Assembly (NCBI GenBank): GCA_951406725.2 | Contig: OX597827.1 | Span: 47,244,001-47,308,000 of the forward strand | Reading direction: 5' to 3' | Source of the DNA: Octopus vulgaris | Lineage: Eukaryota | Length of the DNA stretch: 64,000 bases | Shown: positions 1-64,000 of the stretch, piece after piece | Layout of the letters: each line of letters opens with the position of its first letter | Numbering within the stretch: the stretch's first letter is position 1 | Program-made: the position numbers and the translations under genes | The notes under the pieces: generated by a model | Databases searched by the model: none | What the model saw: the letters and a program-made list of their open reading frames with translations, nothing else | What the model was told of the DNA's origin: nothing

Positions 1-395
1 ATAAATTGTCATCCGTTTTCATTCAGAAATACGTTGATCAATTTGCTATTCTTGTTCTGCAGAGGCCGAGATTGCTTTGCTTTAATATGCCTATCCTAGT
101 ATCACAGGAGTCTATCAATTTGGCTTCAGCCAGTATAACGAAAGTCTTTAGAAGAGTGCAGTGTTCAATTCCCATCAACACATGTATCTACAAGGATTTA
201 ATATATATGAAATATGTAGGATATATATATATATACAAGTGAACTGCACTTTATTTAAGAAGTGCGGCCTTGGTCCACACCCAGTGTTACGGTATTTCTT
301 CTAAGTAATGATGTTAAGAATCCACGTGCATCTGTTCATTGCTCATCCACATGTAAATTCACCATTCGGTCTTAAACATCTATCTGTCTATCTAT

Positions 396-602
396 CTTTT
401 GTACTCTAGGCACAGGGCCCCAAATTTTGGAGAAGGGGGCAAATCGATTAGATCGACCCCAGCAAGCAACTGGTACTTAATTTTCTGGTACGAATGGATG
501 AAAGGCAAAGTCAACCTCGGTGGAATTTGAACTGAGAAAGTAAAGACAGGGAAATACCTCTAAGCATTTCGCCCTGCGTGCTAACGTTTCTGCCAGCTCA
601 CC
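396..602 (-). mobile_element. tRNA-type SINE, family A (head GGCAGAAxCGTTAGC...GTTCAAATTCC)
   Basis: Reverse complement of the repeat also found at 2071, 3925, 9031, 18583, 47715 and 63455; B-box-like GTTCAAATTCC. Confidence 0.8.
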
Positions 603-800
603 ATGTATGTATGTATGTATGTATGTATGTATGTATGTATGTATGTATGTATGTATGTATGTATGTATGTATGTATGTATGTATGTATCTATGGGTCTCT
701 CTGTCTGTCTGTGTATTATGTATGTAGGTATGTACGTATGTATGTATATATGTATGTATATATGTATGTATATGTGTGTAGGTGTGTATGTGAGTATGCG
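603..800. repeat. (ATGT)n microsatellite and degenerate flank
   Basis: Direct reading. Confidence 0.95.
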
Positions 801-1129
801 TATTCATTATCGTAATTTCCGGTACACACAGTTCCGGTAAATGCTATTGGGTTTATGTCCTTCAGCAATGTACTTCATTTCACCTTGTTCCATTTTACAT
901 AGCTGTAAACAAGTTTCTGCCGGGTGCTTCTGCAGCCCTATCTCTGTCTGTCTGTGTGTCTGTCTCGCTCTTTCTCTGTCTATTTCAACATCCCTTTCCT
1001 TTTCCAGTTCCTCATATCTGTTTGGTCACGTGGGAGGGGGTCCATGTAACTCCACCACTAATTGGCGTATAAAAGAAAAAGCGAATTTTTTGAGCAAGCT
1101 ACCACGAATGGTTGAGGAAATGTGTGCAC

Positions 1130-1197
<68 letters not shown>

Positions 1198-1216
1198 ATG
1201 TCTGTCTGTCTATCTG

Positions 1217-1295
<79 letters not shown>

Positions 1296-1335
1296 GTCTG
1301 TATGTCTGTCTGTCTGTCTGTCTGTCTATTTATCC

Positions 1336-1403
<68 letters not shown>

Positions 1404-1485
1404 ACCTATCTATATGTATGTATATGTATATGTATGTATATGTATGTAGATATATGTTTATATATATATATGTATATATATATAT
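1130..1485. repeat. (TATC)n/(TGTC)n compound microsatellite grading to (TA)n
   Basis: Direct reading. Confidence 0.95.
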
Positions 1486-2070
1486 ACGTAGGAACAACTC
1501 TGTCTGTGGGCCTCTCTCCCCCCTTTCTCTCTCTCCCTCTCCTCTCCCTCTTTCTGTCTGCCTGTGTGCGTGTGTCTCTTTCTCTCTATTTAAACACACA
1601 CACACACACACCAACACACATACATAAACAAGAAGCACACAAATGAACATATATAAGTTTTTAACTTCGCTTTAACAATTTTAAAACCTTTCTAGTGAGT
1701 TTAGTACTTTTATATAGTATTTTCCATTTCATTGCCTTTTCCTCTTCATTCATCGTTTGATGTTCCTATATGACACGCTTTATGATTGTTTGTGTAGCAG
1801 GTTTGTGCCACGCTTTGTATTTTAATAAATACGTAAATTTCAGTAAATACAATAGCTTTTAATATTCTTTATGTTTTAATACTAATATCTATTGCTTATG
1901 ACTGTTACGACTGTTGTCATTTTCTTCAGTCTTATATTTATTAAATACTTCCACTGACTTACTAAGAGCAGCTTCATGCGCCGTGTCTGCACTTTCGAGT
2001 GGTTTGTAGTAATTTAAATATGTATGTGTGCGATACCTAACAATGGTATTTTCATTAGTCTATGCATATA

Positions 2071-2590
2071 TAAGGCGGTTAGCTGGCAGAATCGTTAGCA
2101 CACCGGACGAAATGCGTAGTCGTATTTCGCCTGCCGTTACGTTCTGAGTTCAAATTCCGCCGAGGTCGACTTTGCCTTTCATTCTTTCGGGGTCGATTAA
2201 ATAAGTTCCAGTTACGCACTGAGGTCGATATAATCGACTCTATCCGTTTGTCTGTACTTGTTTGTCCCCTCTATACTTAGGCCCTTGTGAGTAGTAAAGA
2301 AATTGGTATTTCGTCAGTCGTTACGTTGTGAGTTCAAATTCCGCCGAGGTCGACTTTGTCTTTCATCCTTTCGGGGTCGATTAAATAAATACTAGTTACG
2401 CACTGGGGTCGATATAATCGACTTCATTCGTTTGTCTGTCCTTGTTTGTCCTGTCTATGTTTAGCCCCTTGTGGGCAATAAAGAAATAAGAAACGTTTGC
2501 ACGCCGGGCGAAATGCTTAGCGGTATTTCACCTGTCTTGACGCTCTGAGTTCGAATTCCGCCCTCTACCAGTCGGGCACTGGGATCGATG
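2071..2590 (+). mobile_element. Head-to-tail multimer (about 3 units) of SINE family A
   Basis: Core GAGTTC(A/G)AATTCCGCC occurs three times (about 2146, 2330, 2546); the tail GCCCTTGTG(A/G)GxAxTAAAGAAAT occurs twice. Confidence 0.8.
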
Positions 2591-2689
2591 GATGTTCGTT
2601 TTCGGAAATTTATAGAGGGTCATTGGCGGGGAATTCCGACGATGTTCTCGGGGAGACTCTGAGCATCGACAAGAACGAATTGGTTAGAT

Positions 2690-3800
2690 TGAAGTGGAGG
2701 TGGTTGTTTTTTGAGTTTTTACTTTTATCTTGTATCTTAGGTTCACATTCCTCAGCATCAACGCAAGACGGATCATGAAAAGAACAAAAAGCAACAGAGA
2801 TAGGCTGTTTTCATGGAAAATCCCCCTACTACTCAGGCTGCTCATGTCCCGGATGCTCAATATTTTCCCCTACGATGTCAACTCAGTTTTTTAACGAACC
2901 ATACATCTCTTCGGCAAACATGTTAGAATATTTGCAATTCCAAACAAATTTAAGTACTCAATGATTCACGAATGTGGAATCATATTGCAAACTTTGTGTT
3001 AACGGATACAAGCCATTCCCCAATTTTTCTTTCTTTGCTTACGATTTTGCATTACCATTTTGTCTTTTGGATAAGGTGGGAAGCTGACAGAATCGTTACT
3101 GCGACGGGTAAAATGTTTAGCAGCACTTGGTAAGTCTTTATGTTTTGAGTTAAAATTCTGCCGAGGTCAAGTTGGCATTTTAGCATTTCGATGTCGATAA
3201 CATAAGTACCAGTTGATCACTGGGGTCGTTGTAATCACATTTACTGGTCTTGTGCCAAAATTTGAAGCCAATAATTGGTCTTTAGTATCTCTGCATCTCC
3301 TCCTACAACCTTTCGGTTCCATTATTAAAACGTTGTTATCAACAAATTTCTACATCTCTAATACAATCCCTCTTAACTGTAACTTACACATTAATGGAAA
3401 GCAAGAGATTGGCCAGTAATTGTCGGCAGCATTTCCTTTCAATTCATCTTTCAAGCACAAAATAACTTTTATCCTTTGGTCAATCACTCTGAGATTTCTT
3501 CTTCTCCATTGATCAACGCATTAAATTATGCTGCAATCAATTTATGAAACCTACTGAACATTTTTATCCAAAAGCCATGTACACCATCAGATCCTCGTGT
3601 TTTTATTCATATTTCTGATAATGTCTTCGGTATAGATGATAGCATTTTGCTGGGGATAAGAAGCTGTTTGATTCAAGTTGTATACGTGATATTGTGTTGA
3701 TCTTGCTTACTCCATATCTTTCCCACAAAACTGTCGACTATTACCAACATCAGGAACTGACCTTTCGCTTTCTCAACCAACATTAATTTCTTGATAAAAA
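2690..3800 (-). pseudogene. Old degenerate R4/Dong-type non-LTR reverse transcriptase, interrupted by a SINE at 3071-3270
   Basis: Manual minus-strand translation gives [78 protein letters not shown] and NHLHF, matching R4/Dong RT motifs (GPDGxxxFWIK, NYRPITC, EQKGC..GTKDQLL, GIFQGDSLSPLLF, INHLLF). Confidence 0.75.
3071..3270 (+). mobile_element. Diverged SINE family A copy nested in the Dong-like RT
   Basis: AGCTGACAGAATCGTTA...GCCGAGGTCAA...AAGTACCAGTT similar to family A. Confidence 0.7.
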
Positions 3801-3924
3801 GAAACCCATTTTCTTTTTTGTTCTCACGGCTTAACAAATTCAGTTAACTTGTTTGCATATATACCAACCTATCTATCTAAACATATAAAATCTTACACAT
3901 GTTATACACAAATATAATATATAT

Positions 3925-4156
3925 ATTTCTTTACTGCCCACAAGGGGCTAAACATAGGGGGGACAAACAAGGACAGACAAAGGGATTAAGTTGATTACAT
4001 CGATCCCAGTGCGTAATTGTTACTTAATTTATCGACCCCGGAAGGATCAAAGGCAAAGTGGACCTCGGCGGAATTTGAACTCAGAACGTAACGGCAGACG
4101 AAATACGGCTACGCATTTCACCCGGTGTGCTAACGTTTCTGCCAGCTCGCCGCCCT
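3925..4156 (-). mobile_element. SINE family A, near full length
   Basis: Reverse complement of the 2071-2300 unit. Confidence 0.85.
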
Positions 4157-4597
4157 ACACAAATATAATATATATTAGACACTTGTTTTTCCTCAGCTGC
4201 TCTTCCTTCTCCATGGAACTTCCCTCTTTCTTTTTCTCCATCTTAAACTGAACATCAACCTAATACATTTACTAAGTATGTCAATTTGATTTTTCTTGGT
4301 TTTATTTTATTATTTTGTTCGATTTGGCTATGTGTGTGTGTCTGTGAACATGCGTCTATTTTTCTGTGCATCTATGGAAATATGTATGCGTATGTGTTAA
4401 TGCTTGACTACCCATTGTGATTTGTGAGCATCACCGCAACTTAGAAGTTCGGCAAAGAAGCCGACAAAAAAAGCACCTAGTTTCAAAATGAAATCTGTAC
4501 TTGGTTCAGGGTCAATTTTTAGATTGTAGCCTTCAAGGCCATGTCCTATGTTGGTCACAAACAGCATATGGATAACAATATATATATATATATATGT

Positions 4598-4840
4598 GAG
4601 GCGCGTGGTTTCGTCGTTAGGGTGTCAGTATCATGATCGTAAGATTGTGGTTTCGATTCTTGGACCGGGCGACGCGTTGTGTTCTTGAGCAGAACAATTC
4701 ATTTCACGTTGCTCCAGTCCAGTCAGCTGGCAAAAATGAGTAAAGCTGCGATGGACTGGTGTCCCGTTTAGCAGGGGAACACATACGCCATTGAAACCGG
4801 GAAACCAGGCCCGTGAGCCTGGCTAGGCTTTAAAAGGGTG

Positions 4841-4843
<3 letters not shown>
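4598..4843 (+). mobile_element. tRNA-derived SINE (family C) with (TTA)n tail
   Basis: A-box-like GCGTGGTTTCGTCGTTAGG, B-box GGTTTCGATTC, core GTGTTCTTGAGC...TTTCACGTTGCTCCAGT; related reversed copy at 60025-60335. Confidence 0.75.
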
Positions 4844-4894
<51 letters not shown>

Positions 4895-5458
4895 TTATTA
4901 TCATAATAATAATAATAATAATATATATATATATATATATGCAGACATATACGTACATATCAACGTACATATACATAGATATATTCACGCGTACAACTAT
5001 TCCGTCTTGTTCTGTAACCTCTTTTTTTGCTGTTTTTGTATTATTTATGTACTTTTGCTGTCAATAAAAGGATCATCATCAAAATTAACATTATCATCAT
5101 CATCATCATCACCGCCCAAATCCTCCTTTTCCTTTTCATCCACCTCCTAATCTTCCTTCGCCCCCTTACTCCTCCTCCTCCTCCTCATCATCATCATCAT
5201 TATCACCAGCCTCATCATCATCATCATCATCGCAATTACAGTACATTTTAGTGTCACATATACATCAAGGCATGAAGCACATAAAAGTGTAACAGAAATA
5301 ACGAAATATGAAAGATCAATAAAACATCACGTACCACATTTTAATGGAGGTTTTTGCTTCGTCTGACTTTTGAGTTAGGAGTTATGGAAATTCGTCTGCT
5401 TATATTCGTAATTTTTTCAAACTTTAAAATAGTTTGTATTTTTGCTGAGGTATATAAA

Positions 5459-5961
<503 letters not shown>

Positions 5962-6164
5962 TTAGTCGTCGGCAGAGAATCCGAAGTGAGTCAACAACCG
6001 AGAGTTTCTTGCATGGCAATTATGGAGACTGATAAGTGGTAAGTGCCATGCATGAGACACTGACCGCTGATTAATAATGATGATGTTAATAATAATAACA
6101 ACAACAATGATTTATAATATAAATAATAATAAAGATATATATATATATATATGTATATCTCTAC

Positions 6165-6203
<39 letters not shown>

Positions 6204-6833
6204 TATTTTATGTATATGTATATGCATATATATGTTCTGAGGAAATAACAAGAGAGCGTCTAAGCGGTTGCTTGACATGCCAAAAATAGCAGCAGACATT
6301 ATTACACTTCTAGTAGACCCTAGATAATTTTCAAAAGCCTTTGATCATACCTTTGGTTTTGGTTGATGAGGTTTGACATGCGGCTAAAAACGATGCTAAA
6401 ATGTAGATTAAAACAAACGTAAAGACTTTCCATGACGTACGCTTACTAAGATACAGGGAGATATAGGATGTACATATTTATTTAAGTTGATTAATGCATG
6501 CGTACCGAAACAAACACACGTGTGGCATAAATACAATAAGCATTAAAAATGAACGACACATAAAGACTAAAGTTTGGAAATAAGTTATTAGCTTAATGCA
6601 GACACAGACGTATATGCAAACACAAACAAACACACACACACGCACGCACGTAAGGTAACACACACCCAGACACATAGGCACAGAGACACACGCTCAGACA
6701 CACACGCACAAACACACAGAAACAGAGACACACACATACACACTCACACGTGCAAACAAACACACTCACACAAATATATATATGTATACACATATAAATA
6801 TCTGTATCTAGCTATGTATCTATCTATCTGTCC

Positions 6834-6873
<40 letters not shown>

Positions 6874-6883
6874 ATATATATGT

Positions 6884-6922
<39 letters not shown>

Positions 6923-7063
6923 CATATGCAATTACATGTAAGTACACATATACATTTAAATATATTTACACGGTTATATATTCACATTTACTTGTCCATG
7001 TATATTCATATCTAAATATATGTATATATACACATTCACACATATATACATGCATAATACATA

Positions 7064-7140
<77 letters not shown>

Positions 7141-7222
7141 CATATATAGCATATATATAAATACATATATATATACACAGAATTATATATATGCATATAT
7201 GTATATGTATGTGTACATGTGT

Positions 7223-7284
<62 letters not shown>

Positions 7285-7731
7285 GTATGTGCATAAACTT
7301 AATAAAGTTTTACTCTGAGCGAAACATGTAATGATGTAAATTTGAAACAAACAACAAAATAACGAATCTACACAACAAATTGTGAAATGAAAATGAAAAT
7401 ACTCATGGAAAATGATAAACAATGCCATGTACAGTGTTACATTAGATCGGTTATTGGTTTTCGTCCATGTTATTGATGTTGTTGAGACAATTTTAGATGT
7501 TCATATCGTTAATATCTCTTTTGGCATATTGTATTTGTTGTAAATTGTGAAAATATATAGCAATTTAGAAAAAATAACAAACACGCATACAAACTAATAT
7601 GTATATATATATATATATATATATACATACACATGCACACATATCTACATATACGCATGCATATAATGTTGATGTATCTCTCTATGTGCTTACATATAAA
7701 ACTATCGTTATATATATATATGTATGTAATA

Positions 7732-7776
<45 letters not shown>

Positions 7777-7801
7777 AAAAAATATATATATAAGTATATA
7801 A

Positions 7802-7833
<32 letters not shown>

Positions 7834-9030
7834 AAGTATATATATATAAGTATATAAATATATAAGTATATATATATATATATCTGTATGTACGTATATA
7901 AAGGAAGAAGGAGGGGAAGAGTGAATATAGTTTGCATGTATGAATATTTATGCAGAAATATTGATATGTATGCATATTTAAATGTATGTATACACACACA
8001 GATACATATATATATATATATATGTGTGTGTCTGTGTATGTGTGTATTTGTGTGTGCCTCTTTGTGTGTTTTTTCTTGTGTATGAGTATTTATCTGTGTG
8101 CGACTTTATAATATTGGTCTGTGTTGAATACAAGAACTATGGAATGTGGACATTTCATGAAAAGTATCTAAAAACGAATTTTGTAGTGCTCTTGGCAGCT
8201 GTTCAACAAGGCAACACTAGGAAAAAACGCATTAAAAAACCCTTCAACACAATAAATATATGCCGTATAAATATACGCATGCTGCCTTCACACACGCACA
8301 CACATATGCACGCAAAACACATACGCACGAATGCACACACAGATATACGTATATGTATATGTATATACACAATGAAATACATGTACCAATAATTTCCCAA
8401 CAAATATATATAATACGATACAAATAGCAAATTGAAAAAATCATTAATGATAAAAATATTACCCAAAACCACACAACATTAACAAAACAAACAAAACCCA
8501 TTATTACAAATTTAATTTTGGCAAACGGCAATACACAGGGGTAACATTTTGTCGTTTGGGAAGGTGAGACGACAATTTTATTATTAGTAAAGGAACACAA
8601 TATGTTGAAAAAAAAAACCCCAAATACTTTAAATAATATAAATTTATTAGAAATTAACTATTATGGAGCCCTACATTTAGAAAAAATATCCCAAAACCTA
8701 ACAAGACAATCGAATTCAAATCATATAGACAGAGTTAGGGTATATATTATAATAAATCGGATATATTGTGTTTGAATATTGAGTTCGAGAATACAATATA
8801 CTCACACATTCGTTTGTTCGTGTATGCGAAGATATATAAATAAAAACACACATATATACATATAGACAGGCACCCCACCAAACACACACAGACACACGTA
8901 CCATATGCACGTATACCTATAAAAACTTGTAATTTAGTTTTCGTTATTAGTAAGATCAACAATATGAAATACCTAATCCAATGAAAAACAAGTATAATAT
9001 ACACATAATCTAAATACCTGCTGCTAATAA

Positions 9031-9201
9031 TATTTTCTACTCTAGGCACAAGGCCCGAAATTTTTGAGGAGGCGGGGCCAGTCGATTAGATCGGCCTCAG
9101 TACTCAAATGGTACTTAATTTATCGACCCAGAAAGGATGAAAGGCAAAGTCGACCTCGGCGGAATTTGAACTGAGAACGTAAAGACAGACGAAATACCGC
9201 T
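9031..9201 (-). mobile_element. SINE family A, 5'-truncated, alternative 3' tail
   Basis: TACTCTAGGCACAAGGCCC...GGCAAAGTCGACCTCGGCGGAATTTGAAC. Confidence 0.8.
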
Positions 9202-9269
9202 CATAGTAGCTCATATTCAAATAGTGTATATATTAAATGTATGACTATATGAAATAGCTATATATATAT

Positions 9270-9343
<74 letters not shown>

Positions 9344-9552
9344 GAGTTGACAAGTTCCTATTTTGACTGTAAGAAAATAGAGGAGAATCGGTTAATTATG
9401 ATTTTATGCAACATACTCCGCTCTCAGATTCAGACACCTATTGCAGAGATCCTTCAGTTTTTCTAAGACCTGTCAAAGAACTTGGAAGGATGCGCCTCCA
9501 ACTAGGCCTTTGGCGACAACCTTACAGCCAAAAACGTTTCAGCACCCCTTCG
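9344..9552 (-). mobile_element. Mariner-derived non-autonomous element (MITE)
   Basis: End TTTCAGCACCCCTTCG|TA; homologous to 11617-11795 in the opposite orientation, which encodes a mariner-like C-terminus (NKCVNLRVEYVE*). Confidence 0.65.
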
Positions 9553-9937
9553 TATTAATCTGCGGTATGCACCTCTCTTCGATAATTACTGCTTCTGAGG
9601 TTCCGCTCGCTAAGAAACATAGGTAGTCTGAATTTTATCTACTCTGTTCCTTAATTGTTGGATGTTTAATCCCATACCCGGTAACCCTGGTTGTCAAACG
9701 TGAACTATAAAATATTTTTTTTCAGTTTATCGCTCTTCCATACGGCGAAAATTTACAACCTTCCTCGCAAATGAACCACTATTATTCCTGAAAGTTGCTT
9801 TACATATTCTGCGGATTGCTTGAAGCACACTTACTTCCTACACCTTGATCCTTGGAACTTACATGCGTATATGATAGACCATTAGCCACTACACACATCT
9901 TTTTCTCTCCTTGTTTCTCTCCTTGTTTTCTATGTAC

Positions 9938-9973
9938 CTTTCTGTAGAAGAGCGTAGGCTCGAAACCTAAAAG
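9938..9973 (+). ncRNA. Atypical hammerhead-like motif in a (TA)n-terminated element (about 9880-10066)
   Basis: cttt-CTGtagAAGA-gcgtaggctc-GAAAC-CTA-aaag: helix I cttt/aaag, 3-nt insertion in the core; degenerate relative at 34320-34354 (-). Confidence 0.35.
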
Positions 9974-10063
9974 ACTTTTTTCTATTCCTGAGCGTTATAC
10001 TAATACATCTGTTTGTTTCGTACACCACCTGTCTGCGTCATTGTTGTTTTTTTCGTAAACTCT

Positions 10064-10126
<63 letters not shown>

Positions 10127-10379
10127 TTGCAAGATTCTTGATGTGAAATCGTGAGTTGAAACAGATGTTATTGTATTTAGGAATGGTCATTTTGCCAGTT
10201 GGTCATTTTGCCAGTTTAACAATGTGCGGTAGTGCTCCATTCCAGTTTCCTATTTAGGCTAGGTTTATCTTCTATTATGTGTGTAGCTTCCGTAATTTGT
10301 CTAATTGTTGCGACTGTTCTATGTGTGGACAAGATTTTAACTTCTATGCTGTTGAGTGAGCCCCCGTGTTCCTGCTCGG

Positions 10380-11077
10380 CGTGCTGGTACAGAACCGATG
10401 AGACACACCGGCACCACCAGCTTAAGAAGTTCACCACCCACGTAAAGTATTATTAACTATTTGGTGGGACAGGAAATATTTAGTCCACTTTGTACTTTTA
10501 AGCCCAAACCAAACGATAAAAAAAGGAGGTCTGCTGCGTGAATCTGAGCGGCTTGAGTCAGCGCTAGAAGGAAAAACGACCATCTTTGGTTTCAAGAGGA
10601 AAGTTGTTCTTCCATCAGAATAATGCTCCGCCACATACAGAGAGGATAACATTCCAAAGACTGTAGCAGTTTGAATGGGAAACGACGCTTCACCCACTAT
10701 ATTCGCTAGACATTACACAATCTGATTATAACTTATTCCGCAGTCTTCAAAATCATTTGGATGGAAAAAAATATGAATTCTGTAAACGAGGTCAGAACAG
10801 TACAGGAGGAGTATTTTTCGTTACGGATAAGCGAATTTTGGAAGTCTACCAGATAGATGGAAGAGCATTGAAGAAAATGAAGGGGTGTATATTTTAGATA
10901 AAAAAAGAACTTTGTTTATCTTAATTTTGTAAAAAAAAAAGAGGTATAAACAAAGCGCATTATATATAGGTTAACCCAATACATGAGTAAGTATGTATAT
11001 ATATATATATCACACACGGTACACACACACATATGTATTTATATAAAAAACCGCATTATTTATGGGATGACCCAATA
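10380..11077 (+). pseudogene. Mariner (DD34D) transposase C-terminal relic with right terminal inverted repeat
   Basis: Translates to HPRKVLLTIWWDRK, FHQNNAPPH and HPLYSLDITQSDYNLFRSLQNHLDGKK; ends CGCATTATTTATGGGATGACCCAA|TA. Confidence 0.85.
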
Positions 11078-11616
11078 TATATACATATGACCAGATGAAC
11101 AAATATGCATAGATGGTGAGTTATCAATGCGTTCAATGCATGCCTATTAAACTCACAAATGCATAGATATGATATTATGCGTTATATTTTTCTGAAGGTA
11201 ACTGTCTCAAGTTGCAATTTATACAGCTACAAACCCTATATAATTTCGTATAGTGTGCTAGACAACATCAAATACTACAACAATAACAACCAACAATGAC
11301 AAAATAATCAAGTTTGCGTAATGATCATAAATTTTAACAAGACGGGAAATCTGGTGGTTTTTTTTCTCTTTTCCGATTTTCATGTAAATAGTAACGTCAT
11401 ATTGTAGCAGCTTTTCGCAAATGCGTGTGGTTGATGATTTCATATATCTCCTGTAAGTGCTAAAAATGACATAAAGTTGAAATGTTAATGAGATATTATT
11501 AATTCTATTCAGAGTTCAAATTTATATTATTGCCAGCTCTTAACAAGTAAGTTTCGTGAGCTTCATGAGCGGTATAGGTAAAAATTATTGTATACCCAAA
11601 CTGTAACGTTAAAAAA

Positions 11617-11795
11617 GAGTGCCGAAAAGGCCTGGTTGGAGGCCCAAACGTTTAAGTTCTTTTACAGGGCTTAGAAAAACTGAAGAACTGCTGCAATAAG
11701 TGTGTGAATCTGAGAGTGGAATATGTTGAATAAAACAATAATTAACTGATTCTCCTCTATTTTCTTTTAAAGTCAGGAACTTTTCAGCACGCTCA
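11617..11795 (+). mobile_element. Mariner-derived MITE, same family as 9344-9552
   Basis: AATAAGTGTGTGAATCTGAGAGTGGAATATGTTGAATAA ... GGAACTTTTCAGCAC. Confidence 0.65.
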
Positions 11796-12785
11796 CTTAT
11801 ACTAAATCTCGATTTTTGTTGTTGTTGTCTCAGGTGTTTTCATCTACGTACCTTTTTTAATAAACACTCGTTCCTTTAGTGTAACTCTTTGTCAACATAG
11901 ACTCTTCTACACCCCGTAGTAAAACCTGAAAGTCAATGATCCGACGAGGACGTTATGATGTAACACGATCTGGTAAATACAAGGGGCAACATTTTTCTTC
12001 GCTTCTGTCTTGAAAACGGAATCATTTGTCTGAATAAAAAGAAAGACAGACCACTTTTGCACAAAAGTCGATTAGATCAGCGTTGACTTGAAATAATTAA
12101 CACAACCAACAGACGTACATTTTAGAAATATTCCGTTTGTAAATGATATTACTCATTATTCGCAGCTAATATCCTTTATAAATAAATCAGCGTTATAATC
12201 CGATTTCCCTTGCGTTTAATTGAAGATAATTTGTAACGAGTTAATAAAATTAACTTTATATGAATGATGTATTGCAAAAGACACATATCTGCTCGCAATT
12301 TTAACGCCGAACGCTTTGAAAGTTAGTTTTACCGCTTAATACATTCTTACGTTCTCATCTCAATATTAGTATTCTGTTTAAAACCACCATCTTGTCTATT
12401 TTAACCGAGTTGACTCAGATTCAAATATTCAGCCGGATCACTGATCCAGATATATAAATACCAGACTCCCTGAATTGGCAAGGCGCATTTCTTTTTCTTT
12501 TCTCAGTTTGATGGTAAAAAAAAACTTTGGTCCATCCCTAATCTAACACAGAGGAGCATGTATAAAAGAAAAGAAATTTTTAGAACAGACAGCAGTTTTA
12601 TTATAAAGGTATGACTTAGTTATAGGGTAAAGCCCAAAATAAAGCATCTTTTGTGTCGTGTAGATGGTTGATTAAAGGAGTAGACATGACATGCTACAAG
12701 CCTGTTGTTTCAGATATGTCTTATTTGTCGCTAGTAGAAGACTACCACATACCACAATCGGTTTCGGGTATGATGAATGTGTTAT

Positions 12786-12814
<29 letters not shown>

Positions 12815-12817
<3 letters not shown>

Positions 12818-13183
12818 AGCGAACGGTCTTCGTCCAAGAGCTCGCAAGATGGGAGAAGTCCGAAACGTGGTCCTTTGCTATTCGTAAGACCGGCAGAATA
12901 GAAAGCAGGTCAACCCCCGACATCGAGAGCATCGATGGATGGATGAATACGCATCCAGGCTCAGCGGTTGCGTAGGAAGTCGGGGACAAGAAACAGGAAG
13001 AAAGAGTGAGAGAAAGTTGGAGCGAAAGAGTACAACAGGGGTCGCCACCACCCCCTGCCGGAGCCTCGTGGAGCTTTAGATGTTTTCGCTCAATAAACAC
13101 ACACAACGCCCGGTCTGGGAATCGAAACCGCGATCCTCCGACCGCGAGTCCGGTGCCCTAACCATTGGGCCATTGCGCCTCCA
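12815..13183 (-). mobile_element. tRNA-derived SINE family B, tail type 1, in (CAA/CAG)n
   Basis: Head GGAGGCGCAATGGCCCAATGGTTAGG...GGTTTCGATTCCC on the minus strand, shared with 34900, 41547 and 52258. Confidence 0.8.
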
Positions 13184-13263
13184 CTGTTGTTGCTGTTGTA
13201 ATGATTTGTCAATTACATTTAGGCAGATTTATGCCTAAATCTGTGTGTCTGTAAATGTATATG

Positions 13264-13315
<52 letters not shown>

Positions 13316-13700
13316 GTGCAACCGAAAACCCATGTGTCTTTTAGGTCAGTTGAAAGCAGTTTGGGTATAAACTTGGCATGCACGCGTGTCATACCCAAAT
13401 CTTAAGCAATAATGGATTGAAATGAACCGGGTCTAATCTGCACAGCCTCTGAAAATTCATGGATGGTGATTCGACGATTTCTTCTCACAGATGAACGCAC
13501 ATATGCGATGTTGTTCTTAGTTCTGCTAGTTGCGGGTCTCCTAGAACTTTCGCCAATAACGACATTTTTCGGTCATTTCGCAAACGTCTGAGCGACTCAC
13601 AAACTTGTGTAAAGCTCATACATTCCTCTCCATAGACCTTCTGGAACATGGTGTGGGCCTCTGGGAAGGTATCGCCATGACAGCCTTTTCTGTCATGGTC
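13316..13700 (-). pseudogene. Mariner transposase N-terminal (HTH) relic
   Basis: Minus strand: EAHTMFQKVYGEECMS, RRPATSRT, VRRNRRITIHE and LGMTRVHAKFIPKLL (WVPHEL-equivalent). Confidence 0.75.
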
Positions 13701-14955
13701 ACACGTTATTCAACTACCTTCCAAGCACTGCTGTGACCAGCGGAAGTTAGCTAGAATATTAAAACTTAGTGCGTATAAATAATAGCGCTCAAGGTCAATC
13801 TGTACCCAACGGCTTTACTCTGTGCACTTTAGCGTCGTTACTATGGCAATAGTCCGGATACTTATTGATCAGAGCTCGTGTATATATATGTTTATATTCT
13901 TTTATTCTTTTACTTGTTTCAGTCATGCTCACGTTTACTGGAATGGGTAGCATTGCTGGTCTGATGATTAAAAACAACCAATCACTCGAAATCCATGTCC
14001 GACACTTTGGGGATAATCAGAGGCTTGAAAACCAAAGAAAGGTTCGTTAATCTTGAAATAACGGCGTTGTTATTGTTTTATGCTGTTTCTAATGCAAAAC
14101 TTCAAATAGTGCATCCAAGAGGTCAATATCTGATGTGTTGTTCTATTTTAACGTGGTAGGAGGAGGTTAGAGAAAAATGTAGCTGTTGTTTCTAACTAGT
14201 CGAAGAAAGAACAGAAAATCCTTCCACACCGATACCGTCTTAATCAAAATGGGTTTGCTACTCAACACTGTGAGTCATACATACATACATACATACATAT
14301 ATCTATATATCAATACACACACATATGTATATATTTATACATAAGCAAATATATGCATACATGAATAGTTCCATCCATTCGTGGACACAACATACTTAAC
14401 TATATACATATACATATCCGTACATAGAGACGTATACACTTGCATACATGCATACATGCACATCCGTATAAAACGAGATGTTTTAAAATATTTGGTGTGA
14501 TTGTTATGGAATCAACGCCCCAAAAAAACAAGAACACAATACGTCTGTGAGACACTCTGATAGATATCCGGTACCATATCGAGTTGATTCTCAACTTATT
14601 GTTCCTGCAGAAATGTGTCAATATATTCACCAGATCTAGGATTTTCTTAAAGGAATTTAGATCATCTAACAAAGGTTATATCTGGAGCTTATGATGTGCA
14701 TCACGCAAATATATTTATATTCCGATAATCTTTACATTTTATCTGTGTAATTAGCTACTACGGTCGTCTTTCTGTCTGTCACACTCTCTCTTTCCCTGTC
14801 TTTCTTTCTCCCCCCTCCCTCTCTCTTGCTCACTCTTTATACATTTATATTCATATATCTAGATATATCTATCTATCCGTCTATCTATATACACGTACAT
14901 ATGTATATGTGTGTGTGTATACATATATATACACACACAAATATATATATACATA

Positions 14956-14991
<36 letters not shown>

Positions 14992-15021
14992 CACACACAC
15001 ATAAATATACATACACACATT

Positions 15022-15057
<36 letters not shown>

Positions 15058-15176
15058 TATGTATGTGTCGGTGATTGTGCGTCCGTTTCTATGTATTACA
15101 CTTACAAATATTATTCGCATACCGATTCTCACACTCACACACATAATTATAAACCTATAAAATTATATATATATAA

Positions 15177-17304
15177 TCTGCAAACAAATCTAAGTGTCGA
15201 ATCCCTAGAAATAGAAAATCTCTCATAAGGAAAATTAAAAGAATCAACAAAAAGATCAACATGCTGAAATACTGTCAACAGCAACACACCAACCTGACTG
15301 CCATCTCGTCGCTAGAGATTAAAAAAACATAAACTCCAAAACAACATGATGTCTATCATCAATAGTCAGCGAAGAGCTGGAGAGGCCTGGGCCATTGAGA
15401 AGATCAAACTCAATCCCAAAGTGTTCTTTTCATTTGCAAAAAAACACAGAGTCACTGGTTCTACTGTTGGCCCTCTGATTGATGAAAATGGTACTCTTCA
15501 AGACAATGCCAAAACCATGGGAGAGATATTGCAGAAACAATATTGCTCTGTTTTCAGCAATCCTGATATGACTGATCTGGGCTGTATCAGTGATGTTACT
15601 CCCCAATACACTTTATCGGACATAACATTTGGCGCTCCTGATGTCTTAGCAGCAATAAAGGAAATGAAGCATAATTCAGCAGTAGGTCCCGATAGGTTCC
15701 CTGCTTGTGTCTTGAAGATGTGTCAAAACCAACTTGCACCCCCTCTAGCCAATCTGTGGCGGAACTCACTGGATGCTGGATATATACCAGAGGACCTTCT
15801 ATCCCAGTCTGTTGTCCCAGTTTTCAAAAAAGGAAACAAATCGCTTGCCGTGAATTACCGTCCAATCTCACTCACCTCTCATATCATCAAGGTATTTGAG
15901 AGGGTGCTGAGATCGCGTATGACTCACTTCCTTGAGAGGCATAATATGCTGAACCCCAACCAGTATGGATTCCGTAATGGGAGAGATTGCCTGACGCAGC
16001 TACTGCATCATTTTGATGACATTTTGAGAGCCTTGGGAGAAGGTTCCAACACTGATGTCATCTACCTTGATTTCAGCAAGGCCTTTGACAGGGTTGATCA
16101 TAAGATCCTTCTGAGAAAGCTGTCCAATATTGGTGTCACTGGAAAGTTGCTGCAGTGGATCAAGTGCTTCCTGTCTAACAGAACCCAACATGTTGTAGTC
16201 GAAGGAGTCAAATCCAGCCCAGCCAAAGTCAGCAGTGGTGTCCCACAAGGCACTGTGTTGGGCCCACTTCTCTTCATCATCTACATAAATGATATTACTG
16301 ATACCATCAAACACAGTAACATCAGAACCTTCGCTGATGACTCCAAGCTCCAGAAGGTCATCAATGGCGTGGATGACCAAATAAACCTTCAGTCAGACCT
16401 ACTGGCTGTTGTCCAATGGGCGGAAAAGAATAACATGTTGCTAAATGAAGACAAATTTGAACTGATCCACTTTGGAAGGGAGGACGCTCTGAAACTCCCA
16501 TACTCTCTTTCTTCTGGAGAAATTCTCATGGCATCCAACAACATCAGAGACCTGGGAGTAACAGTGGACAACAACATAAGCTGGGCTACACATATAAGCA
16601 GCAAAGTTGACATGGCCCGCAGAATGTGTTCCTGGATTCTCAGAACCTTCCAGTCGAGAGATTCCCACGCTATTATCCTTCTCTTCTCCACTTTTGCCCG
16701 ACCCCACCTTGAATACTGCTGTCCACTGTGGTCTCCCTACACAAAACAAAATATTATGAGAATTGAAGCTCCCCAAAGGTCAATCACAAAAAAGATAGAT
16801 GGCATGTCAGACCTTGACTACTGGGGTAGACTAGAGAAGCTGAAATTGTATTCACTCCAACGACGCCGTGAACGCTACATTATCTGTATGATGTGGAAAA
16901 TATTCCACCAGCACTGTCCGAATGATGTTGGCATCACCTTCAAAATGCATCCAAGGCTTGGACCACGTGCCATCCGTCCACAACAAAAATCTAAATCGCA
17001 TCACATAACGACAATACGGCACAACTATTTCACCTCAATTGGACCTGCTCTCTTCAACATTACACCAGGGCACGTCAAAAAAGAAACTGACCACACAAAA
17101 TTCAAGAAGTCTTTGGACAAATTCCTTCAAACAGTACCGGACAAACCACCCACACCCGGATATGTCTCCGCAAACAATAACTCTCTGCTCGAATGGGCCT
17201 TGGTGCCCAAATCCTGAACTGAAAGACTTCACCAGGTGGTGCTATTAAGTTAGACATGGCCTGGGCCAATACTGGCCAAAACCTTTCTAAGTTATTCTAA
17301 GTTA
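15177..17304 (+). mobile_element. 5'-truncated CR1-group LINE inserted in (TA)n
   Basis: Contains the RT ORF; short 3' UTR ending in tandem (TTCTAAGTTA)x2 and then (TA)n; no endonuclease domain present. Confidence 0.9.
15346..17217 (+). CDS. Non-LTR retrotransposon ORF2 reverse transcriptase (CR1/L2 group), 623 aa, endonuclease missing
   Basis: GPD, NYRPISLTS, QYGFR, YLDFSKAFDRVDH, SGVPQGTVLGPLLFIIYIND, FADD, RDLGV, RPHLEYC..W.P and LYSLQRRRER motifs. Confidence 0.93.
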   Translation: MMSIINSQRRAGEAWAIEKIKLNPKVFFSFAKKHRVTGSTVGPLIDENGTLQDNAKTMGEILQKQYCSVFSNPDMTDLGCISDVTPQYTLSDITFGAPDVLAAIKEMKHNSAVGPDRFPACVLKMCQNQLAPPLANLWRNSLDAGYIPEDLLSQSVVPVFKKGNKSLAVNYRPISLTSHIIKVFERVLRSRMTHFLERHNMLNPNQYGFRNGRDCLTQLLHHFDDILRALGEGSNTDVIYLDFSKAFDRVDHKILLRKLSNIGVTGKLLQWIKCFLSNRTQHVVVEGVKSSPAKVSSGVPQGTVLGPLLFIIYINDITDTIKHSNIRTFADDSKLQKVINGVDDQINLQSDLLAVVQWAEKNNMLLNEDKFELIHFGREDALKLPYSLSSGEILMASNNIRDLGVTVDNNISWATHISSKVDMARRMCSWILRTFQSRDSHAIILLFSTFARPHLEYCCPLWSPYTKQNIMRIEAPQRSITKKIDGMSDLDYWGRLEKLKLYSLQRRRERYIICMMWKIFHQHCPNDVGITFKMHPRLGPRAIRPQQKSKSHHITTIRHNYFTSIGPALFNITPGHVKKETDHTKFKKSLDKFLQTVPDKPPTPGYVSANNNSLLEWALVPKS

Positions 17305-17611
17305 TATATATATATATATATATATACATACGAGACTTATCTATGCGTGTCAACTGAACCGACCTCTGTACTTAAACGATAATTTCTTAATATTCTTCTT
17401 GAAAGGCTACAAGGCAGGTTTGACTCTGGCAACATTTGAACTCAGAACGTAAAGAACAGGAAGAAATTCTGTTGAGCTTTTTGTTTGACGCGCCAAAGTG
17501 TGTAGGATCTGGCCGCTTTAATAGATATCGTATAATTAAACGATATTATAGATCTTACTATATGGATACATATATATCACAGAAAATTCTATAGTCGATT
17601 GGTAGTATATA

Positions 17612-17900
17612 GCCCATCCATCCATCCTGCCTTATTTCCTTCCTTCCTTCCTTCCTTCCTCCCTTCTATCCATCCATCCTTCCTTCCTTCCTTCGTTCCT
17701 TCCTACGTTCCTTCTTTCCATCCTTCCTTTGTTCTACCCTTCCTTCATTCCTTCCTTCCATCCTCCCTCCCTCCCTCCCTTCCTCCCTTCCTTCCTTCCT
17801 TCCTTCCTTCCTTCCTTCCTTCCTTCCTTCCTTCCTTCCTTCCTTCCTTCCTTCCTTCCTTTCTTCCTTCCCTCTCTCCTTCCTTCCTTCCTTCCTTCTC
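17612..17900. repeat. (TTCC)n polypyrimidine microsatellite
   Basis: Direct reading. Confidence 0.95.
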
Positions 17901-17909
17901 CAACCATTA

Positions 17910-18250
17910 ATCCTGAGACGGTCGTGGCGTAGACATTAGGTATATTCTCCATAGCGTCGTATTTGAAATAACCGTAATTAGACTTTCCGGCTGGATTCCC
18001 AAGCGTGTATCAAATGAGATTATGGATATCGTCCAACCATCTTGTTCTTGGTCCAATCCTTGGTCTCCTGCCACTAGGCTCGGAGCTTCAATAATCCGCC
18101 TTACGATTCTTTTCTGTAACATTCTAATCGTATATCCGTAGCACCGGACCTGTTAACTCTCAATGCGCAGAAGTAGCGGCTCAAGCTGGATAGACTCCTT
18201 AATCTCCGAGCTTCGAACCCTGTCGAGTAATGTTGTATTGGTGATCCTAC
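17910..18250 (-). pseudogene. RTE-type LINE 3' end remnant
   Basis: Minus strand TLLDRVRSSEIKESIQLEPLLLRIES*QVRCYGYTIRM...RIVRRIIEA, then a degenerate GRPRTRW-like segment. Confidence 0.6.
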
Positions 18251-18582
18251 TCATTCAGTCATCAATCATCATTCATGACGATAGGTGACGATAGTCACAA
18301 AAACCAAAAGGATAGCAGAATAGACATCAGTATAAACGATAAATGTTAAAAATAATTATTTAACTTCAGACGCAATTATTTATATTATAAACAAAAGATC
18401 TGACAGACAAATGTAAAGAGAAGTTGTCATGACAAATTCATTAACTTGGCTAAATATCGTATAAATAAGATGTTAACAATTTTATTGAGAAATGTTAACA
18501 GGAATGTTAACACACCAAGTTCAAAAGTGAGTATGTCTCAACAGAAATAGAATAAAATATTAATATAACATAAAATGTTTGC

Positions 18583-18888
18583 CACAGAAAGGATGAAAGG
18601 CAAAGTCGATCTCGGCGGAATAGCAACTCAGAACGTAGCAACAGGCGAAATACCCATTTCTTTATTACCCACAAGGGGCTAAACATAGAGGGGACAAACA
18701 AGGACAGACATAAGTATTAAGTCGATTACATCGACTCCAGTGCGTAACTGGTACTTAATTTATCGACTCCGAAAGGATGAAAAGCAAAGTCAACCTCGGT
18801 GGAATTTGAACTCACAATGTAACGTCAGACGAAATACGGTTACGCATTTCGCCCGGCGTGCTAACGTTTCTGCCAGCTCGTCGCCTTA
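18583..18888 (-). mobile_element. SINE family A, full copy plus partial second unit
   Basis: Core AAAGTCxAxCTCGGxGGAAT occurs twice. Confidence 0.8.
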
Positions 18889-19049
18889 AATCAGATATTA
18901 TAATATAATATGGGAGAATATTACCTGATAAAGCCCTCGCCGCTCCAAGAATACACTCTTCGTTTGTTGTTTGTCTATATTTCAGTTCTTTCCTTTCTCA
19001 AAACAATTACCGAAATGGGTCTGTAAATTTCCTAATTATTGTTTTGTTC

Positions 19050-19478
19050 TTCTGATTCTTTCACTCGTTAGACTGTGGCCATGCTGGGGCACCACCTTAA
19101 GGAATCTTAGCTGAATAAATCAGCCCCAATACATTCTTTTTATCTTATATATCTGGTACTTATTCTATCGATATCTTTAGACAAACTGCTAATTTATGGG
19201 GATATAAACACACCAGCCCTGGTTGTCAAGCGGCAGTGGGGGGGGGATAAACACAGACACAAAGACACACAAACACACAGATATAGATATACATATATAC
19301 CTATACATATATGTATATATACATGACGAGCTTATTTCAGTTTCCCTTTACCATATCCACTCACAAGCTTTTGGTCGGCTCGAAGCTATAGTAGAAGACA
19401 CTTGCCTAAGGTGCTACGCAGTTGGATTAAACCCTGAACTATGTGGTTGTGAAGCAAGCTTCTTACCACACAGCCACT
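19050..19478. mobile_element. Adjacent dispersed repeats: family E (GACTGTGGCCATGCTGG...) and SINE family D (minus strand)
   Basis: E homologs at about 27205, 30684 and 34590; D homologs at 31367, 35447, 35815 and 53530. Confidence 0.7.
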
Positions 19479-19774
19479 CAAACTTATTTGTCTTTCATTT
19501 TATAAATAATATCTTGCTGTTACTAAATTCCCAAACATGCGGAAAACGAGAAAAAGCAGGCCCAAAAAGTTCCTAGTTTAAAAGCAAACAATATAAGAAA
19601 CTAATGCAGCAGATATACATAAACGGAAAATTTTACATTTTCTCCGTAGATTGAAAAAATAATGAACAGCCTTGATCGATTTTCGAAATTTATTGTGTTC
19701 GCATCAGTGTGTCTACATATACAGATACATACATACATACATGCATACATACATATACATATATATACATACAT

Positions 19775-19860
<86 letters not shown>

Positions 19861-20084
19861 AAATATATATATATTTATATATATTACATAACATTGTTAC
19901 TAGCACCAGGAAATCAATATTAGAAAATTCTTCAGAAAGATATATACATGTGTAGCATAAATGTTGTATTAAAACTATAAAAATATAGAAATATAGAAAT
20001 ATATGTAAATATGTATAAGTATAAATATATAATAATAAATATGACAGTTTAAAAGATTCGAGTTTCGAATTAAGTTTTTAAAGC

Positions 20085-20174
20085 ATCTTACGATCGTTTC
20101 GCAGAAGTGCTATCCCTATAAAGTAATCCCTTATTGATAAGCGTTTATAGACAACTCTTCTGCTCTTCAGAGAT
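20085..20174 (-). ncRNA. Minimal type I hammerhead ribozyme, canonical core
   Basis: atct-CTGAAGA-gcagaag...cttctgc-GAAAC-gatc-GTA-agat: helix I atct/agat, 7-bp helix II, 2-bp helix III with palindromic loop GATC, GUA cleavage triplet. Confidence 0.85.
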
Positions 20175-20267
20175 ATAAATGTGAAACTTGCATAATTTAT
20201 CAAATTGTAGCTTTTTAAAAAATATGAAGTAATATGGGAAAAGGGTGTTTGTTTTAAATTTATATTT

Positions 20268-20318
<51 letters not shown>

Positions 20319-20321
<3 letters not shown>

Positions 20322-21364
20322 GAAAGAAGGTTTGAAAATGCAATTTAAAAGATGTTTATTTACTTAACCGGTTTCACGCGCACGGGCGGGCACGCATATA
20401 TACACACACTATCCTACCCCAAAAAATTCTTTAAACAACACACATCTATTTTCGCCACCCTGGAACCATTCAAAAACAGCCCCCCACACACGCAGACGCT
20501 TGTATACGTGTGTGTGCACTCACCTCCATACAGGCACATATATACACACGCAGCACCATGTCAAATGCCATCCACACTCATGCATGCGTACACACGCACG
20601 CACACACGCACACACGCACGCGCACACACGCACGCGCACACACACGCACACACAACACCATGACAACCACACACACTTGACAAACAGACGCCATCTGACC
20701 AAATACTACAGACACACAGACACATCTATTCACACACACGCAGAGAGACACACATATTCACCTCATCCTAACCCCAAAATCATTGATGCTTGAAGGAAAG
20801 CCAAAAACAGAAAAAACGGGTACATCTTTCTCAATTCTACATTCTGCTAAAACAGACAGGTCAGTAAACAAGCTCGCCTTGAATTCATAATATTCTGTAC
20901 TGACCCTGAGATGTATAATATATTTATTTTAATCTTTTCTGCCCATTTTTCAAATATTCTCATCATACTGTTGTACTTTCTTATGTCCTTAACATGTCCT
21001 TGTTACCAAAGACTGTATATATACATGTAATGTGGCAATTTGCAACAACCAATAATTAACGCAACCAAACTTCCAATAATATATTTGTTTTATTCTTTTC
21101 TGCGCATTTTTTCAAATATTCTCATCACATTGTTGTACATCTTTATGTCCTTAACATGTCCCTGTTACCAAAGACTGTATATATACATGTAATGTGGCAA
21201 TTATGTAAAAAACGTTTTTGAATTCATAATATTCTATGTTACTTTTGACAATCTTTTTCCAAAGAGTGAAACCGGTTAAGTAAATAAACATCTTTTAAAT
21301 TGCATTTTCTAACCTTCTTTCGTATATAATTCCACTCGTGCGATACCCCACAACTCAACTTTGT

Positions 21365-21365
<1 letters not shown>
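20319..21365 (+). mobile_element. Penelope-like element remnant with inverted terminal duplication and internal direct repeat
   Basis: 20319-20377 is the reverse complement of 21266-21324; direct repeat about 20920-21040 / 21080-21202; HHR at 21239; weak GIY-YIG-like peptide at 20670-20830; flanked by (TA)n. Confidence 0.6.
21239..21283 (+). ncRNA. Minimal hammerhead ribozyme, U3-A8 core variant
   Basis: ttactt-TTGACAA-tcttt ttcc aaaga gt-GAAAC-cg-GTT-aagtaa; 6-bp helix I. Confidence 0.6.
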
Positions 21366-21404
<39 letters not shown>

Positions 21405-21726
21405 ATATATATATATCATCAGTATATGATTTAACGTATTAAACACAATTCAACAAGTTTATTCATATTTATGTAATGCAGGAAATTAGATGTTAAAATG
21501 GATTATAGCTATTATTATTAATGTTGCTATAAAATTTGTTTCATAAAAACAGACTCAGATATTCATAATAGAAAATCGGAACGGTCAAATTTGTACTCGT
21601 CGGCAGCTGGGAAAGAAAACTAAAAAAAGACGTTAGAAGTACATAAATTTTTTCTTAGTAATCATATTGTATTAATGTGTTCGTTCTTGGACTCATGCCT
21701 ATTTTAAACAAGACTAAAATCTATAT

Positions 21727-22065
21727 TGCAGCGTGAAAGGTGTTTATAAGCCATTTAAGAAACACACAAAACCGTTAGATTCACTTCAACATTTAAATTT
21801 AATTTGTCAAAATATTTTCGCCGCTTTGAGACCGCGACCTGTTCACAGACAAAACTTCGTACTGCATCTCATGAAGTTTTGTCAGTGACCAGGTCGCGGT
21901 CTCAAAGTGACGAAAATATTTTGACAAATTAAATTTAAATGTTGAAGTGAATCTAACGGTTTTGTGTTTTTCTTAAATGGCTTATAAACACCTTCCACGC
22001 TGCAATTATTTTCGTTCCAGCACACGATCTCAGATCAAGTCAATCGCTATGCAAGTACATCTCCG
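21727..22065. mobile_element. Fold-back (palindromic) element with 12-bp target-site duplication; two HHR-like motifs
   Basis: Arms 21725-21858 / 21873-22006; TAAAATCTATAT at 21715-21726 and 22066-22077; related copy at 50196-50445. Confidence 0.85.
21878..21928 (+). ncRNA. Hammerhead-like motif, G3-C8 core variant (mirror copy at 21803-21853, minus strand)
   Basis: tttgtca-GTGACCA-g gtcgc ggtctcaaa gtgac-GAAAA-ta-TTT-tgacaaa; 7-bp helix I. Confidence 0.55.
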
Positions 22066-23406
22066 TAAAATCTATATAATTGGGTGCTAATATATAATAT
22101 TAAAAAACTGATATTCTCTGTATGAATTTCTATATGTGTGTTTATTTAAAACTCCGTAAAAGAATTATAGCAACTGGCCAGGCTGTATTTGTATTTACGA
22201 TGAGGAATCCAAATAAGGAAGTGAAAGAATTCTCAAATACAAATTTAGTTTTTACTTAACCGCCAATTATCCTTTCAACTTAAGAAATTATTAGAAAAAT
22301 GTTTAATAGTATTCAATAATAATTTCAGGTTTATAAAATTTATAATTTAAGTATAAATAATAGGACTACTATTCATAGATAACAATAAGTGTTATATGTC
22401 TTAATTATTTAGTAACAGTATAGGAAAGTTTTTAAGAAAATTTAGGAATATATATACATGCACACAGACAAACACACTCACACACATATACATATATATA
22501 TATATGTTCTTCGATTCACCAATACGCACGCATACGACGCACTCACCGATAACCAACCATGTACATACACACACGTAATTTCTTGTAACCTTGACATTTT
22601 CTACAGAGATTTCCTACATACATGTATCGCATGAGTGTATGCCTGTGTATATGAATGCATGTATATGTGTGTGATTATATTACAAGACAACTGAAGGAAG
22701 CATTACTTTAAATAAAACACCCACGCAAAGCTTTCAGACGCTGAAGTTTCTCTCAACCGATCACAGCAATCGCAAAATCTTCAACAATGAAAATATGCGT
22801 CCGGTAATTCATCGTAGAAAATTGAAAAAAGCAGGTGACATCGGTACGGCACAATAAGCATTTTCTATCAAAACATGGACGTCTAGTTACATTTAGTTCT
22901 TTTAAATTGTTCATGTATTTAGTAGCTGAACAATAGGTGTTCTTGTTGAGATATCTATACATAGATAAGCATCTGTGCATATACATACTCGCTAACAAAC
23001 ATTCACTCAAACATGTATGTATATTAACTTTATTCATGCATCTGAAAGCGTAGTTTTTTTTGTCATTGTCAGTAGTCTTATCTCTACAAACAGTGTTCGC
23101 TTTTTGCAGATTTTTGGATAGCCTGGAACACCAATTATTTGGCTGCAGGAAGAATGAGAAAGAGTGTTATTACCGAGAAAAAAAAAGTAAGATTTACTTT
23201 GCTAGGATGCGCAATTCGAGCGACTTACGTCACTTACACGTAAATTTCAGCATAGCATTCGTTCCGTGTGAGCGTATATATATATATATATATATGATTT
23301 TGATTTTGATTTTTCCAGTTTCAGCTAATGAGCTGTGGCCATGTTGGGGCACCGCCATTTATTTACATATTTATTTACATTTATTTACATATCTGTGTGT
23401 TTCTGT

Positions 23407-23437
<31 letters not shown>

Positions 23438-24327
23438 CATAGATATATACCTAGATATACATAGGTAGATGAATATACATATATACGCACACACATACAT
23501 ATATACTTACATATACATTTGTATATATATTTGTATATATATATATATATATATATGCTGCATGTTATGATTTCTTTCTCCTTCCCCCTCTCTTTATCTA
23601 TCTATATCAATATATGTGTGTGTATAAATATATAGATAAATATATAGATATATCAATGTATGTGTGTGTATAAATATATAGATATATATAATTTCTGTAT
23701 ATATTATATGTGTACATGTATATATACATGTAGTATGTATACATGCGAACAACACACACAGCAACACCACACACGCACTCACGCATACATACATATACAA
23801 GTATATATATTACAGATATCCATTACCGCATTCTTATAAAAAGACAGTATTGGAATGATGAAATCTTTTATTAGATCTAGTTTCTAATGGCTAGACATAT
23901 CATTTAAATTTTGGTTAAGCATTAAAGAGGTTGTTAGGAAAATACAAAATAAAACCGTATGACTTAACAAAATAGCACGAAATAAAATAAATAAACCTAT
24001 TTAGGTAAAAACTCTACTTGACACACTACAGGCGTTTACTAAACTTTACACATGAAATGTTGTTATCTTACTATTCACCAACTTAACGCTAAATCTATCT
24101 CTCTTCTTCTCGCCCGTTTTCTTCGCGATTGAAATGATTCTGGTGAAAAAACTTCAGGACGTAAGTAGCAAATCATGTTGATAAAATTAGTGATTCTTTT
24201 GTAATGTTTCCTGTGCAATATTAAAACAAGTTTATATTCTAAACCGTTTGACATTTCGCAAAAACCCATTAACTAGTTGTTTTCGGTTTCTAACACATAT
24301 AAGTGTCTATGCCTGTTTGTCTTTGTG

Positions 24328-24416
24328 TATGTGTGTGTGTGTGTGTGTTGTGTGTGTGTGGGCGTGCGTGTGTGTGTGCGTGTGTGTGTGTGTGTGTATG
24401 CGTGCGTGTGTTTGTA

Positions 24417-24447
<31 letters not shown>

Positions 24448-24470
24448 GTGTTTGTGTGTGTGCGTGTGTA
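24328..24470. repeat. (GT)n/(GCGT)n microsatellite
   Basis: Direct reading. Confidence 0.95.
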
Positions 24471-25569
24471 TGCCCGAGTATAATTACTTCTGGTGAATTT
24501 GACAGAATGTACAGAAGCTAAAATGTCCTTTTATTAATGAGATAAACTGTAAGATTTCCTTGTGTTAATCTGGCTGGTAATTTAGCGTAATGTGTTTAAC
24601 TTCACGAATGGTGACAAGACATATGTGTGTGTGTCTGTGTGTGTGTTTATATATAGGGTGTAAGATAAAAGAGATAGAGGAAACTAGAAATAAGAAATAT
24701 AGAGAAATGATCGAAAAACGAAGATAAGGTGGAAGTGATTCATGTACACATACATGTGATATACGTACGTACGTACGTAAATATATCTATATGTATATAC
24801 ACACACATAAATATACATTATCATACATGATATATATAAGTGTTTATTATATTAGTATGGTCTTATCAACACCTATCTCATCTCCTAAGTATGATTGTAT
24901 CTATCTCATTTCCTATGCACTTTTGCTTCGTCCTACTATCTGCCTGTCTCGCTTTCTATCTGTTTTGTCAGTATATTCCGTATAGCATCCAACACTTGAA
25001 AGTATTCTCCACGATGAAAGAAACCCAACGTGTTTTGTATATGTTTTCTATCAACAATATTGTGGCTAGCAATTTCTAGGTCTGAATATGCAACAATAAC
25101 TACCATATATACAAGGGAGGTAATTCTCTACATCATCTACTTATCTGCGCCGCTGATGATAATTGTATAGCTTGACCATGGCTCCAGGAGCATTGTGGTT
25201 GTAGTTATAAACTACATTCACTGCTTTGAACAAAAAGGAGTGGCTGTGTGGTAAGTAGCTTGCGTCCGTGTGATTTAAGAACATACATGGTTAAGTACAA
25301 ACTCTTATGAATACTATAGTTATTGCCGGAGCCGTTATCTTCTCACTCATTTTAAGTCTTGGCAATAGTCTTTGCTTTCATGATGAAACTGATTTTCTAC
25401 ATTATTTTAAATTTTACTAATTGTTAGTAAAATTTATATTTATATAAATTTGTAGAGAAATAACTTCGATTAACGTACAAGTGTGTGTATATAGCATTTA
25501 CGAGCGTACGAAATGTGGAACAATACTAATTGTGATATTTTGTGTCGGAGAAAGATTAAGAAAAAAAAT

Positions 25570-26151
25570 TGTCTATTAAAAATTCAAGGCTTTTTTTACT
25601 CCCCTCATTGACTAATAACTCAGGTGTTTTGATTCAAGCTGAAAATGCAAGTCCTGATATAGAATTTCGAGAACAACACAGCAACTGATTTGTGCGAAAG
25701 GTTGCCATGCTGGATATAAATTAGCATAAATAGTTGAAACAACCTCAGATTAAAATGTGTATATAACATTTAAAATGTGAATACGTACATGGAACATATG
25801 AATACAAACATGTTTCTCTCAGAGAAACATCTCAAAGAGATTTTTGTGCCTTAAAACGCAAAGTTTCGCTCAGAACCCTGGCTGATCAGCATACACCACC
25901 AATGGTTCAGCATATACCACTAAGGGATCCACCGGCGTTCTTTGTAGAGCCCTTTCTTTCTAACACACGAGTCTCTGTCAAAATATCAGCGCTTGTGTCG
26001 TTCTAAGTTTGTATTTTCATTATAGATACCATGTCTATTAAAAATTCAAGGCTTTTTTTACTCCCCTCATTGACTAATAACTCAGGTGTTTTGATTCAAG
26101 CTGAAAATGCAAGTCCTGATATAGAATTTCGAGAACAACACAGCAACTGAT
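25570..26151. repeat. 120-bp exact dispersed direct duplication (25570-25689 and 26032-26151)
   Basis: Base-by-base identical as read; second copy flanked by a GATACCATGT repeat. Confidence 0.9.
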
Positions 26152-27466
26152 ACCATGTAGTTATACATTTGCTGAATCTGTTCAAAATCTTTTAAGCATG
26201 CTCTTTTTATCGCATTTTATGTGATTACATCATATACTAGCGAAGAAGAGTAGCTGTAGTGACACCTAAACTGATTCGATAGTGAAACAGGGAGCGAACT
26301 TTACTTTTGAATTCCCCTGTTACTTTTTAAATTGTCACCACATGATTTCTGGTGCAATACTCAATATAGATGGTCGAAAATCAAGCAGTGTAGAATCTTT
26401 AGACTCTTTAGAAGCTTTAGAAACTTTAGAAGCTGTAGACTCTCTTTATTAATGCCATCGGGTGAACCAACAGTTGAAAGATCTATGATATCGTTCGGCA
26501 AGCAATTCGGATAAATAAAATCGCGAGCTTCATTCTATTATGGTGTTTTAATGTCCAAAGTATTAGCTAAGAAGGAGGTTTTATTGTATATGATATCGCT
26601 GCGCAATAGAACAGCAAATATTTCTTCGTACAATACGATACTTTAAAATCTCGTCGTTGCACCTGATGAAGAAATCTTAATATAATCGCTCAACTTTCTA
26701 ATTGTCGCGGCGAAAGCCTGTTCAGTTTCTTTTCAATGATTAATTCAAAGGAAACAGAATAATATATATTATATAGCAGTTCGAGATGCTCAATTTATCA
26801 ACCGCACGCACCTGCTACAAATTATAAATTGAATTTAAAATTGTTACACTGTGAGTCATTATATAATGAATTTAAAATTGTTACCCTTCATGTCAAGCAA
26901 TTTGTAAGGATGCTTGACATGGAGCAAAGTACAGTGAGAAATTTACTTCAATAAATCGCGGTAGTTTATAAAGTTTCCCAAGGGATTTTCAGAGTAGTCA
27001 TTCGACTAGACCAACAAAATGAACCAAGTAAATCTCCATCCAATAAAGTCACGCCCATGCAGGTGTCCAATCTGTTAGAAATGGCGACCATGTTTCCTTT
27101 AGATAATGTCGTAAAATCGTATGCCAGCTTGATTAGGATTAAAAGCAAAAACCGCTACACTAATATTCTAATTCGAATCGAACTTATACTTTCCACTGTA
27201 TTGCATTTACTTATTTCGGTCAACAGATTGCCACCATGTTGCAGTACCACCTTGAAAGATTTTACCGAACAAATCGCTCCTCGGACGTATTTTTAAGCAT
27301 TGTTGTTACTTTATTCGTCTCTTTTCCCTAAATGCTAATTTGCAGAGCCATAAACAAACCAAGGTCGGTTATCCAACAGTGTTGCGCGATCGAACACTAG
27401 CACAAACACACACAAACACACACACACACACACAAACATACACACATATATACCTACCTACATATG

Positions 27467-27542
<76 letters not shown>

Positions 27543-27552
27543 TATATAAATT

Positions 27553-27730
27553 GTATACATACATGGTGACAGGGACCGTAATCGCAGGAAAAGCAGCCGT
27601 CGAGATACTTCCAGGCTTATCAGTAAGTTTCGGCCTTCGCCGTAGCCCCTTCATTGGGATCGGCCCGACTCGGCTAATTCGGGACGACTCTCTTTGTGTG
27701 ATTACGGTTCCTGTCAGCATGTATGTATAC
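27553..27730. mobile_element. GC-rich hairpin/MITE-like element
   Basis: Imperfect inverted arms of about 48 bp, GTATACATACATGGTGACAGGGACCGTAATCGC / GTGATTACGGTTCCTGTCAGCATGTATGTATAC. Confidence 0.65.
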
Positions 27731-28363
27731 GACTATGTGCTTTGACTGCAGCATTAGAACGTTTAGCTCTTATTTCTAGCAACGTATTTTTAAGGAAGGT
27801 TATAGTTCTCTTGGCTGGTATACGTATGCTTAGAGCTGCCTAAATATATTATTTAATATATATATATATATATAGCTAAACACACACATACACCACATAT
27901 ATGGATATATGCATATCGCCATATTCACCCAGACATTAGGAAGTTCCTATTCAATGCTGATCACAATGCGCTTTGCATTGTTTTATCTTTCGAACGATGC
28001 AGCCTCACTGGCTAGGCGAGTAGTAAGACATCCTTCATGTGGGCGAAGTACCTGACCGACGCAGGGTTGCTCATTTGCAACTGTGTGAAGTGGAAAGGCA
28101 GTGAACTGCAGTTCATTTCTCAAGACCTTAAAGAACGCCCGAGGCTCACAATCGTGACTGCAACACCCTAACCAACTGGCTAAGTGCCAATCTATGTATC
28201 TATATACACACATATAACATATACACACATAGACATATATGTAACATAGCCAAGTTAAAACAAAAAAATGCTTCTCTGCGTATGTGTGTGTATTTGCATG
28301 CATGCATACATACATACATAAATTCAAATATATACTTGCATACTCATGCAAACATTGATTTAC

Positions 28364-28455
<92 letters not shown>

Positions 28456-28479
28456 GTCTGTCTGTCTATATATATATTC

Positions 28480-28624
28480 AGGGTACATCATCTCCTACCC
28501 TGATGTAATCTCCAGGGATACAGGCATCCAGCAACAGGACCTCCGTAATGCCATGATGGACTGTGAAGTCTGGCGTAGCATGGTAAATTCCATTGTCTCG
28601 ACCACGGTCGAACAATGATGATGT
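28480..28624 (+). mobile_element. LINE (RTE-like) extreme 3' end with (GAT)n tail
   Basis: [41 protein letters not shown] followed by TGATGATG. Confidence 0.65.
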
Positions 28625-28670
28625 TGATATATATATGTATATATATATATATATCACTCTCTTTCTATTT

Positions 28671-28780
<110 letters not shown>

Positions 28781-29000
28781 ATGTGGATAATAGATGTTTT
28801 CGGTATCTAGAAGACCCAAAATTGCAGGTAAGTTTATGTAAGTGTGACGGAAGGACCATAGTTAGACTCTCGGTTCGATTACAGAATGAGTGAGGAGTCT
28901 AGTGCGGGTCATGTATGAGCATATATATATGTTAAGTAAAATTAGGCAACAAAGCTGAGGTCGTGTGAAATTTCTAGGACATTTATAAATAGAAAGGTAG

Positions 29001-29046
29001 TCTTACAGATATTTCAGGAATATGAGGGATATCCCTTCATCAGAGA
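29001..29046 (-). ncRNA. Minimal hammerhead ribozyme, slightly decayed
   Basis: tct-CTGATGA-aggga...ttcct-GAAAT-atct-GTA-aga. Confidence 0.65.
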
Positions 29047-29808
29047 GGATATAAGAGAGTTAAAAAGAAGGAATCAGTAGAGTTCCATATAAGAAGTTAA
29101 TTGGAAAGTGAGAGATGTAGGAAGTATAAAGAGAGATAAGCGAGTAAAAATATATGTTAGATGTTACAGTTGCAGTTGCATTATCCAAGGAAAGTGCTGG
29201 GTAGAACGTGTAGAAATGCTTCTTGTCCAAATTCGGATAACAGTTCATATTTTCTTACTTTAAATGGATAGTGTAGAAACAAAGGGGTCTACAAGAGAGT
29301 CGGCGTGAAATATGAAAGAATTTTCTCTTTTGCCTGAGCGTCAAACTAATACATTTGCGTATTATTCCTACACCTGTCTCACCATTTTTCAGTAAGTTTG
29401 TTTATATAGAAATGTCGCTTTAAATCGGAGAAAATATATATTATTATTATGATATATTATTATAGATAATATTGTAATAATAGACTGACATAATCGCTTT
29501 CTCTCCGCAACTTCCAAAGCTTTCTTGATTGTTTATAAATATCATATGTAGTATTAGACAGTTTAAGTACATATATACATAACATTTGGCTAAAATTGAT
29601 GGGTGGGCGTTTGGCTAATAGGATGCGGTTGTAGCTAAGTAAGCGTTGACATGTGGGTTCGATTCTGGCTAGGGTTAGCTCATCAACTTTCAGACAATTT
29701 GTTTATATATAAGTCTCGCTTTAAATCGGAGAATATGTATACCCACTTTATAATGTTATTAATTATCATGAAAATGATTATATGTATTGATGGAAAACCT
29801 CTATAAAC

Positions 29809-29890
29809 GGCTGATGATTACTCAACATTTTAAAACTTTTGTAATACTGATAATGTTTAATAAAATGATGTAACGTGAAACGATCGTACC
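29809..29890 (+). ncRNA. Minimal hammerhead ribozyme, decayed helices
   Basis: gg-CTGATGA-ttac...gtaa cgt-GAAAC-gatc-GTA-cc. Confidence 0.6.
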
Positions 29891-30357
29891 AAATTACCGA
29901 AGATATTCTTGTTGCTTATTTTGATTATAATCACCTCATGGATTTATATGGATAACACCGTACAACATTCTGGTGCATCTAACCTAAGTACCATATTCAT
30001 TTGAATCTACATTTTGCTGAATATATATATGCAAATATACATACGTATATGTACATATACGTCTATACACATGGAAAGCAAACAACATAAAGAATGACCC
30101 ATCATCAGATGTTGGCTGATTTTCTAGTCTCGCATTTCGACCGTGCCCGTCCCGCATATGCATATATATTAAGAAAACATCCAACAACTAATGAAGAGTA
30201 GCTCTTTATATTTGTTTTGTTATCCATTTATGTCTTTCATTGTTCAAAACAATAATTCATGTTCCCTGTTCTCGTACTTCATAGTTTTTTTTTATTGTAT
30301 ACGTTTCATGACACACATCCTGTGCCCACATATGCATATATATATATATATATATAT

Positions 30358-30578
30358 ATCTATACAATAATATGTTACATTACTCGATAGTCAAGATAAA
30401 AGTCTGAGTTTCAGATGCCGAAGTGGAAATCCACAACACCATCTCTTCGGCATCTGAAACTCAGAGTTTTATCTTGACTATCGAGTAATGTAACATATTA
30501 TTGTATAGATAAATTTCCTCTATTTACGTAATATTGAGGTCTCTTTCTTTCTTTTGTTATCTTACCGTTTTATCAATA
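30358..30578. mobile_element. Fold-back element in (TA)n with the inversion point inside an HHR core
   Basis: Arms 30358-30423 / 30445-30510 (1 mismatch); minus strand reads cCGAAGA-gatg...catct-GAAAC. Confidence 0.75.
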
Positions 30579-30683
30579 CATATATATATATATATATATA
30601 TACGTATAGATGTATGTACATATATATTTGTATATGTGCATATATATGTATATTATTTATAGCATTATATATATATGTCTTTT

Positions 30684-30880
30684 TTATTCTCTTATTTGTT
30701 TCAGTTATTTGACCGCGGCCATGCTTGGACGCCGCTTTTGGTCGAACAATCTACCCCAGGGCTTATTTTTTCTAAGCCTTATACTTATTCTGTAGGTCTC
30801 TTTTGTAGAACCGCCTAGTTACGGGGACGTAAACTCACCGACATCAGCTGTTAAGCGATGGTGGTGTGAGAAACATAAAC
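30684..30880. mobile_element. Dispersed repeat family E
   Basis: TTTCAGTTATTTGACCGCGGCCATGC...AGTTACGGGGACGTAAAC. Confidence 0.7.
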
Positions 30881-30902
30881 GCACACACACACACACACAC
30901 AT

Positions 30903-30968
<66 letters not shown>

Positions 30969-31170
30969 GTTTAAGTAGTTGAATGAATTATCCTAGTATG
31001 GATAATTCGGTTAACCGATACCCGGGTAGCAAATTAACGTCAGAAAGCACGGTTGAAGCTACATGCCAAGGGCAGAAATCACGTGCTTTCGTGTGGAAAT
31101 TTGTGTGTTTTTTTTACTATAGATAAATGAAAGAATGGAGTCGAACGACGATTTAACAAAATTCCTTTAT

Positions 31171-31251
31171 TCTCGACACATGTTTCGAAGACTGTATATT
31201 CTTAATTCCGAAAGAATAAAGAGTGTATTATGCCGTCTTCTCATCAGGAAA
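31171..31251 (-). ncRNA. Minimal type I hammerhead ribozyme, canonical core with GUC site
   Basis: tttc-CTGATGA-gaagac...gtcttc-GAAAC-atgt-GTC-gaga. Confidence 0.85.
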
Positions 31252-31292
31252 GACAAGGAACTTATGTCAGCATCATGACGAACAAAAACTTT

Positions 31293-31357
31293 TAGATGAC
31301 TGCTCACACGGAGTCCATAGTCATTATCACTATGGACTCCGTGTGGGCAGTCATCTA
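31293..31357. repeat. 29-bp-arm hairpin capping the HHR element
   Basis: TAGATGACTGCTCACACGGAGTCCATAGT-cattatc-ACTATGGACTCCGTGTGGGCAGTCATCTA (one G:T). Confidence 0.9.
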
Positions 31358-31366
31358 TGCATATAT

Positions 31367-31516
31367 ATGACGAGCTTTTTCAGTATCCGTCTACCAAATA
31401 CGCTCACAAGTGTTTGGTCTTCCCGAGCCTATAGTGGAAGACACTTGTCAAGGTGGCACGCAGTGGGAAGGAACCCGTACCTAGTGTTTGAGAAGCATGC
31501 TTCTTACCACACAGGC
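31367..31516 (-). mobile_element. SINE family D
   Basis: GACGAGCTTTTTCAGT..CGTCTACCAAAT...GCTTCTTACCACACAG. Confidence 0.7.
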
Positions 31517-32225
31517 ACGCAGAATATATACATACACACACACAACACACACACACACACACATACACATACACACGCACAGTCACATATATATAAATTA
31601 CACAGTGTGTATATAATTAGGCAACTGGGTAAATACACAGTTAAATTGACAGGTCAAGCGAAATGCAAATATTCGTGCCGAAGTAGGTGGCCAGTTCGAT
31701 CATGTGAGGAAGTATATAAAACGCACACGATTATAAACCAGGTTCCCTGCAGGATATCTTACGAATAAAAGTTTCTAGAATATTTTAAGTACATGAAATA
31801 TAAGACTTGTTCTCTGATCAAAAATATATTTAAAATCGGAAAACCAGCGTGAATATCGTTGCTGATAATATTTTATTTGATTTTCGGTTTTCGTATTAAA
31901 ACTTATTTTCATATAAAAAAAAAAAATTTTTACACGTAAGGAAAAAAAAAACAAGTCAAAACGAATACATAGAAATCATATTCGATTGAAAAATATCAGA
32001 TGCATGGATCTATGCTTATGGATATTTGAAGTCGAAACGAAAATATATATGGAATTAAATAAGTCAAGACAAGCATTGACAAACCCACATAATTTCATAC
32101 ATACTGAGTTACATATATGCAACTGTTTCCAAGTGCTTATTTAACTAGGAATATATTTGTCGACCACATAATCCATCGCTACTGAAATATCTATATACGT
32201 ATCTCTTCCTATATACGTATCTCTT

Positions 32226-32268
<43 letters not shown>

Positions 32269-32393
32269 GTTTGTAGGTACTTTTCAGTTGAATTATAAAT
32301 ATATTTTATAAACTTTTAATCACATGGAAATAGTTCAGCAGAAGTCTAAATATATATTTCAAAGTTTGTGTTGCAAAAATTTTAACATATATG

Positions 32394-33278
32394 CAGGGTG
32401 CCGTAAATATATTACCGTCTAAGGTACCTAAAAATGAAAATAGCACTGGCATCTCATTTTAACGGATATTTTTTTACCAAAATTACATTGAAATACTGAA
32501 ACGAAAATTTATTCAATAAAATCACCATTGGCTCCGACCACGGCTTCAAGACGACTTCTGAATCTCCTGCAACTCTTCTTATTGCTCTCCTCGTTTAAGT
32601 TGGTAAAAGCTTACCATAATCCTTGCCTTCAATTCATCTTTGGTGTTACAAGAACTTTTGTTCATCTCTCGCTCAACTGCGTCCCACATATAATAATCAA
32701 GAGGGTTGCAGTCTGGGGAGTTAGGTGGCCAGATGTTAGGGGTGATGTGGTCTCAGAAATTGTCTGACAGCCATGACTGTGTTTTCTTGCTTGTGTGGCA
32801 TGGTGCAGTATCCTGTTGCGAGACATAGTGTCTTCCAGTTCCCGCAGCTCCCCCCTCTTGACTCAGTACTAGGGCCTCCAGGCACTTGATGTAGACGATC
32901 GTGTTGTGCCCGAGGTCGTGTGGGAAGATGAATGGAGGCGTTACGTCACCATAACTAGTGATGACTCCAAACACCATCGTGTTGACTGGATGTTTGATTT
33001 TTATCACTCTCGTTGTACAGGTTTTGGGGACACGACCATCTAACGGTTCTATGTAATACACCATGTGTTCGTATTGGAGCTTCCTGCGCGAACGCCAAGC
33101 AGTGCAACATGTTTCCAAATTTCTTTTAGGAGACTGAATTGCGTCATCGTGCTGTTTCTCTCACAGACGGTGCCCACCTGACCCTACTATACTATGTTGT
33201 CGACAAAATTAAAAACAAACGATGTGCATGCGCGATATGAAAACTATAAAATGGCAACAATTTTCCCATAGGAACCTA
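32394..33278 (-). pseudogene. Tc1/mariner maT-type (DD37D) transposon relic
   Basis: MVFGVITSYGD...QQDTAPCHTSKKTQSWLSDNF*DHITPNIWPPNSPDCNPLDYYMW: 37 residues between the 2nd and 3rd catalytic Asp; left end CAGGGTG. Confidence 0.85.
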
Positions 33279-33303
33279 TATATTTATATATATATACGGG
33301 ACC

Positions 33304-33350
<47 letters not shown>

Positions 33351-33519
33351 AATATTAGGGAATGAATCCAAAATTACAGGGAAAAATCAGATTTAGGGTT
33401 AAATCCAATTTTATAGTAAAATATTATATAATATAATTCGAGACAAAACCACTATTTTAAAATCAAACAAGGAAAGACTTAATCAATACATAAAATTTTA
33501 ATATAAATTAAATAAACCG

Positions 33520-33563
33520 CCACTACAATTGTTTCCTGTCTGCTACCGACATTCTTCAGGTGG
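33520..33563 (-). ncRNA. Minimal hammerhead ribozyme
   Basis: ccac-CTGAAGA-a tgtc ggtagca gaca g-GAAAC-aatt-GTA-gtgg. Confidence 0.8.
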
Positions 33564-33628
33564 ATTTTCGATCTTCTAATCAGTATCAAATTACTTCATA
33601 ATTTGATACTGATTAGAAGATCGAAAAT

Positions 33629-33671
33629 CCACCTGAAGAATGTCGGTAGCAACAGGAAACAATTGTAGTGG
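33629..33671 (+). ncRNA. Minimal hammerhead ribozyme (inverted duplicate, 1-nt deletion in helix II)
   Basis: ccac-CTGAAGA-atgtcggtagcaacag-GAAAC-aatt-GTA-gtgg. Confidence 0.75.
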
Positions 33672-33752
33672 CGGTTTATTTAATTTATATTAAAATTTTA
33701 TGTATTGATTAAGTCTTTCCTTGTTTGATTTTAAAATAGTGGTTTTGTCTCG

Positions 33753-33864
<112 letters not shown>

Positions 33865-34839
33865 CACTGTGATCACTGTGACCGACCAGGCTATCAGATG
33901 TTGTTACACATCGCTGGTCACAATGCGCTTCACATTGTTTTAGCCTTCAAATGACGCCACCCCACTGGCTAAGTGAGCAGGCCAATATATATATATATAT
34001 ATATATGAGAGATTTTGGTATACACAAAACCTGAGATAGCAGTGGCAGGTAAGGCTATGTAAGTGCTAGAAATTTCACACTGCCTTGGCTTTGTTGTGTC
34101 ATTTTATTTAACACATAGACATACACGTACTCACACACAAAACGCACACACACACATACATACACACATGTTCAAACACATAAACTTATATATATATATA
34201 TATGTGTGTGCGTCACACAGACCCCCCCACACACACAAACACATGGTTAAAATTTATTGAGAAAGCAAAAGACGAAGAACGTGTTATTAATTTGACGCTC
34301 GAGAGAAAATGGAAAAGTATTTTACCTTTGAAGGTTACGCTGTTCGACAGAAAGATATATGTGAAAATAAAGAGAGAATGAAAAACAAAACGTTTATAGT
34401 TCAGTGGGTCAGCATGGCGAAAGATGGATAAAAAGATGTAAAAGAGAAAGATATCGCGAAAAATATTTTTAGATGTGTGAAGATAAAGATATAGAAATAT
34501 GATTTTTGCGTATCTGCGTCCATATTGATCAAATCTTACTGCAATGTTTTACTTCAGACGTTCTCACTTTGAAGCTGATTAAGCGTCGTCATATCTTTTA
34601 TCTTTTATTTGTTCCAGTTATTAGTCTGCAGCCATGCTGCAGCATCACCTTGAAGAGTGTCTAGTCGAACGATTCGAAATCCGTATTTACTTTTTAAGCC
34701 AGGTACTTATTCTATTGATCTCTCTTGCCAAACCGGTATGTTACGGTTGATGTAAACATACCAGCACCGGTTGGCAAGAGGTGATGGTGAGAAACATGAA
34801 TACAAAGATGCACACACACACATACAAACACACGCGCGC

Positions 34840-34891
<52 letters not shown>

Positions 34892-34899
34892 GTATGTAT

Positions 34900-35174
34900 G
34901 GAGGTGTAATGGCCCACTGGTTAGGGCAGCAGACTCGCGGTTTCGATTCCCAGACCGGGCGTTGTGAGTGTTTATTGAGCGAAAACACCTAAAGCTTGAC
35001 GACGCTCCGACAGGGGGTGGTGGCGATCCCTGCTGTACTCTTTCGCCACAACTTTCTCTCATTCTTTCTTCTGTTGGCCTGCTTGCTTAGCCAGTGGGGT
35101 GGCGTCATTTGAAGGCTAAAACAATGTCAGGCGCTTTGTGACCAGCGATGTGTAGCAACATCATGGTGATCACG

Positions 35175-35177
<3 letters not shown>
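34900..35177 (+). mobile_element. SINE family B, tail type 3, ending in (TA)n
   Basis: GGAGGTGTAATGGCCCACTGGTTAGG...GGTTTCGATTCCCAGACC; the tail also occurs alone, reversed, at 33865-33984 and about 27955-28025. Confidence 0.8.
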
Positions 35178-35229
<52 letters not shown>

Positions 35230-35446
35230 GCATATATATATATGCGTGTGTGTGTGTCTGTGTAAATATAAGATCCAGGGACTGAGGTGTAGGGAGAAAG
35301 TTAGCTTCAATCAATCCGTAGTAAATATAAAAAAAACAACTTTCAGGGACAATAATGCTTAATTCAGACGGAAGGTTGTGGGTTGTTTTCGTATCGAAGT
35401 ACGCTATACAGAAAAATTCTTTTTATGTTGCTCAGTAGGCAACCAG

Positions 35447-35611
35447 ATCTTCCGTCCGTCTACCAAATCTTCTCACAAGGCTTTGGTCAGCCTTAAGCAA
35501 GAGTGAAAGGCACATACCCAAGGTGTCACGCTGTGGAACTGAACGCGGAATCATGTGGTTGGAAATCCTGCTTCTTACCACACAGCCACACCTTTCCAGA
35601 GAAGAGAAAGC

Positions 35612-35653
<42 letters not shown>

Positions 35654-35961
35654 ATAATGAAAAAAAAAAAAAATAATAATAAACAAACGATGACTAGCAA
35701 TTTAGAATTTCTATTCTACCATACACAAATTATAAGCATCAGAATAGATACAAGTTAATTTTCTTCACTTATATAATCGAAGAAATAAATGAATTATAAC
35801 AGACATAGCACTAACCTTGGTTATGTGGTACTTTACTGGTTTCCCAAACACGTGGTTCTGGGTTCTATGCCACTGTATGGTTTCTTGGGATAATGTCCTC
35901 TACTACAGCCTCGAGCTGATCAATCTTGCCAGTGCATTTGTTAGATAGAAAGAAGCCTGTC

Positions 35962-35965
<4 letters not shown>
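35447..35965. mobile_element. Two SINE family D copies in opposite orientation (35447-35592 minus, 35815-35965 plus) around (AAT)n
   Basis: Similarity to the 19323 and 31367 copies. Confidence 0.6.
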
Positions 35966-36007
<42 letters not shown>

Positions 36008-36010
<3 letters not shown>

Positions 36011-36741
36011 ATATTTAAACACATACAGAATCTACTTATAGGGATTCTACGCATTAGAAAGAATAGCTAAGTTCTATGACCACAAAAGATTCGGGATAAA
36101 ATTCGACAGGAATAAATCTGGAAATGAAAAACATTTACCATCTAGTTTCCTGGACCAATTGGTTTCTAATCATCTTTTAACGAGTCATGGAGAACTCACA
36201 AGGTTTGATTTTCTTCAGCAGGTCCAATCTAGTGCTAAACGTATCCACACGAGACAAAACAAGGCTACCTGTCTCGTATTTATACGAGCTAACTTTTCAA
36301 AATTACTGCGCAGACGCAGTCCTTCGTTGGCTACAATAAAAAACCGCCAACATATTAACCGAAAATTATCCAAAAACTTACAGTATTTAATCATATCAAA
36401 GGGAAATGGAATTTAATTAAAATTAAAAACATTCAATTGAAATTTACATTTAACGCGTAAAAATTTACATTCTAACGCGTAAAAAAAATTTTAGTCAAAA
36501 AGACTATATATTAGTCATACGATATAGTGTATATTTAAACACATACAAAATCTACTTATAGGGATTCTACGCATTAGAAAGAACAGCTAAGTTCTATGAC
36601 CACAAAAGATTCGGGATAAAATTCGACAGGAATAAATCTGGAAATGAAAAACGTTTACCATCTAGTTTCCTGGACCAATTGGTTTCTAATCATCTTTTAG
36701 CGAGTCATGGAGAACTCACAAGGTTTGATTTTCTTCAGCAG
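36008..36741. repeat. 214-bp direct duplication (36008-36221 and 36528-36741)
   Basis: About 4 substitutions between copies, 520-bp offset. Confidence 0.9.
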
Positions 36742-37254
36742 CTTTTTGTAGCTTTTTTACGTTTAATTACCCATTTTCGTTCACCAAATGATAGTCCGAT
36801 GCATTTAGTTTTATTTGGACCGCCCACAACCTTAATGTGATGGACTTGCCTCGCGTTTGTTCGTCAGTTATAAAATGGGATGTTCTGGCTGGTTAAGTCC
36901 CCAGAGAGAAGAAAGTTTTTTCTACGAGCAGTCACGGACATTGGCGTGCAAACAATTTTGATTTCAAATGGCAGTTTTCAGTTTCAGCTGATTTCGAGAC
37001 ATTCTACTAACCTTTGAATAGAAGTAACCAGAATTAATGTGATAATGTATTCAGGCTTTTCTTTAAATTCAATTCCACATTTTGATGAAGATTTAAATAT
37101 TTATGTTTTAACAACTAAATGTTTTACCAGTTTGATTTATTAGATTTCCTTGCGGTCTATTGTAATTTGCCTCCGAATTCATTTATTATTATCTATCTTG
37201 AATTAATTGAACAGACTTTACTGCAATTCATACATCCGCATACATAACATACTG

Positions 37255-37363
<109 letters not shown>

Positions 37364-37455
37364 TATGTATATACATATATATATATATATATAAATATAT
37401 GTATATATATATATATATATATAAATATATGTGTATATATATATATATATATAAA

Positions 37456-37487
<32 letters not shown>

Positions 37488-38418
37488 CGTTCTTATATAC
37501 ATCCTTTAATATCTTATATCTAAACCTGGACGCGTGGGCATCTGTGTATGTGTATGTAAGGATGGACGTACGTATGTATATATGGGTGTGTACACGTATA
37601 ATGTCCGTGTACATATGCGCATATTCTGTTGTATGTATGTTTATATACGCGCGTGTGTGTGGGTGTATATGTGTTTATGTACATGTTTACACGTGAGTGT
37701 GTATGTATGCTTATATGCTTGGAGCCGTGTATGCGCGCGTATATGTGCGCGTGTATATGGGTGTATGTATCCATGATGGTATGTATGTACAAGATGACCA
37801 ATTAATTCAAAGAACTAGATTAACCGCTCAACAGCTCTGATTTACAATACACTAGGTCCCCAGACGACCCTGTTGATTTATTGACACCCAAAGCTTCTAC
37901 AACTAAATTTTATCAATTTCCTGACCACCATGTTTGGTCCGTAACCTCTATACATCCCTTATCTTTATATTTTTTACATTTTTTTATATTTTTATCATTT
38001 TTATTCCTATTTTAATTTTTTTACTTGTTACTTTTATTTCTATTTCTATTTTTACTTTATAACCTTATGCCTTTATATTCATTTATATTTCTTTATATTC
38101 TTTATATCCCCTTTATATCTCCTTATATCTCTTTATATCTTTATACTCTACATTTTTATATTTTTCTATACTTACACTTTTTATATATTTTTTATCCTTC
38201 GTCCTGAATTCTCGCCCCTCCATCTTCACGTCTATATATGTATTTATTTATTTACATTACTTCAACATCCAAATTTCCTCATTCTAGATTGAGAGAAGAA
38301 AGAGATGGACGCTTCAATTCTATGTTGTTGCCGCATTATGTCGTACGCGAATGAGAGGATTTGCATCCCCAACCAAGAATTTTTGATGTAACACATGCCC
38401 TTGTGGAAGCTGTTGTGC

Positions 38419-38496
38419 GCGGCTGAAGAAGGCCACAGACATACATTATGCATTGTTATAAACCTGTCTAATAAAGGCCCGAAACATATGTACTGC
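38419..38496 (+). ncRNA. Minimal type I hammerhead ribozyme, canonical core
   Basis: gcgg-CTGAAGA-aggcc...ggccc-GAAAC-atat-GTA-ctgc; element ends in (TA)n at about 38530. Confidence 0.82.
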
Positions 38497-38529
38497 TGAA
38501 TCCTTGGCATCATGTTTTTATTTTGATCA

Positions 38530-38648
<119 letters not shown>

Positions 38649-40304
38649 CGCGTGTGAGTGATTACACACACACACTAATAGATGTCTTCGAATGTTTGTA
38701 TTTTCCCCCTCACTGCTTGACAACCGGTGTTGTTAACGATATAATAAGTACCAGGATGTAAACAAATTGATCGTCTAAGCTCCCGAAGGCCGTACACTAG
38801 TACGGGCTCAGTCCAGTGTTTGCGTCAATTAAGAAATAAAATACAAGATACCACCTGCAAACGTACAACAAATAACGATTTGGTGAAACAAAATGTAATT
38901 AGAAAATCAACAGATGTTCTCCGCAGTGGACCAGACCTTCATCACTAGTAGTGATGTTTTCTTTGTTTATGGGGGCAGGTAGATTCACCACAAGCAGGTA
39001 AAGCCATTTACCAAAAGCTCCCATCATTGATCAATCGCAAATCGTTGTTGCGCGTATACGATTATGCAACAGAGCTTATTGTCCATGTAACTCAGGAAAA
39101 CATTATGGCACTAAATATGCCGCTTGTTCTTTACTGTTCTTACATTTGTTTCATTTGATTATCATCATTTCACGTAAATGTAACTCTATTTAGAGGGGAA
39201 ATAGTTTATTACCATGCATGCGTAAATGAAAGCAGGGTATTATAATCACTTGTCTTTGTCTGTGTGTTTGAAAAAATTCTGGAAAATGGCTTAACGAATT
39301 TTCACCACGTTTGGCAGAAATACTCATTAGGAGAGTGACTCGAAATGATGTACATTTGGTTTGATTATCTTTAAAAAAAAATTCCAACTTACAAATTTCG
39401 CAATACACAAGTGATCCAGTTATTTTGTTCACTTTCTTTTTCATGATTCAGCCCTCGTCTGCATGTGTATAGATTAAGGTGTATCTATGTGCGTAGGCAC
39501 GTGTACGTGCATACATGCATGTATACATACAAACATACATACGAATCTGTGTGTTTGTGTATGTATACAGATGGAATCCAAGGTTTCATTTATTTACGAG
39601 TTGATTTCTTAACTCCACCGGAGTATAAATACCTATAATCATCTCTTCATCTATGTCCTCCCACATCTATAATAGTGATAGCTAAAAAAGCAAAAATATT
39701 CTGTTCAATTAAAAGGCGTGTGTAAGCAACGCCTTGTAAGCCACACTATAATCTGCGAAAGCATTATCTAGGCCTCCGATGTCCTTTTTTTTTCATTAAA
39801 TGTGATGAGGTTAAAAATGATATTGAGTGAATCTTTTCATCGAAACCTAAAGAATTTTGCATCCCAGGGATCCAAAATTTGGCAATCAGATGAGATTATG
39901 TACTGAATAATGAGGAGAAATATGATACAATATGTCAATTAAAACCAGTCCAAAGAAGCCCTTATCTGTCATCCATCTTGAAATGCGACGGGACTGTATG
40001 TATCTATACATACATACATACATACATACATACATACATACAGACATACATACATACGTACGTTCATGTATTTTTTTTCCTTCAAATGTAAGATCTCTTC
40101 CCTGACAGACGCTCGTCTCATTCTATGATGGAATCAAACTACAAACATTATCATGGACCACCAAGCTTCCAGAAATAACTGTTGAATTTGTAATACAGTT
40201 ACTCATCCTATTTAATTCTCTATATCATTTGTATTGTGTAAGCATTTGATAAACTCTATATATTGATCTGTCTAAATTGCTTATCCCTACATTTACTTTA
40301 TATA

Positions 40305-40821
40305 CCGTAAATCGAGTATAGTCCGCCCTTGAGTATAATATGCAGGGGATTTTTAGATGGGTGTACCTCTGAAACACCTAAACCTTGTGTATAATACACA
40401 TTCCTTCTCTAACTTGAGTCGTGCGTAATTAAGCCAGCAGCATCTAGTCGAACAAACACTTCCGCGCATGCGTAATACAGTAATGGTGATGTTCTTAACT
40501 GTTATATGGGAATGTAAATATATTCACAAATTGTTTTTTTTACAGTTATTCTGTGTTCTAAATACTTTTATCGTAATAAATGTTGCTTACTGCAAGGTAT
40601 GGATGATTATTTTATGACTTCATTACTTTCAGGCTTAGCTTAAGGTATTTTCGCGCCCAACATCACAAAATGCGTCTGAATAAACATTGCCGGGCAGCAA
40701 ATAGAGACTCAGACATTGCTTAGAAAACATTTTTCATTTTTAACCTCGTATATAGTACGCACTAGGGATTTTGACCTTTAAATTTTGGGAAAGAAATGCG
40801 GATTTTACTCCAGGATTGACG

Positions 40822-40822
<1 letters not shown>
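40305..40822. mobile_element. Pogo/Tigger-like non-autonomous DNA transposon
   Basis: TA|CCGTAAATC...GATTGACGG ends with subterminal GAGTATA/GTGTATAATAC repeats. Confidence 0.6.
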
Positions 40823-40870
<48 letters not shown>

Positions 40871-41546
40871 GTTACTTGACTTTAATTTCCTTAATGAATT
40901 TTCCCATAGTTCCTTATTAGCCTTCTATGTTTCGTTTAGAGCAATAGCATTTTAAAATCTATGAACATTTCAAGGCCTTGTTTGTGTTGTTTTAGCTGAC
41001 GATTTTCTGTAGTCGACGCTATTTACAGAATTGAGATGTGGATTCTTCAATTAATTTTTAAATTATCGTAGCTGAAGAAAGTGAATTATCTCTAAAAAAA
41101 AGAGGTTTTAAGACTTTCTTCCATAAATAATGACTTTTATGCTGATGGTATCAGCATGTAACTTCAATACATTAATTAGGTAGGAAGAAATGCAAAAAAT
41201 TTTGCGCCCAGAAATTAGGTCTAAAGACGTTTAATGACCTAATGCGGCGAATATTCTTCGTTTTAATTTTTTAAAACATCATCAATTAGAGTTAAGGCTT
41301 CTGCTTCTAAATTTGTCACCACTGATAAAAATATAATTAACATTCGTGTGAAAAACTATGTCAATATTTGCACAGGCCTCTGCACATTTTGTTGGAAGAA
41401 AAGAATCGACCATATAAAAACAAATGCGCTATTTGATTAATAAGTAATTCATCAGATCCTACTCCCAAAGGAGGAAAGAATATATCAAACTCGGCAGGAT
41501 TTGAAACTATAATACTGAAGTAATACATCGATGCAGCAAAAGGAGT

Positions 41547-41731
41547 GGAGGCACAATGGCCCAGTGGTTAGGACAGCGGATTCGTGGTCGTAAGAAAGCG
41601 GTTTCGATTCCCAGACCGGGCATTGTGAGTGTTTATTGAGAAACAACACCTAAGCGTCACGAGGCTCCGGCGAGGGTGGTGGCGAACCCCGCTGTACTCT
41701 TTCACCACAACTTTCTCTCACTCTTTCTTCC
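41547..41731 (+). mobile_element. SINE family B, head and core only
   Basis: GGAGGCACAATGGCCCAGTGGTTAGG...GGTTTCGATTCCCAGACC. Confidence 0.8.
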
Positions 41732-44700
41732 TACTTTTGCCACAAAGCAGAGGAACCATGTTGTAACCCAATATGGTGTGGTAAACTTTCAGACCTTAGT
41801 CCAGATGCGAATCCTCCAGAATGGTTCAGCTCTCCACCCGTTAAAAGCCACAGTTTACGGAATGATGATAACAACGTAGCTTTGGCGCCCGTGCAACCGC
41901 CAGTCTAACGTTGTGGTGGGTAGATCTTCAAGTTGCCACACGCATTCTTAGTAGCTTACAGTAGGCTCCAATTATAGATTATTCTTTGTGGCTAATGGCG
42001 TGAGTTCTGAGTGGAAGAAGAAGACAGCAACAGTATTTTGTCTGACGCTTATCTGAGAACGTAAACGGATCACAAAATTCATATTTAACCATTTCATAAA
42101 TATACAGTATTCTTTCTCGTATACCGGCGTCTCTGTATTGATTCAGCAAGTACAGCACTCTTACATTGCAACGATCTGTTGAATCTGCTCATAAATTGCA
42201 CTCATTTCTCGACTCTTTATCGATTCCCCAATTACATTTCCTTTGTCTTCATATTCCGACATTTTAGTATTGCTACCAATGTACCCGGCTCACATTTCAC
42301 ATTAATATTTAAAAGCCGATTTTGTCGTATTTTAATGTTTCACTTCACTCTTCATTATCATACAAAAATAATGAAAGAAAAAAATGAAAGAAACGCAGAA
42401 TAATTAGCATGGAATTGAAATAATCTATGTTTTTGGTAATTTACAAAAATAAGCAACCTCGATAGAATAACACGTATTAAAACATACATGCAAACACACA
42501 CACACACACACAAAAAAAACAATACAAACAGTACAGCAACACAGTTGCACTCATACAGAATAGCCATAAATTTTTCTTTGATGTTTCATTTTCTCTTTTA
42601 TTCATAATTGTGAGGAAACGTCCATTTGGTTTTAATACAAAATTTGTACTGCTTAATGAAACCAGGACACACGAGACTGAAAGAAAAAAAACAGAAATAA
42701 AAAAAAATATGCCGTGATTGTAGTTTTCGAATATTCAAATGGAAAAAAGACAACGGCGTTTATTAGAGGACTTTATTTGCTTTCATTGATGATCAAATAG
42801 ATTATAATGCTTATTATTGTATGCAGAATGCACTTAGATTAACATTTAAAAAGATAGAAAAAAATGAAAAAGATAGTTTTCGTGATAATCTAAATGTTAT
42901 TGCTCTGAAATTATCACTCATTTTATGCAGTCAAGAGAATCACAGTTCCAAAACAAGGAAACACGTCGTCGTATTTCATTGATGATTCCAATATTAATTT
43001 TGTATTGTAAAGCAATTTACAATAATCTGTATTCGTTGTCTTTCTTCACACTCTTCGTCATATATGCACAAACATAAACAGATACACATAAACACGCACG
43101 TATACCTAACTGCGGGTCGGTTTGCACGTGTATTTATATCTAAATGCTAAGGAATCTAGCTGTGAGAAACTCTTTGTTTATCCATATATAAAAAAACCGT
43201 GAAAATAAGTTTACATTGTTTTACTTTTCTCAAAGCTAGTCTTTCTAGTATTTAAATTTGCTTCAAGGCTGATTCTAACAGTGTTGGCAGATGGATCGTT
43301 TATATCATCAACCTCGGTACACCACTGGTAGGTTATTTTATTGAACCCAAAAGCATAGCGGCTAAATTTTATCTCGGCGGAAATGTAAATCTCAAACCGT
43401 AAAGAATCGCAAGTCATTTTGCTGTACACATAACAAATTCTGCCAATTGTTTCTGGCCAATGTAAATTTGCTGGAAGAATATGGTCACTAAAATATCGAG
43501 AACAGTATTGGTACCTATTTTGCCCATTATTGATTACCGGTTATTGTTTGACTGGCGAAATTCGAACCAGGAACATAAAAAGCCGCAACTAAATTCTGAA
43601 AACTATTTTGTTCGACACTCTAACAGATTCAATCGTTCAACGTTTTATTCCTAACTCTTAAATGAACTGAATTGTTCATATCTAAATAAGAGAAAGTAAT
43701 TGTGTGGTCAGACATATAATAAAACCCTTATGCTCGATTAGAACTCGTATTAATGAATAAGCAGCCCAAGAGCAACAATACATTATCTATGTAGCTATTT
43801 ATTCTACTTGCAGCACAATTGGAATGTTCTGTTTTATAGCTCTCACCATATACACTATTTCCATTTAGATTTCATACATTTTAAATCGTAAATAAAAAGT
43901 CTTTTATAGCGAGATTTTTTAATGTCTCCTTCTTTGGTTGATCTACCAAAATACATTGTTAAATCATGTATAAAGAATACATTTGATAAATAAATGCTAT
44001 AAAGTAACATTGCAGTAATGTAGTTGCTATTCGTTCTTCTTTTCTTCTTTGTGTATTTACTTTTCACATATGAAAACGAAGTTGTAGCATTTGTGGTGAC
44101 TACTGCTTGTTGAACAAAATGTATTTTGCCATCACCTTCTTTTATGGTTTTAAACTCAGCTAACCGCATTTAGATTTTTGTTGTTCTAGCATAAAACGCT
44201 TCGTATCAAAACATTATGGCGCCAACCAATCACTGTTCGTTTATGGTTAAGTTAAGGTACTTGGTTACCTGGTCATGTGCAATGAACCTAAAGTTGTGTA
44301 ACTTTAGTAAGTGCCGATAAAGAACGCTCCTTTGTTCTTTCGTGAAAGAAAGAAAAAGACAAAAATTTGAAATAACATTGATTTTTCAGGGGAAATGGCT
44401 GTTTTAATTCCCCCAACCCAGAAAAAAACAAGAAAATAATAATGCAAATAACAATAAAGTATATCAACTAAAATATTCCAGCATCAGTCACTAATTTGTT
44501 AATGCAAGTTTAGATTACATATAATTCTTGGGAAGGGTAATCGAGTTGGCCGAAGGCGGTACAGACAACCGCTGTGTTTTTGTACTTTGGAGTTCATTCA
44601 TGTTGTACTTTGGAGTTCATTCAGTTATTGATAGGCACGCTCCTAGAAAAAATGTCTTAACTTACATCAGTATATAGAATAAGTTCTGGGGAGTGAGGTA

Positions 44701-45079
44701 GACTGAACCGGTAAGTTTCGAGCGAACGGAGACATCGATGCGTCAACTGTATTCAGGTGCAACTACTATTTCAAGCAACGCTTGCCTAATTCCTACTCGA
44801 GGTAATATATAACCATTTCAGTTGTTTTATATTGAACACTTTAAATATTGAAAAAGTTAAGCTAAATACAAATGTAAAGGTACACTCTCATCATAGTTGG
44901 AGTCGTTAGTTCAAAGCATGCTGTGTTTGTAATTATATATTAGAACATCATGGGTCAAGTAGCAGCATTAATCATTCCCCGCGATCAAATTCTCTCTGTT
45001 CATGCGTAAAATAAGTCAATAAATTTAGCTGAGAAAATTGATTATAATCTCATATTATGGTAGTTGTTGGTGGTGGTGA

Positions 45080-45172
<93 letters not shown>

Positions 45173-45179
45173 CATTATT

Positions 45180-46608
45180 CAGTAGTTTTATTTTTATAGC
45201 GTGCTTTCACTTCACTACCGAGCGCAGCTCTGTGTGCCTTGGGTATGTGCTGTGATTTGTTGTGATGCTCTGATGGTTATTGTATGGAAAGTGTTCTGCG
45301 TAGGATCTGTGCAGTGCCTAGTAGTGCAATTTTCTGTATGTTATATGTGTTTGTAAGTCCTGGTGTTTTTGTTATGTATTTGTCTGAATATTTTTTTATC
45401 ATGCCTAATGCACCTACTATGATAGGAATTGTTTCTGTTTTCAGATTCCACATTCTAGTTACCTCTATTTCCAGGTCTTTGTATTTTGAGAGTTTCTCCA
45501 TTTCTTTTAGAGACACGTTGTCATCTGCCGGTATTGATACATCAATTAGAAAGCATTTTTTTCTTCATGATCTCTGACAACTATATCTGGTCTGTTGGCC
45601 TTAATTTCTCTATCTGTGTGTATCGGCATATCCCAGAGTATGGTTGCTTTCTCGTTTTCTGTGACCTTTTCTGGTGTGTGCCTATACCATCTTTTTTCTG
45701 TTGTTATTCCATAATGTTGGCATAGCTTCCAATGTATGTAGGTCCCAACTCTGTCATGTCTGTGAATATATTCCTTCTTAGCCAGGACTGGGCAGCTAGA
45801 GATAATATGATTTATTGTTTCTTGTCCATCTCCACATATTCTGCAGTTACTTGTAATATTTCTTTTCATTACATGTTTTTGGTAATTTCTGGTGGGGAGG
45901 CTTTGGTCTTGTGCTGCAATTAAAAATCCCTCTGTTTCTGCTTTGAGTCCTGAGCTTCTCAACCATTGCTGGGATTTTTCTTTGTCTATTTCTTTTGCGT
46001 TTAGTTTAGTCCAGTATTTACCATGAAGGGGCTTTTCTTGCCATCGTTTTATCATGGTTCGTTGCTGTTCTATTTTTAGTTTGGATTTCATTTGTTTTAT
46101 AGCTTTTGTTGTTTCTTCATCTTCTTCTTCTTCTTCATGTTTATTAGGTGGTATGATTTCTTGTTTGATTTGTCAGCTTCCTTAAATACTGAGAACAGTT
46201 TTTTGTTTTGCTCGTGTTTTGCCGCTATCTGGATCAGTTTTCCTTCCTTCTGAAGTAGATATTTTTGCAGTCCTATGGTGGTTATTTTATAGTAGTTTTC
46301 CAGCTGTATAAGGCCTCTACCACCTTCTATACGTTGTATATATAGTCTTTCTATGTCAGATTTTGGGTGATGCATCCTAGATCCTGTCATTATTTTTCTT
46401 GTTTTCCTATCTATTTTGGTCAGTTCATTTCGTGTCCAGTTAAGGATATTGTAGCTGTAACTTATAACTGGGACAGCTAAAGTGTTGATACCTATTATCT
46501 TGTTTTTAGCATTGAGCTCTGTGTTTAGTATTGATCTAACTCGTCTATAATATTCTTTTTTTATTTTCTCTTTCATTTGTGTGTGTTGTGTCTTATCTAG
46601 TTCATGGA
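45180..46608 (-). mobile_element. R4/Dong-clade non-LTR retrotransposon, 5'-truncated, inserted in (TAA)n
   Basis: Frameshifted ORFs 46097-46654, 45546-46091 and 45277-45516: GGRGL thumb, CRICGDGQETINHIISSC (CCHC), RHD, RPDIV and K..KY..L restriction-like endonuclease motifs; flanked by (TTA)n. Confidence 0.9.
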
Positions 46609-46693
46609 TTGCACTACTAGGCACTACACACATCCTACGCAGAACACTTTCCATACAATAACCATTATTATTATTATTATTATCATTATTATT

Positions 46694-47035
<342 letters not shown>

Positions 47036-47589
47036 GAGTGAGAGAGCAGTTCATGCCATCAAAGTGACACTGGGGTAAAATATACGAAGCCCAATATACC
47101 CATCATGACTACCCGTCTGATAACGGTACACCAGGCACATGCATCACAACCATATGTGCGCGACATGATGATCTCATATCAAGATAAACAGCACATGACC
47201 TTGCAGGTGGGGCCCAGTTAGAATTTTCTTCAAGTTGAGTAGCCCATCCCGCTGAAACGGTCCCTGAATAAGGGTTGTTTAAGGATGTTGAAAGAACCAC
47301 CCATGTTTCCAGAGGTGAATTATTTAAACCCCAAAGAATCCCTCTCAACACATGCCTATGATGCTCCCCCACTACTTCTGCTCGTGATCAGAGATGCACA
47401 TATCGTCAGCCACTAAGGGACATGCTCAACTGGTTAAGGTCAAACAACTGACAAGCAAATCTGTGGTATTGAGCAGAATATTTGCCGTAGCCCATCTTTT
47501 ATACCAAGACAAAACAATGTACATGATAACACTTCCAATCAGTTAAGATCAGAAGCCATGAGAGCCACTGCCTGGTACTGCATCAGGGC

Positions 47590-47590
<1 letters not shown>
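47036..47590. mobile_element. Non-coding 555-bp element embedded in (TTA)n
   Basis: Complex sequence with sharp borders and long (TTA)n on both sides; no credible ORF or terminal inverted repeat. Confidence 0.55.
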
Positions 47591-47646
<56 letters not shown>

Positions 47647-47651
47647 CATTA

Positions 47652-47714
<63 letters not shown>

Positions 47715-47715
<1 letters not shown>

Positions 47716-48075
47716 GGCGTGCTGGCAGAACTGTTAACACGCTGGACAAAATGCTAAGTGGCATTTCGCTCGTCTTTAGATTCTGAGTTCAAATTTTGCC
47801 GAGGTTTTCTTTGCTTTTTATCCTTTCGAGCTCGATAAATTAATGGCCAGTTGAGCACTGGCGTCGATGTAATCGTCTGTACCCCAAATTTCAGTCTTTG
47901 TGGCAATAGTAGAATGGATTATCATTATTATCACGTCAGACAAAGTACTTAGCGGCAGTTCGTTCGTCTTTCAGAGCTCCAGTTCTACCTAGGCTCGCTT
48001 TGACTTTCATCCTTTTATGGTCGACAATATAAGTATTAGTTGAACAATGGCGTCGCTGTAATCGACATATCACCC
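47715..48075 (+). mobile_element. Two diverged SINE family A copies
   Basis: GCTGGCAGAACTGTTAAC...GAGTTCAAATTTTGCCGAGG; second core at 47940-48070. Confidence 0.65.
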
Positions 48076-48265
48076 GCCATATCTGAGGAACGAACACAAT
48101 ATTGTTTGAGGAAGCTTTAACCACAGGCACCCGGTGGCTACAAGACCGTGATGTACAATGAGATATTACTTTAGGTAAAGAGTAGCTAGTAACTAATCCC
48201 TTATTTTTAATACCACCAAATTCCTTGAACATTTATAATTAGTAACCAGTCAGACCTTCTATATA

Positions 48266-49448
48266 CGAGGGGTCGTTCATTACAGACTTCTCCTGACTCA
48301 CGCCCAAGGACTGGGATAAACGAAACTTGGTATAATTATTAATCTTTTAACTTGGAAATTATCATTTAACTCATTATCCAAAAAATGATTCCCCTTCAAA
48401 AAAGACTTGGTTGGAAAGAGATGGAACTCAGATGGTGCGATGTCGGGAGAGTAAGATGGATGAGGAAGTATTTCATAGCCGCAGGTGTCTGCTTTCATCT
48501 CGGTAACATGCGCATTGTGAAATAGGGCATTTTGGAGGAGGTGGATTATATTGGTCAGCATGCCACGCCTTTCTCTTTTGATAGCGCCCCTCAATTTCTG
48601 CAGCGGAGACGCATAATATTCTCCATTTAAGGTGGTACTCTTTGCCAGAAAATCTATCATCACTACTTCTCGCTTGTCCCAAAAGACTGTGAGGATCACC
48701 ATGCCTGCTGAGGGTCGGGCACGAGCCTTGTTTGGAGGTGGTGAGTTATCATGCTTCCATTGCTCCGACTGGACTTTAGTCTCAGGATAATTGTAATGAC
48801 CCATGTTCCATCCTGTGTGATAAGTCGGCACCAAAAGTCCTCCTTGTTTTCTTGGCACATTGCCAAAAGAACCGAAGAGCAATTAACTCGTTCCTGCTTC
48901 AGAAAAAAGTGTGAGTATCCGAGGAATCTATCATGCAGGCATCTTCTGTGTGTGCAAATGGTCGTGAATGATGTTCTCCACGGACCCTACACTTATTATC
49001 ACACCTTGGGTAGTTGCCGAAAAGTTATGCGGTGATCCTCTAAAATGGTGGCTTCCACTTTATGAAAGATGCGTCATCAACGGAATGTGGCCGTCCGGGA
49101 ATAGGAAGAGTATGCACCGATGTTCGACCACATTTTAACTGGTAATAACAGTGCTTGACTCAGACGTATGATGGTGCATAGTCACGATAAATTTCTTTCA
49201 TTTCATTGAAAGTGTCTTTTGGTGTACGACCTCTCAAGTACAAGTACGTGATCACTGATCTGCATTCAACTGTCTCCATTGTAATACCTTAGTCAACTTC
49301 AGCAGCCGTAAAAGACAAAACGAAAACTAGTGGTAAACTGCAATTTACAATGTGACATGTAGAGACATGCATCATTATACCTATGCAAGTTTCGTTTCCT
49401 GCAATAAAAGAACGTGTGACAGTGGAAATCTTTAATGTACACGCTTCG
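48266..49448 (-). mobile_element. Mariner (DD34D) element, near full length, decayed
   Basis: ORF 48298-48882: WKHDNSPPP, VILTVFWD, HPSYSPDIAPSEFHLF; ends TA|CGAGGGG...GCTTCG|TA. Confidence 0.88.
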
Positions 49449-49752
49449 TAGATCCAATTTAATATGTGACAGGAATAAGACTATATATAAATGCACAAAA
49501 ATAGAAACAATAAAACCAGAATCAGTTCCATACTTGAAAATAGGAAAGATCTAGAGTACTGGTAGAATAAGTGCGAATATATTTAATATGACGAAGCATA
49601 CATTGAAGAGCGAAAGAAAAAGCAGAAAGTATCAATGGCTACATAAATAGCACAATATGAACATGATGTTATCTAAACGGATATAGACATCCTGTCACCT
49701 GCGACTCTATTGAGGTCCATTATGGTATCGACACGAAGTTCACAGATATGAT

Positions 49753-49875
<123 letters not shown>

Positions 49876-49887
49876 CATACATACAAA

Positions 49888-49929
<42 letters not shown>

Positions 49930-50015
49930 GTATATATACACACACACTTCATCTATATATATATTTACATATACATGCATATTTATATCTATCTATCTAT
50001 CTATCTATCTAACTA

Positions 50016-50070
<55 letters not shown>

Positions 50071-50088
50071 GCTAGCTAGTTAGCTAGC

Positions 50089-50192
<104 letters not shown>

Positions 50193-50195
50193 TGT

Positions 50196-50445
50196 AGCAA
50201 TTGAAGCTTCGAAGATATTTGTTAGCCATTCAAACAACAAACCGTTAGATTCACTTCAACATTTAGATTTACTTAGTGTCAAAACATTTTCGTTGCTCTG
50301 AAACCGCCACCTTTTCACTGACAAAACTTCGTGCTGCATCTGTGTGTTCTTAAACAACTTACAATCATATTCCACGCTGCAATTGTATTTGTTCCAGCAC
50401 ACGATCTCAGATCAAGTTACTTGCTATGCAAGAGCTTCTCCGTAA
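50196..50445. mobile_element. Second, older copy of the 21727 fold-back HHR family
   Basis: Shares AAAACCGTTAGATTCACTTCAACATTTA, GACAAAACTTCGT and CAGCACACGATCTCAGATCAAG...CTCCGTAA. Confidence 0.8.
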
Positions 50446-52160
50446 CTTAATTTTCATTCGTGTCCGAATTTTTCATTGCTCGACCGGTATTACAGACAAA
50501 CTTTATCCAGGACAGACACCAGCTGACAGACCATATTTAACTAACAGAATATTTAATATGAAACTTAGGGATCTCTTGCATGATATTTTGAAGAAGTATG
50601 TTTTGGGAGAGGTTACATGGTACATGTAGACTATAGAGTTTCAAGAGGGTGGACAATTTCTTTGTCATATATTCATATTAAAACAATGGTCCAGAACATT
50701 ATGATAAATTTATTAATGCAGAACTTCCAAATTTACAAACACAACCAATTCTGTTGCAGCATATCACCAAAAGAAGTTACACGGTCCATATGGAAGAGAT
50801 AAACCCAATGCAACATGTATGGTTAATGGGAAATGTAAAAAAACATTGGATCTTTTCGGTTTGAACAGCAGTTTTTTAAAATAATTTGCACGTAACTAAA
50901 CACTTTTAAACTTCGTATACTGGTAGAATGTGTTTATAAAACATCTTTTTCTCTTGTCTTTATTGAGAAAATACAATAGTTTGTAAGATATTTGTTGTTT
51001 TTTTTTCTTCAATTTCTGCAATTTCAAACCAATCAATGACGTCTATTTTAGGTGAAAACATTCTGTGCCGTATGAATATGTCACTCGTTTAAGAAACAGG
51101 TTGGGTTTATTTACATTTGTGAAGAAAAAAAGATACCTTTACCCCCACCGCTAACCCTAACCCTAACCTTAACTAACCCTAACCCTAAATCAGATGGAAG
51201 TGCAATAGATCGATACTAGGGTCATACTTATGGGTGACAATTTCATATGACACCGCTAGAAAAAAACTGCCGTTCAAACCGAAAAGATCCAAAACATTTC
51301 CCTAAAGACTTTCAGGAAAATACATTACACAGTTATAATGCCTATCCACTTTATCGTCGTCGAAATAATGGTTTTACATTTACAAAGTCTAATGTTGAAT
51401 AAGATAATCGTTCAGGAGTATCATATTCCTCCTTCCTTTCAGTCAAATATGAAGGTCATTGTAATGTAGAGATATACCCATCTGTAAAATCGGTTAAATA
51501 TAATTAGCAAATATATTCATAAAGATCATGATCCGGTGACAGTCAATATTGGTGGACAAACCAATGCCCAACAAACACCCAGAGATGAAACTGAAAATTA
51601 TATCAATGGCCGCTATGTATCCTCATCAGAGACAGTCTGGAGGGTTTTATGGTTCAAATTACATGGTTCATATCCTGCAGTCCAACACGTTACAGTTCAT
51701 TTACCCCCAACAACAATACATTTACTTTAATGATGATGATGATATTGAACATATTATCCAAACACATGACAAGTCCACTTACACAATCCTGATTTCCCTG
51801 AATTTTACACATGGAATAATAATCAGAAAATGTGACATCTCTGAAAAGCTAATACACACTCAACTAGGCGTATCTACTTTCGTTCACCAAAGGAACAAGA
51901 GTGACTCAATCTGAGAGCTTTATTCTATCATATTCCCGAAGTTAAATCATTCGAAGATATGAGGACTATTGATGATGAAGTTTGCCATAATTACAAAGAG
52001 GCTGAAACGAAACTGGTTTTAGCACATGATGACCGTGAATACTATCGGACTATGGAGTTTGCAAATAATTCAGCTAATCCATATCAGCTGCGAAGACTTT
52101 TCTGCTCCATTCTTATTTACTGCATTCTATATGTATACTTACGTATATATCTTACACAAT
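50446..52160 (+). pseudogene. Helitron RepHel fragment (Rep domain and downstream linker)
   Basis: PGQTPADRP..TNRIFNMKL, IEFQ, HGPYG, CMVNGKCKK..FPKDF, YPLYRRRNNG, KYEGHCNVE, SVKY, KYIHK, DE...YINGRYVSSSE..WR and HGSYPAVQH..VHLP motifs, with frameshifts. Confidence 0.88.
50848..51290. mobile_element. MITE with 30-bp terminal inverted repeats and 8-bp target-site duplication (Merlin-like)
   Basis: GGATCTTTTCGGTTTGAACAGCAGTTTTTT / AAAAAACTGCCGTTCAAACCGAAAAGATCC; AAAACATT at 50840-50847 and 51291-51298. Confidence 0.9.
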
Positions 52161-52213
52161 TTTATGATACAATGTAAAATACGCTTGCTTAAAGATAGCG
52201 TATTCACACTAGT

Positions 52214-52253
<40 letters not shown>

Positions 52254-52257
52254 GGAT

Positions 52258-52715
<458 letters not shown>

Positions 52716-53614
52716 CATATAAGAGACCAAAATGTACGTACGCTGCTATATATATATATATAGCGACGTACGCTTTCATTTCGCGGTTTAACGATTTTAG
52801 AATAGGCGCATCTAACGACTGTGTAATTTTGCTCGTGGGGGCGAACATCCATTCTCGTTGTGGTCGAACACGGAACCTTGTGAATGGGAAGTGAAATTTT
52901 AACTCCACGACCTTGCATAGCCTGAGTAGTAAGATTGTTGCATCTGTACACCGCACTAACTAACAATGCCACAAACAAAATATCTGAAGAGAATAACATC
53001 AAAAAATACCAAGCAAAATCGCAAAGTATATACAGTTGTATTATATAAATGAAAATGTAATAAACTTTGAAACTATTAAATATGAAGTTAAAACAAACCA
53101 TAAACGTATATGCAGTATCATGTAACAACACAGCAGGAAAGCACTTACTGAATCACACCTTACTAGACAATAACCATAGCACAATATTATATTTTCATAC
53201 GGTAACACGGAGAAAAATAAATCGCAAAGCAGAAAGTTTAATTAGTCACGGTCATAAGGTTTAGAATTTTGTACACGAAAGCTGAGATCTATAAATAGAA
53301 TGATTAGAGACATTTTAATATTTCCACTTATTATGCTATAATGAACAGCGTTGAATAATCAATTGTAAACTTTAAAAACGTACTTAGCCAGACACAGACG
53401 CACACGCACGCACGCGTGAGAACACATTCACATAGGCATAGTCCTATGGTCACATAAGCAGACACATATATCGACAAACAGATACGTGCGCAATGTTCGT
53501 AAGTATGTTTATATCTGTAGTATAGCAGCTACGACAAGTGTCTTTTACTGAAGCCTCGGGCCGACTAAAACCTTGTGGGTGGACTTGGTAGGTGGAAACC
53601 TAAAGAATTCCGTC

Positions 53615-53672
<58 letters not shown>

Positions 53673-53717
53673 AAATATAAATATATATAAATATATATGT
53701 ATATATAAATATATATG

Positions 53718-53775
<58 letters not shown>

Positions 53776-53778
<3 letters not shown>

Positions 53779-53827
53779 TAGAACCTCAGTTTTTGAACAA
53801 CTCTGATCACGAATAAATCGTGCTTTA

Positions 53828-53858
<31 letters not shown>

Positions 53859-53892
53859 ATATCTATCTATCTGTCTATCTATATATCCATCT

Positions 53893-53936
<44 letters not shown>

Positions 53937-53999
53937 TCATATCTGTATAAAGCACGATTTATTCGTGATGGGAGGTGTTCAAAAACTGAGGTTCTACTA
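53776..53999. mobile_element. Tc1/pogo-type MITE with a microsatellite centre
   Basis: TA|CAGTAGAACCTCAGTTTTTGAACA...CACGAATAAATCGTGCTTTATA and its reverse complement at 53946-53999. Confidence 0.8.
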
Positions 54000-54043
54000 T
54001 ATATTTATATCGGTGGTGGGGAATAGATACAGACACTAAGACA

Positions 54044-54118
<75 letters not shown>

Positions 54119-54128
54119 TTATATATAC

Positions 54129-54176
<48 letters not shown>

Positions 54177-54608
54177 GACGACTATCCGCATTTAAGAAAC
54201 TAAAATGGCACTAGTACAAATATCCCTACAGTGACTAAAAGTGCAGATGAACACCAGCATTGGTACACGTAATGGTTAAAACAACTCTTAGCCACTGGCA
54301 AGCACTTCTCTCCTGACTGAAAAGGGAATCCAAACTCCACAAACAAGCGAAGGGTGTGATATCATTGACGATTTCGGATTGAGGAGTTGTGTTGATTCTT
54401 ATTTCTAGTAATTGCTGCTGATTTTCACCTGTAGTCACTCTAGAGACGTTTGCATGTGTTTGTATGCGTGTGTATGCATACATATATATATAATATATAT
54501 ATATATGTATTTGTACATTTTTATCATTATTCTTTTGCAAAAAACAATGCAATTTTCTTTTTTACCCCTTTCTAATTTAAAAAAAAAACAAACCTTTTAA
54601 AACATAAA

Positions 54609-54649
54609 TATTCTTGACAAGTCATACAATGACGAAAACCGGTTGAATA
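54609..54649 (+). ncRNA. Minimal hammerhead-like motif, U3-A8 variant
   Basis: tattc-TTGACAA-gtcat aca atgac-GAAA-accggtt-gaata, followed by (TA)n. Confidence 0.55.
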
Positions 54650-54740
54650 AATATATATATATATAGTTTATCAATTTCTCATTTTATTAAAATTTTCTTT
54701 CATTTGAGCATTCTGCATTTTTAAAAAATTTTTTCCTTAC

Positions 54741-54772
<32 letters not shown>

Positions 54773-55230
54773 AATACATACAAACGTAGCAATTGCATCG
54801 TGGATTAATTTCTTTAGCTTTTCAAGTCATTTCGGAGAACATATTCAAATGTCACTTGTTTCTGAAGAGCGAAAATAGCTAAATTCTTTTTCTATATTCT
54901 CTAATTATTTTAACGTTCGAAAATGTGAAAACGAATCAAATACAATTTTTTAAAAACCATTAAACCAAAGAAAAGCTAAACACATAGAGTGGAAAAATAG
55001 AAATTAAATAAAAGACGCAAATGCCTCGAAATATCTTCCAGTGGCTCCCGATTAACAACTATAATGCAAGGATGTCATTGACACACACACACACACGGAT
55101 ACATGAGCAGGCATGCTTTTTTGTAAGAAGTTTCCTTTCCACCGATAGGGGTTCAGGTTCAGTCCCACGTTGTATCATCTCAGGCTAGTATTTTCAACAA
55201 AAACCCGGGCCGAAAGAAGACATGAGTGGA

Positions 55231-55286
<56 letters not shown>

Positions 55287-55532
55287 TGTGTGTGTATATT
55301 TGTGTGTGTATGTGCGCGTGTATGTTTTTATTTGTTTGTGTGTGTGCGTGTGTAAAATTAATATAAACAAAAGGTTGCAATGTTTCACCAAAAGGGAGAA
55401 TTATAATTGTCACTAAATCTGATAAGGGTTTAAAAAGCAACTACATTGCTAGAAATAAGAGCTAAACTGTTCTAATGCTGTAGTTAACGCACATGAATGA
55501 AAACATGTACACTAACAGGAGAATTTTTAAGA

Positions 55533-55571
<39 letters not shown>

Positions 55572-55572
<1 letters not shown>

Positions 55573-55646
55573 TGAAGAGCGGCTATATTTAAAATGAATT
55601 GATTTTAATGTTATTAGTTCTTAAATATAGCCACGAAACACGTGTA
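55572..55646 (+). ncRNA. Hammerhead ribozyme, 5' arm of helix I lost at the (TA)n junction
   Basis: CTGAAGA-gcggctatatttaa...ttaaatatagccac-GAAAC-acgt-GTA. Confidence 0.7.
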
Positions 55647-56773
55647 GTCTTTTTACCAAATATATACGTTTCATTTATTATTTTGTACATTACTTAATCA
55701 TTGGTATATGTTTTTATCTTATATTTAATTTTTTTCTATAGGATGTAATTTCTTTCTATATTGTATCATTAAATGTTTTTCATTGTTGAATTTGATAAAA
55801 TATATTTTTTCAAAATTATATATATATATATATATATACATATATACACAAACTCTCACACACACTCTCTCTTTCTCTCTCCCACACAAACACACACACA
55901 ACAAGCTAATCTCGAACAGTCAGAATGAGTATTCAAAACCACTTTTGTGGATAAGTATTCTTTATTGTGCCTTAATCAGTACTCTCATCCAAAGTGGAGA
56001 CAATTACCAACGTTCCCATGTGATACGCTTGCACAATTGTAAAGAACCTCGTTACTTGAAACCATCGGTAGCCTTATTAATCCGAAAACTGTGTGTGTGT
56101 ATGTGTGTGTGTGTTTGTGAACCATCATAGTTTCACTGTTTTAAATTGCCTACGTCCCTGTTAACTTAGCGGTTCAGCATAACACTATTTACCTTATCGT
56201 CAGTCCACTCGTGCTATTAATACTCAGAACTAGAATACAGACTAGCTGAAGAGCATGCAACTTTTTACCAGCCAGAATTGTACCAAAGCTTTTTCATTCA
56301 AACACATTTTGAAGTGTACCAAGAAACCAACCTTCTTACTTTTTATGCTATTTCTGTAGATGAATCACTTCGTTTTATGCATTTAAAGATACTGGAATAA
56401 AATGATGTATCGGCTTGATGTGTTCTAAGAACATAAGCAGTGAATATGTTATTAGTAGACACTACATTAAACAGTAATATCTGAAATAAGATCTGAGTTT
56501 CGACATTCCCGAAACTTATCTCTTTTGTTTTAAACCCATGCAATATTTAAAATTTAATTGGAAATCAGACTTTTTATGCAAAGAAATTTATGTATGCACC
56601 AATGCAACTATGCTGCTCTCTAAATCTGTACATACCCCCCCACACACACACACCCACACACATTTTTCAATAAAAACTGCATAAACATCATAAAAAAATC
56701 TGTGACTAAGAGTTTTACGTTCCCGTTCGTCAGACAGTGCGATTCCGTGTGTATACGATACATAGATACACGT

Positions 56774-56890
<117 letters not shown>

Positions 56891-56918
56891 TGCGAGTTTA
56901 TGTGTGTGTACGTATATG

Positions 56919-56976
<58 letters not shown>

Positions 56977-57227
56977 GGAGAGAGAAATAGAAAGGGATTA
57001 GGTAAAATAGAATATTTGATATATTACATTGTAGTTGAAGATATAATTTTTCTCTCAGGAGAATTTTTCTTCATGTAGATTCTTACATATGCAGGCAGGT
57101 ATGTAGACACGCATATATAAGCAATAATACAGGCCACTGTACGTGTGTGTTGTATATACGTGTATGTATATGAATTACACAGCTTTACGTACATTAATAT
57201 ATATAGACATATATGTAGATATATGTG

Positions 57228-57269
<42 letters not shown>

Positions 57270-57468
57270 TATATCTGTATGTATGTATGTAAAAGTATAT
57301 CACTATTCATGTGTATCCTTATCAATACACACGCACACACACAAATATATATAGAGAGAAAGATACAGTGAGATAGATAAATAGACAGGTATATATATAT
57401 ATATACGTATCTATATGTGGGTATATATATATGTATATGTTTACATACATGCATAAACACACACACTT

Positions 57469-57504
<36 letters not shown>

Positions 57505-57724
57505 GTAATGTACTGATTTGTGGTAGAGAATTCAACAAAAAGTGTACTCCATCTGGTGAAAGATAATTATTACTTATACCTACATAAATAGATAGTCAGA
57601 CAGATAGATGGGGTCTTGTACGGGAATGGAAGGGGAACGAGGTAAAGAATAGACAGTAAAACTGTTGGAAGCAGATAACAAAATAAAAGTTATCTACAGA
57701 AAGAAAAAATTAATTCTCTCTCTC

Positions 57725-59015
<1,291 letters not shown>

Positions 59016-60024
59016 ATACAGGCTTATAAACACACACGCACACACACAGAGATGAATTACTTGAAGGGAAATCCTACGCTCTCCCTTATTCCGTTTATGT
59101 CTTTTACACATAGTTTTTTTTATGAGAATGATTTAGTTTTCTATATTGTTTCCACTTATTTTGGCCCTAGTTCAGCGGATTTCTCTCAGACATTTGATCA
59201 GAAGCGTTCCATCTTTGATAGCATCGCCTGTTTGTTTCTCAGAAACAACATTATCGTTTATTTTTTTTATCTTTTAATCAGGACAAAATGCGTGTCCGTA
59301 TCCTTTTACCGGGTTTCGGAGTCTGGCTTCAGTGATGGAGAAATATAGCCTCAAACAGGAACCGGTCAGTGTATTTCCAACATAATGTATTCCGTTAATG
59401 GCTTCCAAGGTTTCAAGAGGAGGTAGTGGTTGTCTAAATTCGAACGCAATTACTGCATGGCATCAATTCAGATATTTCTACAGTTTCCTCAATACAAACG
59501 ATCATAGATTGTTATTTTGTTTTATTAACCGCGAGAGGATGTAAGTCAGCGCTCACCTCATTAGGATGTGATGTTAGAATTTAAAAAAAAAATCTAAAGA
59601 AATACTGCGTGGCATTGTGATCACTGTTATTATTCCCAATCCACCTTTTGTCTATTGTTTTCATTATATGTCGGAATGAGAGCGAAGAGAAATATGCCTC
59701 CTATGCCATGCAGGTTCTTTTGCTCGACTGCAATTTTTTTCTGTTCATCTAAATTGTGGATTGGCAGAAACTAAAATACTACGCGGCGTTTAGTCTCACT
59801 TGTTAATATTCTACGTTCATATTACACTAAGACCACCATTCATTTTTTCCCTCTCTGCATGGTGAAACGAGGCCAAAAATATTATCATTCAAGTATTGCG
59901 ACGCATCTCACAATATTAAGGATGGTGATATTTTTCTATTTATAAGGTGACAAGCTAGCAGAATCGTTAACGAGACGGATAAAAGGTTTTGTAGTATTTC
60001 GTCCGTCTTTACGTTCTGAGTTTT

Positions 60025-60335
60025 TTTTTGAGACCCCCTTCGGTCATGACTGACCATGGCATTGCACCAAGAAAGTCACCCTCGCAGGCGCAAGTCCGGG
60101 CAAGGTTGTTTATGGAAGACCAGCAGTCGCCCATACCACCAATGTTATCCAAGGGAAAGGCATAGGCCGATACAGCTTGGCACCTGTGACGTCACAACTC
60201 ATTTCTACAGGTGAGTGAACTGGAGCAACGTGAAATATAGTGTCTTGCTCAAGAACACAACACACAGCCCGGTCCGGTATTCGAACTCACAACCTCACGA
60301 TCGTAATTTCGACGATCTAACCAGTGAGCCATGCA
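60025..60335 (-). mobile_element. tRNA-derived SINE related to family C, inserted in a family A head (59945-60022)
   Basis: GAACTGGAGCAACGTGAAAT..TGTCTTGCTCAAGAACACAAC; B-box GAGTTCGAATACC on the minus strand. Confidence 0.7.
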
Positions 60336-62589
60336 CTACAAAATCTGACCCTGAACTTAGTGATATCATCACAAAACAGGAATATGTTTCAAAAGTTAAT
60401 TATCTCATTTAAAAAACAAAAAGCAACCGTTGAAGATTTACTTTCGGCAGAAGATTTCTCCACTCTCTGCCTAACGTCTAGAAGTACAACCAGTCGCCAC
60501 TCGCGAGCGAGCATGACTTGGTAGCATGTAACACGCTTTCGTAAATTGTTTTTGGTGTTCATGTAATCACGAAAACACTAGACCTTCTCTCAGACTCGTC
60601 ATCCTTCTTCCACTGCAATATAGAGGGTGCATCAACTGCGGGGGTGTGGGGATGAGATGCCTGCACTAGAACTCTGATGGTGCTAATTATTGCTCAGTAT
60701 AATTCTTTTCTACTCAATGCAATTTAGAATGATAAGAACATGTAGCGCACCATGTGCGTAGTTGAAAGACTCATTAAACAGGTATGAAACACACCAACCT
60801 AACAGTTGTCTCTTTTTACACAGATGGCAAAAGTATATCCTATTTAGTTGATTTACTTTTTTAAACGTGTTAATTTTCCATTACTCAATCACAATATTGT
60901 GCGTTTACTTCGTGATTCGATTGTCCTTGTTTACGTTGAAATCAAGGCCGCGTTGAGGACGTCTATTTGGACCGAAACAAGTCCGGTGTTCTATCTCGTA
61001 TCTAATTCAAAGATTATAATGATATTAATCTTTCTGGTAACGTTTTCTTTCGCTGTTTATTTCTAACCAGCTTTTCGTTTATCGCCGGGTTAAATATCTT
61101 AAAGCTTACTTGAATATAATTATTGAGTCCATATGTCAGTGGGGTCGCATATGCTTTGACATTGTCAGCCACGGCTTCCAAATTTTATAAACAATAATAA
61201 TTTAATGATATGGTACATCACCACACGTTTTGGTGAGAGTGCTGTAACCATCCAACGATATATTACTGAATATTTATTGTATAGATACCTCATGGAGGTA
61301 TATGAAAGGTAGAGTTCATTTCCAGTATGATCTGAACCTAAAGTATTAATGAGAGGTTGCTAAAAGCAACAAGAATATTTAATTTTTCTGTCTCGGTCAC
61401 AAAATCTTCCTGCTATCCACCACTCTGTTTATGTTTTGAAAGAATAATGGTGTGATTAACAAGATAAATGCAATCAACCGAAAAAATATAAAAACGAAAA
61501 ACAAAACGCAGACGTCAACAGCAACAACATCAAAAGCAAATGTTTAAAAATCAGACAAAAATCTCGAACAAAATGAAAGAAAAAAAGGGGAAAAATAGTA
61601 AAATTATTCGGAAAAAATGTTTTCATAACAACACAAACATATCAAACAAAAATATCTTGAAAAAATTTCCAAGCTGAGATACGTGAGACAATAAACAATT
61701 AAAGCTGAAGCAAACATTAGAAAAAGTGTAAAAGGTTTCTTATTGGTTAACTAGATCTGACAATGATTTACTTGATTAAAAAAAATATTAATAGTTATTT
61801 GTTATTTGTTATAAACAATTTTTATTTTTAATTAGACGTTCAAGTATCAGAAATATCGGTTTTCCTCTCCTCTTAATGTATGATAGTGTTTATGTTGTTG
61901 AAGGGGAAATTGAATAAATATAAAGAAAAATTAACGATGATGACGAGGATAGTGACAACAACAATGGCGATGAGATGATAAAAAATACGATTTGTTACAT
62001 AGTGCTACACTTATTTTTTTTCTTTTGGGAAGGAAACATTTAATTATACCATTTGCAATAATTAATTGGTGCCAATTGATACCATTGGGGCCTATGTAAT
62101 TGACTGATAAATTAGATATCGGTGGGATTTATCCCAGAACAATTTTGCTAAAATACTCTATATGAATAATTGACAGAGTCGCTCGAACTGCCAGGGATTG
62201 CAACTGCAATTGTCTAAAATTAAGTTAATCATTCAAAATTTGGAAGGGCATTTAAAAATAATGTAGTTCTAAATTAACTACTTTTAGAAAGAGAACCTTG
62301 GACGGGATAGCCACGTGATAGCCACAGGATAGAATGTTTGATGTTCCATGACTGTATTGATGACCCATGACTGTATTATGGATAAATAACAGCAAGAGCA
62401 AAACAGCAAGAACAACGCCATCACTAACACCAACAAAATTAGCAACAATACCAGCATCGCCAGTAATAAGAAACAAATGAAAGAATAACAAAAAAAAAAA
62501 AAAGATTAAAATCACCCGCAGCACCGTCAACAGCTTCAAACAACAACGAGAAACAGCAACAACAGCATCAATGTAGGCAACCGAACTTT

Positions 62590-62790
62590 GGAAGCACTCC
62601 GTCGGTTACGACGATGAGGGTTCCGGTTGATCCGATCAACGGAACAGCCTGCTCGTGAAATTAACGTGTAAGTGGCTGAGCACTCCACAGACACGTGTAA
62701 CCTTAACGTAGTTCTCGGGGATATTCAGCGTGACACAGAGAGTGACAAGGCTGGCCCTTTGAAATACAGGTACAACAGAAACAGGAAGTA
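62590..62790 (-). mobile_element. SINE family B tail type 2, 5'-truncated
   Basis: Near identical to 52258-52436 plus about 21 extra nt. Confidence 0.8.
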
Positions 62791-62949
62791 ATGTTGTGCA
62801 AAAGAGATCAACGATAAATAATTAGAAAAAAAGTCTTTGGTTTTACTGCTACCGTTTGTATAATTCCACGTCGAGCCATATTTATTTATTCATTTACTTA
62901 TTAATACCAAACGGGCAAACAATGTGAATTGTTGAGAAGAATAGTGGTA

Positions 62950-63458
62950 TAAGCACTTGGGAATGCGAAAGTACTTGGGAATACTGGAGTCGGAGAAATG
63001 TAAGATTTTGTGGAACTTTTCTATTCAAACGGACAAGAAATTAGAAAATGATCGACTAGAAATAACGACTATAGACAAGGGAAACAGAAGTTGTTTACTT
63101 ACCGACCGATCAAGCCCGTTTGATTCAAGGATCGCAAAGAAAGAGGAAGAAAGAATATACAATCCTTTAAAGTTTGGAGCATACCAACAGTAAAGGTCGT
63201 ACCTATGGTAATTGGTGCGTTGAGAACAGTAAGCCAAGATATAGACATATGACTGGAGGAGATTGTAATAAGATGCCCGGTAGAGCTCCTACAGAAAGTT
63301 TGTCTCTTAGAGACAGCAAGAATTATCAAGAGGATTCTTAGCACTTGAAAGACTTCTGAAAACTTGTGCGTACCTAAGGTTACAAGTAGTAACCCTCTAT
63401 TCACATAATTCTTACCAGGATTAAGACCGAACCTGTGCCTAACCAAAATAATAATAAT
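62950..63458 (+). pseudogene. Diverged R4/Dong-type endonuclease 3' end with (TAA) tail
   Basis: KILWNFSIQTDKKLENDRLEI..IDK, PFDSRIAKKEEE, KVVPMVIGAL and LLQKVCLLETARIIKRIL parallel the 45277-46091 element. Confidence 0.75.
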
Positions 63459-63677
63459 CCTTTCTGCTAAAGCACAAGGCCTGAAACTTTGGGGGAGGGG
63501 ATTAAACATATACATCAACCCTCAGTGTTTAACTGGTATTTCATTCATCGACCCCGAAAGGATGAAATACAATGTCGATCTCCGCGGGACTTGACCTCAG
63601 AACGTGAAGACCGACAAAATACAGCTAAGCATTTAACCTAGCGTGCTAACATTTCTGCCAGCTTGCCACCTTTGATG

Positions 63678-63723
<46 letters not shown>

Positions 63724-63927
63724 TAATAATAATAATAATATTCCTTCCTAATCTATGCACAAGGCCCGATTTTTTTGGCGTGGGGTGGGGGCCGTCGATT
63801 AGATCGACCCCTGTACACAACTGGTGCTTAATTTATCCCTGAAAGGATAAAAGGCAAAGTCGGATTTTGAACTCAGAACGTGAAGACGGACGAAATATGC
63901 CTGGCGTGCAAACGATTCTCCCAGCTT
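63455..63927 (-). mobile_element. Two SINE family A copies (63455-63672, 63738-63927) separated by (TAA)n
   Basis: GCACAAGGCC...ATCGACCCC...GAAAGGAT..AA...CTCAGAACGTGAAGAC. Confidence 0.75.
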
Positions 63928-63929
63928 GA

Positions 63930-63961
<32 letters not shown>

Positions 63962-63962
63962 T

Positions 63963-63994
<32 letters not shown>

Positions 63995-64000
63995 ATAATA

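Follow-up and report, generated by a model that had tools for sequence, protein, structure and literature searches.

Two short motifs in a 64-kb window of the octopus genome (the window being the whole stretch of DNA analysed) are real hammerhead copies of the Penelope-like-element kind, present above chance. Each is probably a minimal type I hammerhead located at the 3' (pseudo-LTR) end of a truncated Penelope-like insertion, with U3-A8 fixed in the source elements and the copies in the window being inert relics. The canonical C3-G8 pair (CUGANGA) is absent from both, which instead read UUGACAA, a published variant.

Site 1 (21239-21283, plus strand) was defined by descriptor matching, hammerhead numbering and control sets. 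Its helix I of 6 bp (21239-21244/21278-21283) leads into the core UUGACAA, with U3 at 21245, A8 at 21250 and A9 at 21251. GAAA starts at G12 (21268), the palindrome ACCGGT occupies 21271-21276 and N17 is U (21277), the predicted cleavage point being the 21277/21278 junction. Helix II has a U10.1·U11.1 mismatch at its base (21252/21267), followed by five pairs including one U·G. A perfect tcttt/aaaga hairpin was considered as helix II and rejected because two bases would be left ahead of G12. The sequence AATAAA lies directly 3' of the motif (21283-21288, plus strand).

Site 2 (54609-54649, plus strand), defined in the same way, has a 5-bp helix I (54609-54613/54645-54649), the core UUGACAA at 54614-54620 (U3 at 54614, A8 at 54619), a 5-bp helix II (54621-54625/54629-54633) with G10.1-C11.1, the palindrome ACCGGT at 54638-54643 and U as N17 (54644). 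It carries GAAAA (54634-54638), that is, one surplus A in GAAA, and the alternative register is without N17. Both sites contain the invariant hammerhead core U4 G5 A6, A9, G12 A13 A14 and A15.1-U16.1 in order, satisfy the requirement for H at position 17 and share a very short palindromic helix III (ACCGGT), a mark of dimer-type Penelope-like hammerheads. As read from the sequence, U3 and A8 would form a Watson–Crick pair at both. The first-pass annotation had placed and spelled both motifs correctly. Its statement that the helices pair was borne out for both helices I and for helix II of site 2 but needs qualification at site 1, where helix II opens with U10.1·U11.1; the GAAA of its proposed descriptor stands at site 1 but not, given the surplus A, at site 2.

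The excess over chance was assessed with a descriptor leaving positions 3 and 8 free, which was composed after the motifs were known, yet was the same for the shuffles. It matched 4 loci in the window compared with 0.09 per window in 200 local dinucleotide shuffles. All four loci are Watson–Crick at 3:8 (U-A twice, G-C and C-G), compared with about 0.01 such loci per window in the shuffles, and no strict U3-A8 match occurred in the 200 local dinucleotide shuffles. A core-plus-palindrome pattern common to both sites, and built from sites 1 and 2 themselves, gave 2 matches in the window versus 0 in 100 shuffles. Metagenome matches to this pattern served as a null set (n = 120 among the matches listed). 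None of these 120 had a helix I of at least 5 bp and none had both helices of at least 4 bp, while the helix I/II lengths are 6/5 bp at site 1 and 5/5 bp at site 2. These controls are probably higher in G+C, a bias that the local shuffles offset, and the 120 listed matches included no true relative of either site. Folding z-scores of the motifs were unremarkable (0.22 to 1.18).

The expectation that canonical searches would miss the variant was confirmed. Local scans with Rfam covariance models at E up to 10 gave 8, 4 and 1 matches, with no hammerhead among them. Over the whole window, the 150 of 223 Rfam matches listed comprised microRNA-type models on microsatellites or hairpins and one viral UTR model, again with no hammerhead.

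Variation in the site-1 family was examined by aligning contigs of four of the 24 sequencing runs listed, one for each of four organism labels, to 21041-21364 at 80% likeness (679, 415, 734 and 205 contigs per run). Contig depth in these alignments is not copy number, similar copies are favoured and the threshold for variation was 3% of depth. U3 (21245) and A8 (21250) showed no alternative letter at 3% or more in any of the four runs, and the same was true of the other core positions and of the U·U pair. Because U3 and A8 are unvarying at this threshold, U3-A8 is the family state of site 1 and not private decay. The family consensus, which the first-pass annotation had proposed to check for CUGANGA, is therefore not CUGANGA at site 1.

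Four positions within the 45-nt motif pass the 3% threshold. At position 17, A accounts for 90, 46, 27 and 45% of depth in the four runs and C for 8, 7, 53 and 13%, with U making up the rest and G not listed. This pattern fits the NUH rule, which calls for H, not G, at position 17 (PMC8495972); taken alone, G would be the missing letter by chance about once in four. The change 21264 G>A (up to 28%) converts U·G to U-A and 21282 A>G (up to 15%) converts U-A to U·G, so that both pairs are kept, while 21274 G>A (3.6%, one run) disrupts the palindrome. Across the 324 positions of 21041-21364, only 16 reach this level of variation, and for this reason the invariance of U3/A8 establishes a consensus but tests selection poorly. 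The earlier proposal of a selected lineage thus holds as far as the family state is concerned (4/4 runs) but is only weakly probed by invariance. Decayed family copies are present among the loose ends of contigs. Many family copies skip 21073/21075-21236 or repeat a 44-bp unit, so that the sequence preceding the site-1 hammerhead is modular.

Site 1 lies at the end of an insertion of about 1 kb between TA tracts. The CA-rich body (20378-21238, plus strand) contains a 127-bp duplication (20915-21040/21076-21202). Overlapping the hammerhead is the right arm of a 63-bp inverted repeat (21266-21328, plus strand), which includes GAAA, helix III and the 3' strand of helix I. The left arm (20315-20377, minus strand; 62/63 identical) is an inverted, 5'-truncated copy of the element end that abuts the TA tract and holds only the 3' half of the hammerhead. 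Beyond the right arm, a one-sided extension or tail of 36 bp (21329-21364, plus strand) runs up to a TA tract, and the contig pieces listed frequently stop at 21326-21328 or continue to 21361-21364. Site 2 is contained in a stub of about 235 bp between two TA tracts (54507-54740, plus strand, as the putative limits of the element), which also has AATAAA at 54646-54651.

An inverted 5'-truncated copy, a one-sided tail of 30-40 bp and (TA)n targets have been described in Penelope-like elements (PMC8557442), the tail being the stretch between two reverse-transcription starts (PMC11167929). All three features are found at site 1, and the TA flanks alone at site 2. The architecture of the site-1 insertion (inverted partial copy, 36-bp tail and TA tracts) therefore suggests Penelope-like parentage, an assignment drawn from architecture because no Penelope-type protein frame or parent was found. 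Two further hammerhead families in the window likewise lie within inverted pairs. The description of the two hammerheads as unrelated proved accurate for their flanks: homology was rejected by a shuffle comparison in which 360/500 (upstream) and 63/500 (downstream) shuffles scored equally well. Nevertheless, sites 1 and 2 may still descend from one U3-A8 ancestor, as differing flanks are not proof of two origins.

Inverted arms that are 62/63 identical, TATA at both outer ends and mariner fragments elsewhere in the window would also be expected of a MITE, a non-autonomous DNA transposon, inserted at TA and ending in inverted repeats of 63 bp, in which the hammerhead shape would be incidental. 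This origin is highly improbable. The repeat family extends 36 bp past one arm only (depth in 30/30 bins, 4/4 runs), the motif straddles the inner boundary of the arm, the unrelated site-2 stub shares the core and palindrome, and both the descriptor shuffles and the metagenome set speak against coincidence. The families might otherwise be monomers of non-LTR retrozymes, that is, non-coding tandem units spread via circular RNA rather than truncated coding elements. Retrozymes have type I hammerheads, occur as monomers and, in a preprint connecting them with pseudo-LTRs, are proposed to derive from the latter (10.64898/2026.07.22.740005); the lack of a coding frame among the 152 frames searched is in keeping with this. 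Nevertheless, the window contains no head-to-tail units with repeated hammerheads, and the inverted copy with a tail is a Penelope-like signature (PMC8557442), making a retrozyme origin improbable. Truncated Penelope-like insertions remain the preferred reading.

The Pfam scan covered 16 + 136 = 152 frames; of the 222 frames passing the filter, the 72 shortest were left out. It detected LINE, mariner and Helitron pieces and nothing Penelope-type, with no Penelope-type protein, reverse transcriptase or GIY-YIG domain linked to either site, the stubs being very short. Three frames of the site-1 insertion body gave no Pfam match. Searches for a parent ORF using the short frames behind the hammerheads yielded no candidate, one apparent match being rejected as a repeat artefact. 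A 22-codon open frame, lacking an ATG in this copy (21299-21364, plus strand), begins just 3' of the site-1 hammerhead and extends across the tail, in the place expected for the beginning of a Penelope-like ORF; searches gave no real homologue. Elsewhere in the window, a 633-codon open frame (15316-17217, plus strand) encodes a LINE-type reverse transcriptase (Pfam RVT_1) that by appearance is not Penelope-type. Frameshifted LINE fragments, with a putative resemblance to R4/Dong elements, lie at 45277-46720 (minus strand; Pfam zf-RVT at 45549-46172) and 62945-63288. Mariner-type transposase fragments were seen at 48298-48986 (minus strand), 10426-10620 (plus strand) and 13488-13709 (minus strand), with Pfam Transposase_1 and weak HTH_48 matches. 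A local duplication of several hundred bases (36042-36416/36562-36840) gives two near-identical frames with no Pfam match.

The remaining two loci matched by the free descriptor carry other 3:8 pairs. The first, at 21878-21928 (plus strand), has a G3-C8 core (G3 at 21885, C8 at 21890), a 7-bp helix I, a bulged G after A9, a 5-bp helix II with G10.1-C11.1 and the palindrome AATATT. Its inverted mate (21803-21853, minus strand; G3 at 21846) retains G3-C8 and has one mismatch at the base of helix I; the mates differ at two positions in helix II, with pairing retained. Together they sit in an inverted pair (21725-22006) with a one-sided extension to about 22068. In a third, more diverged family copy near 50318 (about 50276-50325, minus strand) the pair is broken (G3·A8), which leaves 2 of 3 family copies with G3-C8. 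An ATG frame of 37 codons runs from 21977 through the one-sided extension, and a Helitron fragment (50490-52180, plus strand; Pfam Helitron_like_N) adjoins the third copy.

The second locus (33520-33563, minus strand) is a canonical C3-G8 hammerhead-like motif with a weak helix II and the palindrome ACAATTGT. Its mate lies at 33629-33671 (plus strand). Both are part of a 352-bp inverted pair (33421-33772, 97%) bordered by TA tracts. Each arm bears a canonical CUGAAGA motif, and the left arm alone is longer by about 70 bases. Three different 3:8 pairs (U-A, G-C and C-G) thus occur in one 64-kb window.

In the mechanism proposed here, the source elements would carry a fixed U3-A8 in place of C3-G8, preserving the tertiary 3:8 pair. 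In a transcript with tandem source copies, the ACCGGU palindrome would let two of them pair as a double hammerhead, which would cut after position 17, weakly or only when aided by the element's protein. Working ribozymes would then be those of tandem source elements, the genomic copies in the window being presumptive lone, non-coding relics. Helix III has a single base pair, and monomer hammerhead folds are unstable (+4.8 kcal/mol for site 1 and +2.2 kcal/mol for site 2). Double-hammerhead folds are stable (−10.7 and −15.9 kcal/mol, respectively, with tertiary contacts outside the model), while the homodimer minima are lower at −20.7 and −18.9 kcal/mol, leaving the double hammerhead above them by 10 kcal/mol at site 1 and 3 kcal/mol at site 2. 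A dimer mode with low in vitro activity has been proposed for such hammerheads (PMC4209133; PMC6765202).

No second copy on the same strand was found near either site, site 1 having only the opposite-strand half copy. A read-through transcript of the site-1 insertion is predicted to form a 63-bp duplex (−91 kcal/mol) that could bury the 3' half of the motif. On these models, both genomic copies are probably inert and do not cut. The earlier description as probably functional is reasonable for the source elements of the family but doubtful for both copies themselves, because each is alone on its strand, requires a dimer to fold and carries an extra flaw.

Alternatively, the motifs might be of Penelope-type ancestry yet have no catalytic activity even in the source elements, with U3-A8 inherited from one founder and the motif retained for another role such as protein binding. 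Minimal hammerheads of Penelope-like elements are weakly active in vitro (PMC4209133), and in an anole element insertion was unaffected by core mutants and the cut site coincided with no read ends (PMC11167929). Moreover, the pair probability of helix II in context is merely 0.03-0.05 at site 1, compared with 0.74-0.98 at site 2. We nevertheless consider vestigial source elements unlikely, although deserving of weight, given that position 17 is limited to A, C and U, that both helix variants retain pairing, and that 4/4 descriptor matches are Watson–Crick at 3:8 compared with about 0.01 of 0.09 per shuffle. For site 2 taken separately, the chances are only slightly below even that the copy has decayed or been mis-assembled (through slippage in an A-run) and is alone uninformative on selection: the surplus A lies within a homopolymer and the window has one copy only. 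Against this, both helices are intact, with G10.1-C11.1, and an insertion in the GAAA region has been described as more readily accommodated (PMC3088659).

The C3-G8 pair is established, and G3-C8 is known as an engineered rescue (PMC3884650). The variant is not novel. In 2011, U3-A8 and a U10.1·U11.1 mismatch were each reported from natural hammerheads (Perreault et al., PMC3088659), and site 1 combines the two; an axolotl family with U·U at the base of helix II has also been described (PMC7229834). About 1,300 minimal U3-A8 hammerheads were retrieved from Schistosoma Penelope-like elements by a dedicated descriptor, and two are present in the supplement (PMC4209133). These Cercyon hammerheads of Schistosoma mansoni (Cervera and de la Pena 2014, PMC4209133) resemble the octopus sites in being type I, in U3-A8 covariation and palindromic helix III, and in AU-rich flanks, a mostly dispersed single-motif distribution and predicted dimer cleavage. 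Unlike them, sites 1 and 2 have a helix III with a 4-nt palindromic loop (ACCGGU) and lack a bulged base where A9 meets helix II. Site 1 further differs by U10.1·U11.1 and site 2 by the surplus A, and no parent ORF was seen in the window.

The anole Poseidon element PAc (Frangieh et al. 2024, PMC11167929) shares a hammerhead at the pseudo-LTR end, AT-rich targets and a 30-40 bp tail. It differs in having a C3-G8 core and an intact ORF starting at stem II, its G3-C8 form being engineered. Single mutants at position 3 or 8 of the PAc hammerhead were dead and the double mutant was partly rescued; the ribozyme cut only with the element's protein and was dispensable for insertion in vitro (PMC11167929). 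Type I hammerheads of animal non-LTR retrozymes likewise have a one-pair helix III with a palindromic tetraloop but differ in occurring in short tandem repeats and in loop 1–loop 2 contacts, neither of which is seen here (PMC7229834). Molluscs are represented in the available part of the PMC4209133 supplement by Lottia and Crassostrea, with octopus absent from that part. In the accessible text of an octopus repeat annotation, Penelope families are named and the word ribozyme does not appear (PMC13282606). Among the papers listed, the literature search found no report of octopus hammerheads. It found G3-C8 in the accessible text of its sources only as an engineered rescue (PMC3884650, PMC11167929, PMC8495972), a result that does not establish the absence of natural G3-C8 from print.

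The U3-A8 variant is of a kind already published, to which sites 1 and 2 add two Penelope-type examples. What the site-1 family contributes is family-level evidence across four organism labels, with U3-A8 fixed and the cut-site rule obeyed. CUGANGA descriptors and Rfam undercount such motifs. More useful is the natural 3:8 covariation series within 64 kb, above all the G3-C8 family; it is relevant to the questions of in vivo cleavage by these ribozymes and of their retention by the elements. We tentatively suggest, as a possibility short of an even chance, that one animal genome hosts separate Penelope-like families with C-G, U-A and G-C at 3:8, including a natural, active G3-C8 family. If true, this would provide a ready natural series in which to study how dimer cleavage is tuned by the 3:8 pair and by the element's protein.

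What the first reader, a model, noticed from the sequence alone, without database searches (positions are those of the whole stretch)
21803..21928. Rare G3-C8 swapped hammerhead core with a UUU cleavage triplet
Seen: both arms of the 21727 palindrome read GTGA(A/C)CA between helix I (7 bp tttgtca/tgacaaa on the plus arm) and helix II (gtcgc/gYgac), then GAAAA-ta-TTT. The 50196 copy has GTGAAAA. G3-C8 keeps the 3-8 pair; helix III is the palindrome AATATT. Inference: a third core chemistry in the same window.
Basis: partly seen in the sequence, partly recalled or inferred. Interest (0 to 1): 0.7.

Follow-up and report, generated by a model that had tools for sequence, protein, structure and literature searches.

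The report
Swapped-core hammerhead in Penelope-like retroelement
A jumping-gene family with thousands of copies in this genome carries a hammerhead-shaped RNA motif in which two paired core letters have traded places while sister families keep the usual pairs; it likely still cuts RNA slowly in the parent elements, but cutting is untested and this particular copy is probably inert.

Summary
Window 21725-22066 is an inverted pair of 5'-truncated terminal repeats (pLTRs) of a Penelope-like retroelement (PLE). In full copies the repeat runs on into an RT + GIY-YIG ORF. G3-C8 is the family state: about 90% of 8,993 anchored copies, unchanged across three subfamilies (0 of 38 hammerhead columns differ vs 18 of 64 flanking). 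Sister families carry C3-G8 or U3-A8 at the homologous place, so positions 3 and 8 covary. UUU is not special: U17 is in 24 of 56 published PLE hammerheads. Cleavage is not shown: 77 of 88 copies extend 5' past the predicted cut, no RNA ends pile up there, and a transcript through this palindrome would bury the motif in a hairpin. The swap is known as a partly active lab mutant; my searches found no natural case in print, but one key paper was unreadable. This scan noted the swap before, twice in this genome and in two others.

The parts
21870..22066 (+). 5'-truncated pLTR copy of a Penelope-like element, long (tailed) 3' end
   Evidence: 94-96% identical to top genomic copies; family ends here before AT-rich DNA; continues into the ORF in L183
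21725..21869 (-). inverted second pLTR copy with the short 3' end; its 5' end lies at a splice-acceptor-like AG
   Evidence: self-match 92% over 284 nt; two 3'-end modes in the family
21878..21928 (+). type I minimal hammerhead motif, G3-C8 core, extra G after A9, 5-bp helix II, palindromic helix III, UUU triplet; predicted cut between 21921 and 21922
21885..21892 (+). core G3 U4 G5 A6 C7 C8 A9 plus extra G
   Evidence: family state has A7
21803..21853 (-). same hammerhead motif on the minus arm (G3 at 21846, C8 at 21841), with a U.U mismatch at 1.1-2.1
   Evidence: its predicted fold is not the hammerhead
21977..22066 (+). first 30 codons of the PLE ORF, included in the pLTR
   Evidence: the same ATG opens the frame that runs into the RT-bearing ORF in L183
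50199..50445 (.). older, decayed inverted pair of the same family (minus arm 50333-50199 with G3/A8 core; plus arm 50347-50445 starts 3' of the hammerhead)

Best explanation
This is an inverted pair of truncated terminal-repeat copies of a Penelope-like retroelement whose hammerhead motif has the 3-8 core pair swapped to G3-C8 throughout the family; in the parent elements it likely still acts as a slow, probably dimer- or protein-assisted self-cleaving RNA, while this copy is predicted to be inert. Shown: the motif lies in the pLTR about 55 nt before the ORF start of an RT + linker Zn-finger + GIY-YIG element; G3-C8 is the family state in old, middle and newest ORF-bearing subfamilies; sister families have C3-G8 or U3-A8 at the same place. 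Inferred: the 3-8 pair is kept because the active hammerhead fold is under selection in source elements; helix III forms between two copies through the 6-nt palindrome or with help from the element's protein; cleavage would fall after U17 and be slow. Most new insertions are copied from uncut RNA, so cleavage is not the step that makes the template's 5' end.
For: ORF link: L183 pLTR runs into the ORF and recurs about 4.3 kb downstream; GIY-YIG PF01541 above cut-off; about 20 copies at 97-99% RT identity; every full-length family arm the descriptor found in the five young ORF-bearing loci L180, L183, L193, L194, L195 and in L184 has a perfect G3-C8 motif. Fixation: 8,432 anchored matches with C8, 521 with G3 but not C8, 40 with neither; 96 of the first 100 C8 matches have G3 (counted by eye); 55 of 62 copies picked by a downstream anchor have G3-C8 and 60 of 62 UUU. 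Constraint: 0 of 38 hammerhead columns vs 18 of 64 other columns differ among three subfamily majorities, Fisher p about 1e-4. Covariation: in 11 aligned sequences the 3-8 pair is CG 4, GC 3, UA 3, unpaired 1; helix II and III pairs also change on both sides; 95.5% of cells paired vs 24-55% when slid; the C3-G8 sister ORF is 55% identical. Literature: the C3G/G8C double mutant partly restores cleavage in a PLE hammerhead that needs the element's protein (PMC11167929, passages).
Against: No cleavage data. Of 88 copies anchored downstream, 1 starts within 3 nt of the predicted cut, 77 start further 5', 10 further 3'. Three raw RNA runs of a related organism show both strands about equally and no piled ends (weak test). 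G3 is predicted to wobble-pair with U17 (probability 0.67), closing the core, and the helix III duplex alone is only -0.2 kcal/mol. The youngest copies of the sister family have C instead of A9, which suggests relaxed constraint in this clade. The 11 rows stand for about five families and are related, so the shuffle control is not a probability (pairs with both-side change: 63 of 500 shuffles as high). A 2-nt insertion in the old subfamily was counted outside helix I; the aligner placed it inside. Single G8C costs about 1e5-fold and is only partly rescued (PMC8495972, one passage).
Confidence: 0.62

Rival explanations
1. The motif is hammerhead-derived but no longer cuts; helices I and II are kept as a binding or folding signal for the element's protein, and the G3-C8 pair is a relic or a structural contact.
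For: Insertions come from uncut RNA; predicted G3.U17 trap; A9 to C in the youngest sister family; hammerhead mutants did not affect insertion in vitro in another PLE (PMC11167929).
Against: Unpaired core letters (U4 G5 A6, G12 A13 A14) are invariant or nearly so across families and unchanged across three subfamilies; the 3-8 tertiary pair, which matters only in the active fold, covaries three ways.
Confidence: 0.3
2. G3-C8 is a founder accident: one source element with two chance core changes amplified, and the apparent fixation only reflects common descent.
For: All copies descend from few sources, and per-site decay at 3 and 8 among copies (about 4-6%) is no lower than at neighbouring sites.
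Against: The state persists through three successive subfamilies whose flanks changed and appears in contigs of other organisms (loose-end majorities for X16 and X17); two independent changes that restore a pair are unlikely without selection.
Confidence: 0.07
3. A chance look-alike of a hammerhead inside a palindromic repeat.
For: No hammerhead family among the 150 listed Rfam matches; folding z-score of the window arm is only -1.6.
Against: 0 G3-C8 hits in 40 shuffles; position in a pLTR just before the ORF; canonical CUGANGA cores at the homologous place in sister families; z -3.5 for the young ORF-linked copy.
Confidence: 0.01

Closest known systems
Minimal type I hammerheads in pLTRs of metazoan Penelope-like elements (Cervera and de la Pena 2014, PMC4209133)
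   Same: Type I topology, extra nucleotide between 9 and 10.1, G10.1-C11.1, short palindromic helix III, place in the pLTR, thousands of truncated and opposite-strand copies, U17 common (24 of 56 rows of Fig. S3 by my reading; UUU in the Crassostrea row), U3-A8 covariation known.
   Different: None of the 56 rows has G3 (53 C3, 3 U3); the extra nucleotide is G here, while their consensus is H.
PAc (Poseidon) hammerhead of Anolis and its C3G/G8C laboratory mutant (Frangieh et al. 2024, PMC11167929)
   Same: Hammerhead next to the ORF start inside the pLTR, discrete 3' ends inside the ORF's first codons, AT-rich targets, uncut RNA as main template; the double mutant has the same swapped pair.
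   Different: There the swap is engineered and only partly active; here it is the natural family state. The ORF here has a CX3CxxC linker Zn-finger, which Penelope/Poseidon lack.
C-terminal-endonuclease PLEs of the Neptune or Nematis type (Craig et al. 2021, PMC8557442)
   Same: RT followed by a CX2-5CxxC linker and GIY-YIG with CCHH residues; partial tandems, inverted 5'-truncated copy, tail at one end, (TA)n bias.
   Different: Clade not fixed by a tree against reference elements; the tail here is about 57 nt rather than 30-40.
Natural U3-A8 core variants (Perreault et al. 2011, PMC3088659)
   Same: Compensatory change that keeps the 3-8 pair.
   Different: That section reports only C3-G8 to U3-A8 at these positions; G3-C8 swaps purine and pyrimidine, with no wobble step from C-G.

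Membership tests
Hammerhead ribozyme (type I) | Three-way junction, helices I and II, U4 G5 A6, A9, G12 A13 A14, A15.1-U16.1, H17 | tested here: met
Hammerhead ribozyme (type I) | Watson-Crick pair between positions 3 and 8 | tested here: met
   G3-C8; covaries CG/UA/GC across families
Hammerhead ribozyme (type I) | Consensus letters C3 and G8 | tested here: not met
   G3 and C8 in about 90% of 8,993 anchored copies; hence a variant of the consensus
Hammerhead ribozyme (type I) | Self-cleavage 3' of N17 | not testable with these tools
   Indirect looks gave no sign of cut ends, which does not exclude slow or assisted cleavage
Hammerhead ribozyme (type I) | Loop 1-loop 2 tertiary contact of fast hammerheads | not tested
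   No loop 1 modelled; loop 2 varies among subfamilies
PLE minimal hammerhead | In a pLTR of an RT-bearing PLE, extra nucleotide 9/10.1, palindromic short helix III | tested here: met
Penelope-like element, EN+ with C-terminal endonuclease | One ORF with RT and C-terminal GIY-YIG | tested here: met
   PF01541 above cut-off at residues 915-1005; RT has no Pfam hit itself but shows a YVDD motif and aligns at 20% (E 9e-10) to a PLE ORF with an RVT_1 match
Penelope-like element, EN+ with C-terminal endonuclease | Partial tandem pLTR-ORF-pLTR, inverted truncated copies, one-sided tail, AT-microsatellite targets | tested here: met
   L183; two 3'-end modes; flanks
Neptune or Nematis clade | CX2-5CxxC linker plus placement in an RT tree | tested here: inconclusive
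   Linker present in the translation; no reference sequences for a tree
Non-LTR retrozyme | Short non-coding head-to-tail tandem units with canonical hammerheads | tested here: not met
   Copies are dispersed or inverted, end inside a PLE ORF and link to a coding element

The most novel reading that the evidence does not exclude
A natural, lineage-fixed G3-C8 hammerhead that really cleaves, in a PLE clade where sister families use all three of C-G, U-A and G-C at the 3-8 tertiary pair; descriptor searches that demand CUGA or UUGA would miss this whole class, and the clade is a ready-made series for testing what hammerheads do for Penelope-like elements.
Probability: 0.4. Interest if true: 0.6.

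Novelty: new variant of a known kind. Interest (0 to 1): 0.42.

Why it matters
The 3-8 pair positions the catalytic 2'-OH of residue 8. The G-C swap is a standard laboratory rescue, and a natural family that has kept it through several subfamilies would show that evolution accepts it and that ribozyme censuses undercount. Having C-G, U-A and G-C versions in related elements of one genome makes the open question of hammerhead function in PLEs directly testable. The chemistry and the element type are known, so this is a variant, not a new system.

Tried and rejected
Rfam scan of the window: listing swamped by microsatellite miRNA matches, no hammerhead among the 150 of 314 shown. The repeat finder: swamped by simple repeats. 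GIY-YIG family search returned mostly another PLE family (781 aa, U3-A8 core), not the parent; the parent was found through copies that keep the upstream acceptor-like motif. Search for 3' continuations with a non-A next base: 11 matches, none ran into the ORF. The first subfamily test gave p 0.47 because of an index bug; the fix gave 0 of 38 vs 17 of 64, but its groups were defined by flank motifs, so it was redone with groups chosen independently. A G3.G8 intermediate subfamily: 13 of 193 aligned arms have G8 but share no diagnostic site; not supported. U17 as a special adaptation to G3: sister families with C3-G8 or U3-A8 also have U17; rejected as specific, although a C17 would pair G3 more strongly. 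Run search: no RNA holder listed on record. PDB sequence search: 0 matches. Not held and so not read: Lunse et al. 2017, Przybilski and Hammann 2007, Martick and Scott 2006; file 1 of the PMC4209133 supplement was not searchable and part 3 of file 2 was not read.

Full report
Observation. On the plus arm helix I (21878-21884 with 21922-21928) encloses G3-U4-G5-A6-C7-C8-A9, one extra G, a 5-bp helix II, GAAA, a 6-nt palindromic helix III region and U17 at 21921. The minus arm has the same core with A7 and a mismatch at the base of helix I. The 50196 copy is an 80% identical relative with A8. A strict descriptor found only this site in the window; 40 shuffles gave 0.075 hits per window for any 3-8 pair and none with G3-C8.

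What the element is. A DNA search of the genome gave 3,582 candidates, of which 40 were scored, at 93-96% identity apart from the window itself. Copies are about 200 nt, often in inverted pairs joined at their 5' ends, flanked by AT repeats, with two discrete 3' ends about 57 nt apart. About 1,040 places keep an upstream branch-point and acceptor-like motif. Four of the 30 fetched had a GIY-YIG reading frame ending about 1 kb upstream. In L183 the repeat runs straight into the ORF from the ATG that lies at window 21977 and recurs after the ORF; that copy has a stop and frameshifts. [quoted passage not shown] About 20 copies are 97-99% identical in the RT, so the family was recently active. The nearest named protein relative is labelled Octopus vulgaris, so the host is likely an octopus. 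This is the anatomy described for EN+ Penelope-like elements (PMC8557442, passages; PMC11167929, first quarter and passages).

Is G3-C8 fixed? With flanks held constant, 8,432 places have C8, 521 have G3 without C8 and 40 have neither. By eye, 96 of the first 100 C8 matches have G3, giving about 90% G3-C8 overall. Losses at position 8 look like ordinary decay (60 T, 23 G, 17 A in the first 100, by eye). Among 62 copies chosen only by a downstream anchor and covering the core, 55 are G3-C8 and 60 have UUU. The informative test is between source lineages: majorities of 10 ORF-linked arms, 39 arms near the window copy and 31 arms near an old copy differ at 0 of 38 hammerhead columns and 18 of 64 other columns (p about 1e-4; only three related lineages; a 2-nt insertion in the old group was counted outside helix I). 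The element is also held by runs of other organisms, with the same core in the loose-end majorities of X16 and X17.

Covariation. Of 14 fetched places lacking both G3 and C8, eight belonged to other families by their downstream sequence: seven C3-G8 and one U3-A8, sharing the same helix I 5' strand that the pattern demanded. A wider pattern showed abundant families with U3-A8, with C3-G8, and with C3-G8 plus C9. The last sits before a 1,312-aa ORF 55% identical to ours, and several others are followed by similar N-terminal codons. On an alignment of 11 sequences the 3-8 pair reads CG 4, GC 3, UA 3, unpaired 1; two helix II pairs and one helix III pair also change on both sides; 95.5% of cells pair, against 24-55% when partners are slid. 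The rows are related and stand for about five families, and the two U3-A8 rows are out of register beyond helix II, so this is descriptive support, not a significance test.

How it likely works. From established hammerhead chemistry, G12 is the base and the 2'-OH of residue 8 the acid (PMC6155905, passage); the 3-8 pair positions residue 8. The swap keeps both. The C3G/G8C double mutant is partly active in general (PMC8495972, passage) and in a PLE hammerhead that cleaves only with the element's protein. Helix III here is too weak alone (duplex -0.2 kcal/mol) and G3 is predicted to wobble with U17 (0.67; 0.985 if C17, 0 if A17), the mirror of the C3-G17 trap discussed in PMC3884650 (two passages). 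So I infer slow, assisted cleavage in tandem source elements. Against a central role: 77 of 88 copies start more than 3 nt 5' of the predicted cut, 1 at it, 10 beyond it; three raw RNA runs of a related organism show both strands and no piled ends. The same was reported for the Anolis element. The window copy itself is predicted inert: RNA across the palindrome folds as one hairpin (-210 kcal/mol) with essentially zero probability of helix II.

Comparison with what is known. PMC4209133 (main text parts 1-2 of 4, supplement file 2 parts 1-2 of 3) describes the extra nucleotide, palindromic helix III and U3-A8; of its 56 representatives 53 have C3, 3 have U3, none G3, and 24 have U17, one with UUU. 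PMC3088659 (section 8 and passages) reports natural U3-A8 only at these positions. Eight searches (listings and abstract starts seen) turned up no natural G3-C8 family. Passages of PMC6765202, PMC13282606, PMC11014351 and bioRxiv 10.64898/2026.07.22.740005 added none. Lunse et al. 2017, the largest survey of small PLE hammerhead variants, was not held, so absence from print is not established. Earlier scan notes report the same swap twice in this genome and in two other genomes; I had reached my reading before looking and they are not independent support.

Verdict. A real, family-fixed, compensated core variant of a known ribozyme in a known kind of retroelement. New variant of a known kind; interest 0.42; 0.6 if cleavage is shown and it is not already in print.

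Noticed in passing
window 21867-21869; loci L304-L393: 5' ends of copies pile up at the AG of a 3' splice-site-like motif about 58 nt upstream of the predicted cut (38 of 88 within an 8-nt span), with no shared upstream exon seen. May reflect a spliced or otherwise processed template; the donor site was not found.
   Followed up: partly
L181, L182, L189 (G000 C15, C17, C1): Very young sister PLE family with a 1,312-aa ORF in many near-identical copies; its hammerhead has C at position 9, while other copies keep A9.
   Followed up: partly
L140:1576 in runs X21-X23; L203, L250, L251, L264: An A17 (UUA) variant in about 13-18% of reads of a related organism and in 4 of 34 old-subfamily arms, none of the other 159; A17 would remove the predicted G3-N17 mispair.
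   Followed up: partly
window 54609-54649 (+): Separate repeat family with a U3-A8 hammerhead-like motif and palindromic helix III; relatives seen in L156 and L192.
   Followed up: no
window about 33360-33750: Another long inverted pair with a C3-G8 core near 33633 and an 8-nt palindromic helix III, GUA triplet; helix II is imperfect in this copy.
   Followed up: no
L094, L099, L199 and others: A 781-aa PLE family with many intact copies, U3-A8 core, and in L199 a second 479-aa open frame just upstream and overlapping.
   Followed up: no
L148 (G000 C2:213175500-213184500): Three copies of the short pLTR at about 2.6-kb spacing inside a larger tandem duplication without a PLE ORF.
   Followed up: partly
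L150:5540-6256 (-): A 239-aa frame that looks like a Tc1/mariner transposase (recalled resemblance, not searched) next to a PLE insertion.
   Followed up: no
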